Assembly: GCA_964291295.2 (NCBI GenBank)
Contig: OZ219754.1
Span: 2,592,001 to 2,656,000 of the forward strand
Source: an uncultured Candidatus Binatia bacterium
Lineage (GTDB): Bacteria > Desulfobacterota > Binatia > UBA9968 > JAJDTQ01
Direction: 5' to 3'
DNA length: 64,000 nt
The translations under genes were made by a program, and so were the position numbers. A model generated the notes under the pieces. That model made no database searches and was not told the DNA's origin. It worked only from the letters and a program-made list of their open reading frames with translations. Within the stretch, counting starts at the first letter, position 1; every line of letters starts with the position of its first letter. Shown piece after piece: positions 1 to 64,000 of the stretch.

Positions 1-1121
1 GCGATGGACCTGCCGAAGTCCGGCATGCCGATGTGGAAGCCGCTGCCGGCTTTCACGAGCCGTATCTCGTCCACGAACAGGGATCCGGGGACGTCGCTGC
101 GGAACGAGAGCGAGTCCATGCGCGTGGTGTCAACGCCGGCGGCGCCGAGTTCGATAAAGTCCACCGAGAGCGACCGGGTGCGGTTGTCGGGCAGCACGAC
201 GTCGGTGGCCCAGGTGTTCGAGTTCAGGTCCCGGAAGGCCACGGTCACCGTCATGTGCGGCAGTGGTTCCGGCACGATCCTGAAACTCACGCGGTCGCAG
301 CGGCCCGGATCCTCCAGCCCCGCCGGGAAAGCGTTGCGGAGCAGGGCCAGACGCCGTGTCGGATCCAGGGTGTGACGCGCCGTGGCCAGCACCGTGTTTC
401 CCGCATGCCAGGCGACCTCCAGCACGGCGGGGCGGCCGCCGCGCTGTCGCGCGAACAGGAACATCCCCTTCAGCCGGTTCCGGTCCGCGTCGAAGCGGGC
501 ATAGTCGGCGTCCGCCAGCGCGATGGAGACGTTTTCGTCCCGGTCCACGGACCGGCGCTCCAGAAACGCTTTCCCATCCTGGTCCTGGATGCGCAGGAAG
601 ATGTCGGCGCCGCCAGTCCGGTCGTTGCGGAGTTCCATCTCGATGGCTCGAAAGTCATCGCCGGACCAGTGGTTCCCGGGGCGCCGGCTTGCCGCATTGG
701 GGTTGTCCGTCTGATGCAGAACACCCATGTCGCCGTCCGCGTTGAAGTTGAATCCGAGCCCGGAGCCACCCGCGCCCGGCAGCGGGACGAGGATGGGCAC
801 GGCGCTGCCGCCGATCCGGTAGGCGCTGCGGTTGGCGTCCAGATCGGCGTATTCGAAGTCGGCGATGCGAATGCGCTGGCGGGCGAAGCGGATATCGAAC
901 AACACGCCGCGCAGCCAGCGCAGATACTGGACGCCCCAGCTCTTGTCCGCGCCGAACTCGCGTTTCCACTGGCGCAATTGCCGCTGGTCGAGGTCGGGTT
1001 GAAGCGCCCACTGATCGAAGTAGTCGCCCGGAGCGATCTGGATGATCATGAAGATCACGAAGGTGAGCGCGAACAGCGACGGGATGGTGATCAGCAGCCG
1101 CCGCACGATGTAGGTTGTCAC
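1..1121 (-). CDS. Peptide/nickel ABC transporter permease (OppB/DppB family), N-terminal part with a very large periplasmic insertion; runs off the window edge
   Basis: Not in the ORF track because it is open at the edge. Hand translation from GTG 1121 gives MTTYIVRRLLITIPSLFALTFVIFMIIQIAPGD...QYLRWLRGVL, then about 300 aa, then GMPDFGRSI at the edge. It lies directly downstream of a family-5 SBP. Confidence 0.85.
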   Translation of the reverse strand, partial: MTTYIVRRLLITIPSLFALTFVIFMIIQIAPGDYFDQWALQPDLDQRQLRQWKREFGADKSWGVQYLRWLRGVLFDIRFARQRIRIADFEYADLDANRSAYRIGGSAVPILVPLPGAGGSGLGFNFNADGDMGVLHQTDNPNAASRRPGNHWSGDDFRAIEMELRNDRTGGADIFLRIQDQDGKAFLERRSVDRDENVSIALADADYARFDADRNRLKGMFLFARQRGGRPAVLEVAWHAGNTVLATARHTLDPTRRLALLRNAFPAGLEDPGRCDRVSFRIVPEPLPHMTVTVAFRDLNSNTWATDVVLPDNRTRSLSVDFIELGAAGVDTTRMDSLSFRSDVPGSLFVDEIRLVKAGSGFHIGMPDFGRSI

Positions 1122-1170
1122 GTTCGCATCATCCGAGGGTTCCGCATGGCCCACCCGGGCGGAACCCGGG

Positions 1171-2982
1171 TCACTTCACGTACAGCCGCCTCACGTCGAA
1201 CAGCCCGAACAGGGTGGGTGTGACATTGGCGAAACGATTGCGCAGGGCCGTGATGCGCTCCGCCAGCACGGTATGGATGACGGGGAGGTTGTCGGACGCG
1301 ATCTGCTGGAACTCGTGGTACAGGGGCACCCGCCTGGCACGCTCCAGTTCGCGGCTGCCGCGCACGAAGAGTTCGTCGATCCGTCGTTCCCACTCGGTGC
1401 CGGGTTGCTCCTGGTTCGGGAACCACAGGTGGAGCCGTTCGCCGGAGTGCCAGAAGTTGATGCCGTGGTGGGGCTCCACGCCGCCCGTGAAACCGATGAC
1501 GATGGCTTCCCAGTCGTAGGTGCTGGTGAGTTGGGACACCAGGGTGTTGAACTCCAGGAAGCGGAGGTTGACCCGGATGCCGATCCGCGCCAGATCCTGC
1601 TTGATGAGGGTGCACACCCGTTCTCGTACCGTATTCCCGGAGTTGGTCGACAGGTTGAAGGTGAGGCTGTTGCCTGCGGGGTCTTCCCGGACGCCGTCGC
1701 CGTCGATGTCGAACCAGCCCAGATCGTCAAGCATGGCGTTGGCCTTGTCGATGTCGTACGGGTATCGGGTGACGGCCGGGTTGTGAAAGTCGCCGGCGGA
1801 GGGACTGACCGCGGCCCACTGGGGATAGCCGAGGCCGTTCATGACATTGTCGATGATGCTGGCCTTGTCGATGCTGTGGGCCACGGCCTTCCTGAAAGCC
1901 AACGTGCGGAACCATCGCAGCTTGACCGGGTCGACAAACGGAGCATCGTTCCTCGGGTTCTTGCCGGCGTTCATGTTGAAGGCGAGAAAGGTGGTCCCGA
2001 AGTTCGGCCCTCTCTTGTACAAGGTGAACTCCCTGGCCGCCTCCCGCGGTTTCAGGATCGGATAGTGCTCGCCGGCGACATTCAGGATATCGGTTTCGCC
2101 GGCCTGAAATTTCAGCAGCGCGGTGGCCAGGTTGGGCACCACCAGATAGACGATCCGGTCGAGATAGGGCAGACGGTTTCCGGCCGCGTCTCTCTGCCAG
2201 TACCGCGGATTTCTCTTGAGGACGATGCGCTCGCCCGCGTCATGGCGCTCGATGGTGAAGGGGCCGGTGCCGACAATGGCGGCGGCCCGGGTGCCCACAT
2301 CCCAGGTGGAGGTGAAAGTGCCATCATCCACATGTTTTTCCAGGATGTGTTCGGGATAGATGGCGGTGGCCATGCTCCGCAGGAAAGGTGCGAAGGGCGC
2401 CGGCAGGGTGAACTTCACGGCGTGCGCATGGACCCTCTCCACCTTGAGCTGACCCTTTTCCCAGGTTCGGGCGACATCATCGCGATAGCGGATGGTGAGG
2501 CCCGGCCGGGCCGAGGCCGGGATGTCGTCGTTGTAGATGATCTTCAGGAAGGTGAAGACGACGTCGTCGGCGGAGAAGGGCGCGCCGTCGGCCCACAGGA
2601 CGTCCTGGCGCAGGTGGAAGGTCCAGACCAGCCCGTCCTCGGAAACCTCCCAGCGTTCGGCCAGGCCCGGCTCCACGTCCGCCGTGAGCCAGGAGGTCTC
2701 CACAAGCCCTTCGAACACGTATTCGAGGATTTCGGTCGAAGAGGTCTCCGTCGCGATGGCGAGGTTGAATGTCTTCGGGCCGGATGTCGTCGAATGGGTC
2801 AGCGTGCCTCCCGGCCTGCCGGTGGCGTAGCGAAATTCGGCGGCGTTCTTCTTGAGCCGGTCAACCAGTGCAAGGTCGCGGGAATGGGCCGATTCCAGCC
2901 CGGCGGGACTCAGGGCCGCCGCGGTGAGGACGAGCAGGGCTCGGAATAGATGAGATACGTGTTGATACATGGGTTGATACAT
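1171..2982 (-). CDS. ABC transporter substrate-binding protein, family 5 (peptide/nickel)
   Basis: Motifs PKTFN, PGLAERWEVSEDGLVWTFHLRQDVLWADGAPFSADDVVFT and VGTGPF. Signal-like N-terminus; GGAGA upstream of ATG 2982. Confidence 0.92.
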   Translation of the reverse strand: MYQPMYQHVSHLFRALLVLTAAALSPAGLESAHSRDLALVDRLKKNAAEFRYATGRPGGTLTHSTTSGPKTFNLAIATETSSTEILEYVFEGLVETSWLTADVEPGLAERWEVSEDGLVWTFHLRQDVLWADGAPFSADDVVFTFLKIIYNDDIPASARPGLTIRYRDDVARTWEKGQLKVERVHAHAVKFTLPAPFAPFLRSMATAIYPEHILEKHVDDGTFTSTWDVGTRAAAIVGTGPFTIERHDAGERIVLKRNPRYWQRDAAGNRLPYLDRIVYLVVPNLATALLKFQAGETDILNVAGEHYPILKPREAAREFTLYKRGPNFGTTFLAFNMNAGKNPRNDAPFVDPVKLRWFRTLAFRKAVAHSIDKASIIDNVMNGLGYPQWAAVSPSAGDFHNPAVTRYPYDIDKANAMLDDLGWFDIDGDGVREDPAGNSLTFNLSTNSGNTVRERVCTLIKQDLARIGIRVNLRFLEFNTLVSQLTSTYDWEAIVIGFTGGVEPHHGINFWHSGERLHLWFPNQEQPGTEWERRIDELFVRGSRELERARRVPLYHEFQQIASDNLPVIHTVLAERITALRNRFANVTPTLFGLFDVRRLYVK

Positions 2983-3202
2983 TGCGTCTCCATGCCTCGG
3001 TTCGCTTTGGGACAGCAGTCGAATCGAAAACATGTACATCCCGGTACGGTGGCTTCGCAACCGGAGGTGCCGGGGGTTGCACGTCCACCCGTCGGCCCCG
3101 GGCTGCTTGACGGGGATGGCCGGTCGGTCTACGCAGGTCGTTGAACCGGCGCGAGGCGGCGCCGGACCGACGTCTCCTCTCCCTGAACCGCATGGAGATC
3201 TC

Positions 3203-3826
3203 ATGGCAACCACGCTCAGCATTGATCCGCACCATCTCAAGGGCCGGCATGTGGCCCGGGCCGTCGAGGTATTGAGGCACGACGGCGTCATCGTCTATCC
3301 CACCGACACCATCTATGGCTTGGGCTGCGATGTTACCAGCAAGGCCGCGGTGGAGCGTATCCGCCGCATCAAGGGGCGCGACGCCCGCAAGCCCATGTCG
3401 TTCGTCTGCGCGGATCTGGTTCAGGCAAGCCGGTACGGCCAGGTCTCGAACTTCGCGCATCGCATCCTGAAGCGGTTCCTTCCCGGCCCCTACACCTTCG
3501 TGCTGGCCGCCACCAGGGAAACGCCGCGGGTGTTGCTGTCGGGCCAGAAGACCGTCGGCATCCGGATCCCGGACCACCCGGTGCCGCTGGCGCTGGTGGA
3601 GCAGCTCGGCAATCCCGTGGTCAGCACCAGCGCCAACGAGAGCGACGAGGATGTGGTCACCAACCCTGCCGATCTGGAGCAGGTGTTCGGACACCGGGTG
3701 GACCTCATCATGGAGTGCGGCATGCTTCCGGTCCTGGCCTCCAGCGTGGTCTCGCTGGTGGACGACACCGTCGCCATCCTGCGTGAAGGGCAGGGGGATC
3801 TGAGCTGGTTCAGGAGTCTCGCCTGA
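3203..3826 (+). CDS. Sua5/YciO/YrdC family protein (threonylcarbamoyl-AMP synthase-like)
   Basis: Motifs YPTDTIYGLGC, KGR..KP, LPGPYT, VGIRIPD and STSAN. Confidence 0.92.
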   Translation: MATTLSIDPHHLKGRHVARAVEVLRHDGVIVYPTDTIYGLGCDVTSKAAVERIRRIKGRDARKPMSFVCADLVQASRYGQVSNFAHRILKRFLPGPYTFVLAATRETPRVLLSGQKTVGIRIPDHPVPLALVEQLGNPVVSTSANESDEDVVTNPADLEQVFGHRVDLIMECGMLPVLASSVVSLVDDTVAILREGQGDLSWFRSLA

Positions 3827-3881
3827 CGGCGCCACGCCGCTCGGGGGCACCGCCGCGAGGCGGCGCACCGCCCGGTTCTCG

Positions 3882-3911
3882 TTGACAGGCTCGCCGCGCG
3901 CGTGGCATACG
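3882..3911 (+). promoter_or_regulatory. Possible sigma70 promoter for the TctC-like gene
   Basis: Perfect TTGACA at 3882-3887 followed by a weak TG-n-CATACG -10 element. Confidence 0.35.
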
Positions 3912-4002
3912 AGTGCCACTGCTCCCGGCGAGCGGAACGCCGTGGCACCGTACAGGCGGTGGGGCGGTGGGAGTGGTCGCGCGAGCCCGCACGAGCCCGC
4001 AC

Positions 4003-4070
4003 TTTCCCGGGTGCGGCGATTTCCCGGGCGTGGCAATTCCGGGACGCGGCGATATTCCGGGCGCGGCCGT
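4003..4070. repeat. Four degenerate 17-bp tandem repeats (TTTCCCGGGYGYGGCRA-like)
   Basis: Units at 4003, 4020, 4037 and 4054. Preceded by CGAGCCCGCA x2 at 3982-4001. Confidence 0.75.
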
Positions 4071-4133
4071 TCCGATGGAAACAGGTTCGAGTGGGGGGCC
4101 GGGAGGCGATTCGCATGGACAAGGAGGTGCCCG

Positions 4134-5126
4134 ATGTTGCGTAACCTGATCGCCGTGTTTTCTTTGTGGGCCGTCGTGGGGATGGCCTTTCCGGTACCGC
4201 AGGCCCGGGCGGCGGACACGTTCCCGAACAAGACCATCACCTGGTTGATCCCCTATGCGCCGGCGGGCGGGTTCGATCTCCACAGCCGGGCCTTGAGCGT
4301 CGGCATGAAGAAGGCCCTCGGCGTCAACATCATTCTCAGGAACCGGCCGGGCGCCGGAGGAACCATTGCCTGGAACCTCCTCTGGTCCGCCAAGCCCGAC
4401 GGCTACACCATCGGTACCGTCAACATCCCCGGGGCCATCGTCTCCGAAGTGTTCGGCGACCCCACGCCCGCCTACCGGCTGAAAGAGTTTTCCTGGCTCG
4501 GACGGATCTCGGCCGGCCCCTACATATGGGCGACCGGGGCCAAGACTCCGTTTCACACCCTCAAGGACTTCCAGGATGCCAGGGAGATCCTGATCACCGG
4601 CACCGGGGTGGGTTCCACCGGGTGGATCGCGAACCTGCTGACCTCCAAAGTCATGGGATTCAAGGCGAGGTTCATCCTGGGTTATCCGGGCGCTCCGGCG
4701 GCCAACATGGGCATCGTCCGGGGGGAGGGGCACGCCCGCGCCCTGGGACTGGATTCGCCGGGGCAGATGCGTTTCGTGGAGGACGGTGACATGAGGCCCG
4801 TTTGGGTCTACCTGGACAAGCGCGACTCCAGATATCCCGACGTTCCCACCGTGGGCGAGCTGGGATATTCGCAACTCAGCGTGCTCGCCTCGCACCGCGT
4901 GGTCACCGCCCCGCCGGGTGTGCCCAGGGAACGGCTCGCGATCCTGCAGAAGGCGTTCGAGACCGCATTGAAGGATCCGGAGGTGCTTGCCCGGTTCGCG
5001 AAGATGAAAGCCCGATTGTCCCCGGCGGTGGGGCGGGAATGGAACACCCGGCTCAATGGTTTCTATGGTCTGATCGGCCAGTACCAGGGTGTATTCAGGG
5101 AGGCGCTCCAGAAAAAGAAGCCGTAA
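4134..5126 (+). CDS. Tripartite tricarboxylate transporter substrate-binding protein (Bug/TctC family)
   Basis: Motifs FPNKTITWLIPYAPAGGFD, NRPGAGG, KPDGYT and PDVPTVGELG. AAGGAGG RBS and a signal peptide. Confidence 0.92.
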   Translation: MLRNLIAVFSLWAVVGMAFPVPQARAADTFPNKTITWLIPYAPAGGFDLHSRALSVGMKKALGVNIILRNRPGAGGTIAWNLLWSAKPDGYTIGTVNIPGAIVSEVFGDPTPAYRLKEFSWLGRISAGPYIWATGAKTPFHTLKDFQDAREILITGTGVGSTGWIANLLTSKVMGFKARFILGYPGAPAANMGIVRGEGHARALGLDSPGQMRFVEDGDMRPVWVYLDKRDSRYPDVPTVGELGYSQLSVLASHRVVTAPPGVPRERLAILQKAFETALKDPEVLARFAKMKARLSPAVGREWNTRLNGFYGLIGQYQGVFREALQKKKP

Positions 5127-5269
5127 GGGAGCTTCCCCGATCCCCCCATGGATCCCCGACCGGCCGGAACGTGCCGGTGGCGTGTTCAGGGTCGCGACCC
5201 TGCGGCGTGACCCTGAACCGTTCACCACGTCCGGAAGGACTGGACCAACCGGAGACAACCGGAGGTATC

Positions 5270-5620
5270 ATGCAGGCAGTGAGACTCTACAGCGGTGACG
5301 ACGGCGAATCCCACTTCGAGGATATCGATCTCGAGTTCGAGCCGGATCGTCAGATGGAGAGCGCGTCCCTGGGAGCCGCCAGGAGCGTGCACGTGCGCCG
5401 GGTGCCTCCCGGCGTCCTGCTGGACTGGCATCCGGCACCCCGGCGGCAGTACCTGTTCACGCTGTCCGGCCAGTGGGACATCGAATGCGGCGGCGGAGCA
5501 GTGCGCCGGTTCATGGGCGGCGACATCATGCTCGCGGACGACCTCACCGGCCGCGGTCACCGGAGCCGGGTTGTCGGCGACGAACCCCACGTCTTTGCGG
5601 TGGTGCCGCTGGTGGACTGA
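5270..5620 (+). CDS. Cupin-like domain protein
   Basis: MQAVRLYSGDDGESHFED...WHPAPRRQY...DLTGRGH; GGAGG RBS. Confidence 0.8.
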   Translation: MQAVRLYSGDDGESHFEDIDLEFEPDRQMESASLGAARSVHVRRVPPGVLLDWHPAPRRQYLFTLSGQWDIECGGGAVRRFMGGDIMLADDLTGRGHRSRVVGDEPHVFAVVPLVD

Positions 5621-5639
5621 GGGCGGCTCCGGCGGCAGT

Positions 5640-6416
5640 CTACGCGGCGGCGGCCGACGCGCCGCCGTCCACCAACAGCGCCGTGCCGGTGACGAAAGAC
5701 GATTCGTCGCTGGCAAGGAAGAGGATGGCGTTGGCCACCTCCCGGGGCTCGGCCCAGCGTTTCATCAACGTGTGCGGTGTGCCGGTGCGGCGCAGTTCTT
5801 CCTCGCTGGTGCCCCGGGCCTTGGCCCGTTGGATGTGAAAGGGTGTGAGGGTGGGGCCGGGACAGACCGCATTGACCCGGATGCCGTGGCTCGCCTCCTC
5901 GATGGCCAGCGTGCGGCTGAGGCTCACCACCGCAGCCTTGGTGACGTCGTATTGGCCCATCCCCGCCCGTCCGGTGACGCCGAAGACCGAAGAGACATTG
6001 ACGATGCTGCCGCCCCGTGGGCGCAGGAGCGGCACGGCGGCCTTGCAGCAGTGTGCGGTGGCCATGAGATTGACTGCCAGGATGGCTTCCCAGCTTTCGG
6101 TTTCGGCATCGGCCAAGGCGCCGTACACCCGGATCCCGGCGACGTTGACCAGGATGTCGAGGCCACCATGGCGGGCCGCGGCGTCGGCCAGCGCGCGTTT
6201 CGCCTGTGGCTCGTCGCTCAGGTCCGCCGCCATGGGCGTGACCTCCGCCGAGGGGAGCCTCCCGAGGATCTCTCCGGCCGCGGCGTCGGCCGCGACGGCG
6301 TCGCGGTCCACCACCGTCAGCCTGGCGCCTTCCTCCGCGAACAGCAGGGCGGTTGCGGCTCCGATGCCGCCACCGCCGCCGGTGATGAAGGCGACCTTTC
6401 CCTGGAGCCGTCCCAC
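5640..6416 (-). CDS. SDR family oxidoreductase
   Basis: Motifs TGGGGGIG, NVAG, YxxxK (YDVTK) and GIRVNAVCPG. Confidence 0.95.
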   Translation of the reverse strand: MGRLQGKVAFITGGGGGIGAATALLFAEEGARLTVVDRDAVAADAAAGEILGRLPSAEVTPMAADLSDEPQAKRALADAAARHGGLDILVNVAGIRVYGALADAETESWEAILAVNLMATAHCCKAAVPLLRPRGGSIVNVSSVFGVTGRAGMGQYDVTKAAVVSLSRTLAIEEASHGIRVNAVCPGPTLTPFHIQRAKARGTSEEELRRTGTPHTLMKRWAEPREVANAILFLASDESSFVTGTALLVDGGASAAAA

Positions 6417-6425
6417 CTCTCCCCG

Positions 6426-6890
6426 CTACCTTGAATGCCCCAGGGCCGCCCGTGCGGCCACGTCCGCCGCGGGGAATGAAAAGCCTTCCGCCTTCAGCGC
6501 CGCGGCCGCCACTTCCTCGTCTTCCTGGGGCGCGGCGCCGCTCACGCCGATGCCCCCCACCAGGTCATTGCCGGTCCAGATGGGCAGACCGCCCTGGCCA
6601 ATGGCCATGCGCCCGTCGTGCACGATCTGCACGCCGGCGTAGAAGACCGGCTTGGGATTGGCCTTTTCCTCCAGTACCCCGGTGCTCTGTCGGAACGCGG
6701 CCGCGGTGTAGGCCTTGGCCCGGGCAATCTCGGGCGCCACGAACTTGCTCCCGTCCATGCGCCCGGCCCACATGAAGTTGCCGCTGTCGTCCACCACCGT
6801 GACGGTCACGAGATAACCCTTTTCCTCCGCCGCGCGGATGCCCGCATCCACCAGCGCCCGTGCCTGTTTCATTCCAAAGCTCAATGGCAA
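6426..6890 (-). CDS. GlcG/HbpS family heme-binding protein
   Basis: Motifs VTVVDDSG, RMDG, IARAKAYTA, GGLPI and GGIGVSG..QEDEEVA. The start is uncertain (TTG 6890 or ATG 6872). Confidence 0.88.
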   Translation of the reverse strand: MPLSFGMKQARALVDAGIRAAEEKGYLVTVTVVDDSGNFMWAGRMDGSKFVAPEIARAKAYTAAAFRQSTGVLEEKANPKPVFYAGVQIVHDGRMAIGQGGLPIWTGNDLVGGIGVSGAAPQEDEEVAAAALKAEGFSFPAADVAARAALGHSR

Positions 6891-6956
6891 TCTCCTCTCT
6901 CGGTTCTCTTCCGGTCGTCGCCGCCATTCTCGCGAGAGCGGCACGGGCAGAGGCCG

Positions 6957-7217
6957 TCAGCGCCGTTGGCCGCTCCTCATCAGCCGCGCCAGCGGACGGC
7001 GCGGAACCGGTATGCGGGCGCCTGCGGCCAGAAGTTCCCGGACCATGCGCTCACGGTTGCGGTCAAGAGCCGCCAAGGCTTCCTCGGGTGAAAGACCCTC
7101 GCCGAAACAGCCCGGCAGTTCCGGATACTCGGCCCGCCGCAGCCACCGGCCATCGATGCCGCGGACCGCCGCCATCCGCAGGACGTAGGGCACGGCCATG
7201 TATTCTTCAAACGTCAT
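6957..7217 (-). CDS. HicB-like N-terminal domain protein (86 aa); no toxin partner
   Basis: AEYPELPGCFGEGLSPEEAL...IPVP matches the HicB partial RNase-H pattern. Confidence 0.75.
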   Translation of the reverse strand: MTFEEYMAVPYVLRMAAVRGIDGRWLRRAEYPELPGCFGEGLSPEEALAALDRNRERMVRELLAAGARIPVPRRPLARLMRSGQRR

Positions 7218-7271
7218 GCCCGTTCGAGGGGGAACCGGGGGAGCCCGGTTCCTGCCAATGAATACGAATGG

Positions 7272-8576
7272 TCACGGCTTGAAATGGATACGGTCCCGGG
7301 TGGCCTCGACCCATGCCTCGTCCCGTGGGAGCCGGACGGAGGCGGCGCGCACGCGGTGAAGCCCGGGATCCAGCCCGGGCGGCTCCCCGTGCCCCTGCCG
7401 CAGCATCCGGGCCGAGTCGATGAGGCACTTGCGAACCCGGATGATGGCGGTGTCGCTGGTGCCCAGGCGCTCGCGGGTACGGTCGAAGATCGGCCCCTGG
7501 CTTTCGGTCATGGCGCGGTCCTGCATGCCGAAACCCGGTATGCCGCAGAACATGCGGGTGCGGTGCGCCTCCCAGTCCATGCGATAGTCATCGGCCCGGT
7601 TGGCCGCGGGGCGGACATCGCCGTAAGGTCCGTTCGTGGCAGGTCCGAACTCCGTGATGTGCGCGCTCATTCCGGCGTTGAACGAGGCCAGCTCCTCCTC
7701 CTTCAGCGGGCGTTCGGGATGCCAGGTGATGGTCCAGTTGATCAGGTGCCCGTCGTCCGCCGGAACCCAGGCATGAGAGTGCAGGACAGGGTCCTCATCC
7801 TGCGGCGGCGGCATGGTGTAGAACGGCATCAGGAACTGCGTGATGCGCCAGTAATACCGGTCCCCCTCGATGTCGCGCCGCGCCCCGATCATGACGCCGT
7901 ACTCGGTGTCCACCACCTCGAACCGCGGGCTTCGGTCCGTGGTCCCCACCGCGGTGTCCACGCCGAAGCCGGCCCGCTCGATGTTCTCCAGCGACGCGCG
8001 GTCCGCCGAACTCAGCGGGGCGTGCAGGAAGGAGATGTGGCTCGAATCGATGCCCCCCTCCAGGGCCTGGAAGTAGTTGCTGTCCTGGTAGTACTTGGAG
8101 ATGAACCGCTGGTTGTCGGGGAGGTGCAGCCACTCGAAGTCCGGCAGGTCGGTCATCCGGGCGGAATCGCCCATGAACGCCCAGACGATGCCGCCGCGCT
8201 CCCGGCAAGGGTAGGCGGGGTGCCTCACCGCATGCTTGAAGTCGGTTTCGGGCGCCTCGTTGGGCATCTCCAGGCACCGGCCGTCCAGGCCGTACTTCCA
8301 GCCGTGATAGCAGCAGCGAAGGCCCTCCTGCTCCACGCGGCCGAAATAGAGGGAAACGCGCCGGTGCGAGCAGAACTCGCCCAGCAGCCCCGCGTCGCCC
8401 CGGGAGGTGCGAAAGGCCACCATGCTTTCGCCCAGTATCCGCACCCGCCGGGTGCGCCCCCCGGCCTCCAGTTCGCCGGACAGCACCACCGGCACCCAAT
8501 ACCGACGCATCAGGTCGCCCATGGGCGTGCCCGATCCTGTCCTCACAAGAATCTCGTTGTCTTCCCTGGTCAGCAT
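7272..8576 (-). CDS. Rieske non-heme iron oxygenase alpha subunit (LigX/phthalate 4,5-dioxygenase-like)
   Basis: N-terminus GTPMGDLMRRYW, Rieske ligands CSH...CCYHGWKY, and mononuclear Fe motif EGGIDSSHISFLH...QD. Confidence 0.93.
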   Translation of the reverse strand: MLTREDNEILVRTGSGTPMGDLMRRYWVPVVLSGELEAGGRTRRVRILGESMVAFRTSRGDAGLLGEFCSHRRVSLYFGRVEQEGLRCCYHGWKYGLDGRCLEMPNEAPETDFKHAVRHPAYPCRERGGIVWAFMGDSARMTDLPDFEWLHLPDNQRFISKYYQDSNYFQALEGGIDSSHISFLHAPLSSADRASLENIERAGFGVDTAVGTTDRSPRFEVVDTEYGVMIGARRDIEGDRYYWRITQFLMPFYTMPPPQDEDPVLHSHAWVPADDGHLINWTITWHPERPLKEEELASFNAGMSAHITEFGPATNGPYGDVRPAANRADDYRMDWEAHRTRMFCGIPGFGMQDRAMTESQGPIFDRTRERLGTSDTAIIRVRKCLIDSARMLRQGHGEPPGLDPGLHRVRAASVRLPRDEAWVEATRDRIHFKP

Positions 8577-8791
8577 GCCGTCCCCGATGCGCTCGTGGTT
8601 GTTCGCAGCCCTGAAAAACTACAATCGGGGCTCCGTTCGTGTCAAGCTGACCGCAGTGTATCCGCTCGGGCCTTGATTCACCGCGCGGCCCGTGCGCGCA
8701 AGAAGCGCCCGAGTTCGAGGCCCCGATCGGTTCCGTTGCGGTCCGATGAACCGCGAGTCCGTTTCCTGCCAGGGACGTGCGCCATGATGCA

Positions 8792-8821
8792 TTGACACTC
8801 GGTATTCGGCTGAGGTAGCCT
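8792..8821 (+). promoter_or_regulatory. Possible sigma70 promoter of the two-gene module
   Basis: TTGACA (8792-8797), 18-bp spacer, TAGCCT (8816-8821). Confidence 0.4.
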
Positions 8822-8903
8822 CCGAAAGTTGCGGGTGCAGGGCGGGATGATCTCGCGTTGCATCTTCCCACCGACCCACCATTCCTCAACCCGGAGTTGG
8901 ACC

Positions 8904-9440
8904 GTGAGCGAAAGCGATCAAAAACTGGCGATTTTGAAGGACGAAGTCCATGTCCAGTTCAGGGCGGCGGTGGAAGAATTGCGGAGGGATCATCCCAAGG
9001 TGGTTGAAGGCGCCGCCGCCGCGGTGGGCGCAACGCTGGGCGGCTCCGTGTCACTGACAGCCCTGGTTTTCGGAGGTTCGGTGACAGGACTTTCGGCCGC
9101 CGGGATCACCTCGGGACTGGCCGCCATCGGAGCCGTGGTTGGTGGCGGGATGGCGGCGGGGGTATTCGTTCTGGCGGCTCCCGTTGCCGCGCTGGCGGTT
9201 ACGGGATACGCGGTCGCCAAGCGGCATCGGAACGCCCGGCTGGCCGCGTCGCTGCGCCAGGCGATAGAGAGGCTCCACCGAATCCAGGAGAGACTCGTCG
9301 ACAATGCCGAATATTTCAAAGAGGAACTGGCCGAGATCAAGGCCTACATCGACGTGTTCGAAAGCCGAATGCCGTCCGGACCGCGCAACCTCATCCCGCG
9401 ACGAACAATCCGACCTGAAAGCGGCAAGGCATCTGTCTGA
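8904..9440 (+). CDS. Hypothetical membrane protein with a Gly/Ala-rich hydrophobic hairpin and C-terminal coiled coil
   Basis: GGAG RBS and GTG start. The segment GLSAAGITSGLAAIGAVVGGGMAAGVFVLAAP is followed by a heptad-like helix. Confidence 0.75.
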   Translation: MSESDQKLAILKDEVHVQFRAAVEELRRDHPKVVEGAAAAVGATLGGSVSLTALVFGGSVTGLSAAGITSGLAAIGAVVGGGMAAGVFVLAAPVAALAVTGYAVAKRHRNARLAASLRQAIERLHRIQERLVDNAEYFKEELAEIKAYIDVFESRMPSGPRNLIPRRTIRPESGKASV

Positions 9441-10794
9441 AGCGACCCTTCGACTGGAAGGCCAGCACGCCCGGATCGACAGGGAGATTCGTACCACAAA
9501 GGAGCGCCTGATCGCCCTCGGACGAGTGGACTCCGAGTCGCACTTCTTCGCCGAGAGAAGGCAAACTCATCTGGATGCCATGGAGGCGTCGACCGGGAGC
9601 CCGACTGCAACCGTCGCGGACCTCTACGAGGCGGCGGAAAAGGCCTGTCCCGAACCCGTTGACGCAGAGGATGTTCTGACAGAAGAGGATCGCAAGCAGG
9701 TCGACATACGGATCGCAAGATATATCGACGACTTCAATGCGCGCCATGGACTCGATGTTTGGGACTACGCCATCGCGGGCGGGGCGGGCCTCCTGGGGGC
9801 GATGCTGGACCTGCTTTGCGTGAATGCGCCTGCCAAACCCACCCTCGCATGGACGGCGAAGGTCGATGGTCTGTTCAATCAGGCCGTTCAGGTTGCATTC
9901 AAGCGTCTCCTGCCGCCGGAGGTGAGCGCGGCCCTGGCCAGGGCCAACAAGGTCGGAAGCGCCGACGCCAGCACCATCGCCAGGTTGATCGGCGCACCTC
10001 CGCGTACGCTGAACCCGCGCAACCATCGCCTGCGGTCCCTGTCCCACGATCCCGTCCTGGGCCTGTTGTTCGGGATCATCGATATGACTCGTGGAACGTG
10101 CACGGTTGTCGGCGACCGGGGCATCGAAGTGTTCCAGGGGACGGACGCCCCGATGACCGAGGGTTTTTTCGCTTCCCTCGGGCGCATGTTCGGGCATCTG
10201 CTCTCCGCCGCCGCCGCCCCTTCGCAACATGACAATCGAGGCATGGGCCTGCCCGCGCCGTTCATGGGCATCCTGCGGATGTTCCATGACCTCCCCATTG
10301 GCGGGTCGGACTTGGGCAGGCAGGTCGAGTACATGTATGTCAACGGCTACGACTTCCGGCAGTTCGTCACCACAAGCATTCCCGCACTGATCCTGGAAGT
10401 GGTGATGCGTGTGCTCTACGGCGTCAAGCAGGTCAAACTGGCAGGACAGCCGCTCGGTCACGCCCTGCTTGAAACCATGCCGGCCCGAATGAATCCGCGT
10501 TTCCGGCTGATGCTCGCCCTGGGTTACGGCTGTCTGGCCGCCGTGAATGGGGGCCGCGTCTACCTCACAAAGAACATCATGAATCTCAACGATGCCGCGT
10601 GGATGGGCTTTGTCTGGCACGGCTTCCATGCCGCAAGGTGGGTTTTGCTGGATAGAGGCCTGAAGATCTGGAACGAGATCGAGCGGCAAGAGGCGGCGGT
10701 TCTCGAAGAAACGGTGAAACGCATCGAAGTGCTCGAGTCTCGGGCGGAGCGATTGCCGGTGAGAGCACCGCAAGGGATCGTTCCCGGAGAGTAG
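9433..10794 (+). CDS. Hypothetical protein of about 450 aa with several hydrophobic segments; start uncertain
   Basis: Open frame from 9304. Contains NHRLRSLSHDPVLGLLFGIID, MGLPAPFM and MYVNGYDFRQF. It overlaps the stop of the upstream gene. Confidence 0.75.
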   Translation: MSEATLRLEGQHARIDREIRTTKERLIALGRVDSESHFFAERRQTHLDAMEASTGSPTATVADLYEAAEKACPEPVDAEDVLTEEDRKQVDIRIARYIDDFNARHGLDVWDYAIAGGAGLLGAMLDLLCVNAPAKPTLAWTAKVDGLFNQAVQVAFKRLLPPEVSAALARANKVGSADASTIARLIGAPPRTLNPRNHRLRSLSHDPVLGLLFGIIDMTRGTCTVVGDRGIEVFQGTDAPMTEGFFASLGRMFGHLLSAAAAPSQHDNRGMGLPAPFMGILRMFHDLPIGGSDLGRQVEYMYVNGYDFRQFVTTSIPALILEVVMRVLYGVKQVKLAGQPLGHALLETMPARMNPRFRLMLALGYGCLAAVNGGRVYLTKNIMNLNDAAWMGFVWHGFHAARWVLLDRGLKIWNEIERQEAAVLEETVKRIEVLESRAERLPVRAPQGIVPGE

Positions 10795-11027
10795 TCCTCG
10801 TCCGTCTCGCCATTGTCCGGCAGCGTGTTCGCGAACGTTGTTCAATCGTGCCCGAGTCGCCTCCGGTTCGAGCCGGGATGCCCTCGGCGAACAGACCTCG
10901 CAGTGCCGCGGACAGGTCGGCCGGTGCGAGAGCGGGTTGATCCGAACCTGTTTGCAGGGGCCGGTTCGCTCGGGAGGTTGATGGCGGCATGCACAGGACG
11001 AGGCGTCGTTTGTCAGGGAGGCTCGGT

Positions 11028-11546
11028 ATGGATGGTGGCTTCTGGTTCATGTTCGCGGCCAGCATCGTTGTGGCCGCGTTCGTGATTCGTTCGTACGGCG
11101 TCGAGCACGCGCTGGAGGGTTTTTCGAATGGCGGTCGGCTGCTGATGGCCACGCTTCCGAAGATGATCTTCGCCTTCGCGGTGGCGGGTCTGATCCAGGT
11201 CATCATCCCCACCGACCTGGTCTCGCAGTGGATCGGCGAGGGTTCCGGCGTGCGCGGGCTCATGATCGGCACCGGGGCCGGGGCGTTTACCCCGGGAGGG
11301 CCGATGATGCATTTCCCCATTGTCGCTTCCCTGATGGCTTCGGGCGCCGGTGCCGGTCCCATCATCGCCTATCTGACGTCGTGGTCGCTCATCGGCTTCC
11401 ACCGGCTCATCATCTGGGAGATTCCCATACTGGGTCTGGAGATAACGGCGGTCCGATTCGCGGCCAGTCTCGTGTTGCCGCCGTTCGTGGGCTTCGTGGG
11501 CGGCCTCCTCTTCCACAGCCTCCCTGGCAGGGTGCCTGGTCCCTGA
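11028..11546 (+). CDS. Small predicted permease (DUF318/ArsP-like)
   Basis: Four to five TM segments; motifs WIGEGSGVRG, TPGGP and YLTSWSL. Confidence 0.75.
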   Translation: MDGGFWFMFAASIVVAAFVIRSYGVEHALEGFSNGGRLLMATLPKMIFAFAVAGLIQVIIPTDLVSQWIGEGSGVRGLMIGTGAGAFTPGGPMMHFPIVASLMASGAGAGPIIAYLTSWSLIGFHRLIIWEIPILGLEITAVRFAASLVLPPFVGFVGGLLFHSLPGRVPGP

Positions 11547-11562
11547 CCGGCCATCCGGGGCT

Positions 11563-13167
11563 TCAGCACGCGGGCTCCTCGCCCTTGACCAGATCGATCT
11601 CCCACGACAGATAGCGTTCCATGTCCTCTCGGGACTTTCCGAGGGCGCCGCTCCACACGCTGTGGCCGAAGTCCGCCTGCGCGTCCTCGATGGAGACTCC
11701 GGTGCCGTCCAGGCCGTCCTGCAACGCGAGACCGCTGCGTTCCCATGCCCCGGTCCCGCCCTGGAGTACCCGGACGTCGCGGTAACCCAGATGCCGCAGG
11801 GTGGCCGCCGCCAGCGTCGACCGGGTGGTGTCGTCGCACACCAGCGCCAGGGGCGGAGCCCTGTCCGGCACCATCCGCCCGATGTCCAGTTCCAGGCGCC
11901 CGCGGGGAAGCCACCGGGTGCCGGGAATGTGAGCGAAACCGTATTCCCCGATGCTGCGGACGTCCAATGCGGGCAACGATGACGCGATGTGGGCCCGCAG
12001 CGCCGCCGCGTCGATGAAGGCGGCCCGGGCCTGCGCCTCCGCCAAGCCGAAGACCGCGGGCTCCGGCGCGCCCCGTTCCAGTTCGAGGCCGGCCGCGGCC
12101 CACTGCCGCAATCCGCCGTCGAGGACCGCGGCGTTGCGGAAGCCCAGCTGCCGCAGCAGGGCGGCGGCCCAGACCGGCCGCAGGTCGTCGTCCGAGACCA
12201 CGAACACGGGTGCCGCGCGCACCGCCAGGAAGTTCTCGTGGGCCAGCGCCATCTGCCCCAGCGGCAGCGAGATGGAGTGCGGCAGGTGGCCGGTCTCGTA
12301 CTCCTCGGGAAGCCGCACGTCGAGAAGGTAGAACGGTTGGCCGGACTCCCGGACGGCGCGGAAGTCGGCGCGCGTGCAGCGGCGGATGCCTTCCTTCGCG
12401 GCGAGCGCCTCGGTGGCTTTGCGGATCCGGGCGGAACGGTTCGGCGAAGACGAACCGGGCACCGCCTCGCCCGGCCCGGTGGCGATTTCGCCGCCGGCCA
12501 GGAACCAGCCCATGACGCCGTTCTCCAGGGCGTACACGTGGGTGAAGCCGTTGTCGCGCAACAGTTTCGCGCCCAGGATGCCGCGTGTCCGGCCGGCGCA
12601 GCTCACCACCAGCGTCGTCTCCTCCGCCAGCGGCAGCCGCGGTGCGTCCAGCAGAAGGTTCCCGCCCGGGATGTGGTAGGTTCCGGGCACGTGGCCCCGC
12701 AGGTACTCTTCCCGCGAGCGCACGTCCACCACCACCACGTCGTCGCCGGCCTTGCACCGCCGGGCCAGCTCCACCGCGCTCATGTGGGTGACATTCTCCT
12801 GGTGGGCCACGCGTTCGCCGTATTCCTTGCCGTGTACGCCCCAGCCCGAGCGCACCGGCAGACCCTGGCACTGCCACGCCTCAAGGCCGCCGGCGAGGAC
12901 GCGGACGTGGTTGTAGCCCATGTGCGCCAGCGTCGCCGCCGCCAGTTCGCTGCGGCGTCCATCGTCGCAGCAGACCACGACGGGAATCCGCCGGTCCGGT
13001 ACCATCGCCGGCAGCCGTATCTCCAGGGCGCCGCGATGGACCGGGCTGGTGCCGGCGATCTGCGCCCGTGCGAACTCGCCGCGTTCGCGCACGTCGATGC
13101 AGGCGTGGAGGGTGTCCGAGGCCAGCAGGGCCGCGGTGGCCAGGGGGTCGATGGATGGGATGCTCAA
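11563..13167 (-). CDS. Multi-domain (4x) rhodanese sulfurtransferase
   Basis: Four repeats of DVR..E..GH(I/L/V)P and LxGG..AW. Active-site loops CCDDGRRS, SCAGRTRG, SDDDLR and VCDDTTRS. Confidence 0.9.
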   Translation of the reverse strand: MSIPSIDPLATAALLASDTLHACIDVRERGEFARAQIAGTSPVHRGALEIRLPAMVPDRRIPVVVCCDDGRRSELAAATLAHMGYNHVRVLAGGLEAWQCQGLPVRSGWGVHGKEYGERVAHQENVTHMSAVELARRCKAGDDVVVVDVRSREEYLRGHVPGTYHIPGGNLLLDAPRLPLAEETTLVVSCAGRTRGILGAKLLRDNGFTHVYALENGVMGWFLAGGEIATGPGEAVPGSSSPNRSARIRKATEALAAKEGIRRCTRADFRAVRESGQPFYLLDVRLPEEYETGHLPHSISLPLGQMALAHENFLAVRAAPVFVVSDDDLRPVWAAALLRQLGFRNAAVLDGGLRQWAAAGLELERGAPEPAVFGLAEAQARAAFIDAAALRAHIASSLPALDVRSIGEYGFAHIPGTRWLPRGRLELDIGRMVPDRAPPLALVCDDTTRSTLAAATLRHLGYRDVRVLQGGTGAWERSGLALQDGLDGTGVSIEDAQADFGHSVWSGALGKSREDMERYLSWEIDLVKGEEPAC

Positions 13168-13326
13168 GTGTGTCTCCCTTGCCGGGGGATTCTCTCCGCA
13201 ATGCGAATCCGTCCAGGTGAACGTTCCGACCCCTGCGTGGGGTGCCCGGCCCGAGCCGTGCGGGTTCGAGGTTCAGTTCCGGTATTCGGGATCCCGTTCC
13301 GGTATCACCACGCCGCCGGTGTATTC

Positions 13327-13360
13327 GAGCACCGTCTTCCCGGGAGCACCGTCTTCCCGG
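13327..13360. repeat. Perfect 17-bp tandem duplication GAGCACCGTCTTCCCGG
   Basis: Copies at 13327-13343 and 13344-13360, followed by the palindrome GCGGCGGGTC-C-GACCCGCCGC. Confidence 0.85.
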
Positions 13361-13563
13361 CGGCGGGTCCGACCCGCCGCGGTTCGGCGGCGGGTATAGC
13401 AACACCCACATGCGGAGTAAAGTACGCACGCGGCAACGTCGTCGGGGCATTCGCCGGCGCGCGGCCGTCGTTCGGATAGTGCCGGGACAAGCCGGCGCCC
13501 CGGCCCCGTGCCCGTCGGGGGAGGGGGTGTGACCCGTTCAGGGCGAAACGGGCACTGGATACG

Positions 13564-13593
13564 TTGACATGCGCGGGCACATGTTTCTAACCT
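13564..13593 (+). promoter_or_regulatory. Probable sigma70 promoter of fbp-fbaB
   Basis: TTGACA (13564-13569), 18-bp spacer, TAACCT (13588-13593). Confidence 0.5.
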
Positions 13594-13727
13594 GAGGGAA
13601 GGGGAGACTCGTCCACCGGCGTGTTGCGGACTCGTCCGGTGTCTCCCGCGCGCCGTGGATCTCCCTCGTTCCGATCCTTTCCGGACTCCCGCTGCCGCCG
13701 GAACGACGGCACGAGGGAGTGACAGCG

Positions 13728-13756
13728 TTTCACGGCAAGGTGATTTCACGGCAAGG
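13728..13756. repeat. Direct repeat TTTCACGGCAAGG x2 overlapping the fbp Shine-Dalgarno
   Basis: Copies at 13728-13740 and 13744-13756; the second runs into AAGGAG. Confidence 0.8.
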
Positions 13757-13766
13757 AGTTGTCAAG

Positions 13767-14759
13767 ATGGCTGCAGCGACGACACTGAGTCGCCATATCG
13801 GCGCGGAAGGGAGTTGGCGCAAGGACGGGGCGGAGGATCTGCGCGCACTGCTGGAGCCGATGGCGCTGGCCGGAAAACGGCTCGCCCGGGAGATCGATCG
13901 GGCCGCGCTCGCCGGCAAGCTGGGACTGGCGGGTGACCGGAACGCCACCGGCGACGTGCAGAAGAAGCTCGACGTCATCGGCAACGAGATCGTAGTGGAC
14001 GCATTCTCGGGCGGTGGCCCGGTGGCAGGCATCGCGTCGGAGGAGCTGGACGAGGTGGTGGCGACGCGCACCTCGGACGACGCCCGGTATCTGTTGTGCA
14101 CGGACCCTCTGGACGGTTCGTCCAATACCGATGTGAACGCCCCGCTGGGGACGATCTTCGGGTTTCTCCGGCGCCGCCGGACCGGGGAACTCTTCGGCGA
14201 GGAGTTCCTGCAGAAGGGCACCGAACTCGTGTGCGCCGGTTATGTGCTGTACGGTACCAGCACGGTGCTGGTCTACACCGTGGGCGCCGGCGTCCATGGA
14301 TTCACCCTGGACAAGGGGGTGGGAGAGTTCATCCTCACCCACGACGATATCCGCTGTCCGGAGAGGGGTGTCGTCTACAGCGCCAACGTCGGCCGCCACA
14401 AGGGCTGGCAGCCCGGGGTCCGGAAGTTCCTGGATCACGTCACGGACAACGACGGCTCCAGCGGCAGACCCCACTCCCTGAGGTACACCGGCGCCCTGGT
14501 GGCGGATCTGCACCGCTGTCTGCTGGACGGCGGCCTCTACTTCTATCCCGGCGATACCGGCAGCCCGGACGGCAAGCTGCGCCTGCTCTACGAGTGCGCG
14601 CCGCTGGCCTGCGTGGCGGAACAGGCCGGGGGCACCGCCAGCACGGGCCGGGGACGGTTGCTGGAGGTCACGCCGCAGGCCATCCATCAACGCACGCCCA
14701 TGGCCATCGGCAGCGCCGAGAACGTCGCGCTCTACGAGCGGTTCATGGCGGAGGAATGA
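13767..14759 (+). CDS. fbp: Class 1 fructose-1,6-bisphosphatase
   Basis: Motifs QKKLDV, SEE, DPLDGSSN, RYTGALVADLHR and GKLRLLYECAP. Confidence 0.96.
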   Translation: MAAATTLSRHIGAEGSWRKDGAEDLRALLEPMALAGKRLAREIDRAALAGKLGLAGDRNATGDVQKKLDVIGNEIVVDAFSGGGPVAGIASEELDEVVATRTSDDARYLLCTDPLDGSSNTDVNAPLGTIFGFLRRRRTGELFGEEFLQKGTELVCAGYVLYGTSTVLVYTVGAGVHGFTLDKGVGEFILTHDDIRCPERGVVYSANVGRHKGWQPGVRKFLDHVTDNDGSSGRPHSLRYTGALVADLHRCLLDGGLYFYPGDTGSPDGKLRLLYECAPLACVAEQAGGTASTGRGRLLEVTPQAIHQRTPMAIGSAENVALYERFMAEE

Positions 14760-14778
14760 GTTCGCACGAGGAGGACGA

Positions 14779-15705
14779 GTGATGACCGAGCGTGTACGAG
14801 AGATTCTGAGCTGGTACGGCAGCGACAACCCCGGGACCCTGACGAATCTGGCCCGGCTGCTCAACCACGGGCGACTCGGCGGCACCGGCAGGTTCGTGAT
14901 CCTGCCCGTGGACCAGGGTTTCGAGCACGGTCCGGCGCGGAGCTTCGCGCCCAACCCCGCGGGCTATGACCCGCGCTACCACTTCGAGTTGGCTCTGGAA
15001 GCGAGCTGCAACGCGTACGCCGCGCCGCTGGGCTTTCTGGAGGCCGGCGCCCGGGAGTTTGCCGGTGAGATCCCGCTCATCCTGAAGCTCAACAACCACG
15101 ATCTCCTGAACGACGAGAGGGATCCGACCCAGGCCGTCACCTCCAGCGTGGAGGATGCGCTGCGTCTGGGGTGCGTGGCCGTGGGCTTCACCATCTATCC
15201 CGGCTCGGAGCATCGCTTCGCGATGTACGAGCAGGTCCGCGCCATCGCCAGGGAGGCCAAGCGCAACGGCCTGGTGGTGGTGATCTGGTCCTATCCCCGG
15301 GGCTCGGGGCTGAGCAAGGCTGGCGAGGCGGCGGTCGATGTGTGCGCCTATGCCGCGCAGATCGCCGCCCAGTTGGGAGCGCACGTCATCAAGGTCAAGT
15401 TTCCCGGGGAAAACATCGAGCAGGAGGCGGCGCGCAAGGTCTACGAGAAGGAGGGCGTGCCCATCGCCGATCCGGCGGACCGCATTCGCCACGTGGTGCA
15501 GTCGGCCTTCGACGGCCGGCGTATCGTCATCTTCTCGGGCGGCCCCGCCACCTCCGACGAGGCCTTGCTCGCCGAGATCCGGGCCATTCACCGGGGGGGC
15601 GGCTTCGGCTCCATCATCGGCCGCAATTCGTTTCAGCGAAGCAAGCCCGACGCCCTTGCGCTGCTCCACCAGGTGATGCGGATCTATGCCGGGGAGGCGG
15701 TGTAG
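14779..15705 (+). CDS. fbaB: Class I fructose-bisphosphate aldolase (DhnA/FbaB type)
   Basis: Motifs ILPVDQGFEHGP, GFTIYPGS, WSYPRG, AAQLGAHVIKVK and GSIIGRN. Confidence 0.93.
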   Translation: MMTERVREILSWYGSDNPGTLTNLARLLNHGRLGGTGRFVILPVDQGFEHGPARSFAPNPAGYDPRYHFELALEASCNAYAAPLGFLEAGAREFAGEIPLILKLNNHDLLNDERDPTQAVTSSVEDALRLGCVAVGFTIYPGSEHRFAMYEQVRAIAREAKRNGLVVVIWSYPRGSGLSKAGEAAVDVCAYAAQIAAQLGAHVIKVKFPGENIEQEAARKVYEKEGVPIADPADRIRHVVQSAFDGRRIVIFSGGPATSDEALLAEIRAIHRGGGFGSIIGRNSFQRSKPDALALLHQVMRIYAGEAV

Positions 15706-15718
15706 GGGCCTGCCCGGC

Positions 15719-15746
15719 GCCCGTGCCGCGGGGTTGCGGCACGGGC
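15719..15746 (+). terminator. GC-rich hairpin after fbaB
   Basis: GCCCGTGCCGC...GCGGCACGGGC inverted repeat; no clear U-tract. Confidence 0.45.
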
Positions 15747-15770
15747 CTCTCCGTGCTAACCGTTTCCGCC

Positions 15771-15941
15771 ATGCCTCTTCAGAGAATCATGGAGATCAAG
15801 CGCCGGCGCCGGCGGCGCAAGAGTCTGGCAAAGCTGCGCGTGAAGCTTCAGGGAGCCAGGACCGAACAGGCTCGCAGCAAGGTACTGAACAAGGCCTTCA
15901 AGATCTCTCCCGGAGCCGTTCTGGATCTGTCCGGGGACTGA
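15771..15941 (+). CDS. Small basic protein (56 aa, DUF6800-like)
   Basis: MPLQRIMEIKRRRRRRKSLAKLR...KISP. The EIKRRR...ISP pattern is recalled from a small conserved family. Confidence 0.6.
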   Translation: MPLQRIMEIKRRRRRRKSLAKLRVKLQGARTEQARSKVLNKAFKISPGAVLDLSGD

Positions 15942-15965
15942 CCCGTCCCCACGTGCCCGGTCCTC

Positions 15966-16967
15966 TCAGGGTTTGCGCCCGATGACCAGCGATGAGGTCA
16001 GGGGGAGTGCCAGTTCCACCCGGCCCGCGTCCGCCAGGCCGGCGGCGGCGAACCAGCCCCGGATCTCCTCAAGCGTGTAGCAACGCCCGCCCTCCGTCGT
16101 CAGGAGCATCAGCAGACTGAAAAGGGTGCCCGCGTCGGTTTCCGCCCGACTTCCATCCAGGATGTGGTCCTTGATGACCAGAAGTCCTCCCGAAACGAGC
16201 GACTTCGCCAGCTTTGCGAACAGGGCCTGATTCGTTGCCTCATCTTCGCCGTGTATGATGTTGGACAGGAAAACCACGTCGTAGCCCCGGGGAATGGCAT
16301 CGGTTCGGTAGTCTCCGGGCCTGCACTCGATGCGGTCCGCCACGTCGGATGCCCGGACGTGGCGCTCGGTGATGCGCAGGGTTCCCGGCAGGTCGTACAG
16401 GGTTGCGCGCAGCGCCGGATAGCGCCGGCACAGGGCGATGGCATAGGTGGCCGGTCCCGGTCCGACGTCCAGCAGCCGCCGCGAATCACCGAGGTCCAGG
16501 GCGCCGGCCGTGATTTCGGCGTCGCCGCGGGCTTTCACCAGGGAATCCATGGCGCCGATGAAGATGCCGGTCTCGTCCTCGTCCGCCTGGTACATGTCGG
16601 CGACGCGAGCGGGCCGTCCCGTGCGCACCGCCTCTTCCAGTTTGCCCCAGGCATTCCAGAGCAGCGCGTCGAAGCGGATCATGCCGGTGAAGTTCTTCGG
16701 CGCCGCACCGCGCAGGTAGGTCGCGGACAGATGGTTGAGACGATAGCGCGGGCCCACCTTGTCGAGCAGCCCCATGACCGCGAGTGCGTCCAGAAGCAGT
16801 CCGGTGGCGCGGGTTTCCGAGCCGATGCGGGTCGCCACCGTGACGGCGTCGGCGTCCTCCGCCGCGCCCAGCGCGTCGAACACGCCGAGTCCCACGGCCA
16901 CCTGCAGGATCCGCGCCTCAACGTAGCCGCCCGCGATCCCCGCGAGCCGGGCGAAACCGTCGCTCAT
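15966..16967 (-). CDS. SAM-dependent O-methyltransferase (dimerisation + Methyltransf_2)
   Basis: Motifs AVGLGVFD, LLDVGPGPA, YDLP, GDY and LSNIIH. ATGA overlap with the upstream gene. Confidence 0.92.
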   Translation of the reverse strand: MSDGFARLAGIAGGYVEARILQVAVGLGVFDALGAAEDADAVTVATRIGSETRATGLLLDALAVMGLLDKVGPRYRLNHLSATYLRGAAPKNFTGMIRFDALLWNAWGKLEEAVRTGRPARVADMYQADEDETGIFIGAMDSLVKARGDAEITAGALDLGDSRRLLDVGPGPATYAIALCRRYPALRATLYDLPGTLRITERHVRASDVADRIECRPGDYRTDAIPRGYDVVFLSNIIHGEDEATNQALFAKLAKSLVSGGLLVIKDHILDGSRAETDAGTLFSLLMLLTTEGGRCYTLEEIRGWFAAAGLADAGRVELALPLTSSLVIGRKP

Positions 16968-18409
16968 ATCGGTTCGACGATCCGGTAGGTCCGGCTCCTG
17001 GGCTTGACCGGAGCGAGGATGCCCATTTTGACCAGGCTGCGGATTTCCCGGTAGGCGGTGTCGCGGTCCACGTCGGCGATGCGCTGGTAGTCGGCCGTGG
17101 AAAGCAGCTTGTCGTGGGACAGCGCGTACACCAGCAGGCGCTGCTGGCGAACCGTGAGGCGGGAGCGGTCGAAGCGGCCGAGCCAGCGCAGGGCCTCGTC
17201 GTCGTACACCGGGGTGTTGCGCAGTGTCACGGTGAAGAAGAAGCCCTCGGTGGAAAACTCCGGCGGCCGCAGCGCGTTGTGTTCCATCTCCTGGAACATG
17301 CGAGGCACGCCTTCGCCGATTTCGCGCATGTAGCCCAGGTCCGACAGCACGCGCACCAGCAACGGATTGCGCGAGCAGTGCACCCGCTGTCGCTGGTTCA
17401 GATGATCCAGCGCGACCGGTGCCGGCAATGCGCCGGGGCTGCGCACTTCGAGACGGTCGTCGAACATCCAGAATTCGGTCTCCGCGCCCGTGATCGCGTA
17501 GTCGCGATGGGCGATCGCGTTGACCAGGGCCTCCTGCCAAGCAAACGAAGGGTATTCCAGACGTTCCCGAAAGAACAGGTCGTGCAGCACCATGCGCTCG
17601 CGGATGTGTTCCCTGATGCGTCCCACGGCCTCGTCGACGAGGGTCCACAGGGGGCGGTCGATGCGTACCCGCCTGATCACGTTCAGCCTCTCTCCGCAGC
17701 CCCTTTCCGTGCCCTCGTACTTCACGAAGTCGATGCCGCAGCGCGGGTGCCACCGGGCCGGTTCCGCCGCGAACAACAGCAGGGCGGCCATGGAAATCTC
17801 GGGCCGGTCCGTGGAACCGCGAATCAGGTGGTAGGTACGCGCCAGCAAGGACCAGGGATCCGTCCGCGCCCCCGTACGCTCGGCGAAGGACTCCATCGCG
17901 GCTTCGTCCAGGTCGGCCCGGGTCGCGCCGTGGACGCGCTGCCGTTCGTAGGCGTACGACAGCTTGGCCCCCTTCAGCAGCCGTATCTGCTCGGGCGCCA
18001 CCGTGGGGTTCTCCGAGGCGATTCGATAGAAGGTTCTGCCGCTGGCGACGCGGTGAATCTCCAGGCCCGGGGTCACCTCGAAACGGAGCAGCAGCAGATC
18101 GCCGAGGTCGACACGTTCGTGCAGGCACGGGAGCGGCGGATGGAGCAGGCTTTGGGGCACCCGGCCCAGCTCCCGTAGCTCCTGCTCGGAATAGGGCAGT
18201 CCGGTGAGGCTCTTGTCGGGCTCGACGCCCACGAGCAGCACACCGCCGTCGGCGTTGACCATGCCGTCGAGGATGCGCGCGATTTCGCGGGCCAGGCTCC
18301 CGGGCCGCTTTGTCCGAGCTCCGCGCTTCCTCTGCTCGTATGCGCTGATGAACTCGAAGAACTGGCCCCGGTCTTCCTTCAGGAGTGTTTCAGTCTGGCG
18401 TCGGGGCAT
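16964..18409 (-). CDS. Schlafen/AlbA_2 + HATPase_c_4 + winged-helix protein (RecG-like ATP-binding regulator)
   Basis: Motifs NADGGVLLVGV, EALVNAIAHRDY, DDRLEVRSPG, SRNP and EIGEGVPRM, with a C-terminal HTH. Confidence 0.88.
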   Translation of the reverse strand: MPRRQTETLLKEDRGQFFEFISAYEQRKRGARTKRPGSLAREIARILDGMVNADGGVLLVGVEPDKSLTGLPYSEQELRELGRVPQSLLHPPLPCLHERVDLGDLLLLRFEVTPGLEIHRVASGRTFYRIASENPTVAPEQIRLLKGAKLSYAYERQRVHGATRADLDEAAMESFAERTGARTDPWSLLARTYHLIRGSTDRPEISMAALLLFAAEPARWHPRCGIDFVKYEGTERGCGERLNVIRRVRIDRPLWTLVDEAVGRIREHIRERMVLHDLFFRERLEYPSFAWQEALVNAIAHRDYAITGAETEFWMFDDRLEVRSPGALPAPVALDHLNQRQRVHCSRNPLLVRVLSDLGYMREIGEGVPRMFQEMEHNALRPPEFSTEGFFFTVTLRNTPVYDDEALRWLGRFDRSRLTVRQQRLLVYALSHDKLLSTADYQRIADVDRDTAYREIRSLVKMGILAPVKPRSRTYRIVEPI

Positions 18410-19557
18410 GCTTGACGGCATCCCTCCAGGCGGACCACTTCGCGGACGATCCGGGCCGCGGTCACCAGGTCGTTGACATCGAGCCATTCATGGACCGTGT
18501 GGATGTCCCGCATGCCGCTGGCCAGGTTGACCACCTGAAGCCCCCGCTGGTTGAATACGTTGGCGTCGCACCCGCCACCCTTGGCGACGGTGTCCACAGC
18601 CAGTCCCAGGTTGTGCGCGGCCTCGTGAACGCGCCGGACGATGGCCGTCTCCCGGGACACGTCCATGCGGTCGTATTCCCGCCTGATCCGGGATTCCACG
18701 CGCGCCTCGTGGCGACGGCCATCCAGCTCCACCGCGGTGCCGGCGGCGGCCGCCTCCAGGCAGGCGATCATCGCCCGGGTCTGCCGTTGGAGTTTCCCTT
18801 CGTCGTGGCTGCGTACTTCACCGGTGAGCGTGAGCCGACCGGGCACGATGTTCACGGCCGTCCCGCCGCTGGCCAGGCCGAGATTGGCGGTGGTGTCCTC
18901 GTCGATGCGTCCGAGCGGCATGGCGGCGATGCCCTTGGCGGCCACCTGAAGCGCGTTGATGCCTCGCTCCGGGCATATGCCGGCATGAGCCTCCAGGCCG
19001 TGAACCACGAACTCCAGGTGGTTGACCGCCGGTGCCCGGGTGACCAGGAGCTGGATGGAGTCGCTGTCCAGCACCAACCCTGTCTTCGCGCGCACGAGGC
19101 CCAGGTCCAGGTGCTTGGCGCCCAGCAGGCCCACCTCCTCGCATATGGTGAAGACCACGTCGATGTGCCCGTGGGGCAGCTTCTCCTCGCGCACGGCCTG
19201 AAGTGCTTCCAGGATGATGGCGAGGCCGCTCTTGTCGTCGCCTCCCAGCACGGTATTGCCGTCGCTGCGGATCAAGTCCCCCTCCACCACCGGCACCACC
19301 CCTTCGCCCGGACTCACCGTGTCCATGTGCGCGGACAGCAGCAGCGGCTCCGCGCCGTCCACGTTGCCGTCGACATGGGCGACGAGATTGCCCACCTCGC
19401 CGCCCACCGCCGCGCCCGCCTCGTCCATGAAGACGCGGGCGTCCAATGCTTCGAGCATCTCCTTGAGCCGCCGCGCGACAGCTCCTTCCCTGCGGGACAG
19501 GCTGTCGATCCGCACCAACTCCAGCACGCGTTCCCTGAGACGCTCCTTGTCGATCAA
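18379..19557 (-). CDS. M20 family metallopeptidase (PepT-like)
   Basis: Motifs SAHMDTV, LGGDDKSG, CEEVGLLG, AHAG, GGGCDAN and IHT. GGAGGAG RBS and TTG start. Confidence 0.92.
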   Translation of the reverse strand: MIDKERLRERVLELVRIDSLSRREGAVARRLKEMLEALDARVFMDEAGAAVGGEVGNLVAHVDGNVDGAEPLLLSAHMDTVSPGEGVVPVVEGDLIRSDGNTVLGGDDKSGLAIILEALQAVREEKLPHGHIDVVFTICEEVGLLGAKHLDLGLVRAKTGLVLDSDSIQLLVTRAPAVNHLEFVVHGLEAHAGICPERGINALQVAAKGIAAMPLGRIDEDTTANLGLASGGTAVNIVPGRLTLTGEVRSHDEGKLQRQTRAMIACLEAAAAGTAVELDGRRHEARVESRIRREYDRMDVSRETAIVRRVHEAAHNLGLAVDTVAKGGGCDANVFNQRGLQVVNLASGMRDIHTVHEWLDVNDLVTAARIVREVVRLEGCRQACPDARLKHS

Positions 19558-19931
19558 GACATGCTCCTCCGTGCTCGTGGCCGCAAGGCGTGAGGCCGCC
19601 CGGCCCACGGACGTTGCCCCTCGCGGTGGCGGGAGTCTACTACGAAACGGGCGGGCGGGTCCATGCGTCGTCGGATCCCTCCGAATTCGTCCGGCGTGCC
19701 GCCGGCGTCGGAGGGGCGCCGGTGGGAAGCCGGTGCGGCGGTGTGGGTGGATGGCCTTGACGGGCCGTGGCCGTAGGCCCGAGGCAGTTTGGCCGCGCCA
19801 GGGGGTTTTGATAGTATCCCATCGATCGATGACGCTCGGCGCGGTTCCGGGCATCAGCATTCGGGCGTCGGTGTCCGGCGTCGGCATCCGGCTTTCCGGG
19901 CGCCGGCATTCGGTGTCCCGGAGATCATCCC

Positions 19932-21731
19932 ATGCAGAACGGCGATTCCGACCCGCGAGTGAACGTTCGCTACCAGCCAGATGAGAACCCTCCGCCGGCG
20001 CTTGCCGTCGGACTCGGTCTCCAGCTTGCCATTCTCTGTATCAGCGGAATCGTGCTGACGCCTGCCATCGTGATCCGGGCCGCCGGCGAAAGCGAAGCCT
20101 TTCTTGCCTGGGCGGTGTTTGCCGCGGTCGTGGTCAGCGGCGTGACGACGGTGCTGCAGGCGGTGCGGGTGGGCCGCTTCGGTTCCGGGCACGTGCTTCT
20201 CATGGGCACCTCCGGGGCGTTCATCGCGGTCTCGGTCACGGCGCTGGTGCAGGGCGGGCCGGGGATGCTCGCCACCCTGGTGCTGATCTCGTCGTGCTTC
20301 CAGTTCCTTCTCTCGTCGCGGCTTGCGCTGCTGCGGCGGATCCTGACCCCGGCGGTGGCGGGCACTGTCATCATGCTGATACCGGTGACGGTGATGCCGA
20401 TCATCTTCCGCATGTTGAAAGACGTGCCGGAGGGGTCCCCGGCGCTGGCGGCCCCCGTGACCGCTCTGGTCACCTTCGTGGTGATCGTCTGCATCGCTCT
20501 CAAGGCAACCGGATCGTTGCGGCTCTGGGCGCCGGTCATCGGAGTGGGGGTGGGCTCGCTGGTGGCGGCCGCCTTCGGCCTCTACAACGGCGCCATGGTG
20601 GCGGGCGCGTCCTGGGTGGGTCTTCCGGACGGCGAATGGCCGGGTCTGGATCTGGGTTTCGGCGCGGCCTTCTGGTCCCTTCTTCCTGCGTTCGTCTTCG
20701 TGACCCTGGTGGGCGCCATCGAAACCATCGGTGACGCCGTGGCTATCCAGCGTGTTTCCTGGCGTGGAACCCGTGCGGTGGATTTCCGCACGGTACAGGG
20801 AGCGGTGGGGGCCGACGGAGTCGGCAATCTGTTGTCCGGCGTTGCCGCCACGCTGCCCAACACGACCTACTCCACGAGCATTGCGGTGACCGAACTGACC
20901 GGGGTTGCCTCCCGCGCGGTGGGGGTCGCCATCGGCGTCATCTTCGTCATGCTGGCCTTTTTGCCCAAGGCGCTGGCGGTGATTCTGGCGATACCCAACC
21001 CCGTGGTCGCCGCCTATGTCACGGTGTTGCTGGCTCTGCTGTTCGTGGTCGGCATGAAGGTGGTGGTCCAGGACGAGATGGACTATCGCACGGCGCTGAT
21101 CGTGGGGGTATCGTTCTGGGCCGGCGTGGGCTTCCAGAACGGGGTTCTCTTCCCGGAATACTTCGCCGAGTTCGCCGGCGGGCTGCTGCAGAACGGCATG
21201 ACCGCGGGCGGGCTGGTGGCCATCCTGCTGACGCTGTTCGTGGAGTTGACCGCACCCCGGCCGAGCCGCATCGAAGTGGAACTCGGGACCGAAGCGCTGC
21301 CCAGGGTCCGGGAGTTCCTGGTGGGCTTTGCTACACGCGGCGGCTGGGACAGGGCCATGGCGGACCGGCTGGACGCCGCGGGCGAGGAGACGCTGCTGAC
21401 GCTGATGCGGCAGGACGAGGAAGGCCGGAGGGAAGGCACGGGGGAAGCCCTGGAGGGCAAGGGGAGGAAATCGCGCCGGCTGCGATTGACCGCCCGCAGG
21501 GAAGGCCGCGGCGCCGCCCTGGAATTTGCCGCCGGGGCCGGCGTCGAGAACATCCAGGATCGTATCGCACTGCTGGGTGCGGCTTCGGTGGAGGTGGCGG
21601 CGGAACGGGAGGTCTCGCTTCGGCTGCTGCGGCACCTGGCCTCAAGGGTCCATCACCAGCAGTATCACGACATCGACATCGTGACCGTCCGCGTGGATGC
21701 GCCGGCAATCGACCCGGCGGCCTCCGCCTGA
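19932..21731 (+). CDS. NCS2 (xanthine/uracil) permease with a C-terminal HATPase-like extension
   Basis: Motifs GLGLQ, TTVLQ, ETIGD, ADGVGN and PNTTYS, plus about 150 aa of soluble C-tail. Confidence 0.88.
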   Translation: MQNGDSDPRVNVRYQPDENPPPALAVGLGLQLAILCISGIVLTPAIVIRAAGESEAFLAWAVFAAVVVSGVTTVLQAVRVGRFGSGHVLLMGTSGAFIAVSVTALVQGGPGMLATLVLISSCFQFLLSSRLALLRRILTPAVAGTVIMLIPVTVMPIIFRMLKDVPEGSPALAAPVTALVTFVVIVCIALKATGSLRLWAPVIGVGVGSLVAAAFGLYNGAMVAGASWVGLPDGEWPGLDLGFGAAFWSLLPAFVFVTLVGAIETIGDAVAIQRVSWRGTRAVDFRTVQGAVGADGVGNLLSGVAATLPNTTYSTSIAVTELTGVASRAVGVAIGVIFVMLAFLPKALAVILAIPNPVVAAYVTVLLALLFVVGMKVVVQDEMDYRTALIVGVSFWAGVGFQNGVLFPEYFAEFAGGLLQNGMTAGGLVAILLTLFVELTAPRPSRIEVELGTEALPRVREFLVGFATRGGWDRAMADRLDAAGEETLLTLMRQDEEGRREGTGEALEGKGRKSRRLRLTARREGRGAALEFAAGAGVENIQDRIALLGAASVEVAAEREVSLRLLRHLASRVHHQQYHDIDIVTVRVDAPAIDPAASA

Positions 21732-21797
21732 GTTCGCCCGCGGTGCATGGGCGGTCCGCTTCGGGTTCCATGGTGGCCGGCGGAGGAGGTCGGGGAA

Positions 21798-21874
21798 TGG
21801 TGGCGGTGGCTGGACTTGAACCAGCGACGCCGCGGATATGAGCCGCGTGCTCTGACCAACTGAGCTACACCGCC
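21798..21874 (-). tRNA. tRNA with CAT anticodon (elongator Met, or Ile2)
   Basis: Reverse complement is GGCGGTGTAGCTCAGTTGGTCAGAGCACGCGGCT-CAT-ATCCGCGGCGTCGCTGGTTCAAGTCCAGCCACCGCCACCA. G1-C72 is paired, so it is not the initiator. Confidence 0.95.
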
Positions 21875-22044
21875 ACTGTGTGTGAGGAACGCTCCGTGCG
21901 GAGAACGCTCGCGGGGGGACCGGCGCCCGGATTCGTCAATCATAGAACGCGCTCCGTGAACATGCAAGCCGTGGACGCGCCGGGACCGGGGCCGGCCCGG
22001 TCCGTGTTGCAGATCCGTATCGCAATCTGCCTTGCAAGTCTGTC

Positions 22045-22073
22045 TTGCAATATTCTCCGCCGTTCACTATTAG
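22045..22073 (+). promoter_or_regulatory. Possible sigma70 promoter with repeated TTGCAA boxes
   Basis: TTGCAA, 17-bp spacer, TATTAG; a second TTGCAA lies 13 bp upstream. Confidence 0.4.
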
Positions 22074-22198
22074 TCAGCGGACGCCGCCGTTCACCGGACG
22101 AGGCAGTGCGACCTCCGAACCGGACACGACGGTTCCATCCCGGGTCCACCGGGTCCGCGGGGGAAGAAGGGCCACGTCGCTGAAGGGAGGAAAGCGCC

Positions 22199-23236
22199 AT
22201 GCGCGGTTGGGTGACACATGCGTTCAACGACATGCGCCTGGAGGAGTTGCCGGATCCGGAATGCCGGCCTGGCTGGGCGGTCCTCAAGACCCGGGTGGTG
22301 CAGCCCTCGGTGACCGAGGTGCAGCTTTTCTGCGGGGAGCGTTCCAACAGCTACGACAAGGTCAGGGAGAAGCTGGCCCAGGGTCCCGAGCCGCTCTTCG
22401 GGCATGAGTTCTGCGCCGAGGTCGTGGAGGTCGGCAAGGACAATGGTTACGGGCTGGCGGCGGGCGACCGGGTGGGCGCCACCCACACGGAGTTCGGCAC
22501 CATCGGGCGGGACTTCCCGGGTCTGTTCTCCGAATACGCGGCGGTACCGCTGGATGCGCTTGCCAGGATTCCCGAGGGGATCAGTGATTGGGAGGTGGCC
22601 GCGCTTCAGCCCCTCACGAGTTGCGTCCACAACATCCAGGTGCTGGGCGTGACGCTGGGAGCCACGGTGCTGGTGCTGGGACAGGGCGTCATGGGCCTCA
22701 ACTCGGCGCAGGCGGCCAAGGCCGCGGGTGCGGACACGGTCATCGGCACCGACATGAGACCCGAGATCCTGGAGTTGGCCAGATCCCTGGGGGTCGATGT
22801 CACCATCGACGCCTCGAAGGAGGACGTGGTGGAGGCGGTGATGGACCTGAGTGGCGGCAAGGGCATTCCTTTCGTTATCGAGGCGGCCAGCGGCAGCCCC
22901 CGGATGGGCCTGTCGGGCGGTGCCACGGTGTCGGAGGCGGTGGCGTGCGTCGCCACTGGCGGCACGGTGCTCAGCATTCCGCATTTCCATCAGCCCGTGA
23001 CCCTGGACTTCAACTATCTGCGGGCCAGGCGGGTCACCTACATGTTCCCGCCGGAACTGGCACACCCCGAGGAGATGGTCCTGGCCGCCCGGCTGGTGGC
23101 GCAGAAGCGCATCCGCATCGATCCCATGATCACCCACAAGCTGGAGGGCATCGACAAGATGCCCGAAGCCTTGGACATTACCGCCAACAAGTCCAGGCAC
23201 GGCGCGTTGAACCCGGCGCAGGTGCGGTTTTCGTAG
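22199..23236 (+). CDS. Medium-chain dehydrogenase/reductase with atypical Zn ligands
   Basis: Has GHE and the Rossmann motif GQGVMG. QPSVTE replaces CGSD, and the structural-Zn loop is missing. Confidence 0.88.
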   Translation: MRGWVTHAFNDMRLEELPDPECRPGWAVLKTRVVQPSVTEVQLFCGERSNSYDKVREKLAQGPEPLFGHEFCAEVVEVGKDNGYGLAAGDRVGATHTEFGTIGRDFPGLFSEYAAVPLDALARIPEGISDWEVAALQPLTSCVHNIQVLGVTLGATVLVLGQGVMGLNSAQAAKAAGADTVIGTDMRPEILELARSLGVDVTIDASKEDVVEAVMDLSGGKGIPFVIEAASGSPRMGLSGGATVSEAVACVATGGTVLSIPHFHQPVTLDFNYLRARRVTYMFPPELAHPEEMVLAARLVAQKRIRIDPMITHKLEGIDKMPEALDITANKSRHGALNPAQVRFS

Positions 23237-23330
23237 GGCGGAGGTTTTCGCCCCCGGCGGACGCGGGCGGGTGGTCCCGTTGGGCGACCCGGGGACGAGA
23301 CAGGAACGGAGCAACCCTGGAGGAGATCCA

Positions 23331-24344
23331 ATGAACATGAACGCCAAGATCATCGACGCCGACGGGCACGTCAGGGACCGGGACGCAGACATCCGCGCCC
23401 ATATGGAGGACCCCTGGAACCGGCGCGAGGGCTCGCTGCTGCCTTCGGACGAGTGGGACTCCAGCATGTTCGGCACCTTGGGCATGAACATCACCGACGT
23501 ACCCACGCGTCTGCGCGACATGGACACCGAGGGCATCGAAATGTCGGTGCTGTTTCCCACCGGCGCGTTCCACGTGAACCGCATGCCGGAAAAGGCCTAC
23601 GCGGGAGCCTTTTCGCGCGCCTACAACAACTGGATCTCGAGCCTGTGCGGCGAGGCGCCGGAGCGTCTCAAGGGCGTCGGCGTCGCGCCTTTCCAGGACG
23701 TGCCGGCGGCGGTGGAGGAGATCAATCGCGCGGTCACCCGGCTCGGCGTCGCGGGCATCACGGTGGGCACCTTCGGCATGAAGGACCACTTGGGGCAGGA
23801 ACTCTTCTGGCCCATCTACGAGGAGCTGGAGCGGCTGGACGTGCCCTTGCTGATCCACAACTCGCGCTCCGGTCCGGCCGGCGAGAACCGCTTTGACACC
23901 TTTCTGTTCAAGCACACCATCGGCCGTCCCTTCGAGACCATGCTGGACTGCGCCGCGTTGATGTACGGCGGCGTGCCGGAGCGGTTCCCGAAATTGCGCA
24001 TCGCCTTCCTGGAATGCGGGGTGGGCTGGGTCCCCTACTGGATGGACCGGATGGACGAAGAGTACGAGCACCGGAAGTCCGAGGCGCCGCTGCTCAAGGC
24101 CATGCCCAGCGAGTACATGAAGGCGGGGAACTGGTACTACGCCGCCGAGCCGGAGGAGGCGAGCCTTCCATACGGCATCGAACGGGTCGGGGAGAGGAAC
24201 ATCGTGTTCGCTTCCGACTACCCGCACTGGGACGGCATGTTTCCCAACGTGACCAGGACCATCAGGGAGCGGTCGGACATTTCCGAGGACTTCAAGGCCC
24301 GGTTCCTGGGAGAGAACGCCAAGGCGCTCTACGGCTGGGACTGA
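23331..24344 (+). CDS. Amidohydrolase family protein (Amidohydro_2)
   Basis: Motifs IDADGH, RAYNNW, LECGVGW and ASDYPH. Confidence 0.93.
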   Translation: MNMNAKIIDADGHVRDRDADIRAHMEDPWNRREGSLLPSDEWDSSMFGTLGMNITDVPTRLRDMDTEGIEMSVLFPTGAFHVNRMPEKAYAGAFSRAYNNWISSLCGEAPERLKGVGVAPFQDVPAAVEEINRAVTRLGVAGITVGTFGMKDHLGQELFWPIYEELERLDVPLLIHNSRSGPAGENRFDTFLFKHTIGRPFETMLDCAALMYGGVPERFPKLRIAFLECGVGWVPYWMDRMDEEYEHRKSEAPLLKAMPSEYMKAGNWYYAAEPEEASLPYGIERVGERNIVFASDYPHWDGMFPNVTRTIRERSDISEDFKARFLGENAKALYGWD

Positions 24345-24364
24345 CCGCGCACGGGACGCTTCAC

Positions 24365-24850
24365 GTGCGACCGACAGTTGGAACGGCCTTCAGTCTCCTG
24401 GTCCTGGTCTTCTTTGGCTACATGGTGTGGGAGGCCGGGGACTGGCGGCTGCAGGCACGCCTCTACCCTTGGGTCATCGGCATCCCCATGATAATCCTGG
24501 CCATCGTCAACCTTGTGCAGGAGTTCCAGGGGTCGAAGGAAGGGCAAGCCTCCGACGACGCTCCCGCCGACTTTCAGCTTACCCGGGTCGTGGACAGGGC
24601 CGTTGCCGTGCGCCGCACGGTCATGATCCTGTCCTGGATCCTGGGCTTCCTGGCCGGGGTCTGGCTCGTGGGCTTCTCCATCACCATCGCCGCCATGACC
24701 TTTGGCTGGCTCAAGATACAGTCGAGGGAAGGCTGGCCCATGTCGCTTGTCCTGACGGCGGCGGCGTGGCTGGTCTATTACGTGCTGTTCGAACGTACGC
24801 TGCTGTTGCCGTTTCCCGACGGCGTGCTTTTTCTGTGGCTGGGAGGGTAG
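24365..24850 (+). CDS. tctB: Tripartite tricarboxylate transporter TctB family
   Basis: About four TM segments and a C-terminal LFERTLLLPFPDG, in a TTT operon. Start uncertain. Confidence 0.8.
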   Translation: MRPTVGTAFSLLVLVFFGYMVWEAGDWRLQARLYPWVIGIPMIILAIVNLVQEFQGSKEGQASDDAPADFQLTRVVDRAVAVRRTVMILSWILGFLAGVWLVGFSITIAAMTFGWLKIQSREGWPMSLVLTAAAWLVYYVLFERTLLLPFPDGVLFLWLGG

Positions 24851-24907
24851 ACGCATCCACGGACGGGTGAGATGTAACCGTTTGGGCTCAACCAAGGGAG
24901 GTGTGCC

Positions 24908-25963
24908 ATGACGAAACGAGCGATCTTCCGGACCGTTTTCGTACTGCTGCTGGCCGGATTCCTGTTCACCGGCTTCTCGAATCCGGCGGCGGCCAAGGAC
25001 TTCTATGAAGGCAAGACCATTCGCATCCTCGTCTGCTGCTCGCCGGGGGGATTCTACGACCGGTGGGCCAGGCTGTTCGCGCGGTACCTGGGCAGGTACA
25101 TCCCCGGGGAGCCGGACATCATCGTACAGAACATGCCCGGGGCCGGTTCGCTCATTGCCGCCAACTATGTCTACAACATCGCCAGGCAGGACGGCACGGC
25201 CATCGTCATGCCGTTGGCGGGACTCTATCTGGACCAGGTCGTGGGGAGAAAGGAAGTTCGCTTCGACATTGCCAGGTTCCAGTGGCTGGGCACGCAGGAG
25301 GTGAGTCACTCGGTGCTTTTCTGCCGCAGCGACTCGCCCTACAAGAGCGTTGACGACCTGATCCGGAACAAGGAGGAGCCGGCGCGGCTCGGCAACACCG
25401 GCACCGCGGGCAACAGCTATCTCCTGGGCAAGATCCTCGAGCGGGGCGTGGGAGCGAACTTCAATTTCGTCATGGGTTATCCCGGCGGCAGCGAAATCGA
25501 CCTGGCGGTGGAAAGGGGCGAAGTGGTCTGCCGCGGCATGAGCATCCCTCCGCACTTCGGCCGGGAGCCCTATCTGAGCTGGCACAAGCGGAAATTCGTC
25601 CGGCAGCTGGTTCAGAGCGGACGTGAACGGGATCCGCGGCTGAAGGACACCCCGACCCTGCAGGAACTGTTCGACAAGTACGGCGCCTCGAAGCAGATAC
25701 GCGCCATGGCTTCGGTGATCTTCGCCAGCGGCGATTTCGGACGCCCCTTCGCGGTCGCCCCCGGTGTTCCGGCCGACCGCGTCAAGATCCTGCGCACCGC
25801 CTACGCCAAGGCCTTGCAGGATCCGGCGCTGCTGGCCGAGGCCAGGAAGGGACGGATGGACGTGCTGCCGTCCAGCGGAGAGAAGGTGCAGAAGCTGGCC
25901 AGGAGCGTGGTGAGCCAGCCCGGGGATGTGGTGGACGGCGTCAAGGAGATCCTGGGAAGGTAG
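24908..25963 (+). CDS. tctC: Bug/TctC substrate-binding protein
   Basis: Motifs FYEGKTI, GGFYD, QNMPGAGS and GYPGG..LAVERGE. Confidence 0.92.
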   Translation: MTKRAIFRTVFVLLLAGFLFTGFSNPAAAKDFYEGKTIRILVCCSPGGFYDRWARLFARYLGRYIPGEPDIIVQNMPGAGSLIAANYVYNIARQDGTAIVMPLAGLYLDQVVGRKEVRFDIARFQWLGTQEVSHSVLFCRSDSPYKSVDDLIRNKEEPARLGNTGTAGNSYLLGKILERGVGANFNFVMGYPGGSEIDLAVERGEVVCRGMSIPPHFGREPYLSWHKRKFVRQLVQSGRERDPRLKDTPTLQELFDKYGASKQIRAMASVIFASGDFGRPFAVAPGVPADRVKILRTAYAKALQDPALLAEARKGRMDVLPSSGEKVQKLARSVVSQPGDVVDGVKEILGR

Positions 25964-25973
25964 CGGACCGTCC

Positions 25974-27491
25974 ATGATGCTCGACGCCTTCGTGGAAGGA
26001 CTGCTTCACGTCCTTTCCTGGCCTGCCTTCGGCTTTCTGCTCCTGGGGGCTCTGGTGGGGTTCATCGTGGGGATTCTCCCCGGCCTGGGCGGCCTGGCCA
26101 CCCTGGCGCTGATGCTCCCCTTCGCCTACAAGATCGGGGAGCCCATCTCGGCCTTTGCCTTTCTCCTGGGCATGCACGCCATCACCGGCACCACCGGTGA
26201 CATCACCTCGATCCTCTTCGGCATCCCGGGAGAGGGCACGGCCGCGGCCACCATCATGGACGGCTATCCCATGACCAAGAACGGCGAGGCCGGCCGGGCC
26301 ATGGGCGCCGCGCTCATGAGTTCGCTGGTGGCCGGTCTCGAAGGCGCCGTCATTCTGGCCCTCGCCATTCCCGTCATGCGCCCGCTGGTGCTGTTCTTCG
26401 GCTCGCCGGAGCTGTTCATGCTGGCGATCCTGGGCATCACCTTCATCGCGTCGCTCAGCGGATCCTCCCTCACCAAGGGGCTCCTGTGCGGCGGCATCGG
26501 GCTCATGCTGGCGGCCATCGGGGTCGATCCCCAGACCGGGACGCTGCGTTACACGTTGGGCACGCTGTATCTCTGGGATGGCCTGAGTCTGGGGCCGGTG
26601 GTGGTGGGACTCTTCGCCATTCCCGAGATCATTGACCTGGCGGTGCGGGGCACCAGCATCGCCGAGACCAAGGTGGCGAAGATCACCGGCGTCATGGAAG
26701 GGGTCAAGGACACCTTCCGCCACTTCGGTCTGACCATGCGTTGCGGTTTCATCGGCGCCTTCATCGGGGCCTTGCCGGGTCTCGGCGGCGGCGTGTCGCA
26801 GTGGCTGGCCTACGGCCACGCGGTGCAGTCGTCCAGGGACAAGAGCCGGTTCGGCAAAGGAGCGGTGGAAGGGGTGCTGGGGCCCGGTGCGGCCAACAAC
26901 TCGCGGGAGGGGGGCAACCTCATCCCCACGGTGGCCTTCGGCATCCCGGGCAGCAGCGCCATGGCGATCCTGCTGGGAGCGTTCCTGATCGTCGGTCTCA
27001 ATCCGGGTCCGGAGATGCTCACCAAACACCTGGACGTGACCTTTGCCATGGTCTGGATCCTGGTGGTGGCCAACGTCCTCACCGTGGGCGCAAGCTTCCT
27101 GTTCCTGAACCAGCTCGTGAAGCTCACCTTCGTCCGGGGTCACCTGCTGATACCCTTTCTCCTCATGTTCGTCTTTCTGGGAGCCTTCGCGGCCCACAAC
27201 AACTTCAGCGACATCATCGTCACCGTCCTGTTCGGCCTGTTGGGTTACGTCATGGTGCTGTTCCAATGGCCGAGACCCCCCTTCGTGCTGGGGCTGGTGC
27301 TCGGCACCATCGTGGAGAACTACCTGTGGATCTCCAGCAGCGCCTATGGGTCGGCGTGGCTCACGCACCCCACCGTGGCAGGTATCTTCCTGCTGATGGT
27401 GGGAACGCTGTTCTACTCCATCATTCAGACACGCAGGGGCCGGTCCCTGGAGAACACGGCCCGGCAGAGCGCCGAGGGAACACGGGAGTAA
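25974..27491 (+). CDS. tctA: Tripartite tricarboxylate transporter permease TctA
   Basis: Motifs GILPGLG, IPG..AATIMDGYPM and AANN..GG.LIPT..GIPGS. Confidence 0.95.
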   Translation: MMLDAFVEGLLHVLSWPAFGFLLLGALVGFIVGILPGLGGLATLALMLPFAYKIGEPISAFAFLLGMHAITGTTGDITSILFGIPGEGTAAATIMDGYPMTKNGEAGRAMGAALMSSLVAGLEGAVILALAIPVMRPLVLFFGSPELFMLAILGITFIASLSGSSLTKGLLCGGIGLMLAAIGVDPQTGTLRYTLGTLYLWDGLSLGPVVVGLFAIPEIIDLAVRGTSIAETKVAKITGVMEGVKDTFRHFGLTMRCGFIGAFIGALPGLGGGVSQWLAYGHAVQSSRDKSRFGKGAVEGVLGPGAANNSREGGNLIPTVAFGIPGSSAMAILLGAFLIVGLNPGPEMLTKHLDVTFAMVWILVVANVLTVGASFLFLNQLVKLTFVRGHLLIPFLLMFVFLGAFAAHNNFSDIIVTVLFGLLGYVMVLFQWPRPPFVLGLVLGTIVENYLWISSSAYGSAWLTHPTVAGIFLLMVGTLFYSIIQTRRGRSLENTARQSAEGTRE

Positions 27492-27503
27492 CACCTGCTC
27501 GCC

Positions 27504-28358
27504 GTGGCCCTGGGCCTGCTGGCCTCCCTCGCCTTCGCCTGCACCGCGACGCTGGTTCATCGAGGTGTGCGCCACCTCGACCCCTTCAGCGGCCTGATGG
27601 TGGACCTTTCCTTCAACGCGCTGGTCCTGTGGCTCTTCGTCTTCACGTTTCACGATCTCTCGGAACTGTGGGCGGGCGCCAATCTGATCTTCGCCGGCTC
27701 GGGGCTCATCGTTCCGGGGATCTTCCGCCTGATGGCGTTCAAGGGCATCGAACGGCTGGGCGCGGCGGCGGCCACGGCGGTTCTCAATTCGGCGCCGCTC
27801 TTTGCCCTGCTCCTGGCCGTGGTGCTGCTGGACGAAAAGCCGGGTCCCGTCAACCTGCTGGGGGCGGCGGCCGTGGTCAGCGGCCTGGTGTTTCTCTCGT
27901 GGAAGGACGAATCGAGGTCCTGGCGTCCCCGGGATGCATTCTATCCGGTGGCGGGCGCGTTGTGCGCGGGCCTGCGTGACAACGTGGTCCGCCTCGGGCT
28001 TCTTGCCGGCCCGGCCCCCATGGTGGGGGCGGCGGTCACGGTCACCACCTCGTTGCTGACCATGTCCGCAGTCTATTTCCCGGTCCACGGCCTGACCCCC
28101 CTGAGGCGTTGCCGGCCGGGCGTTCTCGGCTGCTTCGCGCTGGTGGGGGTCGTGCACTTCGTTGCCTATCTCTTCATGTTCACGGCCCTGGACATGGCGG
28201 ATGTGGCGGTGGTCTCCCCGCTGATTCACTGCTTCTCGTTCTTTACCCTGGGACTTTCTCCGCTTATCCTGGGCGACGTCGACCCGATTACGCGGCGCAA
28301 GGTCGCGGCCACCTCCATGGTGGTGCTGGGCGTGCTGCTGATCGCGTGGTCGCGGTAA
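27504..28358 (+). CDS. DMT/EamA family transporter
   Basis: About ten TM segments with an EamA repeat pattern. The start may be CTG 27495. Confidence 0.85.
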   Translation: MALGLLASLAFACTATLVHRGVRHLDPFSGLMVDLSFNALVLWLFVFTFHDLSELWAGANLIFAGSGLIVPGIFRLMAFKGIERLGAAAATAVLNSAPLFALLLAVVLLDEKPGPVNLLGAAAVVSGLVFLSWKDESRSWRPRDAFYPVAGALCAGLRDNVVRLGLLAGPAPMVGAAVTVTTSLLTMSAVYFPVHGLTPLRRCRPGVLGCFALVGVVHFVAYLFMFTALDMADVAVVSPLIHCFSFFTLGLSPLILGDVDPITRRKVAATSMVVLGVLLIAWSR

Positions 28359-28367
28359 GGGCGAACC

Positions 28368-28997
28368 GTGTGGACATTGCCGAATCTCCTGAGCCTGTTC
28401 CGGATCGCCCTGGTTCCGTTCCTGGCCTACCTGCTGGCGTTCACCGATCCGGTGTCCTGTGCACTGTCCGCGCTGGTCTTCATCGCCGCCTCGCTCACGG
28501 ACATGCTGGACGGCTATCTGGCGCGCCGGAACAAGAGCGTCTCGGACTTCGGCAAGCTCCTGGATCCCCTGGCCGACAAGCTGCTGGTGGTGACCAGCCT
28601 GATCATGCTGGCGGCCATCGATCGGCCCGGAGATGCGTACGTGCCGGTATGGCTGGTGGTGATCATCGTCGCGCGCGAGGTGGCCGTCACCGTGTTGCGC
28701 AGCATCGCCCTGAGCGAGGGCATCGTCATCCCGGCCGATGAACTGGGCAAGTACAAGCTGCTGGTGCAGACCTTCGCCCTGGTGGGGCTTATGGTTCACT
28801 ACCGGTACGCCGGTATCGACTTCTTCGCGGCGGGCGTGTACTTCCTCGTGCTGTCCGCCGTGCTTGCGGTCTGGTCCGGGGTCGACTATCATCTTCGTTT
28901 CCTGCGCTCCCTGCGGGAGCGGTCCCGCCTCTCCGGCATTCCGGGCTCCTCCCCGGGAGAGGAGCGGGAAATTGACAAGCCTGCGCGGATGATGTAG
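28368..28997 (+). CDS. pgsA: CDP-diacylglycerol--glycerol-3-phosphate 3-phosphatidyltransferase
   Basis: Motifs LPNLLS..R and TDMLDGYLAR....S.FGKLLDPLADK. Confidence 0.95.
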   Translation: MWTLPNLLSLFRIALVPFLAYLLAFTDPVSCALSALVFIAASLTDMLDGYLARRNKSVSDFGKLLDPLADKLLVVTSLIMLAAIDRPGDAYVPVWLVVIIVAREVAVTVLRSIALSEGIVIPADELGKYKLLVQTFALVGLMVHYRYAGIDFFAAGVYFLVLSAVLAVWSGVDYHLRFLRSLRERSRLSGIPGSSPGEEREIDKPARMM

Positions 28998-29002
28998 ATA
29001 AT
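28972..29002 (+). promoter_or_regulatory. Sigma70 promoter of tRNA-Gly, inside the 3' end of pgsA
   Basis: TTGACA at 28972-28977, then TG-TAGATAAT about 10 bp before the tRNA. Confidence 0.65.
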
Positions 29003-29012
29003 GTCAAAAGAT

Positions 29013-29089
29013 GCGGGTGTAGCTCAGTTGGCTAGAGCGTATGCTTGCCAAGCATAAGGTCGCCGGTTCGAACCCGGTCACCCGCTCCA
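29013..29089 (+). tRNA. tRNA-Gly (GCC)
   Basis: GCGGGTGTAGCTCAGTTGGCTAGAGCGTATGCTT-GCC-AAGCATAAGGTCGCCGGTTCGAACCCGGTCACCCGCTCCA. The pgsA-tRNA-Gly order matches E. coli. Confidence 0.96.
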
Positions 29090-29174
29090 CCTCCGCCGCG
29101 GTCCGTTCCCGGTCCCTTCCTTGTCTGTTGTTCCGACCCTGCGTTGCTATCGGCCGTGTCGTCCGTCCGCTGTC

Positions 29175-29744
29175 ATGCAGGGTCCGCTGACATTCGCCAC
29201 CTCCAACAGCCACAAGTTTCGCGAGGCGAGCGCCATCCTCGGGGAGTACGGAATCCCGTTGGAGATGGCCGCGCTGGAGCTCCGGGAGATCCAGGCCGAC
29301 GCCCTCGAGGAGATCGCCGCGGAGAAGGCCCGTGAGGCCTGCCGCAAGGTGGGCGGTGCCGTCATGGTGGAGGACACCGGTCTTTTCGTCCACGCCCTTG
29401 GCGGCTTCCCCGGCCCATATTCGGCCTACGTGTTTCGCACCGTCGGAAACCAGGGGATCCTGCGGCTGCTGGAGGGTGCGGCGGACCGTGGCGCGACGTT
29501 TCACTCGGTGTTCGCCTGCTGCCGTCCGGATGGCTCGCCCGAGTGTTTCGGCTCCTCGGTGGCCGGCGCCATCGCCCTGGAGTGCCGGGGAGGGGGCTGG
29601 GGCTACGATCCCGTCTTCATGGCCGAGGGGGCCTCGGGAAGAACCTATGGTGAACTCGGCAGCGGGAAGAACCGGTTGTCCCACCGCCGCGCGGCGCTGG
29701 AGCGCCTCGCCCGCCGGATTCACGATCCCGGAAAGACGCTCTGA
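29175..29744 (+). CDS. rdgB: Non-canonical purine NTP pyrophosphatase (RdgB/HAM1)
   Basis: Motifs FATSN.HK, EDTGL..ALGGFPGPYS, GWGYDP and KNRLSHR. Confidence 0.93.
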   Translation: MQGPLTFATSNSHKFREASAILGEYGIPLEMAALELREIQADALEEIAAEKAREACRKVGGAVMVEDTGLFVHALGGFPGPYSAYVFRTVGNQGILRLLEGAADRGATFHSVFACCRPDGSPECFGSSVAGAIALECRGGGWGYDPVFMAEGASGRTYGELGSGKNRLSHRRAALERLARRIHDPGKTL

Positions 29745-29781
29745 GCCGCATCCGCTGTTGTGGCGGGAGGGGGGCGGCGCC

Positions 29782-31191
29782 TCAGGCGCTGACGGCCTGG
29801 CTGTGGTCCCGGAGCACGCGGGCGACACAGCCCGTGAGGTTCATGGCCGTCTCCAGGTGCAGGAACTCGTTGGGCCCGTGGGCATTGGACCCGGGACCGA
29901 GCACTCCGGTGATCATGAACTGTGCCTGCGGGAACCTGTCCGCCAGCATGGCCATGAACGGTATGGTGCCACCCTCTCCGGTGGCGCAGGTGTCCTGTCC
30001 GAAAAATTCGCGGGACGCGCGGTTCATGGATTCTTCCAACCACGGGGCGAACGCCGGCGCGTTCCAGCCGCCGGTGCCCTGTCCCGGTTTGAATGTCACC
30101 TTGGCCCGGTAAGGCGGGTCCCCCGTCAGGGTCTCTCTCAGGCAGGCCACCGACGCCCCGGGGTCGGCGGAAGGAGGCAGGCGAAGCGACAGCCTGACCG
30201 CGGTCCCGGCGCGCAGCACATTGCCCGCACGTTCCGGGCTGGGGAGTCCGGCCGCGCCGATGATCTCGAGCTGGGGCCTCCAGGTACGGTTGAGCAGCAG
30301 TTCGGCGACGTCGCCGGTTACCGGCGTGGTGCCGGGATGGAAGGGGTAACTGTCGTACAGGCCCGCCCCGAGCACTTGGGCTGCCGTCCGGGCCTGCGCG
30401 ATCCGGTCGTGCGGGATCTCCACATGCAGGCCCGGTGGCAGGATCCATCCGGTATCCTCGTCTTCCAGACGGCTCAGCAGGCGCCGCAGGATCCGGAAGC
30501 TCGACGGCACGATGCCGCTGGCGGCACCGGAATGAACCCCCTCGGTGAGGGTCGCCACCGAGAGCGTGGCGTTGATCACGCCCCGCAACGAGGTCGTGAC
30601 CCAGAGCCGCTGGTAGTCGCCGCAGCCCGAGTCCAGGCACACCACCAGATCGGGCGTGCCGATGCGGTCCGCCAGCGCATCGACGTAGTGGGGAAGGTCG
30701 AAGCTGCCGCTCTCCTCGCAGGCTTCGACAAGGACCACGCAGCGCGCGCAGGGAATGGACTCGGACTGCAGCGCCTTGATCGCGGTCAGGGCGGCGAACA
30801 TCCCGTAACCGTCGTCCGCACCGCCCCGGCCGTAGAGCCTGCCGTCTTCCAGGACCGGCTTCCATGGCCCCAGGTCGGGGCGCCATCCTTCCATGGCGGG
30901 CTGCTTGTCGAGGTGCCCGTAGAGCAACACGGTGCCGCGGCCCGACCCGGGTATCTCCATGAACAGCAGCGGTGTCCGGCCCTCCGCCCGCGCCACCTGA
31001 AGGTTCAGGCCCGGAATGTCCTGAGCCGTCGTCCACTGCGAGAAGAGTTCCACCGCCCGGTCCATGTGCCCGTGCTCCCGCCACTGTGCATCGAAGGCCG
31101 GAGATTCGTTGGGGATGGCGATGTAGTCCTTCAGCGCCGGCATGACGCTGTTCCGCCAGGTTTCGCGAATGAAGGATCGGATTCGAGACAT
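29782..31191 (-). CDS. M20 family dipeptidase-like metallohydrolase
   Basis: Motifs YGHLDKQP, LYGRGGADDGY, EESGS, HSG and NAHGPNE. Confidence 0.92.
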   Translation of the reverse strand: MSRIRSFIRETWRNSVMPALKDYIAIPNESPAFDAQWREHGHMDRAVELFSQWTTAQDIPGLNLQVARAEGRTPLLFMEIPGSGRGTVLLYGHLDKQPAMEGWRPDLGPWKPVLEDGRLYGRGGADDGYGMFAALTAIKALQSESIPCARCVVLVEACEESGSFDLPHYVDALADRIGTPDLVVCLDSGCGDYQRLWVTTSLRGVINATLSVATLTEGVHSGAASGIVPSSFRILRRLLSRLEDEDTGWILPPGLHVEIPHDRIAQARTAAQVLGAGLYDSYPFHPGTTPVTGDVAELLLNRTWRPQLEIIGAAGLPSPERAGNVLRAGTAVRLSLRLPPSADPGASVACLRETLTGDPPYRAKVTFKPGQGTGGWNAPAFAPWLEESMNRASREFFGQDTCATGEGGTIPFMAMLADRFPQAQFMITGVLGPGSNAHGPNEFLHLETAMNLTGCVARVLRDHSQAVSA

Positions 31192-31268
31192 CTCCTGCCT
31201 TTCCGGCCGGCGGCGGGTTCCCGGCCCGGGCGTCACCCGGCTCCGCGGGTCTGAATACGCACCGCGGG

Positions 31269-32465
31269 TCAATCGACGCTGTTCTCCGGTGTGTCCTCTC
31301 CGGGTAGCGGATAGCGAAAGCGTTCGACCTCGGCGTGGCCCGCGCCCATGTCCACCAGTTCGTCCACGTCGAGGGCGGCTTCGGCTTCCCGTACCCGCCT
31401 CAGGGTGGCCTTGACCGCGGGATGCCTCGGCACGAAGAGCTGGCAGCAATCCTGATCCGGCTGGACCGAGGTTTCGAAGGTGCCGATGGCCATGGCCTGG
31501 TCGATAATCTCCTGCTTGTCCATGCCGATGAGCGGTCGCAGCACGGGCAGCCGCGCGGCCTCCTCGATGACGGCGATGTTGGGCAGCGTCTGGGACGCCA
31601 CCTGGGCCATGCTCTCGCCGGTCACCAGCGCCCGGGCGCGCTCCCTGGCGGCGATGACCGATGCGATCCGGAGCATCATCCGGCGATAGATCACCACCCG
31701 GAGCGGTCGCAGCACAGCGGCGACGATCCGGCGCTGGATCTCGCCGAACGGCACCATGTGGAGGCGCGAGAGGAACTGGTAGCGGCTGAGCTGCTCCACC
31801 AGTGCCCTGGACTTCTCCTGGGACGAGCGGTCCAGGAACGGGCTGCCGTGGAAGTGGACGAAGATGAGGCGGCAGCCGCGCTGCATCATCCGGTAGGATG
31901 CCACCGGAGAGTCGATTCCGCCGGAGATGAGCGAGACCAGCCGCCCGCTGGTGCCCACCGGAAGGCCGCCGGGGCCCGGCATCCGCCTCAGGCTCAGGAA
32001 CGCGCTCGACGGCAGTATTTCCACGAACACCGTCAGGTCGGGGCGGAGGAGATCCACCCGCGCCCCGCTGCGGGCCTTTACCAGCGCCCCCAACTCCCGG
32101 TTGATGTCGCTGGAGGTCAGCGGGAAACGCTTGTCGGTGCGCCGGGTGGCGATCCGGAAGGAATCGAAGGACTGTCCCTGAATGGCTTCCAGGACATGCG
32201 CCGCCAGCGACCGCATGTCGGCATCGGTGCGGTCCACCGGGGAGAAATTGGCGATGCCGAAGACCCGGCCGAGCCGGTCGGCGAGTTCGTCCGGCGGAAC
32301 GTCGTGATTGAAGTTCAGCAGCAGCCTCGAAGAGGCGTTGCGGATCTCCTTGAGACCCATTCCTCGAAGGGCCGTGCTCAGGTTCTTCTTGAGGTGCTCG
32401 ACGAAGTAGGCGCGGTTGCCCTTCTTGAGGGCGATCTCGTGGTAGCGGACCAAGGCCGAGCGCAT
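31269..32465 (-). CDS. thiI: tRNA 4-thiouridine(8) synthase ThiI (no rhodanese domain)
   Basis: Motifs EIALKKGNR, a THUMP domain, GGLP.G, PP-loop SGGIDS, GES.AQVASQT and DCC. Confidence 0.95.
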   Translation of the reverse strand: MRSALVRYHEIALKKGNRAYFVEHLKKNLSTALRGMGLKEIRNASSRLLLNFNHDVPPDELADRLGRVFGIANFSPVDRTDADMRSLAAHVLEAIQGQSFDSFRIATRRTDKRFPLTSSDINRELGALVKARSGARVDLLRPDLTVFVEILPSSAFLSLRRMPGPGGLPVGTSGRLVSLISGGIDSPVASYRMMQRGCRLIFVHFHGSPFLDRSSQEKSRALVEQLSRYQFLSRLHMVPFGEIQRRIVAAVLRPLRVVIYRRMMLRIASVIAARERARALVTGESMAQVASQTLPNIAVIEEAARLPVLRPLIGMDKQEIIDQAMAIGTFETSVQPDQDCCQLFVPRHPAVKATLRRVREAEAALDVDELVDMGAGHAEVERFRYPLPGEDTPENSVD

Positions 32466-32547
32466 GGCGCGACGATAGCAGATTCACGGAACTTTTGCAT
32501 GGAAAGCCCGCTGTGATACCATGAACGCTTGGTCTTGGAGGTCTTGA

Positions 32548-32874
32548 ATGGAAAGGTTCAGGAGTGTTCCGGAGATCGCTCGATTCTCCCCGGAGAAGAT
32601 GAGGAAGAACGGGGTCTTCGAGACGGAGCGGCTTTTTTGCGACGTCTACTGCTTCGAGGCCGGACAGGCGCAGCGCGTGCATGCCCATGAAGGCTCGGAC
32701 AAGGTCTACTTCGTACTGGAAGGGGAGGGGCTGTTCCGCATCGGTGCGGAACAGCGTCAACTCGGCAAGGACGAGGTGGCGCTGGCGCCGTCGGGAGAGC
32801 CTCACGGCGTGGAGAATCCCGGACCCGGGCGGTTGAAGCTGCTGGTGCTCATGGCGCCGCGTCCGGGCCATTGA
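32548..32874 (+). CDS. Cupin domain protein
   Basis: HAH..SDKVYFVLEG...HGVEN; GGAGG RBS. Confidence 0.85.
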   Translation: MERFRSVPEIARFSPEKMRKNGVFETERLFCDVYCFEAGQAQRVHAHEGSDKVYFVLEGEGLFRIGAEQRQLGKDEVALAPSGEPHGVENPGPGRLKLLVLMAPRPGH

Positions 32875-32889
32875 GGAGCGGGCGGGCCC

Positions 32890-33306
32890 ATGACGGCGGA
32901 CGACCCCGTGAACGACGTCAACCGGCGCTTCTACGAAGCGTTCGAGAGTCTCGACCTCACCCGCATGAAGGGCATCTGGCTGCGCGAGGACTACATCAGG
33001 TGCGTCCATCCGGGATGGGCCTTGCTGTCCGGTTGGGACGCCGTCATGGAGAGCTGGCGGCGGATCTTCGAGAACACGCGGCAGATGCGCTTTGCCCTCA
33101 CCGGCTTGACCGCGCGGACCCAGGGTTCCTTCGCCTGGGTGACACTCTACGAGAACCTGCACTCGACGCTGCCGGGGCGGACCAGCGCGGCGGTGGTGCT
33201 CGCCACCAACATCTATGAACAGCGCGCCGATGGCTGGTACATGATCCATCACCACGGCTCGCCGGTGATGATGGCCGAGCCCGACCCCGGCTCCACGGTT
33301 CAGTGA
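32890..33306 (+). CDS. SnoaL/NTF2-like protein
   Basis: Motifs N.RFYEAFE, CVHPGW and ATN......W.MIHHHGS. Confidence 0.88.
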   Translation: MTADDPVNDVNRRFYEAFESLDLTRMKGIWLREDYIRCVHPGWALLSGWDAVMESWRRIFENTRQMRFALTGLTARTQGSFAWVTLYENLHSTLPGRTSAAVVLATNIYEQRADGWYMIHHHGSPVMMAEPDPGSTVQ

Positions 33307-34022
33307 AGCCGCTTCAGGACAAGGTCTGCATCATCACCGGCGCGGGCAGGGGCATTGGCCGCGCCATCGCGCTTCGGGCCGCCGAGGAAGGCTGCCGCGC
33401 CATGCTGGCGTCGAGAAGTGCGGACCAGCTCGATATGGTCCGGGCCGAGATCGCGGCCCGGGGCGGGCAGGCCGCGTGGCAGCGCGCCGACCTGTCGCGG
33501 CAGGAGGATCTGGAAGCACTGGTGGAGCGGACCCTGGATCGTTTCGGCGCCATTGATTTCCTGGTCAACAATGCCGGATGGGGCATCAAGGCCAAGGTCG
33601 CCGATGCGAGGATCCAGGACTGGGAAGAGACCTTTCGGGTCAATCTGCTGGCGCCCATGATCCTGGCCCAGCTGGTGCTGCCCGCGCTCATGGCCCGGCC
33701 GGACGGGGCCATCGTCAACATCGCTTCGATATCAGGGCGGGCAGGGCAGGCGGGTGCGGCAGCCTATGCCGCCTCCAAGGCCGGGCTCACGGCCTTCAGC
33801 CAGTCCCTGTTCGAGGAGGTTCGGGAACACGCCATCAAGGTGGCAGCGGTCATTCCCGGTTTCGTGGACACGGAGATGATCCCGCCCGTGAGACATCTCG
33901 ACCGTGCCCGAATGATCCAGCCCGACGACGTGGCTCAGGCGGTGTTGTTCGTTCTCACCGCGCCCGCCACCGCCTGTCCGGTGGAGGTCACCGTCCGTCC
34001 GCAGCGCACGCCGTACCTGTAG
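33303..34022 (+). CDS. SDR family oxidoreductase
   Basis: Motifs TGAGRGIG, NNAG and YAASK. Confidence 0.93.
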   Translation: MKPLQDKVCIITGAGRGIGRAIALRAAEEGCRAMLASRSADQLDMVRAEIAARGGQAAWQRADLSRQEDLEALVERTLDRFGAIDFLVNNAGWGIKAKVADARIQDWEETFRVNLLAPMILAQLVLPALMARPDGAIVNIASISGRAGQAGAAAYAASKAGLTAFSQSLFEEVREHAIKVAAVIPGFVDTEMIPPVRHLDRARMIQPDDVAQAVLFVLTAPATACPVEVTVRPQRTPYL

Positions 34023-34024
34023 CC

Positions 34025-35197
34025 TCAGGCCGCTCCCTGAAGGTTGCAGAACTCCTCGTAGTCGATGAGTTCGTGGATGGTGGGCTTCTCTCCGCACATG
34101 GGACACTCGGGGTCCCGGCGCAGGCGGAGCGTGTTGATCTCCATGGTCAGCGTGTTGAAGTGGAGCAGCCTCCCGGCCAGCGAGTCGCCCTTGCCCAGGA
34201 TGAGCTTGATGGTCTCCACCGCCTGGATCGTGCCGATGAGTCCGGGAAGGACTCCCAGCACCCCGGCCTCGGCGCAACTTGGCGCCATGCCGGGAGGAGG
34301 CGGTTCGGGATAGAGGCAGCGGTAGCACGGGCCGTTGCCGGGGTGGAACACCGACACCTGCCCTTCGAACTGGAAGATGCTGCCGTGAACATTGGGCTTG
34401 CCGGTCATCACGCAGGCGTCATTGACCAGATACCGGGTGGGGAAGTTGTCGCAGCCGTCCACCACGATGTCGTAGTCCTTGATGATCTCCATGATGTTGT
34501 CGGAGTTCAGCCGCTCCGGTATGGCGATCACGTTGACGTCCGGGTTCAGTCCCTGGATGGTCTGGCGCGCCGACTCGGTCTTGGGCTCGCCGATGCGATC
34601 GTTGGTGTGGAGGATCTGGCGCTGCAGGTTGGACAGGTCCACCACGTCATGGTCGACGATGCCCAGGGTGCCAACCCCGGCCGCCGCCAGGTAGTAGGCG
34701 GATGGCGACCCCAGGCCGCCGGCCCCCACCATCAACACCCGGGCGTCCAGCAGCCTCGCCTGTCCCTCTTCGCCCACCTCGGGAAGCAGGAAATGGCGGC
34801 TGTAGCGGGTGAGTTGTTCCTGCGTGAACTGCCGATCCTGCACGAAGGGATAGCCCTCGTTCTTCCAGGCGGTGTATCCCCCGGACATGGAGGTGACGTC
34901 CTGATAGCCCATTTCCCGCATCACCTTGCCCGCCAGCAGCGACCTCACGCCGCCGGCGCAGTAGGCGATGATGGGAGTGGACTTGTCCGGTATCTCGGCG
35001 TCCACCTTCATCTCGAGAAAACCCCGGGGTACCGACACCGCATTCTCCAGGTGTCCTTCCCGGTATTCCTCCTTCTCGCGGACGTCCAGGAGCGCGTGGT
35101 TGCCGTCGTGCCGCAGCAACTCGCGTACCTGTTGGGGTGCCAACTCCTTTACGGTGTCGCGCGCCTCGTCCATCAACTGCTGGAATGTCTTGGCCAT
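34025..35197 (-). CDS. moeB: Rhodanese-MoeB fusion (molybdopterin-synthase adenylyltransferase)
   Basis: N-terminal rhodanese (YCAGGVRS), then RYSRH, GAGGLG, SNLQRQ and two CxxC pairs. Confidence 0.94.
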   Translation of the reverse strand: MAKTFQQLMDEARDTVKELAPQQVRELLRHDGNHALLDVREKEEYREGHLENAVSVPRGFLEMKVDAEIPDKSTPIIAYCAGGVRSLLAGKVMREMGYQDVTSMSGGYTAWKNEGYPFVQDRQFTQEQLTRYSRHFLLPEVGEEGQARLLDARVLMVGAGGLGSPSAYYLAAAGVGTLGIVDHDVVDLSNLQRQILHTNDRIGEPKTESARQTIQGLNPDVNVIAIPERLNSDNIMEIIKDYDIVVDGCDNFPTRYLVNDACVMTGKPNVHGSIFQFEGQVSVFHPGNGPCYRCLYPEPPPPGMAPSCAEAGVLGVLPGLIGTIQAVETIKLILGKGDSLAGRLLHFNTLTMEINTLRLRRDPECPMCGEKPTIHELIDYEEFCNLQGAA

Positions 35198-35421
35198 GAC
35201 ATGTCCCCCGGGAAATTTCCGACTTGGCGTTGGCTTCAACCTGGAGTTCCGACCTGGAGTTTCGACATGAAGTCTACGTGGATGGCAAACCGAAACAGAG
35301 GCCGGAATACAAGCCGTAACAAGGGTCGAACGCACGCTTCGAACGATTCGGACGCTTCGAAATACAAGCCGGAATGGAAGGAAAGTATCATGATTATTAC
35401 TACAGGTTATCGGCCGTCCTG

Positions 35422-36483
35422 TCAATCGAGCCGGTAGAAACGGTTGGCGTTGTCGGCCAGGATCTTCCGCTTGGCGGTATCCGAAACGTCCTCCCGTGCG
35501 CACAGCTCGGGAATATCCTTGAGGTACTCCTCGCGCGGACGCTCGTGGGGATAGTCGGACGCGAAGAAGATGCAGTCCTCGCCGAAGAGCTCAAGGACGC
35601 AAGGCAGTGTGCGCTCCTCGGACTCCACCGAGACGTAGACGCTGCCGCTCCTGATGTAGTGGCTGGGCGCATGCTTCAGCCGGGGGGCCCATTTCCTGCC
35701 GCGCCGTTCGTAACCCTCGTCCAGCCGGTCCATCATGAACGGCACCCAGCCCGCCCCCGCCTCCAGATAGGCGACGCGAAGGTCGGGAAACAGCTCGTAG
35801 ACGCCCTGGAATACCATGTTGGTCAGGTGGATCAGCAGCGGAATGGGGTGCTCCAGCGCATGGACCTCGGCGAAGCTGTCCAGATAGTCGAAGCCGAGGC
35901 CCCGGCTTGGCGCCCCGTGGATGGCCAGCGCCATGTCCAGCCGGCAGGCCTCCTCGTATATCGGGAAGAAGGTCTCGTGGCCGTACCCCTTGCCCAGCGC
36001 GTTCACCGAGGGCAGCACGGCGGCCGGCATGCCCAGTTCCTCCCTGGCGTGGCGCATCTCCCTGACGGCGTCGTCGATACTATGAATCGGGATCAGGGCG
36101 GCGCCGAGGATCCTCGGTGTGTGTTTCATGTAGTAGCCGTGGAGCCAGGCGTTGTAGGCGTGGGCGATGTTGACGGAATAGGCCGGGTCCTGGATCAGGC
36201 CGAACCCGAGACCGGCGGTGGGATAGACGATGGTGCGGTTGATGCCGCAGTCGTCCAGGAACGATAACCAGATATCGCGGTCGGGATAGTCCCGGAGCCC
36301 TGAGGAACTCATGTTGGACAACCGGGTCCATCCGTCCAGCGACGGGAACAGCGAGTACATGCGGGCCCAGGCGGGCTGGCCGTCGCTGCCCGCGTATTTC
36401 TCGCCCATGAAGGGCATGATCTCGCTGGCGTTCTCCATGATGTGTCCGTCGCCGTCCACCACCGGATAGGCGTTCTCGCGCAT
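35422..36483 (-). CDS. Amidohydrolase family protein (Amidohydro_2)
   Basis: Motifs VDGDGH, AYNAWL, LEAGAGW and ASDYPH. Confidence 0.92.
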   Translation of the reverse strand: MRENAYPVVDGDGHIMENASEIMPFMGEKYAGSDGQPAWARMYSLFPSLDGWTRLSNMSSSGLRDYPDRDIWLSFLDDCGINRTIVYPTAGLGFGLIQDPAYSVNIAHAYNAWLHGYYMKHTPRILGAALIPIHSIDDAVREMRHAREELGMPAAVLPSVNALGKGYGHETFFPIYEEACRLDMALAIHGAPSRGLGFDYLDSFAEVHALEHPIPLLIHLTNMVFQGVYELFPDLRVAYLEAGAGWVPFMMDRLDEGYERRGRKWAPRLKHAPSHYIRSGSVYVSVESEERTLPCVLELFGEDCIFFASDYPHERPREEYLKDIPELCAREDVSDTAKRKILADNANRFYRLD

Positions 36484-36529
36484 GGGATGCTCCTTTCTCT
36501 TGGGAAACGGGGGAGGGGCAGCGGCGCGG

Positions 36530-37627
36530 CTACGCCTCCGCGATCCCGTAGAACCGCCTGGCGTTGTCGCCCAGCATCTTGTCGGCCACCCGCTCCGGGA
36601 CATCCTCCCGGCCGCGCAGGGTGGCGGTCAGTCGGGGCTCGAAAGAGGGATCCTGGTGGCCGTAGTCCGAGCCGATGAGGAGATGGTCCTCGCCGATATG
36701 GTTCGCCAGGTAGGGGATGTCCTCGTCGGCCTCGCAGGCGACGAACAGGCGGTAGTCCTCGAACAGACCTCGGTCCGACTTGTGTTTCCAGTCGCTCTTG
36801 AGCAGCCGCTTGAGGACGTGCAGCACGAACGGCACCCAACCGGCGGAGGCCTCGATGAAGCCGATGCGCAGGCCCGGGAACTCTTCGGGTATGCGGTTCG
36901 CCACCAGGTCGCGGAAGGCGAACACCGGCAGGATACGCCCCTGTGCGAAGGAGAAGTTCCGCTCGAAGCTGAACAGGTTGATGATCGACGGCGCGCCCAT
37001 GCCGGTATGGATGCAGATGGGCAGATCCAGCCTGGCGGCTTCTTCGTAGACCGGGAAGAAATATGGATCGTCCAGGGTGCGGTCTCCCTCCATGCCGCGG
37101 AAGAAGACGCCCACGGCTCCATGTTCCCTGGCCAGCCGCATTTCGTCGATGGCGGCGTGGATGGACTGCAACGGCAGCACGGCGGTCCACAGCAGGCGGT
37201 TGCGGCCGGTGCGGTGCACCTCCCACATGTAGCGGTTGTAGGCGCGGCACAGCGCCACCTCCAGTTCCGCATCCCGGGTGAGGTAGACCAGGAACAGCGT
37301 TGGATAGATGATCTGGACGTCGATGCCGAGCCGGTCCATGTCCGCCAGCCGAACCTCGGGCCGGGTGATCTCGCGGCTGGCGATGAGGCTGTCGCTGCGG
37401 GACGACTCGAGCTTCGTGGCGGACGGCGTCACCAGACGATAACTCCCCTTGCCGTTGGGCTTGGGCACGATATTGCCGTCGATGAGCCAGAAGGCGTTGC
37501 GGGGGCCGTAGAGGGTATCCTCGGGCACCGAGGCCAGCACCGGCCGGCGCGCGTACATGCCCGCGTCCATGTGTTTCCACATGGCTTCGGGTTCGGCGAT
37601 ATGAGTGTCGGAATCGATGATCGTCAT
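36530..37627 (-). CDS. Amidohydrolase family protein (Amidohydro_2)
   Basis: Motifs IDSDTH, AYNR, IEASAGW and GSDYGH. Confidence 0.92.
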   Translation of the reverse strand: MTIIDSDTHIAEPEAMWKHMDAGMYARRPVLASVPEDTLYGPRNAFWLIDGNIVPKPNGKGSYRLVTPSATKLESSRSDSLIASREITRPEVRLADMDRLGIDVQIIYPTLFLVYLTRDAELEVALCRAYNRYMWEVHRTGRNRLLWTAVLPLQSIHAAIDEMRLAREHGAVGVFFRGMEGDRTLDDPYFFPVYEEAARLDLPICIHTGMGAPSIINLFSFERNFSFAQGRILPVFAFRDLVANRIPEEFPGLRIGFIEASAGWVPFVLHVLKRLLKSDWKHKSDRGLFEDYRLFVACEADEDIPYLANHIGEDHLLIGSDYGHQDPSFEPRLTATLRGREDVPERVADKMLGDNARRFYGIAEA

Positions 37628-37654
37628 CGGACGGGCCTGGTGCGGCGCGGCGCC

Positions 37655-38746
37655 TCAGAGGTTGTAGAGCCGCCTCGGGTTTTCGCGCAGTATCTTGTCG
37701 GCGACCTCAGGGGACAGGTCTTCCCGGGACCGGATGGTCCGGGCCAGCTCCGGCTCGAACGAAGGATCGTTGTGGCCGTAGTCCGAGCCGATGACGATGT
37801 TGTCCTCGCCCATGTACCGGATCAGATACGGGATGTCCTCGTCGGCCTCGCAGGCCACGAACAGCCGGTATTGCCGGAACAGTTCGGCACTGGAATCGAA
37901 CCTGAACTGCTGCTTCAGCAGGCGCCGCAGGATGTGCAGCAGGAACGGCACCCAGCCCGCCGAGGCCTCGATGAACCCGAACCGCAGCTTGGGGAACAGC
38001 TCCGGAATCCGGTTGTGAATGAGGTCCCGGAAGGCGAAGATCGGCAGCACCCGGCCGTGGGCGAAGGTGTGGTTGCGCTCCAGGTTGAACATCCGGGTGA
38101 GGGCGGGGCAGCCCGACCCCGTGTGGATGCAGATGGGCAGTTCCAGCGAATTGGCTTCCTCGTACACCGGAAAGAAGTAGGGGTCGTCCAGGGTTCGTTC
38201 CCCTTCCATGCCGCGAAAGAAGAGTCCCACCGCGCCGTGCTCCTTCGCGAGCCGCATCTCCTTCACCGATTCGTCGACGGAGCCCAGGGGAAGGATGGCG
38301 TTCCAGCGCAGCCTCTTCCCTCCTTTCTCTTCGACCTCCCACATGTAGCGGTTGTAGGCCTTGCACAGCGCGACCTCGAGGTCGACGTCGTCGGTGAGAT
38401 GGATGAGGAAGAGCGTCGGGTAGATCACTTGGGTGTCGACGCCGAGGCGGTCCATGTCCTTCAACCGCAGATTCACGTCGGTGATCTCGCGGCTGGCCAC
38501 GAGGCTGTCGTTCCGTTCCGTTTCCAGGGTGGACGCCGCCGGAGTTACCAGCCTGAAGCCGCCCTTGCCCGAGGGCTTTGGAAAAATGTTGCCGTCGATG
38601 AGCCAGAATCTGTTGCGGGCACCGTAGAGCGTGTCGTCGGTGATGGAGGTCAGCACCGGCCGGCGCGGATACATGTCTTTGTCGAAGAGCTTCCACATTG
38701 CCTCGGGCTCGGCGATATGCGTATCCGCATCGATGATTCCTGCCAT
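37655..38746 (-). CDS. Amidohydrolase family protein; tandem paralog of 36530-37627
   Basis: Motifs IDADTH and GSDYGH, with long near-identical stretches shared with the neighbour. Confidence 0.92.
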   Translation of the reverse strand: MAGIIDADTHIAEPEAMWKLFDKDMYPRRPVLTSITDDTLYGARNRFWLIDGNIFPKPSGKGGFRLVTPAASTLETERNDSLVASREITDVNLRLKDMDRLGVDTQVIYPTLFLIHLTDDVDLEVALCKAYNRYMWEVEEKGGKRLRWNAILPLGSVDESVKEMRLAKEHGAVGLFFRGMEGERTLDDPYFFPVYEEANSLELPICIHTGSGCPALTRMFNLERNHTFAHGRVLPIFAFRDLIHNRIPELFPKLRFGFIEASAGWVPFLLHILRRLLKQQFRFDSSAELFRQYRLFVACEADEDIPYLIRYMGEDNIVIGSDYGHNDPSFEPELARTIRSREDLSPEVADKILRENPRRLYNL

Positions 38747-38907
38747 GTCGGCCTCCCTGGAGAAGCGGCACCGCGGTGGTATCGTGCGGAAGCACGGACG
38801 GTGCGCCTGCCCGTTTGTACTGCCGGTGCCGAGGGCTTGTCAAACGAGGCGGAACCGCCGCGAATGCGTCATTCCATCGGACAAGAAGATGAGCCTATGC
38901 AGTAGGG

Positions 38908-39100
38908 AGGGACTGCGTCTTCGGCGAGGACGCCTGCCTGACCCGCATCGGACACGGAACGGCCAACCGTGCCAGTCACAACCGCATCGCGCTCGCGGTG
39001 ATCTTCACCCACCGACGCGACTCCGAGAGCTTCGCCGAAACCCGCCGACGGCTGCAACTCGACCGCAGCCAAGTCATCGCCGCCCTGACCCGGCCCTCAT
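38908..39100 (+). pseudogene. ISAs1-family transposase C-terminal remnant
   Basis: Hand translation RDCVFGEDACLTRIGHGTANRASHNRIALAVI matches the ISAs1 RDVxFxED..R.G..N pattern. No N-terminal part is present. Confidence 0.7.
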
Positions 39101-39543
39101 CCCTCGACGTTACCCCTACACCGACAACCGCATTGGAAGGCACCCTCCACCCCTCCCTCATCCCGATACAACCCACAGCATGGGAAAGTCCTGGCATTGG
39201 ACAAGACTGTGGTTTGACATTTGTGGGGCAGAAGGTAAGATGGCCGACAGACAATCTGTTTGAAGGGGGCAACGAAGGTAAGCGGCGCTGCTGTGACCCG
39301 ACCGGTTTCGACGGAAGCGTTTTCGAGGGAAGCGTGATTGAACCGCCGCTGCCGAATGAGCCTCCGCGGACTGTCCGGTGCGTCCTCGAGGCGTCCGCGG
39401 ATGGTCCATTTCAATACCCGGCCGTGTACGCTGTGGCCATGCCCTGTCCATCTTCCCGAACTTCACCCCGAACCCTCTCTTCCCCGAGCGGTGCCGCCCC
39501 GACCGTCGTGAAGCATGGGTTTTGCCGAGGCATGTGATCTCCG

Positions 39544-41301
39544 TTGCTTTCTGAACCTTCCTCCCGTCCGGATCCGCAGCCCCGCGCGGTCCTTGCCCGG
39601 TATCGCGGCGCATTGATCGTGGTGGGTCTGCTGAGCGCCGCGGTGAATCTCCTGCTGCTCACCGGGCCACTTTTCATGCTGCAGGTCTACGACCGGGTGC
39701 TGGCCAGCCGGGCGGAGGCGACGCTGGTCGTGCTGTTTGCCATCGTGGTCTACCTCTACGGATTGAAGGGCCTGCTTGATGCCCTGCGCGGGCGCATCCT
39801 GGGGCGGGTCGGGGCGGGATTCCAGAGTGCGCTCGACGAGCGGGTATTCGATGCATCGCTCCGGGCGGAGCGCGAGCGCCCGGGGCAGGCGCTTCAGGAG
39901 CTTGAGATGGTGCGTATGTTCCTGGCCTCCCCGGCGCCGGGGATGATCCTGGATCTGCCCTGGATGCCGTTCTTCGTCGCCATCATCTTCATCTTCCATC
40001 CACTGCTGGGGTGGCTGGCCGTGGCGGGTGCGCTGGTGCTGGTGGCGCTGGCGCTGGTCAACCGGTGGGCGACGCGCAAGTCGCAGCAGCAGGCCGCCCA
40101 GCTGTCCGTGGACGCGAACCTCCGCGCCGTGGAGGCGCACCGCGAGATGGAGACGGTGCGGAGCCTGGGCATGACCGGCCCGTTGCGCGCGCGTTGGAAG
40201 GCGGTGCGCGAGACAGCGATGGACTGGGGGATGCAGGCCTCGGACGTCGGCGGTGGCTACACGGCGGCGAGCCGGGCGTTCCGTCTGCTGCTGCAGTCGG
40301 GGATGCTGGGGCTCGGCGCGTGGCTGGTGCTGGAGGGCGAATTGACGGCGGGGGCGATGATCGCGGCCTCGATCCTGCTCGGTCGGGCAATGCAGCCGCT
40401 GGAGGGGGTGATTTCGCAATGGCCGATGATCCAGCGGGCGCGGGCGGGCTGGTCCTCGGTCTCGCGGCTGCTGGCGCAAGCGCCGCCGACGGTGCCGTCG
40501 ATGGCGCTGCCGCGGCCTGCATCGCATCTGCTGGCGAGCAATGTGACGGTGTTGTCGCCGGACCGTCGGGATGTGCTGCTGCGCGGCGTGAGCTTCGATG
40601 TGGTGCCGGGTGAGGCGGTGGCGGTGGTGGGTGCGAGCGGCGCGGGCAAGTCGACGCTGGCAAAGGCGCTCGTCGGACTGTGGCCGCTCGCGCAGGGCGA
40701 GGTGCGTCTGGGCGGGGCGGAACTTTTGGCTTGGGGGGAGGCGCTGTGGCGCGAGCATCTGGGTTATCTGCCGCAGGACGTGGCGCTCTTCACCGGCAGC
40801 GTGGCGGAGAACATTGCGCGCTTCGACCCCGAAGCCAACGAGGATGGGGTGGTCCGGGCGGCGATGGCGGCCGGGGCGCATGAGATGATCCTGTCGCTGC
40901 CCGACGCCTACGACACGGTGCTCAAGAACGGCAGCGGAGTTTCGGGCGGGCAGCGCCAGCGCATCGGCCTTGCGCGGGCGCTCTACGGCAATCCGGTGCT
41001 GTTGGTGCTGGACGAGCCGGACGCGAGCCTGGACGACGTCGGCGCGCAGGCGCTGAACCGGGCCATCGCCGAGGCGAAGAAGGCCGGGAAGGCGGTGGTG
41101 GTCATGGCGCACCGGAGTTCGGTGCTTGCGGAATGTGAGCGGATCGCGGTGCTGGAGGGCGGGCGGCTGCGGATATTCGGACCAAGTTCGAAGGTGCTGG
41201 CACGCCTTTCGGGTGCCCGGCCGCGACTGGCCGCGGAGGGAGGGCGCAGGGCAATCGCGACGGGTGCCGCGGCCCCGGAAGCGCCGTCGGACGATGACTG
41301 A
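39544..41301 (+). CDS. Type I secretion ABC permease/ATPase (PrtD/AprD family)
   Basis: Motifs MLQVYDRVL, DLPW, GAMIAASIL.GRA, Walker A GASGAGKS, SGGQRQRIGLARA and LDEP. Confidence 0.95.
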   Translation: MLSEPSSRPDPQPRAVLARYRGALIVVGLLSAAVNLLLLTGPLFMLQVYDRVLASRAEATLVVLFAIVVYLYGLKGLLDALRGRILGRVGAGFQSALDERVFDASLRAERERPGQALQELEMVRMFLASPAPGMILDLPWMPFFVAIIFIFHPLLGWLAVAGALVLVALALVNRWATRKSQQQAAQLSVDANLRAVEAHREMETVRSLGMTGPLRARWKAVRETAMDWGMQASDVGGGYTAASRAFRLLLQSGMLGLGAWLVLEGELTAGAMIAASILLGRAMQPLEGVISQWPMIQRARAGWSSVSRLLAQAPPTVPSMALPRPASHLLASNVTVLSPDRRDVLLRGVSFDVVPGEAVAVVGASGAGKSTLAKALVGLWPLAQGEVRLGGAELLAWGEALWREHLGYLPQDVALFTGSVAENIARFDPEANEDGVVRAAMAAGAHEMILSLPDAYDTVLKNGSGVSGGQRQRIGLARALYGNPVLLVLDEPDASLDDVGAQALNRAIAEAKKAGKAVVVMAHRSSVLAECERIAVLEGGRLRIFGPSSKVLARLSGARPRLAAEGGRRAIATGAAAPEAPSDDD

Positions 41302-42595
41302 GCCCAAGCGCAAGACCTGGTCGGTGGGCGGTCCGATGCGGCTGGGCCTGCTGCTGCTCGTGGTGGGGTTCGTCGGCGTGCTGGCCTGGGCCTCGGCGGT
41401 GCAGATCCACGGCGCGGTGATCGCGCCGGGAAGTGTCGAGGTGGAATCACGGCGCCAGGCCGTCCAGCATCCCGACGGCGGGATCGTGGCGGCGCTTCCG
41501 GTGCGCGAAGGCGCGCGCGTCGAGGCGGGGGCGGCCATCCTGGAACTCGACGCCACCGACTTGGCCTCCGAAAAGGCGCTTCTGATGCGGCAGTTGCAGG
41601 AAGTGCGGGCACGTATCGACCGTCTCTCGGCCGAGGCCCGGGCCAGTGAAAAGGTCGTGTTCCGAGATGCGGCCGCGGCGGTGAACGACCCGGTGCTCGC
41701 GACGCTGCTGGCTGACGAGCGGACCCTGTTCGAGACCGGCCGCGAGTCGCTGCTGCAGACCGTCAAGCAGATCAGCCAGCGCAAGGCCTCCACCGTGGCC
41801 TTCATCGAAGGGCTGCGGCTGCAGCTGGAGGCGGCCCGGGATCAGCAGGCTCTGGTCGGTTTGGAAGCCCGCGCCAAGGAGAAACTGCTGGAGAGGGATC
41901 TGATCCCCAAGCCGGAGGTTTGGCGACTGCTCCGGGACGAGGCTGAGTTCAAGGGCGCCCTCGGCAAGCTGAATGCCGAGGTTGCACAGGGCCGGAGCAT
42001 GATCGCCTCCTACGAAATCGAACGGCTGCGCATCCTGGCGGAGCGGCGCGAAAAGGCCCAGGGCGAGTTGCGCGAGCTGCAGCCGCGCGAGGCCGAGCTT
42101 GCCGAGCGTCTCCGGGTGGTGGAGACTCGCCTGTCGCGGCTCGTGCTGCGCGCGCCGATGGCGGGGGTGGTGCACGGGCTCAGGGTGTTCACCGTGGGCG
42201 GGGTGATCCCGGCGGGTGCGGAGGTGGCGACGATCGTGCCCGAAGGGGTGCCGCTGGTGCCCAGGGTACGGGTTGATGCGAGTCAGATCGATGAAGTTCG
42301 GGCCGGGCAGGACGTGACCGTGCGGTTCCCGGCGTTCAACTCCCGCACCACACCGGAGTTTACCGGGCAGGTGCGCACCGTGTCGGCCGACGCGCTGGTG
42401 GACGAGGCCAGCGGCGTCCGCTACTACACTGCGGAGATTACGTTGAGCGGAGAATCGGAAGCGGAGGTCCGCGCGCGCGGCATCGTACCCGGCATGCCGG
42501 TCGAGGCGTTTATCCGCACGCGCGCCCGCACACCGCTCGCCTTCCTGCTCAATCCCTTCACCGACTATATTCGCCACGCCTTCCGCGAGGAGTGA
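41294..42595 (+). CDS. HlyD family type I secretion periplasmic adaptor
   Basis: Motifs GAVIAPG, VQHPDGG, a long coiled coil, RAP..G.V and PGMPVEAFI. Confidence 0.95.
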   Translation: MTEPKRKTWSVGGPMRLGLLLLVVGFVGVLAWASAVQIHGAVIAPGSVEVESRRQAVQHPDGGIVAALPVREGARVEAGAAILELDATDLASEKALLMRQLQEVRARIDRLSAEARASEKVVFRDAAAAVNDPVLATLLADERTLFETGRESLLQTVKQISQRKASTVAFIEGLRLQLEAARDQQALVGLEARAKEKLLERDLIPKPEVWRLLRDEAEFKGALGKLNAEVAQGRSMIASYEIERLRILAERREKAQGELRELQPREAELAERLRVVETRLSRLVLRAPMAGVVHGLRVFTVGGVIPAGAEVATIVPEGVPLVPRVRVDASQIDEVRAGQDVTVRFPAFNSRTTPEFTGQVRTVSADALVDEASGVRYYTAEITLSGESEAEVRARGIVPGMPVEAFIRTRARTPLAFLLNPFTDYIRHAFREE

Positions 42596-43047
42596 GAAGC
42601 CCTGCGGGAATCAGTACGGGTAGTCAAGGTGCAGGTGACGCCGGTTCCGGGCAGGCCGCAGCACACCACCCGCACCGGACCACTGCCCTGACTGGCTTGC
42701 GGTCCATTCGAGGAGCGTTGCGAGATCGCCCTGAAGGGGCTGGCCCATATCGACCAACCATATCCATCGGTCGGCCGGGAGCGGCGTCGCGTTGCGAGAA
42801 GCCCGCGAATTCCTCGTCCGTCAGCCCGGCGCGCCAGCCGACAGCGGTTGGCAGCGCGCCCATCCCTCCGGCAGAACCGTTTGTTCCGCGCTCTTGGGCG
42901 ACCGGGGGTGTGCGCTGTGGAGCGGCCGAAACGCGCTGCTCCCCTCAGGCAGTCCGACCGTCCTGACGCCGCTGTTTTGGCCGCGGCCGGTGACTTTGGC
43001 TATCCTTCCGCGGCATGCCCGTCTTTTCCCGACGTCGATTCGCCGTC

Positions 43048-43791
43048 ATGCACCTCGAAACCCTGCTGATCATCTTCGTGGCCCTGGCCGCCGGAGCGTT
43101 CTCGAAAGGGGCCACCGGCATGGGTCTTCCGCTCATTGCCGTACCCATCATGGCGGGTTTCCTGGGCGCACAGCAGACGGTCATCGTCATCACGGTCCCC
43201 AATCTGGTAAGCAACTTCTGGATCATCTGGTCCTACCGGTCCAGGTTCCACACCGTGCCGAGACTCGTCTCCTCCACCTTGGCGGGCGCCTTGGGGGTGG
43301 CCGCCGGCACCTGGTTCCTGGCGACATCCGACGAGCGCCTGCTCACCCTGGTGCTGGCGGTTTGCGTAGGCTCCTATCTGGTTCTTCTGGCTTTCAGGAT
43401 CGACCTGCGCTTCTCCGGCCGGCCCGGCCGCATGCTCTCCCTCCTCCTTGCCGCCGCGGCCGGTGTATCCCAAGGGGCCACCGGCATGTCCAGCGCGGTG
43501 GTGGTGGCGTGGGCACGGGCGTTCGGCCTGGAGAAGGAAGGGCTCATCCTCGCGGCGTCGACCCTGTTCCTGGGTCTCACCACGACGCACTTTCTTTTTG
43601 TGCTGGCCGCAGGGCTGTTCGACCGGCAGCTTCTCGGCCAAGCATTCCTTGCGGTGGTTCCCATCGCGGCGTTCCTGCCCCTGGGCATGCGCGTGACCCC
43701 CTACATCAGCAGGCATTGGTTCAACCGGATCATCGTGACCCTGATCGTGGTGATGGAGGTCAGGCTGATCTGGCGGGGGGTCATGGAGTAG
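43048..43791 (+). CDS. Sulfite exporter TauE/SafE family membrane protein
   Basis: KGATGMG.PLIAVP and about eight TM segments. Confidence 0.88.
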   Translation: MHLETLLIIFVALAAGAFSKGATGMGLPLIAVPIMAGFLGAQQTVIVITVPNLVSNFWIIWSYRSRFHTVPRLVSSTLAGALGVAAGTWFLATSDERLLTLVLAVCVGSYLVLLAFRIDLRFSGRPGRMLSLLLAAAAGVSQGATGMSSAVVVAWARAFGLEKEGLILAASTLFLGLTTTHFLFVLAAGLFDRQLLGQAFLAVVPIAAFLPLGMRVTPYISRHWFNRIIVTLIVVMEVRLIWRGVME

Positions 43792-43890
43792 CATGAGGCA
43801 GGAACGCGCCGGCCTCCTTGCGGGTGTGCGGTTCGCACCGGAGTTGCCGGGGTTCCGAGCCGGGCATGCTGTTCCGAGCCACAGGTTTTG

Positions 43891-43917
43891 CCGGTCCCGC
43901 GAAAGCGGGAAGCCGGA
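43891..43917. terminator. Hairpin between tauE and the original argC 3' end
   Basis: CCCGC-GAAA-GCGGG stem-loop at 43896-43909. Confidence 0.4.
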
Positions 43918-44149
43918 AGCGGCTCGGGGTCAGCCGGGCAGGTGAGCGGTCTCGGGGAGAGGATTATATACGATAGTGCCGGGATCGCCTGTCAGGATGG
44001 GCGGTCCTTCCACTTGATGTTGACGGGATTCAGCACGGCGCGCGCCAAGTTCTTCGGGGGCGGCTTCGAGCCGTCCATTTTCCGAATGTCGATTTCTTCC
44101 TTCATGTCCGCCTTGCTCGGCTGGCAGGACGAGCGAACCCGGATGACGG

Positions 44150-44610
44150 AGCGAGGCCGTGCGACCGAATTTTGCGGTTGGCCATTCCATGATCTCCCGT
44201 TGATCGGCTTCGATGCCCGACGCACTTGCGCTTTCAGCGAGATTCGGCCCGGAGGCTCCTGCACGATGTTCTTTGCACCTTGATTGCAGATTGCAGATAC
44301 TGCACGAGGCGCGCAGGTTATCGACGCTATCACTCCCGCCTTGGGCCTTGTCCACGATGTGGCCGACATGAAGGCGCGCGGGACGCCCGGACCGATCATC
44401 GGGGTCGCCTGCCGCGATACCGCACATTCTGCAAGTGTATCCGTTTCGCTTACGAACCTCTGCCAGCGTCCTGGAACTGATATTCCGGGCAAACTGCATC
44501 GGCGGTTTTGACGGCGGCCATGTCACAAGCCGGTACTCCCCGGCTTGAGGTCGGCAGAATCGTCGTGCGACTGGATCGGCCAGCCTTCTTCATCGCGCAG
44601 TTCCCGCAAG
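44150..44610 (-). pseudogene. HNH endonuclease, frameshifted and truncated
   Basis: Fragments across frames read RELRDEEGWPIQSH, RNGYTCRMCG...LHVGHIVDKAQGGSDSVDNLRASCSICN and QGAKN. A 7-bp duplication near 44283-44296 breaks the frame. Confidence 0.8.
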
Positions 44611-45180
44611 CGGCGGCGGCAGTGCATTGTCGATCTGGCGGCACTGTTGCGTCTTGCCACCGTAGAACGCCCAGTCATCGGGGAAGCTCTGTATGCGGGC
44701 GACCATGCGTGCCATGAGCCTGAGAACGCCGTCGAATCCTGGGGAGAGGGGGATTCGCCATGCCGAGGCCGTCAACGCCAAGCGCCGCCCAAGCCTCGCG
44801 CGCGCGAGGGATCGAGATCAGAGCCGCCATGCTTCTTTGGCCCGCCAACAATGGTCGGGGCCACCCTGTTGGCGCGCGCGGCCCATGCCGCCGCACCCTG
44901 CCAGCCGTTGGCCGCCGTCAAATCGCCCAGCGTCTCACCGCGCGTCCAAGGTCGGGAACGGCCACTCCAGCGCGCCGGTAGTGCCTTCCCGAAGCGCGAT
45001 CAGGAACACACGGGAGCGCGTTTGCGGTGTGCCGAAGTCGGCAGCGTTGAGCGTCGCCCAGCAAGACGTGAAGCCCATTGTCTGCAAAGCCGAGTCAACT
45101 CGCGCCCGCACACCGTCGAACTTGGCGTGAAGCAGGCCGCGCGCATTCTCGACCAGCACGGCGCGCGGGCTGTTCTGCGC
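44590..45180 (-). pseudogene. C5 DNA cytosine methyltransferase fragment (M.NgoMIV/M.NaeI-like)
   Basis: Motifs VEN.RG, LNAADFG.PQ.R.RVF, APTIVGG.KKHGG.DL, AWAALGVDG and ARIQSFPDDW.F...RQI.NA.PP are spread over several frames. The N-terminus is missing. Confidence 0.85.
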
Positions 45181-45448
45181 ACTTGATGCCGACCGGGCCA
45201 GCCACTACTGGCGCACGCCCGAGGCGGGCGGCACGGTGGACAAGGACAAGCCGCCCCCGGTCGGCCGGGCCCTGATCTTCTCCGCCTGCGGCAATACCTG
45301 CCGCAGGCGGAGCGGGCGGGCCGGCAAGCCGGTGCCGCTGGTCGCCGAGGCCCGGAAGGCGGCGTCTGCCTGATGGAGTTGCAGGAACAGGGCTGGACTA
45401 CATCCGGCCATGGCACCCGCCGCCGGAGCTCCCGGCCGCACCAAGGCA

Positions 45449-46501
45449 CTAGACAAATATGAAATCGCCTTCGGTGAGCGAGTCCGCCGCTACATCCAGC
45501 AGCGTCACCGTGTCGCCGGCGCCGCCGTAGGCGACCACGGCGTTGCCGTCGTCGTTGTCCGCGATCGTCAGCCCGCTGAAATCGTGGCCGACCTCGATCA
45601 GGCGGATCGTGTCGCCGTCCCCGAAGTCGCGGACCGTATCGGCGCCGTCGCCCTTGCGAAAGGCGAAGGTGTCGTCGCCCTTGCCGCCGCGCAGCGTATC
45701 GGCGCCGGTGCCGCCATAAAGGGTGTCGTCGCCCTTGCCGCCGCCCAGCATGTCGTCGCCGACACCACCGAACAGGACATCGTCGCCCTTCTTGCCCCAG
45801 AGAGTGTCGTCGCCGTCCTCGCCATACAGCAGGTCGTCTTCGCCGTGGCCCCTGATGGTGTCGTCGCCGGCGCCGCCGTAGATCGTGTCGCGGCCGAAGG
45901 CGCCGTGGAGCGTATTGTCGCCGTCGCCGCCGCGGATGGTGAAGCCGATGCCGGAGGCCTTGAATTCGGCCAGACTCCACCCGTCGAGCTGGACGGTGCC
46001 GCCGCCGTCGCCGCTGGCCCTGTCAAGGTCATACCAGGAGATGGGAGAACTCAGGTAGTCGGCGAAATAGCTGTGAATGGTGCCGTCGTCCGTCCCGCCG
46101 TCGCCGTAGACGATGACGACATAGCCGTCGCGTCCGAGGAAATGGCCGTCGCGTTCGACGATCCGGAAGCGGCCGACCTTCGCGTCGCCAAAGATGAACT
46201 CGATCGTGTCGCGCGCCTCCAGGTCGTGGATGAGGTCGAAGCCGTCGCCGAGGCGGAAGACGAAGGTGTCGTGGCCCTGGTAGAAGTGGCCGCTTCTCTT
46301 CCAGTCGCCCTGGAGCCAGTCGTTGCCCTTGCCGCCGTCGAGAGTGTCGTCCTGACTGCCGCCTACCAACATGTCGGGGCCGCCCCGGCCGTAGAGCTTG
46401 TCCCTGCCCCCGGTGCCGCCATAGAGAAAGTCTGCGCCTTCGGTGCCGTGGAGCGTATTGTCGATCCAGGATCCGATGATTCTTTTATAACCCACCGTCA
46501 T
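45449..46501 (-). CDS. RTX calcium-binding repeat protein
   Basis: Many GGxGxD nonapeptides, GDGADTVRDF, and a C-terminal T1SS-type signal ..LTEGDFIFV. Confidence 0.9.
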   Translation of the reverse strand: MTVGYKRIIGSWIDNTLHGTEGADFLYGGTGGRDKLYGRGGPDMLVGGSQDDTLDGGKGNDWLQGDWKRSGHFYQGHDTFVFRLGDGFDLIHDLEARDTIEFIFGDAKVGRFRIVERDGHFLGRDGYVVIVYGDGGTDDGTIHSYFADYLSSPISWYDLDRASGDGGGTVQLDGWSLAEFKASGIGFTIRGGDGDNTLHGAFGRDTIYGGAGDDTIRGHGEDDLLYGEDGDDTLWGKKGDDVLFGGVGDDMLGGGKGDDTLYGGTGADTLRGGKGDDTFAFRKGDGADTVRDFGDGDTIRLIEVGHDFSGLTIADNDDGNAVVAYGGAGDTVTLLDVAADSLTEGDFIFV

Positions 46502-46990
46502 TCCTCCGTTGGAACAGGCCGCCTCGGCCGCTGCCGCGGGCGGCCATGGTATGGGAGCCGTCCTCCCCCAGGTATCGAAATGGCATGGACGGTGTCGTCG
46601 TCCGTGCCGCCGTCGCCGTAGATGATGACTCCATAGTCGTCGCGCTTGATGAACCGGAAGCGGCCGACGTCCTCGTCGCCCCAGATGAACTCGATGGTGT
46701 CGTGCATCTCCAGACCGGAAATGTAGTCTTGGCCGTCGCCGCGGCGGAAGATGCAGGTGTCGGCGTCCTCGCTGCCCCTGAGCCAGTCGTTGCCCTTGCC
46801 GCTGTCAAGAGTATCTTTGCCCCCATCGCCGTCCAGAAGGTCATGGCCGTCCTCGCCTGACAGCATGTCGTCGCCCCCTGTTGCCAACGAGCCAGTCCTT
46901 GCTTCCGCCGCCGTAGATACGGCCGTGTCCAGTCAGGCCATTGAGATAGTCGTGGCCGTCCTCGCCATGCATTGCGTCGTTCCACCAAGG
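46498..46990 (-). pseudogene. Second RTX repeat gene, frameshifted and truncated
   Basis: GEDGHD and GKGND repeats. There is an extra base in the C-run at 46874-46878. It shares the DTIEFI.GD..VGRFR...YGDGGTDD module with its neighbour. Confidence 0.75.
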
Positions 46991-46999
46991 TCCGCGCCG

Positions 47000-47595
47000 T
47001 CCCTTGAAATCGGTCTTTGCCGCCTCCCGCAAAGATCTCGGTTCAGGTCTCGGTTTGCACGTCACGGTGGATTATACCGGAACGCCGGCGCCCTGCAAGG
47101 GCCGGCAACGCAGCCTTCCGCTTGGAGCGCGGCAGATTCTTCCGCTTCCTGCCGATGCAGGTTCGAGCACCTCGACCGGCCCGGCAAAGGACGCATCCTC
47201 ACACTTCCACGATTCCCGAATGCCATGCGCCAGATGCTACGCCGCCTTCTGCGTGATCTTCGGATCGCGGTGCCGCTTCATGCTGCTGAGGCCCTTCCGG
47301 TTCGCCGCCAACAGGTAGAAGGTGATGGCCCAGACCTGGTATCCGAGATTCGACGCCTGCATGGCCGCGCCGGTGCGAACGCTGAACCGCTTGCCGATCC
47401 CCTTTCGCGGCATCGGTGCGTCATGGTCTTGTGCGTGATCGGGTGCTGGACATTCACCGAACCGCAGTGCGCGCCGTCCGGCCAGCGCCGCTTGATGAAC
47501 CATGCTTCGGCGGTCGCATCGTCCGGGAACCGGCGCATGGTCGCGATAGGCGGGATTACCTGCCTTCGATGCTTGCCCGGTGCGTTGTGTGCCAT
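47000..47595 (-). pseudogene. IS1595-family transposase, N-terminal remnant
   Basis: Fragments across frames and stops read MAHNAPGK..FPDDATAEAWF...RWPDG, KRFSVRTG..M..SNL, KGLSSMK.HRD..ITQKAA and FAGPVEV. Confidence 0.88.
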
Positions 47596-47666
47596 TCCTC
47601 TATCTTCTTGCTTGCAAAAGAAAATACAGGAAGAGGCCGGGGGAAGGGGGCAGTGTCGATTCGGCG

Positions 47667-48620
47667 CTATCGTATATGACTCCCCTCGGGAAGGCCGAGC
47701 ATGAGGTTCAGGTTCTGGATGGCGACGCCGCTGGCGCCCTTGCCGAGGTTGTCGAGGAGTGCCACCAGCAAGGTGTGTCCCGAGGGGTGGGGAAGCACGT
47801 GAAGCTCCACGCGGTTGGTGTCGTTGCACGCCCGCGGGTCGAGGCTGCGCTCATGGGCCGCGCGCGGGTCCGGATGGGGCACCACCCGCACGAAGGGCTC
47901 GCCCGCATAGCGGTCCCGCAGGCACTCCAGGATGGCCGAGCTGGTGCCGCCCGCGGGCAGCAGACCCAGGGGAATCGGCACCTCCACCCGCATGCCGCAG
48001 CGGAAGGGTCCCACCGCCGGCACGAACTGCGGCTCCAGAGTGAGTCTGCCGTAAGCCATCATCTCGGGGATGTGCTTGTGGCGCGCTCCCAGAGCATAGG
48101 GGGCTTCGTAGGGCAATGAGCCCAGCCCGCGCTCCGGGCTCTCCCATTTCTCGATCAGTCCGCGCCCACCGCCGGAATAGCCCGACAGCGCATGAATGGA
48201 CACCGGGGTGTCCTGAGGCAGGAGCCCGGCGTCCACCAGCGGTCGGGTCAACAGGATGACGGCCGAGGGATAACAGCCGGGGTTGGCCACGAATCGGGCT
48301 TCGCGGATGGCGTCCCGCTGCCCGGCATCCAGTTCCGGCAGCCCGTAGGTCCACCCATGGGCGACCCGGTGGGCGGTGCTGGCGTCGATGACCCGGGTGC
48401 CCTCCGCAGCGGCCCATCGGGCAGCCTCCGGCGCCGCGTCGTCCGGCAGGCACAGCACGGTCACGTCCGCCGCCGCGATGGCGTCATGGCGCGCCGCGCC
48501 GTCCTTGCGCCGCCCTTCGTCCAGCGTGGACAGATCGATATCCTGGCGTCCCGCGAGCCAGTCGCGTATGCGCAGCCCGGTGGTGCCCGCATGGCCGTCT
48601 ATGTAGATTCTGGGCGGCAC
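47667..48620 (-). CDS. argC: N-acetyl-gamma-glutamyl-phosphate reductase (type 2)
   Basis: Motifs IDGHAGTTGL, DASTAHR, ANPGCY, SGYSGGG and LDNLGKGASG. The last five residues come from the IS end. Confidence 0.95.
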   Translation of the reverse strand: MPPRIYIDGHAGTTGLRIRDWLAGRQDIDLSTLDEGRRKDGAARHDAIAAADVTVLCLPDDAAPEAARWAAAEGTRVIDASTAHRVAHGWTYGLPELDAGQRDAIREARFVANPGCYPSAVILLTRPLVDAGLLPQDTPVSIHALSGYSGGGRGLIEKWESPERGLGSLPYEAPYALGARHKHIPEMMAYGRLTLEPQFVPAVGPFRCGMRVEVPIPLGLLPAGGTSSAILECLRDRYAGEPFVRVVPHPDPRAAHERSLDPRACNDTNRVELHVLPHPSGHTLLVALLDNLGKGASGVAIQNLNLMLGLPEGSHIR

Positions 48621-48816
48621 GGAATCGTCCGGACCCCGCCGCGGTGCGCGGCAGGGGCAGAGAGATGAACCTGCCGGAACAACTTATCAGAAAACCCCAC
48701 CTGTTGACATGCGGCTTTACGACGCCGCGGGGAATTGCTAGTTCTTGCTTCCAGTTCGCCGCCTGCGCGCGCATGGCGACGGCGGGGCCAGTTCAGCGAC
48801 CGCCAAGGAGGAAAGA

Positions 48817-49320
48817 ATGGATGCCGATGCCAAGAAGACCGCGCTCCGCATGATTCCGTATGGACTGTACGTATTGACCAGTGAGGCCGGGGACGGCCGG
48901 GTGGCCGCGGCCACGGTGAACTGGGTGACCCAGGCATCCTTCGCGCCCCCTCTGGTGGTGGTGGGAGTGAAGGCGGATTCGGGGGCTCACGAGATCATCA
49001 AGGAATCCGGAAACTTCGCCCTGAACGTCCTGGGCAAGGGGCAACAGGGTCAGGCCTTTACGTTCTTCAAGTCGCTGGAGCGGGAAGGTGATACGATCGG
49101 CGGCGAAGTGTTTGCCGCCGGGGCGACCGGTGCTCCCGTGCTGGCCAGCGCGCCGGCCTTCGTCGAGTGCAGGCTGGTGGACACGGTGGAGAAGGGCGAT
49201 CATTCCGTGTTTGTCGGCGAAGTGGTGGAGGCCGGCGTGCGGGGGGAGGTCTCCGGTCGGGCGGATGACGCCACCCTGCTTCTCAAGGACCTGGGCGAGA
49301 AGACCTTCTACGGCGGTTGA
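48817..49320 (+). CDS. Flavin reductase family protein
   Basis: Motifs IPYGLYVL, QASF.PP and GDHSVFVGEV; AAGGAGG RBS. Confidence 0.92.
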   Translation: MDADAKKTALRMIPYGLYVLTSEAGDGRVAAATVNWVTQASFAPPLVVVGVKADSGAHEIIKESGNFALNVLGKGQQGQAFTFFKSLEREGDTIGGEVFAAGATGAPVLASAPAFVECRLVDTVEKGDHSVFVGEVVEAGVRGEVSGRADDATLLLKDLGEKTFYGG

Positions 49321-49470
49321 TCTCCGCAACGGAGAGTTCCCGGCCGGGGCGGTGCCGCAGGCGGGGTCGCCTTGCGGCGGCAGGGCCATTCGGGGCATCT
49401 CTCGCGTCGCGGATGCCGGGGCGCTTCGGGCCGCGGCCCGTGCCAGCGGGGTCCATGGAGACGGACATCG

Positions 49471-50853
49471 ATGAGGACAAGGGGGGCCATCTGGAAACCT
49501 CCGGCGGAGGTCTCGCGCGAGGAGTGCCTGGCGGACTCCCGTGCGGTGCTGGCGATGCCGGACATTCCGCTCAAGGAGCATGAGGATCTGATCCGTATCC
49601 ACGCCGTGGGAATGGATTGGGACATCGGCGCGCAGGTCTACGAGCCGCGGGACCCCGGGCGGGTGGTTGTGGGTGCGGACGGACGCAAGGCCGGCGCCTT
49701 CCTCCTGTCGGGAGGCGACGGCGACTTCAAGACCATGGCGCCGGTGGCCCGGCTCCTGGCGGGCAAGTTCGGATTCAAGGTCGCCACCATGACCTATCCG
49801 GGCCGGCTCTATCTGGACGATCCCTCCCGGGACTGGCCCGGCGACACCATCGACCCGGACGGCACCATCCGGACACCCATCTGGCTTGCCGGCGAACGCA
49901 TCATGCCGGACCAGTACGAGGTGGTGAAAGACCGCTCCATCCGCGAGCGCTACGGTACCCGCACCGTACTCCACGCCAGGCCCGGCACCACCTTCTGGTA
50001 CCGCCTGGCGGGCTGGCCCCCGGCTTTCGAGGAGGGCGGCAGGCAGGTGATGGCGCGAAATTTCCCGCAGGACGAATACTCCGTCTACGTGCACGGCCAC
50101 TCCACCGGAGGCCCGTTCGTCTTCATGCTGTCCCAGCGGGTGCCCAACATCGCCGGCGTCATGGCTGTGGAGAACTCGGCCTTCGGTTACATCAACGAAG
50201 CCAAACTCGCGGTTATCGGCTCTCTGGGGGTCATCGGCGACTTCGAGAGGCGGGTGACCGAGACCCGCCGCATCGATCCTTTCCATGAACTCTACATCCG
50301 GACCTGGCGCGACAAGGCTCGCTACATCGGCCCGGAGAAGCTGGGACAGGATGGACCCTTGGCGCTCATGCGGCTGCCGCTGGTGATCGAGGAAGTGATG
50401 GAGGCCTGGGAAGCGGCCAGGACCCAACCCCAGTTCAAGTGCGAGTATATCGTCAGCACCAACATCGAACCGTCGCTGGAGGAGGCCGCGCGGGTGACGG
50501 CCGGCCGGCTGGGCCTCGACCCGGCTGCGACCGAAGCGCTGGTGCGGCGGTATCTGGGTTATGGGAGAGAGCTTCGGGGGGACGGTGTCAAGCCGGTCCC
50601 GCCGGTTCTGTTCTGCGTCACCCGGGACAGCCGCGACCATGACGCCGCCACCTACCGGAGCCTCGTCATGCCCATGTTCGCGCGCATGGAGCCGGCTCCC
50701 AGGACCGCTCTGATGCACTTCCAGGCCGGTGTGCATTCCTACTGGACGCCGGAAACGGAGCTGCCTCTGGGGGTAGCGCCGGGCGTGGCCCGGACCTGGC
50801 ACGAAGCGATCACGGGCGGCTATTTTCTGACCGGGTGGGGCGGCGGGGGCTGA
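49471..50853 (+). CDS. Hypothetical protein, probable alpha/beta-hydrolase fold
   Basis: GHSTGG nucleophile elbow, a later Asp (DSRDH) and His (GVHSY). Confidence 0.65.
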   Translation: MRTRGAIWKPPAEVSREECLADSRAVLAMPDIPLKEHEDLIRIHAVGMDWDIGAQVYEPRDPGRVVVGADGRKAGAFLLSGGDGDFKTMAPVARLLAGKFGFKVATMTYPGRLYLDDPSRDWPGDTIDPDGTIRTPIWLAGERIMPDQYEVVKDRSIRERYGTRTVLHARPGTTFWYRLAGWPPAFEEGGRQVMARNFPQDEYSVYVHGHSTGGPFVFMLSQRVPNIAGVMAVENSAFGYINEAKLAVIGSLGVIGDFERRVTETRRIDPFHELYIRTWRDKARYIGPEKLGQDGPLALMRLPLVIEEVMEAWEAARTQPQFKCEYIVSTNIEPSLEEAARVTAGRLGLDPAATEALVRRYLGYGRELRGDGVKPVPPVLFCVTRDSRDHDAATYRSLVMPMFARMEPAPRTALMHFQAGVHSYWTPETELPLGVAPGVARTWHEAITGGYFLTGWGGGG

Positions 50854-50981
50854 GGGTCGCCGGAGTTCCCTCGGCGGTGCGATTCACCGGCACCGCATGT
50901 GAGCGCCGGAAACCGGAAGACCGAGCCGGCTGTCCCGTAGACGGTGCGGCCGGCGGCTGTCGAACCAAGGCGGAGGAGCGC

Positions 50982-52088
50982 ATGAAGGACGGACTGAAAA
51001 TCATGGACTCGGACATGCATGTGCGCGAGCCTGCGGATCTCTGGGAGAAGTACATGGAACCCGAGTGGCGCGACCGGGGGCCCAGGATCCTCAGCACCAC
51101 CACGCGCAGTTCCGCCATGGTCATGCTCGACGGCAAGGTTCTCAAGGGCTACCCGCCGTCCTACCGGGGCGGCATCTTCGATGCCAGGCGCATTGATGCG
51201 GAGATCGCCGGGGCCCGCGCCCGGGGCTTCGACGGAGTCTCGCAACTCGATGCCATGGAGAGGGAAGGACTGGACCTGGCGGTCATGTACCCATCCATCG
51301 GCCTGGGCGTGATGATGCGCGACGACATGGAGCCCGGGCTTGGCGCCGCCATCGCCCGGGCCTACAACAACTGGCTTTACGATTTCTGCCAGACCGACCC
51401 GGAGCGGATGAAGGGCGCGGCCATGATCTCGCTGCACGACGTCACCGAGGCCGCCCGGGAGGCCCGGCGGGCGGTGGAGGCGCTCGGCTTCGTGGCCGTG
51501 TTCGCGCGCCCCGAGCCCCTCCGCTCCCTGCCCTGGCATTCGCGTTACTACGATCTCCTGTGGTCCACCCTGGAGGAGTTGGACATTCCCATGGGCTTCC
51601 ATTCGGCCGCCTCCGCGGGCGAGGTCCGGCAGATGGGCGACGTGTTTGGCGACGACCTCCTGTTGCGCCACATCTGCGAGCATCCCCTGTCCAACATGAT
51701 GGCCATGATCGACATCATCGGCGGCGGAGTGCTGGAGCGCCACCCCAGGCTCAAGGTGGCGTTCCTGGAGTGCTACTGCGGCTGGGTCTCCTTCATGCTC
51801 CATCGCATGGACGGGGCCGTGTCCAAGGCCCGCCACCCGAACATCTCCCAACTCAAACCCAGCGAGTTCTTCAGGCGCCAGTGCTGGATCTCCACCGAAT
51901 CCGAGCGGGAGCTTGCCATGGTGGCCCACCTCATCGGCGACGACAACATCGTCTACTCCACCGACTATCCGCATGGAGACTCGGACTTCCCCCACGCCGT
52001 GGAGGAGTTCCTGGAGGTGGAAGGCGTCTCACGGGAGACCAGGCGGAAGATCCTGTGGGACAACTGCGCACGACTGTACAATCTGTGA
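50982..52088 (+). CDS. Amidohydrolase family protein (Amidohydro_2)
   Basis: Motifs MDSDMH, RAYNNWL, LECYCGW and STDYPH. Confidence 0.93.
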   Translation: MKDGLKIMDSDMHVREPADLWEKYMEPEWRDRGPRILSTTTRSSAMVMLDGKVLKGYPPSYRGGIFDARRIDAEIAGARARGFDGVSQLDAMEREGLDLAVMYPSIGLGVMMRDDMEPGLGAAIARAYNNWLYDFCQTDPERMKGAAMISLHDVTEAAREARRAVEALGFVAVFARPEPLRSLPWHSRYYDLLWSTLEELDIPMGFHSAASAGEVRQMGDVFGDDLLLRHICEHPLSNMMAMIDIIGGGVLERHPRLKVAFLECYCGWVSFMLHRMDGAVSKARHPNISQLKPSEFFRRQCWISTESERELAMVAHLIGDDNIVYSTDYPHGDSDFPHAVEEFLEVEGVSRETRRKILWDNCARLYNL

Positions 52089-52232
52089 AGGACGGGTCGA
52101 GGTCGCGGTGGCCGCCTGCGCGTTGATCCCGCAGGATCTGACTTTTGCGGGTCGCGTGCGTCAAGGCGTCTTTGACTCCCTTGCCACGCACCCCCTGTAA
52201 AGGACGCATCGCTCCGGCCGAAGGAGGAGGGA

Positions 52233-53414
52233 ATGGCGCAGGCGCTTGACGGCATCAGGGTACTGGACCTCAGCAGCTACATCGCCGGCCCGTTCGCGGC
52301 CATGTTGCTGGCGGACATGGGGGCGGTGGTGGTGAAGATGGAGAACACCGGCGGCGGCGACCCGTTTCGCAAGTGGGGCCGGGAACCGCGCATGTACAGT
52401 CCGCTGTTCCGCAGCTACAACCGCAACAAGCGGAGCATGACACTGAACCTGCGGGATCCGGACGGCAAGGAGATTTTTCTCAGGATGGCGGCGGCTGCCG
52501 ACGTCGTCATCGAGAACTACCGGCCCGGGGTCATGGAGCGGCTGGAACTTGGATACGAGCGCCTCAGGGATCTCAATCCGCGCCTCGTCTACTGCGGCAT
52601 ATCGGCGTTCGGGCAGTCCGGTCCGTACCGCGAGAGGCCCGGCTTCGACACTCTCGGACAGTGTCTCAGCGGCCTGTTGAGCCAGATCGTCGACCCCGGG
52701 AGGCCTCAGCCGCCCGGTCTGGCCTTCTCGGACCACATCGGCGGCCTGTTCGCCTGCTACGGCGTCCTCATCGCTCTGATGGCCCGGGAGCGATCGGGCA
52801 AGGGTCAGAAGGTCGAGACCTCCCTCATGGAGGCGTCCATGGCGTTCATCGGCCGAAGCATCGTCCAGTACTTCGCGACCGGGGAGGTTCCCGGCGTGGA
52901 GAGTCGGGGCCGCTCGGCTGGAGTGTATGCGCTGCTGGCCGGGGACGGGCTCCCGTTCGTCATCCATTTGTCCCACCTCAACAAGTTCTTTGTGAGCCTG
53001 GCGCAGGCCATCGACCGTCCGGAACTGGCGGAGGACCCCCGCTTCAAGGAGCGCGAAGACCGTCTTGCGAACTACGACGAACTCAAGGCGCTGCTGCAGG
53101 AGATCGTCGCGACTCGGCCGCGCCAGCACTGGCTGGACGCGCTGGGCCGGCACGACGTGGCCCACGCCCCCATCAATCGCCTGGACGAGGTATTCGAGGA
53201 TCCCCAGGTCCGGCACCTCGACCGGATCATGGAACTGGAACATCCGAAGCACGGCACGATCCATACCGTCCGGAGCGGCGTCAACTTGAGCGAGACGCCG
53301 TTTCGGGTATCGGCGCTGCCGCCGGAGTTGGGCGAACATACCGTCGAGATACTCCGGGAGCTGGGGTTGAGCCAGGAGCGGATCGAGCAACTGGGAGAAG
53401 CCGGAACGATATAG
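52233..53414 (+). CDS. CoA-transferase family III (CaiB/BaiF)
   Basis: Motifs ALDGIRVLDL, AGP, NRNKRS, ADVVIENYRPG and catalytic SDH.GG. Confidence 0.95.
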   Translation: MAQALDGIRVLDLSSYIAGPFAAMLLADMGAVVVKMENTGGGDPFRKWGREPRMYSPLFRSYNRNKRSMTLNLRDPDGKEIFLRMAAAADVVIENYRPGVMERLELGYERLRDLNPRLVYCGISAFGQSGPYRERPGFDTLGQCLSGLLSQIVDPGRPQPPGLAFSDHIGGLFACYGVLIALMARERSGKGQKVETSLMEASMAFIGRSIVQYFATGEVPGVESRGRSAGVYALLAGDGLPFVIHLSHLNKFFVSLAQAIDRPELAEDPRFKEREDRLANYDELKALLQEIVATRPRQHWLDALGRHDVAHAPINRLDEVFEDPQVRHLDRIMELEHPKHGTIHTVRSGVNLSETPFRVSALPPELGEHTVEILRELGLSQERIEQLGEAGTI

Positions 53415-53440
53415 GGCGTCACGCGGAAGGAGGCCCCACC

Positions 53441-54571
53441 ATGGCGCGAGACGGTTTCAGAATCCTCGACAGCGACATGCACGTTTTCGAGCCGCATGAT
53501 CTCTATCTCAGGCACATGGATCCCCAATGGGGCGACCGGATTCCCCGCGGGGAGCCGCGGAAGCGCCATGGACAGATCCGGTTCCGCTACGGCGACGGCA
53601 CTCCGGTGCGGTTGTCCGGACTCACCGCGCGCCCCAACGTGACTCCCGGCGAGGACAGGGTGGCGCCTCGTTATGCCAAGCCCTTGGCGCGAAACTACGA
53701 CGCGGTCTCCCAGGTGGCTGCCATGGACGAAGAAGGGCTGGACGTGGCGGTGCTGTTTCGTACGTTTCCGCTGCACTGCGACGACAGCCTGGAGCCGGAG
53801 TTCGCCAATGCCTTGTGCCGCGCCTGGAACGACTGGTGTGCGGAGTTCTGCACGGAAAACCCCGAGCGGCTCAAGGCATCGGCGCTGATCACGCTGCACG
53901 ATGTGGACATGGCGGTGGACGAGACACGCCGCGCGGTGACCGAACTGGGAGCCGTCGGACTGTGCCTGGTGCCCGAACCGGCCAATGGCCGGCATATTCA
54001 CGAGCGCTGTTTCGATCCCTTGTGGCGTGAGGCGGAGCGCCTGGAGGTTCCCGTCTGCTTCCATCCCGCGGCCTCCCCGCGCATGGACCAAGTGGCACAA
54101 CGGTTCAACGGGCTTCCCAACGAGGGCCTGCTCGTCAATGCGTACCGGAATCCGGTGGAACTCATGCTGGCCGTGGGGAGCTTTTGCGGCGGCGGCGTGC
54201 TGGAGCGGTTCCCGCGCCTCAAGGTGGCGTTCCTGGAGGGAAACTGCAGTTGGCTGCCGTGGTTGCTTTATCGCCTCGACGAACGCTGGGAACTGCGCAG
54301 GGATCTGTGTGACGAGCCGCTGTCGCTGAATCCGAGCGAATACTTCATGCGTCAATGCGTGGTGGCCACGGACGTGGAGGAAGAGCTGGTGGCCGATGTG
54401 GTCGAGCGGCTCGGGGACGACAACATCGTGATCTCCACGGACTACCCGCATGCCGACTCGCGGTGGCCCAAGGCCGTGGAGAGCTTTCTCGGGATCGGCG
54501 CGATCCGGGAGGAGTCGAAACGCAAGATCTTCTGGGACAACAGCGCGAAGCTCTACAACCTGTCACGGTAG
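53441..54571 (+). CDS. Amidohydrolase family protein (Amidohydro_2)
   Basis: Motifs LDSDMH, RAWNDW, LEGNCSW and STDYPH. Confidence 0.93.
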   Translation: MARDGFRILDSDMHVFEPHDLYLRHMDPQWGDRIPRGEPRKRHGQIRFRYGDGTPVRLSGLTARPNVTPGEDRVAPRYAKPLARNYDAVSQVAAMDEEGLDVAVLFRTFPLHCDDSLEPEFANALCRAWNDWCAEFCTENPERLKASALITLHDVDMAVDETRRAVTELGAVGLCLVPEPANGRHIHERCFDPLWREAERLEVPVCFHPAASPRMDQVAQRFNGLPNEGLLVNAYRNPVELMLAVGSFCGGGVLERFPRLKVAFLEGNCSWLPWLLYRLDERWELRRDLCDEPLSLNPSEYFMRQCVVATDVEEELVADVVERLGDDNIVISTDYPHADSRWPKAVESFLGIGAIREESKRKIFWDNSAKLYNLSR

Positions 54572-54653
54572 GGAGGGCGCGGGAGACTCCCGCCCCTCGG
54601 CCGGCGAGCCGCGGGGCCGGAGCCGCCCTGTCCGCTCCATGCGGCAAGAGGCG

Positions 54654-55358
54654 TCAGACCGCCTGTCTGAGGGAATGCTCCTGGAAGTGTTCTTTCACTT
54701 CCGCCAGCTTCATGACGTCGGCGTACTTGTGATGCAGGTCGAACAGATTCACCTTGTGGGAGATGATGCTGCGGTCGAAGACGCATTCCTCGACGATGGA
54801 AACGTGGTAACCGTTGGAGTAGGCGTCCACCGCGCTGGCCCGGACGCAGCCGCTGGTGCTTTCCCCGCACACGATGAGTGAATTGATGCCGAGTCTCGTC
54901 AGGTGGGCGATGAGCGGCGTTCCGTAGAAGCCGCTGGCCCTTTCCTTGTAGATGATGATGTCGTCGGGCTCGGGTGCGAACTCCTTGTATATCTCGTAAT
55001 CATCGGGCGCCATCCTGGTTATCTGCCGGTTGGTGGCGTGCACCGAGGCCGGCTGCACCTCTTTTCGCGTTTCGCTTGTGGTGTAGATGACCTGCAGGCC
55101 TCGGGAACGGGCCAGGGCGAAGAGCTCCTTGGTCGGTTCGATGGCCTCGTAGGCGTTTATGCCGCAAGAGCTCTTGTGTTCCTTGACGACTTCATGCACC
55201 GGCCTGGGGCCGCCTCTGTACGCGAGGTTGTAGAGGTCGATGGCCAGCAGCGCTGGTCGCTGACCGACGAAAATGTCCCTGCGGTAGGGCTTGTAGATGG
55301 CGATGATCTCCTGGGTGATGATGTCCTGCCAGCAGTGATCTTCGAACTTGTCAATCAT
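54654..55358 (-). CDS. Isochorismatase/cysteine hydrolase family (N-carbamoylsarcosine or maleamate amidase-like)
   Basis: Motifs PALLAID, K.RASGFYGT and GESTSGCVRASAVDA. Confidence 0.9.
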   Translation of the reverse strand: MIDKFEDHCWQDIITQEIIAIYKPYRRDIFVGQRPALLAIDLYNLAYRGGPRPVHEVVKEHKSSCGINAYEAIEPTKELFALARSRGLQVIYTTSETRKEVQPASVHATNRQITRMAPDDYEIYKEFAPEPDDIIIYKERASGFYGTPLIAHLTRLGINSLIVCGESTSGCVRASAVDAYSNGYHVSIVEECVFDRSIISHKVNLFDLHHKYADVMKLAEVKEHFQEHSLRQAV

Positions 55359-55526
55359 CGGGGTCTCCCTTCGAGTTGGTTGCGTCGTTGATAACGCTTC
55401 GCGCTCCGAAGTGTCAACTTGGCCGGCCTGGCCCCTGCCACGCCGCCGCGGTGGGCCGGGAACGCCGTGGGCTTGTGAGCCGCCGCGTTGGCGTTCCGGT
55501 TCCGCAGCCGATAGCCTTTCCTGCCC

Positions 55527-56390
55527 ATGTGGTTCGTACTGGCGCTCCTCTCCGCCCTGTTCCAGGTGCTGCGGAACGTTTCCATGAAGCGTCTGGGGCA
55601 CGAACTCGATGACACTATCAACGTCTGGGGACGGTTCACGTTCCTGCTGCCGTTCATGGCCCTGTTATCGGCCTGGCACGGCATGCCGGAGTTGAAGGAC
55701 GGGTTCTGGCCCTGCGCCGTCGGTTTCGGGGTGACTCAGTCCATCGCCACGCTGAGCCTGTCCAGAGCCCTCAAGCTGTCTGGCATCGCCATCGTCACCT
55801 CGCTGTGGAAGCTGAGTCTTCTGTTCCTGGTGGCCTTCGCCTGGATCACCCTGGGTGAGGTGCCGTCGGCCGTCGGGCTGGCGGGCATATCGTTGAGCGC
55901 CGCCGGCGTCTATCTCCTGAACCTGCAGAAGAGCTGCCTCTCGGTCTGGGCGCCGCTGCGCCAGTTGCTGGTGGAGCCGGGCCTCCGGTACACCTTGGCG
56001 GCGGCCTTCTTCTATGCCCCGTCGGTGGTGTTCATCAAGTTGCTGATCCTTCGTTCGGACGTCTATTTCGCCAACCTGGCTGGCTATCTCGCGGCCTCCC
56101 TGATGGTGCTGCCCCTGGCGCTGCACCGCTCAGGCCCCCATTTCCGCGCGGTTCCGCATCACGGGCCGGCGTTCGCCGCCATGGGGCTGTGTGCCGCCCT
56201 TGCGAGCATCTGCCATGGCCTGGCCTACGAGTTGACCCTGACGTCCTACGTCGAAGCGGTCAAGCAGGCCGAGATCCTCCTTGCGCTGGCCGCGGGCTGG
56301 CTGCTTTTCCACGAGCGCACCCAGGTGCGCCGGATCCTGCCCGGAAGCCTGACCATCATGGCGGGCATGGTACTGCTGCGGCTGAGTTGA
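55527..56390 (+). CDS. DMT/EamA family transporter
   Basis: About ten TM segments; LGE.PS..G..G and VKQ motifs. Confidence 0.88.
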   Translation: MWFVLALLSALFQVLRNVSMKRLGHELDDTINVWGRFTFLLPFMALLSAWHGMPELKDGFWPCAVGFGVTQSIATLSLSRALKLSGIAIVTSLWKLSLLFLVAFAWITLGEVPSAVGLAGISLSAAGVYLLNLQKSCLSVWAPLRQLLVEPGLRYTLAAAFFYAPSVVFIKLLILRSDVYFANLAGYLAASLMVLPLALHRSGPHFRAVPHHGPAFAAMGLCAALASICHGLAYELTLTSYVEAVKQAEILLALAAGWLLFHERTQVRRILPGSLTIMAGMVLLRLS

Positions 56391-56407
56391 GCCGGTCCCC
56401 GGCGCCT

Positions 56408-57082
56408 TCACCCGGCATTGGGAATGGAGCCGGTGGCGTCGTCCGCGTCGATCATGGAGATTCGATTCCAGGTCCACAGGGACCGTTCGCGGTAGAGCAC
56501 ATCGACGTCCTCCGGCACTTGGGTGCCGCTGCCCTGGAGACGGCGCACGATGGGCCGCAACGGCATGCCCACCGCGGCAAGATAGTCGCCGCGGAGACTC
56601 TCGATCAGGCGGTGGCCTTCGCCCTGGATGGAATAGGCGCCCGCCTTGTCCATGGATTCGCCACAGGCCACATAGTCGGCGATCTCGGCGTCGCTGGAGT
56701 GCCGCATGCGCACGTCGACCCGTTCCAGGTGGGTGAACTCCCTGCCCGTGGCGGCGTCGATGAGCGCGACTCCGGTGAGGATGCGATGGGTTCGCCCTGA
56801 GAGGCGACGGAGAATGCGCACGGCATCCTCCCCGTCCCGGGGCTTGCCGATCTTCTCGTCGCCCAGGGCGATCAAGGTGTCGCCTCCCACCACCAGGGCA
56901 TCGACTTCGCCGGAGGCTACCGAACGGGCCTTGCCCAGAGCGAACTCCAGCGCTTCCGCCTCGGGCGTCAGGTCTTCGCGGGTGGTTTCCCGGAATTCGG
57001 GATGCCGAACGTCGAAAGCGACGCCGAGAAGGGTCAGGATGGTGCGTCGACGAGGCGAGGTCGACGCCAGGACGATGCGCAT
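56408..57082 (-). CDS. maf: Maf family nucleotide pyrophosphatase
   Basis: Motifs LASTSPRR, GGDT, GKP, DKAGAYSIQG and VGMP. Confidence 0.94.
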   Translation of the reverse strand: MRIVLASTSPRRRTILTLLGVAFDVRHPEFRETTREDLTPEAEALEFALGKARSVASGEVDALVVGGDTLIALGDEKIGKPRDGEDAVRILRRLSGRTHRILTGVALIDAATGREFTHLERVDVRMRHSSDAEIADYVACGESMDKAGAYSIQGEGHRLIESLRGDYLAAVGMPLRPIVRRLQGSGTQVPEDVDVLYRERSLWTWNRISMIDADDATGSIPNAG

Positions 57083-57086
57083 CGGG

Positions 57087-58328
57087 TCAGCCTGGAGGAG
57101 ATCCGACGAGGGCTCCGGCATCGCTGTCGGGCAAGACGAGGCGGGCTCTGCCAAGGGAGGTTTCAGCGTCTTCCAGGGCCGCGGTAGGCGCCATGACGGG
57201 AGCTGCGGCAGGTGCCACGGCCGAAGACGCCACGACAGACGATACGATATGCGCGACGATGGACGCCACGATACGCGCCACTTCATCCGCGTTCCTGGCC
57301 CGGACCATCCGCGCACGCCACTGCGCGGCGCCGCGGAACCCCTTGCAGTACCAGGCCAGATGCTTGCGCATGGCCGGAAAGCGCCCCTCGCCCCAGAGGC
57401 CCTCGAAATGGCGGCTGTGTTCCAGCAGTACCCGGATGCGCTCCTCCAGGGCCACATCCGGCTCCACGCCGCCGGGGCTCGCGATCCCGGCCAGGGTGTC
57501 CTTGGCCCGTTGCTTGTCCCGGAACACCCAAGGGTTACCCATGGCGGCGCGTCCCAGGAGTACCCCGTCGACGCCGGTCTGCCGGATCCGTTCCAGCGCC
57601 TCCGACATGGAGCCGATATCCCCGTTTCCCAGGATCAGGGTGGGCAGACCCCGGGCCAGCTCCACCGCCCGGTGAATGGCGTCCCAGTCCGCGAATCCCT
57701 TGTACATCTGTTTCAGGGTGCGGCCGTGCAGGGAGATGGCCGCCGGCGTTTCCTCCAGCAGCACCGGAATCCATTCGTCCACGGCCACCTCGTCGTATCC
57801 TGTCCGGGTCTTGATCGACAACGGGATGTCCCGCCGGACCGCATGCCCGCACCGCATGTGCCGGACCCGCTCCACCACGTCGGTGGCCAGACCCAGATCC
57901 TCCAGGCGCTGGCCGGCCGCCCAGTCGGCGAGCCCGCGACGGGTCTCCCGGATGATGGCCACCGCCCGTTCGGGATCAAGGATGAGCCCGGCGCCGGCCC
58001 CCTTGTTGGCCACCTTTCTGGCCGGGCAGCCCATGTTGATGTCCAGGCCGTCGAAACCGAGTTCGCCGACGATGTGCGCCACCCGGTAGAAGGCCTCGGG
58101 CGTGTGGCCGTAGATCTGCGCCAGGACCGGGCGTTCGGACTCGCCGTACGCGAAGTCGCGCACGAATCCGTCGGCGCCGCCGCAGATGGCCTCGACGCTG
58201 GTGAACTCCGTCATGCACAGGTCGGGCCGCCCGTACCGGGCCACCATGAGACGGAACGAAGCATCGGTGACGCCGTCCATGGGCGAGAGGCCGATGAGGG
58301 GTTTGCGGATGCGGTGCCAGAAATGCAT
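57087..58328 (-). CDS. dus: tRNA-dihydrouridine synthase
   Basis: Motifs SPMDGVTD, DINMGCP, SIKTR.G, HGRT, GNGDI and GRAAMGNPW; low-complexity C-tail. Confidence 0.93.
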   Translation of the reverse strand: MHFWHRIRKPLIGLSPMDGVTDASFRLMVARYGRPDLCMTEFTSVEAICGGADGFVRDFAYGESERPVLAQIYGHTPEAFYRVAHIVGELGFDGLDINMGCPARKVANKGAGAGLILDPERAVAIIRETRRGLADWAAGQRLEDLGLATDVVERVRHMRCGHAVRRDIPLSIKTRTGYDEVAVDEWIPVLLEETPAAISLHGRTLKQMYKGFADWDAIHRAVELARGLPTLILGNGDIGSMSEALERIRQTGVDGVLLGRAAMGNPWVFRDKQRAKDTLAGIASPGGVEPDVALEERIRVLLEHSRHFEGLWGEGRFPAMRKHLAWYCKGFRGAAQWRARMVRARNADEVARIVASIVAHIVSSVVASSAVAPAAAPVMAPTAALEDAETSLGRARLVLPDSDAGALVGSPPG

Positions 58329-58353
58329 GGCGGGGAGGGGAACGGGCGATGCG

Positions 58354-59502
58354 TCACTCGGCCGCGGCCGCCCGACGGGCGATCATTGCATCCAGTTCGG
58401 CCTTGAGACGTGGCAGAATCTGGTCGTAGGGGAAGGCTCCCAGTGGTTCACCGCCACGCTTGAGGTTCACGAATTTCGGGCCGCACCACAGCCCGAGGTC
58501 GGCGTCGTCGGTCTCGCCGGGGCCGTTGACCCGGCAGCCCATGACCGCGACGGTGAGGGCGTGGCCGGCGGCGTAGGCGGTCATCTCCTTGACCTTTTGC
58601 GCCAGCTCCACGAAGTTCTCGTTCTCCACCCGCGAGCAACTCGGACAACTGATGATGTTCAGGCTGTCGCGGCCGTAATCCACGACGCTGCGCACCCGGC
58701 CCGCCGCAATATCCTCAAGGATATCGCGCCCGGCGACGACCTCCTGGTGTTTTTGTGCGTTGGGGACCGTCAGGGACACCCGGATGGTGTCGCCGATGCC
58801 CCGGCTGATGAGCTGCTCGAAGGCGACGCGGGTCTTGACGATCCCGTCCGGCGGCAGACCCGCTTCGGTGACGCCGAGATGGAGCGGGATGTCCGGACGC
58901 CGTGCCGCGAACCGCCGGTTGACCTCGATGACCCTGGCCGGGTCCGAATCCTTGAGCGAGACGCAGTAGCGCGTGTAGCCGAGGCTGTCCAGCAGTTCGC
59001 AGTGTTCCCAGGCGCTCGCCAGCATGGGCGAGACCGAGTCGTGCTCGGAGAAGTGCTCCCGCTGCGCGGGATCCACCGAGCCGCAGTTGACGCCCACGCG
59101 CATGGCGCAGTCGTTGGCCGCCGCCGCCTCCACCAGGAACTTGACCTTGTCCCGCCAGGACTTCCGCTTCTCGTGGTGGTAGAGGTGTCCGGGATTGTAG
59201 CGGATCTTGTCCACGTGGGGCGCCACCACGCTGGCGAGCCGATAGTTCTCCTGAAGGTCCACGGACAGGTTCGCTTGGGTGGCGGCGCGGATCTCCTCCA
59301 GGGCGGCGGCATCCTTCCTGCTGTCCACGGCGATGCGGACCACGTCGGCCCCGGCCCGGGTCAGGTCGTTGACCTGCTCCACGGTCGCCGCCACATCCTG
59401 GGTACGGGTGGCGCACATGCTCTGAACCGCGATGGGATGGGCGCCACCTATGACGGTGGAGCCGATGCGCACGGGACGGGTGGGATTGCGTGGCAGCTTC
59501 AT
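58354..59502 (-). CDS. ispG: (E)-4-hydroxy-3-methylbut-2-enyl-diphosphate synthase
   Basis: Motifs [36 protein letters not shown] and [11 protein letters not shown]. Confidence 0.96.
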
Positions 59503-59640
59503 GGACGGCGCTCTCCGGCACACATGCAAACCATGGCTTCAAGGCTAACGTGAAAGGCCCGGGGAAGCAATGGGATCCCGTGGGGTTCGGTGGTCCTTGA
59601 TGGAGGGAAGGGCTTTGGATAGACTGACTGCAGCGGCGCC

Positions 59641-59693
59641 TTTGATGAACCCTTCTTTGATGAACCCTTCTTTGATGTACCCTCTGATGAGCC
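59641..59693. repeat. 15-bp tandem repeat TTTGATGAACCCTTC (two perfect copies plus one or two degenerate)
   Basis: Units at 59641, 59656, 59671 and a partial unit at 59685, in the ispG/prc divergent spacer. Confidence 0.85.
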
Positions 59694-59733
59694 GTATCAA
59701 GGCTCGAGGCGCCGGCGCTGTCGAGGAGCACCG

Positions 59734-61809
59734 ATGAATCACGCGCGGCTACGCTTTCTGTGCCGCTCCGTTGTGGCCCCGGTCGCCCTTTGGCTGGCCG
59801 TGGCGCAGGCTCCACGCGCGGCCGAGCCGACACTCGCGCTTCTGTCGCCGGATCACCAGCAGTCGGACATCGGAACGGAGATCCTGGGAAAGCTCATCAA
59901 GGGCCACTACCGGTCCATCGCGCTTGACGACACGGTCTCGGGAAGGATCCTCGACTCGTACCTCAGTGCCCTGGATCCCGCGCGCAGCTATTTCCGGGCC
60001 GCGGACATCGCGGAGTTCGAGGAGTTGAGAACGCGTCTCGACGACCTGCTGCGAGTCGGCGACCTGAGACACGCCTTCAGGATCTTCAACCGCTATCGGC
60101 AGCGAATGGCTGAACGACTCCGGTTCGTGATCCGCATCATTGATGAGCAGTTCGACTCCCTCGACTTCGAGAAGGACGAGAGCCTCCGGCGTCGGGATTT
60201 CGCCTGGGCCGTTTCCGTGTCCGAACTCGAGGCGCGCTGGCGCAGGCAGGTCAAGGCCGACGTGTTGAGCCGCCTGCTGGCCGGCACCCCTCGGCAAGAG
60301 GTCCGCGAGGCGCTCCGGCGCCGCTACGGCAATCAACAAAAGCGGCTGGCCCAGAGCAACAAGAGCGACGTGTTCCGCCTGTACATGAACTCATTCCTCC
60401 GGGCGGTGGACCCCCATACCGCCTATTTTCCGCCTCACCAGAGCGAAAACTTCAACATACACATGAGCTTGTCGCTGGAAGGCATCGGCGCTGTGCTGCA
60501 GGGCGACGGCGAGAGCGTCAAGGTGGTGCGGCTGGTGGCCGGCGGACCGGCTGACAAGGCCGGAGAACTGAAGCCGGGCGATCGTATCGTCGGCGTCGGG
60601 CAGGGCGAGGAAGGGGAGATGGTGGACACCTTGGGCATGCGCCTGGATGAGGTGGTCACCCGGATCCGCGGGCCCAGGGAGACGACGGTTCGCCTCGAGA
60701 TCATTCCCCACGTGAGCACGACGGAAGAGCGCAGGACCATCAGGATCGTTCGCAACAAGGTCGATCTCGAGGACCAGCGGGCCAGCAGCAGGGTGCTGGA
60801 GGTCAAGGTAGGCGAGCGCACGGAGAAGATCGGCGTCATCAGGCTGCCGACATTCTACGTGGACTTTGCCGCGCTGCGGTCCGGGGACCCCGACTTCAAG
60901 AGCACGGCGGGAGACGTGACACGACTGATCGCCGAGCTGAGCAAGGTCGGGGTCGGCGGGCTGCTCATCGATCTTCGGGACAACGGCGGCGGGGCGCTCC
61001 AGGAGGCCATCTCGCTGGTGGGTCTGTTCATCGACAAGGGTCCGGTGGTGCAGGTCCGCGATGGCCGGGGAGCCGTTCGGCAGCACTCGGATCCGGCCCC
61101 CGGCATCGTCTATCGCGGCCCCTTGGCCGTCCTGGTGAACCGTCTCAGCGCGTCGGCGTCAGAGATCTTCGCGGGAGCCGTTCAGGATTACGGCCGCGGA
61201 CTGGTGCTGGGAGGACAGACCTTCGGAAAGGGGACGGTGCAGACCCTGATCCCGATTCGCCGGGGTCACCTGAAGCTCACCCAGGCCAAGTTCTACCGCA
61301 TTTCCGGAGAGAGCACCCAGCACCGGGGCGTGATACCCGATATCGAGTTTCCGGGTGTCATCGACAAGACGGAAGTGGGCGAAAGCTCCCTGGACAACGC
61401 GCTGCCGTGGGATTCCATCGACCGGGCCCGGTATTCCAGAGCCGGAGAGCCGTCGGCCCTGGTCGAGGCGCTGGCGGCGAGGCACCGGCGGCGTGTCAAC
61501 GCGGACCCGGACCTTGTCCATCTCATGGCACGAATCGCGCGTCTTGAAAGGGAGCGGGGGGAGGCCACCCTCTCGCTGAGCGAGAAGACGCGGCGGGCGA
61601 GGCAGGAGAGCGACCAGCGCCAGGAACTGGAAAACGAAAACACCCGCCGCGTCGCCAAGGGAGAGAAGCCGTTCGCCAGCTTCGCCGAACTCGAGGCCCA
61701 CAGGATCGCCGCGGCCTCATCGTCGCAGGACGATCCCCTGCTTGACGAGGCTGCCCATATCCTCGCCGACTTCATCGACCTGAAGAGCCGCCCCACGGCG
61801 TCCCGGTGA
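59734..61809 (+). CDS. prc: Carboxy-terminal processing protease (Prc/Tsp, S41A)
   Basis: Motifs DPHT.Y, SLEGIGA (PDZ), DLRDNGGG, SASASEI, TFGKGTVQ and STQ..GV.PD. Confidence 0.94.
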   Translation: MNHARLRFLCRSVVAPVALWLAVAQAPRAAEPTLALLSPDHQQSDIGTEILGKLIKGHYRSIALDDTVSGRILDSYLSALDPARSYFRAADIAEFEELRTRLDDLLRVGDLRHAFRIFNRYRQRMAERLRFVIRIIDEQFDSLDFEKDESLRRRDFAWAVSVSELEARWRRQVKADVLSRLLAGTPRQEVREALRRRYGNQQKRLAQSNKSDVFRLYMNSFLRAVDPHTAYFPPHQSENFNIHMSLSLEGIGAVLQGDGESVKVVRLVAGGPADKAGELKPGDRIVGVGQGEEGEMVDTLGMRLDEVVTRIRGPRETTVRLEIIPHVSTTEERRTIRIVRNKVDLEDQRASSRVLEVKVGERTEKIGVIRLPTFYVDFAALRSGDPDFKSTAGDVTRLIAELSKVGVGGLLIDLRDNGGGALQEAISLVGLFIDKGPVVQVRDGRGAVRQHSDPAPGIVYRGPLAVLVNRLSASASEIFAGAVQDYGRGLVLGGQTFGKGTVQTLIPIRRGHLKLTQAKFYRISGESTQHRGVIPDIEFPGVIDKTEVGESSLDNALPWDSIDRARYSRAGEPSALVEALAARHRRRVNADPDLVHLMARIARLERERGEATLSLSEKTRRARQESDQRQELENENTRRVAKGEKPFASFAELEAHRIAAASSSQDDPLLDEAAHILADFIDLKSRPTASR

Positions 61810-61826
61810 GAAGAGCGTGAAAAGAG

Positions 61827-62615
61827 CTATTCGCCGCCGTTGACGTCCACCACCGAGCCGTTGACGAAAGAGGCCGCATCCGAGGCAAGGAACCACACGA
61901 CGCTCGCCACCTCGTCGGCCTTTCCGTGCCGTCCCAGCGCGATGTTCTCCAGACCCTCCGGTTCCATGCGCGCGAGGCTCGTGCCGCCGGGGCGGGGCGT
62001 GTCGATGATCCCCGGGGCCACCGCGTTCACGCGCACATCCGGCCCCCACTGATTGGCCATGTGGAAGGTCAGATTCATCACCGCCGCCTTGGATGTGCCG
62101 TAAGCGGCCATGTTCGGCCGTTCATGCTTGGTGGAACGGCCGGATATGGAACCGACGTTGACGATGGCGCCCTTGCCGCGCTCCTTCATGTGCGGCGCCA
62201 CCGCCCTGGAGCACAGGAACGCCGTCTTCACGTTGACGTCGTAGACGCCCATGAAGTCTTCCGGCGACAGCTCCAGCAGGGTCCCGCGCCGGAATGCCGG
62301 CATCGCCGGGTTGCGGCTGTAGGAGCCGCCGGCGACGTTCAGAAGCGCATCGATGCGGCCGAACCTCTCCAGGGTGGCGGCAACCATCTCCTGGACTCGG
62401 GTCTCTCTGGTGACGTCCACCGCGATACCGGCGGCGCCGACGCCCAAGGCCTCGACCTCCCGGACCACGGGCGGTATGGACTCCGGTGGCAGCGAGGCGA
62501 TCATGATGTTGGAGCCGGCGCGGGCGAAGGCCAGCGCGCAGGCCCGCCCGATGCCGCCGCTGCCGCCGGTGATGAGGGTGGTGCGTCCTTCCAGGGAAAA
62601 GCGTGAGAGATCCAT
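61827..62615 (-). CDS. SDR family oxidoreductase
   Basis: Motifs TGGSGGIG, YGTSK and VRVNAVAPG. Confidence 0.94.
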   Translation of the reverse strand: MDLSRFSLEGRTTLITGGSGGIGRACALAFARAGSNIMIASLPPESIPPVVREVEALGVGAAGIAVDVTRETRVQEMVAATLERFGRIDALLNVAGGSYSRNPAMPAFRRGTLLELSPEDFMGVYDVNVKTAFLCSRAVAPHMKERGKGAIVNVGSISGRSTKHERPNMAAYGTSKAAVMNLTFHMANQWGPDVRVNAVAPGIIDTPRPGGTSLARMEPEGLENIALGRHGKADEVASVVWFLASDAASFVNGSVVDVNGGE

Positions 62616-62636
62616 GGGTTCCTTCCGTTGGAGGGC

Positions 62637-63560
62637 TCATCCTTCCCACAGGTGGCTGAACTGCACGGCCACCACATCCTGGTAGGGAACGGGCCCGGCA
62701 AGCAATCCGATGTCCTGGGCGAACCGGTTCATGCTGGCGACCACCGGCTCCGGAATACGGGGATCGTAGTAGGGGACGTCACGTTCGATGAGGGTCGCGA
62801 TGAGTCCCGCCTCGTGGGGAGGGTACAGCGCCCGGCCCACGTCCGCCGCCCGTTGCGGGTCCTCCGCCAGCGCCCGTTGGGTCTTGACCAGCGCTCGGAC
62901 CGCGGCGGCGACGGCGTCACCGTGGTCCGTGATCATCCGGTCCGAAGTGATCAGGGCCGGGAACGTGTAGCCCCGGGCCTCGGCCGGCCCCTCGCCGCGC
63001 CGGATGTCGAGAACGACGATGCCGGCACCCTGCCGGACCGCCACCTCCGCCCCCATGCCGTTGGCCCAGAAGCCGTCGATAACGCCTTCGGCCAAGGCCT
63101 TGGCCGCGGTCACGCCGAAAGAGACACCGGGCGCGCTGGCCCCGGGCACGGGCTGAATCTGGATGCCGTCGGCCTCCGGGTCCAGTCCGGCCGCCGCCAG
63201 CATGCGCTTGAGACCCAGGTCCACGCCAGGGGCGGCGCCGATGCGAAGCCCCCGGACGGCTTCGATGTCGCCCCGCCTGACCTCCAGGTCGGACCGCAGC
63301 ACCAGGAACCAGTACATGTGCCGGGCCAACGCCGCCAGCAGCTTGGCGCCCTTCCAGTCCGGAAAGGCGGTGAGGGTCGCATGGGACGAGGCGGCGACGA
63401 AGTCGAGCCCGTGCTCCCTCAGGGTCTCGAAGGTCCGGGGCACCGGAAAGATGGTCTCCAGTTCCATCTCCAGCCCCTCGGCCTTGAAAAAGCCCAGTTC
63501 CACCGCGGCGATGGCGGGGAAGTAGGAGTTCGATACGAAGTCCGGAAGTCCCAGTCGCAT
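62637..63560 (-). CDS. ABC substrate-binding protein (NMT1/TauA/SsuA-like), no obvious signal peptide
   Basis: YFPAIAAVELGFFKAEGLE, ALAEG.ID and ALVKTQ patterns. Confidence 0.8.
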   Translation of the reverse strand: MRLGLPDFVSNSYFPAIAAVELGFFKAEGLEMELETIFPVPRTFETLREHGLDFVAASSHATLTAFPDWKGAKLLAALARHMYWFLVLRSDLEVRRGDIEAVRGLRIGAAPGVDLGLKRMLAAAGLDPEADGIQIQPVPGASAPGVSFGVTAAKALAEGVIDGFWANGMGAEVAVRQGAGIVVLDIRRGEGPAEARGYTFPALITSDRMITDHGDAVAAAVRALVKTQRALAEDPQRAADVGRALYPPHEAGLIATLIERDVPYYDPRIPEPVVASMNRFAQDIGLLAGPVPYQDVVAVQFSHLWEG

Positions 63561-63635
63561 GGCGCTCCCTTCAAGGAATCGTTGGCACGGGTCCGGATGT
63601 ATCGGATTCGCCGCGCCGTTGCAAAATCGCTGGCC

Positions 63636-64000
63636 TCAACTCCAGTATGTGGTGCGGTCCACCGGGATCGCGTCCAGCACATCCCGGGGCAGGTAGTCGT
63701 GGAGACGGATGCGTTGCAACGCCTCTTCGGGACATTCGGACACGGGCGAGAAGGGGCGGTCCAGCGGCCGCGTGGCGTCGACGACCATGGCCGAGGTGCG
63801 GATGCCCTCGTCCATGGAAGGGTCGATCAGGGGTCCGCGCATCAGATCGGGGATGAGCGACACCTGCCGGTGGGCTGTACCCGGGTGGCCAGAGCCCACA
63901 GGATCTCGGTGGGATTGTAGACGTCGACATCGTCGTCGAAGATGAACACATGCTTGCACTGATCGAAGCTCAACGCCGCCGCGGCCGCCCGCCCCGGGTC
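63636..64000 (-). pseudogene. UbiD-family decarboxylase C-terminus with a 1-bp frameshift (pseudogene or sequencing error); begins outside the window
   Basis: One frame reads KHVFIFDDDVDVYNPTEILWALATRVQP, and another continues HRQVSLIP..LIDPS...MVVDAT.P. The switch falls at the G-run 63872-63874. Confidence 0.8.

What the first reader, a model, noticed from the sequence alone, without database searches (positions are those of the whole stretch)
43930..47692. IS1595-derived cargo element inserted in the last codons of argC, supplying it with a new C-terminus
Seen: 23-bp imperfect IRs (43959-43981 and 47662-47684) are flanked by CTCGGGGA (43951-43958) and CTCGGGAA (47685-47692). The single mismatch falls at a Leu wobble position. 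argC now ends ..MLGLPE-GSHIR*, with GSHIR* encoded by the IR. The displaced original tail ..LPE-TAHLPG* survives 3.7 kb away at 43930-43958. Inside, all on one strand, are a transposase N-terminal remnant, two RTX genes, and methylase and HNH fragments. Established: IS1595-family elements make ~8-bp duplications, and some carry passenger genes. Inference: a non-autonomous transporter IS that delivered secreted RTX and R-M cargo while keeping argC functional.
Basis: partly seen in the sequence, partly recalled or inferred. Interest (0 to 1): 0.78.

Follow-up and report, generated by a model that had tools for sequence, protein, structure and literature searches.

The report
Decayed IS1595 cargo element inside argC
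A 3.7-kb mobile element of the IS1595 family landed in the last six codons of the arginine-synthesis gene argC and gave it a new five-residue ending; it is now a largely dead relic, and this is an ordinary, well-understood kind of event.

Summary
It is flanked by CTCGGGGA and CTCGGGAA (7/8). argC ends ...LPEGSHIR*, with its stop codon inside the repeat.

All 11 closest relatives end argC in E[TA][AS]HLP[DKNG]*. All 11 have a convergent tauE 0.1-0.85 kb downstream, and none has the insert. Removing the element plus one repeat copy in silico gives a 318-aa ArgC ending LPETAHLPG*.

The element belongs to the IS1595 family. Its transposase remnant matches residues 1 to about 170 of 315-316-aa IS1595 transposases. 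It has a frameshift, an in-frame stop and a damaged zinc ribbon, and the catalytic half is missing.

The "cargo" is mostly wreckage:
- a 5'-truncated m5C methylase;
- an HNH nuclease lacking its start and carrying three frame switches;
- a truncated RTX copy.

Only the 350-aa RTX gene is intact.

The RTX block sits where the transposase catalytic half and the methylase N-terminus should be. I therefore read it as a secondary replacement, not proven IS cargo. No second copy of the unit was found. This is a new member of a known kind, of low interest.

The parts
47667..48620 (-). argC (N-acetyl-gamma-glutamyl-phosphate reductase), 317 aa. The last 5 codons and the TAG stop (47667-47684) are encoded by the element's inverted repeat.
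   Evidence: ORF. Pfam Semialdhyde_dhC_1 E 3e-27. 78-85% identical to ArgC of 11 relatives, which are 318 aa and end E[TA][AS]HLP[DKNG]*.
47685..47692 (.). Target-site duplication, copy next to the argC body (CTCGGGAA; on the minus strand TTCCCGAG, encoding ..L P E).
47662..47684 (-). Left inverted repeat (transposase-proximal). Read outward-in on the minus strand it is GGGAGTCATATACGATAGCGCCG and encodes G S H I R stop for argC.
   Evidence: Its end resembles the end of an IS1595-family element on a plasmid (L082).
47084..47595 (-). IS1595-family transposase pseudogene. It covers residues 1-68 (47595-47401) and 68 to about 170 (47404-47084) of 315-316-aa relatives. Lesions: a 3-residue gap that removes one Cys of the first zinc-ribbon Cys pair, a frameshift near 47401-47404, an in-frame stop near 47239, and loss of the conserved D-E-T. 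The C-terminal (DDE) half is absent.
   Evidence: The Pfam zinc-ribbon hit is weak.
46579..46996 (-). Truncated, frameshifted RTX copy. It matches residues 4 to about 146 of the ~350-aa family, with a frame switch near 46875, and lacks the C-terminal ~200 residues. The 129-aa ORF (46498-46887) and the 74-aa ORF (46841-47065) are pieces of it.
45449..46501 (-). Intact RTX calcium-binding repeat protein, 350 aa, ending ..GDTVTLLDVAADSLTEGDFIFV*. It is a candidate type I secretion substrate.
   Evidence: Pfam HemolysinCabind E 2.8e-39, 7 stretches. Relatives of 334-359 aa at 50-66% identity cover 96-100% of it. Six relatives printed share the family C-terminus. GC3 is 0.87, like host genes.
45169..45448 (.). 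Unassigned 280 bp between the RTX gene and the methylase remnant.
   Evidence: No Pfam hit at E<=1 for stop-free stretches of three minus-strand frames across 45003-45480. No tblastn hit with a full methylase.
44551..45168 (-). m5C DNA methyltransferase pseudogene. Only the equivalent of residues 106-316 of a 318-aa relative remains. It has two in-frame stops and a scrambled target-recognition region. The N-terminal ~105 residues are missing.
44161..44615 (-). HNH endonuclease pseudogene. It matches residues 39-188 of 189-198-aa relatives with three frame switches. One coincides with a 7-bp tandem duplication at 44282-44295. The first 38 residues are missing.
43982..44160 (.). Unassigned spacer between the HNH remnant and the right repeat.
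   Evidence: No similarity.
43959..43981 (+). Right inverted repeat, GAGGATTATATACGATAGTGCCG.
43930..43958 (-). Displaced original 3' end of argC (..P E T A H L P G stop). Positions 43951-43958 are the second copy of the target-site duplication (CTCGGGGA).
43015..43791 (+). tauE/safE-family gene, convergent to argC and its native downstream neighbour.
   Evidence: Pfam TauE E 2e-20. 75-81% identical and convergent next to argC in 11 of 11 closest relatives.
39538..42595 (+). Type I secretion genes outside the element: a PrtD-type ABC permease/ATPase (39538-41301) and a HlyD-family adaptor (41126-42595). They are a possible exporter for the RTX protein.
   Evidence: NCBIfam TIGR01842 631 bits and TIGR01843 327 bits. 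The HlyD query gave no tblastn hit and the ABC query none above 40% identity in the 80 relatives' loci.

Best explanation
An IS1595-family element transposed into argC after codon 312 of 318 and duplicated 8 bp (T[T/C]CCCGAG on the coding strand). It was most likely a transporter IS of the layout repeat - transposase - m5C methylase - HNH nuclease - repeat.

The transposase-proximal repeat happens to read G-S-H-I-R-stop in the argC frame. ArgC therefore lost six residues (TAHLPG) and gained five. The original last codons and stop were pushed 3.7 kb away, next to tauE.

argC is followed only by a convergent gene, so the site was harmless and the insertion persisted.

The element has since decayed and cannot move by itself:
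- the transposase is frameshifted, has an in-frame stop and has lost its catalytic half;
- the methylase lacks its N-terminal third;
- the HNH gene lacks its start and has three frame switches.

A ~1.9-kb block lies exactly where the transposase 3' half and the methylase 5' part should be. It holds one truncated and one intact RTX gene, so I infer that it replaced them in a secondary event.

Shown: the insertion, its family, the empty site, the new and old argC ends, and the state of each gene.

Inferred: the original layout, the order of events, that ArgC still works, and that the intact RTX protein is made (possibly by read-through from argC) and exported by the neighbouring PrtD/HlyD system.
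For: Ends and target duplication.

Empty site:
- 11 of 11 closest relatives (78-85% ArgC identity) end in E[TA][AS]HLP[DKNG]*.
- All 11 carry convergent tauE 0.1-0.85 kb downstream.
- 0 of 80 fetched loci have tblastn hits to the transposase remnant, HNH, either RTX ORF or HlyD.
- 0 of 80 contain ATATACGATAG.
- In-silico excision gives a 318-aa ArgC ending LPETAHLPG*, 250-271 of 318 identical to four relatives.

Family:
- 16 longer relatives of the transposase piece were found. 13 of 16 carry both PF12760 and PF12762, at 300-393 aa.
- Mapped back, they cover window 47595-47084 at E 5e-56 to 7e-58 for P0001 and P0003 (5e-37 for P0010), and nothing else in the window.
- An IS1595-family element on a Pseudosulfitobacter plasmid has 24-nt repeats starting GGCGATTGTATAC. 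That is 10/13 identical to GAGGATTATATAC here. It is 1869 bp long and holds an extra small ORF.
- Transporter ISs are described for the IS1595 and IS66 families (passage in bioRxiv 10.1101/2021.05.26.445724).
- R-M genes inside imperfect inverted repeats with 8-bp duplications, one with an inactivated transposase, are described in PMC2853133 (passages).

R-M layout: a methylase followed directly by an HNH gene occurs on Acidithiobacillus plasmid pGT2.

Decay.

RTX350 is intact and a full-length family member.

The ArgC tail is variable among 80 homologues, and one ends at NLMLGL* with no tail.
Against: - No second copy of the element, or of any transposase + methylase + HNH unit, was seen, so the proposed original layout is a reconstruction.
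- The 16 transposase relatives and the 22 HNH relatives share no contig length. This is a weak sign that the two genes do not usually travel together.
- The target duplication is 7/8, not 8/8.
- The Pfam zinc-ribbon hit of the window's own fragment is below the curated cut-off (17.5 versus 25.4 bits).
- RTX350 has host-like GC3 (0.87). That fits a local origin of the RTX block but does not show when it entered.
- Nothing tests ArgC activity, RTX expression or secretion.
Confidence: 0.8

Rival explanations
1. The whole 3.7-kb unit, RTX genes included, was already in its present non-autonomous form when it inserted. It would have been mobilised in trans by an intact IS1595 transposase. This is the first reader's 'non-autonomous transporter IS that delivered RTX and R-M cargo'.
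For: - Both repeats and the target duplication bracket the whole unit.
- Transporter ISs and non-autonomous derivatives are known for this family.
- Intact relatives of the transposase exist in other genomes.
Against: - The RTX350 cluster has 1 member on 1 contig, and its next relative is 66% identical, so no second copy of the unit is known.
- None of the 16 transposase relatives lies on a contig of 3,648,015 bp, the contig length listed for the window's own RTX350 cluster.
- The RTX block interrupts both the transposase and the methylase. This is more simply explained by damage after arrival.
- RTX350 has host-like GC3, unlike the HNH remnant (0.87 versus 0.57).
Confidence: 0.15
2. A plain IS1595 copy (transposase only) inserted first. 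All other genes, the R-M pair as well as the RTX block, entered or were recombined in later, so none of it is IS cargo.
For: - Transposase relatives and HNH relatives share no contig length (0 of 22 HNH hits).
- The R-M remnants have lower GC3 than the transposase piece.
Against: - The R-M remnants lie between the transposase and the right repeat, on the same strand. That is the layout described for transporter ISs.
- IR-bounded R-M units with 8-bp duplications and a dead transposase are documented.
- Two independent later entries into a 1-kb IS are less economical than one.
Confidence: 0.1
3. The repeats and direct repeats are chance matches, and the region is a recombination scar or assembly chimera rather than a transposition.
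For: The window appears to come from a single contig that may be a metagenome assembly. The closest relatives are metagenome-assembled genomes.
Against: - Excision at the repeat ends restores argC to the residue.
- The repeat core is far beyond chance.
- An IS1595 transposase remnant starts 87 nt inside one repeat.
- A chimera would not duplicate exactly 8 bp of argC.
Confidence: 0.02

Closest known systems
Transporter ISs (tIS) of the IS1595 family (Siguier, Gagnevin & Chandler 2009; cited in PMC3129680, defined in bioRxiv 10.1101/2021.05.26.445724)
   Same: - Imperfect terminal inverted repeats.
- An 8-bp target duplication.
- An N-terminal IS1595 zinc-ribbon transposase at one end, with unrelated genes between it and the far repeat, all within about 3.7 kb.
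- From memory, not checked here: the ISNwi1 subgroup has ends like ggnnatTAT and passenger-carrying forms of 1.75-4.75 kb. That would fit GAGGATTAT.
   Different: - The transposase has lost its catalytic half.
- The passenger genes are pseudogenes, except one RTX gene.
- No second copy is known.
- Subgroup placement could not be tested: ISfinder is not available and the 2009 paper is not held.
Transposon-like restriction-modification units bounded by inverted repeats with 8-bp duplications (Furuta, Abe & Kobayashi 2010, PMC2853133; passages read)
   Same: - R-M genes inside imperfect inverted repeats.
- An 8-bp duplication matching an empty site in a relative.
- In their Neisseria case, a truncated R-M gene and a probably inactivated transposase.
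   Different: - Here the R-M pair is m5C methylase + HNH and both genes are dead.
- An RTX block is also present.
- The insertion lies inside a gene's last codons.
m5C methylase + HNH endonuclease gene pair, e.g. on Acidithiobacillus ferriphilus plasmid pGT2 (NZ_CP080537.1)
   Same: Same gene order and orientation. The methylase remnant is 39% identical and the HNH remnant 41% identical.
   Different: The pGT2 genes are intact (318 and 201 aa). The window's copies lack their starts and carry stops and frameshifts.
Small RTX calcium-binding proteins exported by PrtD/HlyD-type type I secretion systems
   Same: - Nonapeptide repeats.
- A family-conserved C-terminus ending in an acidic residue plus hydrophobic residues. 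From memory, this resembles the C-terminal motif of protease-type substrates.
- A PrtD-type ABC gene and a HlyD gene lie 2.9 kb away.
   Different: - The gene is separated from the secretion genes by tauE and by the element's end.
- No enzymatic or pore-forming domain was detected.
- Secretion is untested.

Membership tests
IS1595 family insertion sequence | Transposase with the N-terminal IS1595 zinc-ribbon domain (PF12760) | tested here: met
   The window fragment alone scores below the Pfam cut-off (E 0.004, 17.5 versus 25.4 bits). However, it is 71-72% identical over residues 1-68 to 315-316-aa proteins that carry PF12760 + PF12762. One Cys of the first Cys pair is deleted, so the domain is present but damaged.
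IS1595 family insertion sequence | DDE catalytic domain (PF12762, DDE_Tnp_IS1595) | tested here: not met
   Similarity to full-length relatives stops at about residue 170 of 316. Nothing else in the 64-kb window matches at a meaningful E-value. This copy is a derivative, not an autonomous member.
IS1595 family insertion sequence | Terminal inverted repeats and an 8-bp direct target duplication | tested here: met
   Repeats match 18/23 (core 15/16) and the duplication matches 7/8. The empty site is confirmed in 11 of 11 relatives and by in-silico excision.
IS1595 family insertion sequence | Ends resembling those of other family members or of a named subgroup | tested here: inconclusive
   The two ends match the end of one plasmid IS1595-family element (L082) at 10/13 and 8/13. 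The closest plasmid transposases are only 37-38% identical. ISfinder is not available, and the ISNwi1 end consensus is recalled only.
Transporter IS (tIS) | Passenger genes unrelated to transposition inside the IS repeats, beside the transposase | tested here: met
   Methylase and HNH remnants and RTX genes lie between the transposase remnant and the right repeat.
Transporter IS (tIS) | The unit moves as a whole, i.e. the same repeats and cargo occur at another site or in another genome | tested here: inconclusive
   No other copy in the window or in the 80 relatives' loci. The RTX350 cluster has 1 member on 1 contig. The whole genome and metagenomes could not be searched.
Non-autonomous element mobilised in trans | A cognate intact transposase in the same genome | not testable with these tools
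   Only 64 kb of the genome is available. As a weak negative, none of the 16 transposase relatives has a longest contig of 3,648,015 bp, the value listed for the window's own RTX protein.
Type II restriction-modification system (m5C methylase + HNH nuclease) | Complete methylase, including the N-terminal region that holds the cofactor-binding and catalytic motifs (motif placement recalled), and an uninterrupted nuclease ORF | tested here: not met
   The methylase keeps only the equivalent of residues 106-316 and has two stops. No N-terminal signal was found in 45003-45480. The HNH gene lacks 38 N-terminal residues and has three frame switches.
Type I secretion substrate (RTX protein) | Nonapeptide calcium-binding repeats | tested here: met
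   PF00353 E 2.8e-39 in 7 stretches for the 350-aa protein.
Type I secretion substrate (RTX protein) | Functional C-terminal secretion signal and a cognate ABC/adaptor pair | tested here: inconclusive
   The C-terminus ..SLTEGDFIFV* is of the form shared by the six relatives printed. A PrtD-type ABC gene and a HlyD gene lie at 39538-42595. There is no test of secretion. The signal motif is recalled from the literature, not checked.

The most novel reading that the evidence does not exclude
The element is more than a harmless relic. Its intact RTX gene, co-oriented with argC, has no terminator-like site between argC's new stop and its own start. It could be transcribed by read-through from argC and exported by the PrtD/HlyD system 2.9 kb away. 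An IS1595 shell would then have wired a secreted protein to an arginine-biosynthesis promoter next to its exporter.

A bolder variant concerns the IS end itself. It encodes a near-native ArgC tail: GSHI versus TAHL, with His identical and Ser/Ala and Ile/Leu similar. That would let it sit in gene ends without cost.
Probability: 0.08. Interest if true: 0.5.

Novelty: new member of a known kind. Interest (0 to 1): 0.22.

Why it matters
It is a clean, fully resolved example of how an insertion sequence can sit inside the end of an essential-pathway gene without destroying it. The IS end supplies the missing codons and the stop.

It also shows how such an element then decays into a shell that still shelters one working gene.

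For annotation it carries two warnings:
- the 198-aa 'HNH' ORF and the 129-aa 'RTX' ORF are artefacts of pseudogenes;
- ArgC here has a non-native C-terminus.

It does not open a new biological question.

Tried and rejected
- DNA search of the HNH end of the element (43930-44678) against plasmids: no match.
- 40-nt left repeat against plasmids at E<=10: two 23-24-nt matches at E 2 and 6. I treated these as chance.
- Transposase relative P0001 against plasmids: 388 records, all below 60% identity and the best 37-38%. This was too distant to define the ends of this IS. One of the two records I opened (Methylocystis, L081) showed no convincing terminal repeats.
- Using contig lengths as fingerprints to see whether close transposase relatives and close HNH relatives share contigs: no overlap, 0 of 22 against the 16. 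This is weak evidence either way.
- ESM Atlas for RTX350: only generic RTX clusters and no usable taxonomy.
- PDB sequence search with ArgC: 13 reductase structures. The two alignments printed end at query residue 314, so they say nothing about the importance of the tail.
- Rfam and tRNA scans of the window: two tRNAs at 21.8 and 29.0 kb and nothing near the element.
- Promoter/terminator scan of 42500-48800: 0 promoter-like sites and 1 terminator-like site, fewer than in shuffles.
- My first idea that the HNH gene continues in the 166-aa frame to 43992, just inside the repeat, was rejected. Relatives show the gene ends near 44161.
- Papers: the FEMS review on ISs was not held under either id tried. 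'ISNwi1' occurs in only 2 unrelated held papers. The 2009 IS1595 paper was seen only as a reference.
The repeats and the transposase could therefore not be looked for in other genomes.

Full report
**1. The observation**

- A repeat core ATATACGATAGYGCCG occurs exactly twice in the window, in inverted orientation, at 43966-43981 and 47662-47677.
- With up to three mismatches there are four matches against 0.30 expected, and no shuffle of 100 reaches four. The repeat finder reports the pair as 16 nt and 94% complementary.
- The repeats are flanked by CTCGGGGA (43951-43958) and CTCGGGAA (47685-47692). The chance of 7/8 or better at one fixed place is about 4e-4.
- argC (47667-48620, minus strand) ends ..MLGLPEGSHIR*, and the TAG stop lies inside the repeat.
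- The stretch 43930-43958 reads ..PETAHLPG* on the minus strand.

**2. The empty site**

My one scan of genome contigs went to ArgC. It matched 599 stretches, of which 545 were confirmed, and the best 80 were kept. The 11 best are metagenome-assembled genomes, mostly labelled Candidatus Binatia, with 78-85% identity. No record is identical to the window.
- All 11 end ArgC in E[TA][AS]HLP[DKNG]*. Ten of the 11 read LPE before it and one reads LAE. The length is 318 aa where the match begins at residue 1.
- All 11 have a tauE gene (75-81% identical to 43015-43791) convergent to argC. By tblastn coordinates its end lies roughly 0.1-0.85 kb beyond the argC stop. In the window the displaced stop is 138 bp from tauE.
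- None of the 80 loci gives a tblastn hit (E <= 1e-3) to the transposase remnant, the HNH ORF, either RTX ORF or HlyD. None contains ATATACGATAG.
- Removing 43959-47684 plus one copy of the 8-bp repeat in a script gives a 318-aa ArgC ending GLPETAHLPG*. It is 250-271 of 318 identical to four relatives.
- The single mismatch between the two 8-bp copies is the third base of the Leu codon (CTT versus CTC). Both codons occur in relatives.

**3. What inserted**

The 88-aa ORF at 47240-47503 found 16 longer proteins. Thirteen of the 16 carry both the IS1595 zinc ribbon (PF12760) and the IS1595 DDE domain (PF12762), at 300-393 aa.

Mapped back by tblastn, these proteins cover residues 1-68 at 47595-47401 (71-72% identity) and residues 68 to about 170 at 47404-47084 (51-64%), in two frames. 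They match nothing else in the window at a meaningful E-value.

The remnant carries several lesions:
- a three-residue gap that removes one Cys of the first Cys pair;
- a frameshift near 47401-47404;
- a stop where relatives have Trp;
- L-E-P where relatives have D-E-T. That this Asp is catalytic is my recollection, not a test.

The catalytic half is gone.

In plasmids the nearest transposases are only 37-38% identical. One of them, on a Pseudosulfitobacter plasmid, sits in a 1869-bp element with 24-nt repeats that start GGCGATTGTATAC. It also holds an extra small ORF. The window's ends GAGGATTATATAC and GGGAGTCATATAC match that start at 10/13 and 8/13.

From memory, ISfinder gives the ISNwi1 subgroup ends like ggnnatTAT, 8-bp duplications and passenger-carrying forms. 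I could not check this. The term occurs in two unrelated held papers only, and the review I wanted is not held.

Two passages I did read support the general picture:
- R-M genes inside imperfect inverted repeats with 8-bp duplications, one with a probably inactivated transposase, have been described (PMC2853133).

**4. The contents, read on the minus strand from the transposase end**

(a) Transposase pseudogene, 47595-47084.

(b) A truncated RTX copy, about 46996-46579. It matches residues 4-43 in one frame and 43-146 in another of ~350-aa relatives, and nothing beyond that. The 74-aa and 129-aa ORFs are pieces of it.

(c) An intact 350-aa RTX protein, 45449-46501.
- Pfam gives E 2.8e-39 in 7 stretches.
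- Eight relatives of 334-359 aa at 50-66% identity cover 96-100% of it.
- The six relatives printed share a C-terminus of the form ..TLL[DNG]V..[AE]SL[TS]..D[FC][IL]F[VIAS]*.
- Its own cluster has one member on one contig.
- Its GC3 is 0.87, within the 0.79-0.86 to 0.90 range of the host genes I measured.

(d) 280 bp without any similarity.

(e) An m5C methylase remnant. It is equivalent to residues 106-316 of the 318-aa methylase of plasmid pGT2, has two in-frame stops, and shows no trace of the N-terminal 105 residues.

(f) An HNH nuclease remnant. Relatives are 157-211 aa, 22 found. Three of them map to residues 39-63, 64-147, 145-172 and 172-188 in alternating frames between 44615 and 44161.
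- One switch coincides with a 7-bp tandem duplication at 44282-44295.
- The first 38 residues are missing.
- The 198-aa ORF that runs through the right repeat into the old argC tail is therefore a chance open frame.

(g) About 180 bp of spacer, then the right repeat.

On pGT2 the methylase gene is followed directly by the HNH gene, so the two remnants are the ruins of a two-gene R-M module.

**5. How I read the history**

The repeats and the duplication show that whatever lay between the repeats at the time arrived in one transposition. Alternatively, a smaller IS arrived and was altered inside afterwards.

The methylase and HNH remnants lie where transporter-IS passengers lie. The RTX block lies where the transposase 3' half and the methylase 5' part are missing. 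I therefore favour this order:
1. A transposase-methylase-HNH transporter IS inserted.
2. It was later hit by a replacement that brought in the RTX block.
3. Point decay followed.

The order is inferred. The alternative is that the already crippled unit was moved in trans. I cannot exclude that, but no second copy supports it.

One weak point against any regular transposase-HNH pairing is that the 16 transposase relatives and the 22 HNH relatives share no contig length.

**6. Consequences for argC**

- The ORF is otherwise intact and aligns end to end with relatives.
- Among the 80 homologues the stretch after ..NLMLG varies in sequence and length. Many end at ..GL*, one ends at NLMLGL*, and some run on for 20 or more residues.
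- The new tail GSHIR keeps a His and two similar residues relative to TAHLP. That is why tblastn alignments ran to residue 316 of 317.
- argC is divergent from the upstream flavin-reductase-like gene (the query labelled 'flav'; my label, not scanned against a family library) and is followed only by convergent tauE. No operon partner was cut off.

I conclude that the insertion was probably neutral. This is an inference, not a test.

**7. The RTX gene and the neighbouring secretion genes**

To the left of tauE lie a PrtD-type ABC gene (TIGR01842, 631 bits) and a HlyD-family adaptor gene (TIGR01843, 327 bits). The HlyD query gave no hit, and the ABC query none above 40% identity, in the 80 relatives' loci. 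Conserved gene order with the 11 close relatives stops at tauE.

The only RTX genes in the window are those inside the element. The simple scan finds no terminator-like site between argC's new stop and the RTX start.

Expression by read-through and export by the neighbouring system are possible but untested. The proximity may be coincidence.

**8. Verdict**

It is unproven on 'delivered cargo', and the R-M cargo is dead.

This is a new member of a known kind: an IS1595-family transporter-IS derivative, an IR-bounded R-M unit, and an IS end supplying a stop codon. Interest is low.

**9. What stayed unchecked**

- The rest of the genome.
- The metagenome and viral contig collections (closed).
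- ISfinder.
- Names and contexts of the protein relatives (not available).
- The 2009 IS1595 paper.

Noticed in passing
window 39538-42595: A PrtD-type type I secretion ABC gene and a HlyD adaptor gene lie directly left of tauE. The HlyD query gave no hit, and the ABC query none above 40% identity, in the 80 relatives' loci. Conserved gene order with the 11 close relatives ends at tauE. The block may itself be a lineage-specific acquisition.
   Followed up: partly
window 44282-44295: A 7-bp tandem duplication (GATTGCA twice) coincides with one of the frame switches in the HNH pseudogene. It produces two overlapping frames that both read ..ICN...
   Followed up: yes
window 47667-47684: The IS-encoded ArgC tail GSHIR resembles the native TAHLP: His is identical, and Ser/Ala and Ile/Leu are similar. 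This is probably chance. Only this one reading frame of the repeat meets an early stop.
   Followed up: partly
L082 1402-3270 (Pseudosulfitobacter pseudonitzschiae plasmid NZ_CP087043.1): An IS1595-family element of 1869 bp with 24-nt repeats (96% complementary), a 322-aa transposase and about 800 bp of extra DNA holding a small annotated ORF. It is flanked by A-runs. It looks like a small transporter IS, and matching hits occur in many plasmids of that species.
   Followed up: partly
protein P0027 (not in the window): A 517-aa RTX paralogue, 40% identical to RTX350, is listed with the same longest-contig length (3,648,015 bp) as the window's own protein. The genome therefore probably holds at least one more RTX gene elsewhere.
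   Followed up: no
L001-L011: Downstream of argC several relatives carry short GC-rich repeated motifs in the argC-tauE spacer, for example repeated GGGGTGACG(T)GGTGGAGG units in L003. The spacer length varies about sevenfold.
   Followed up: no
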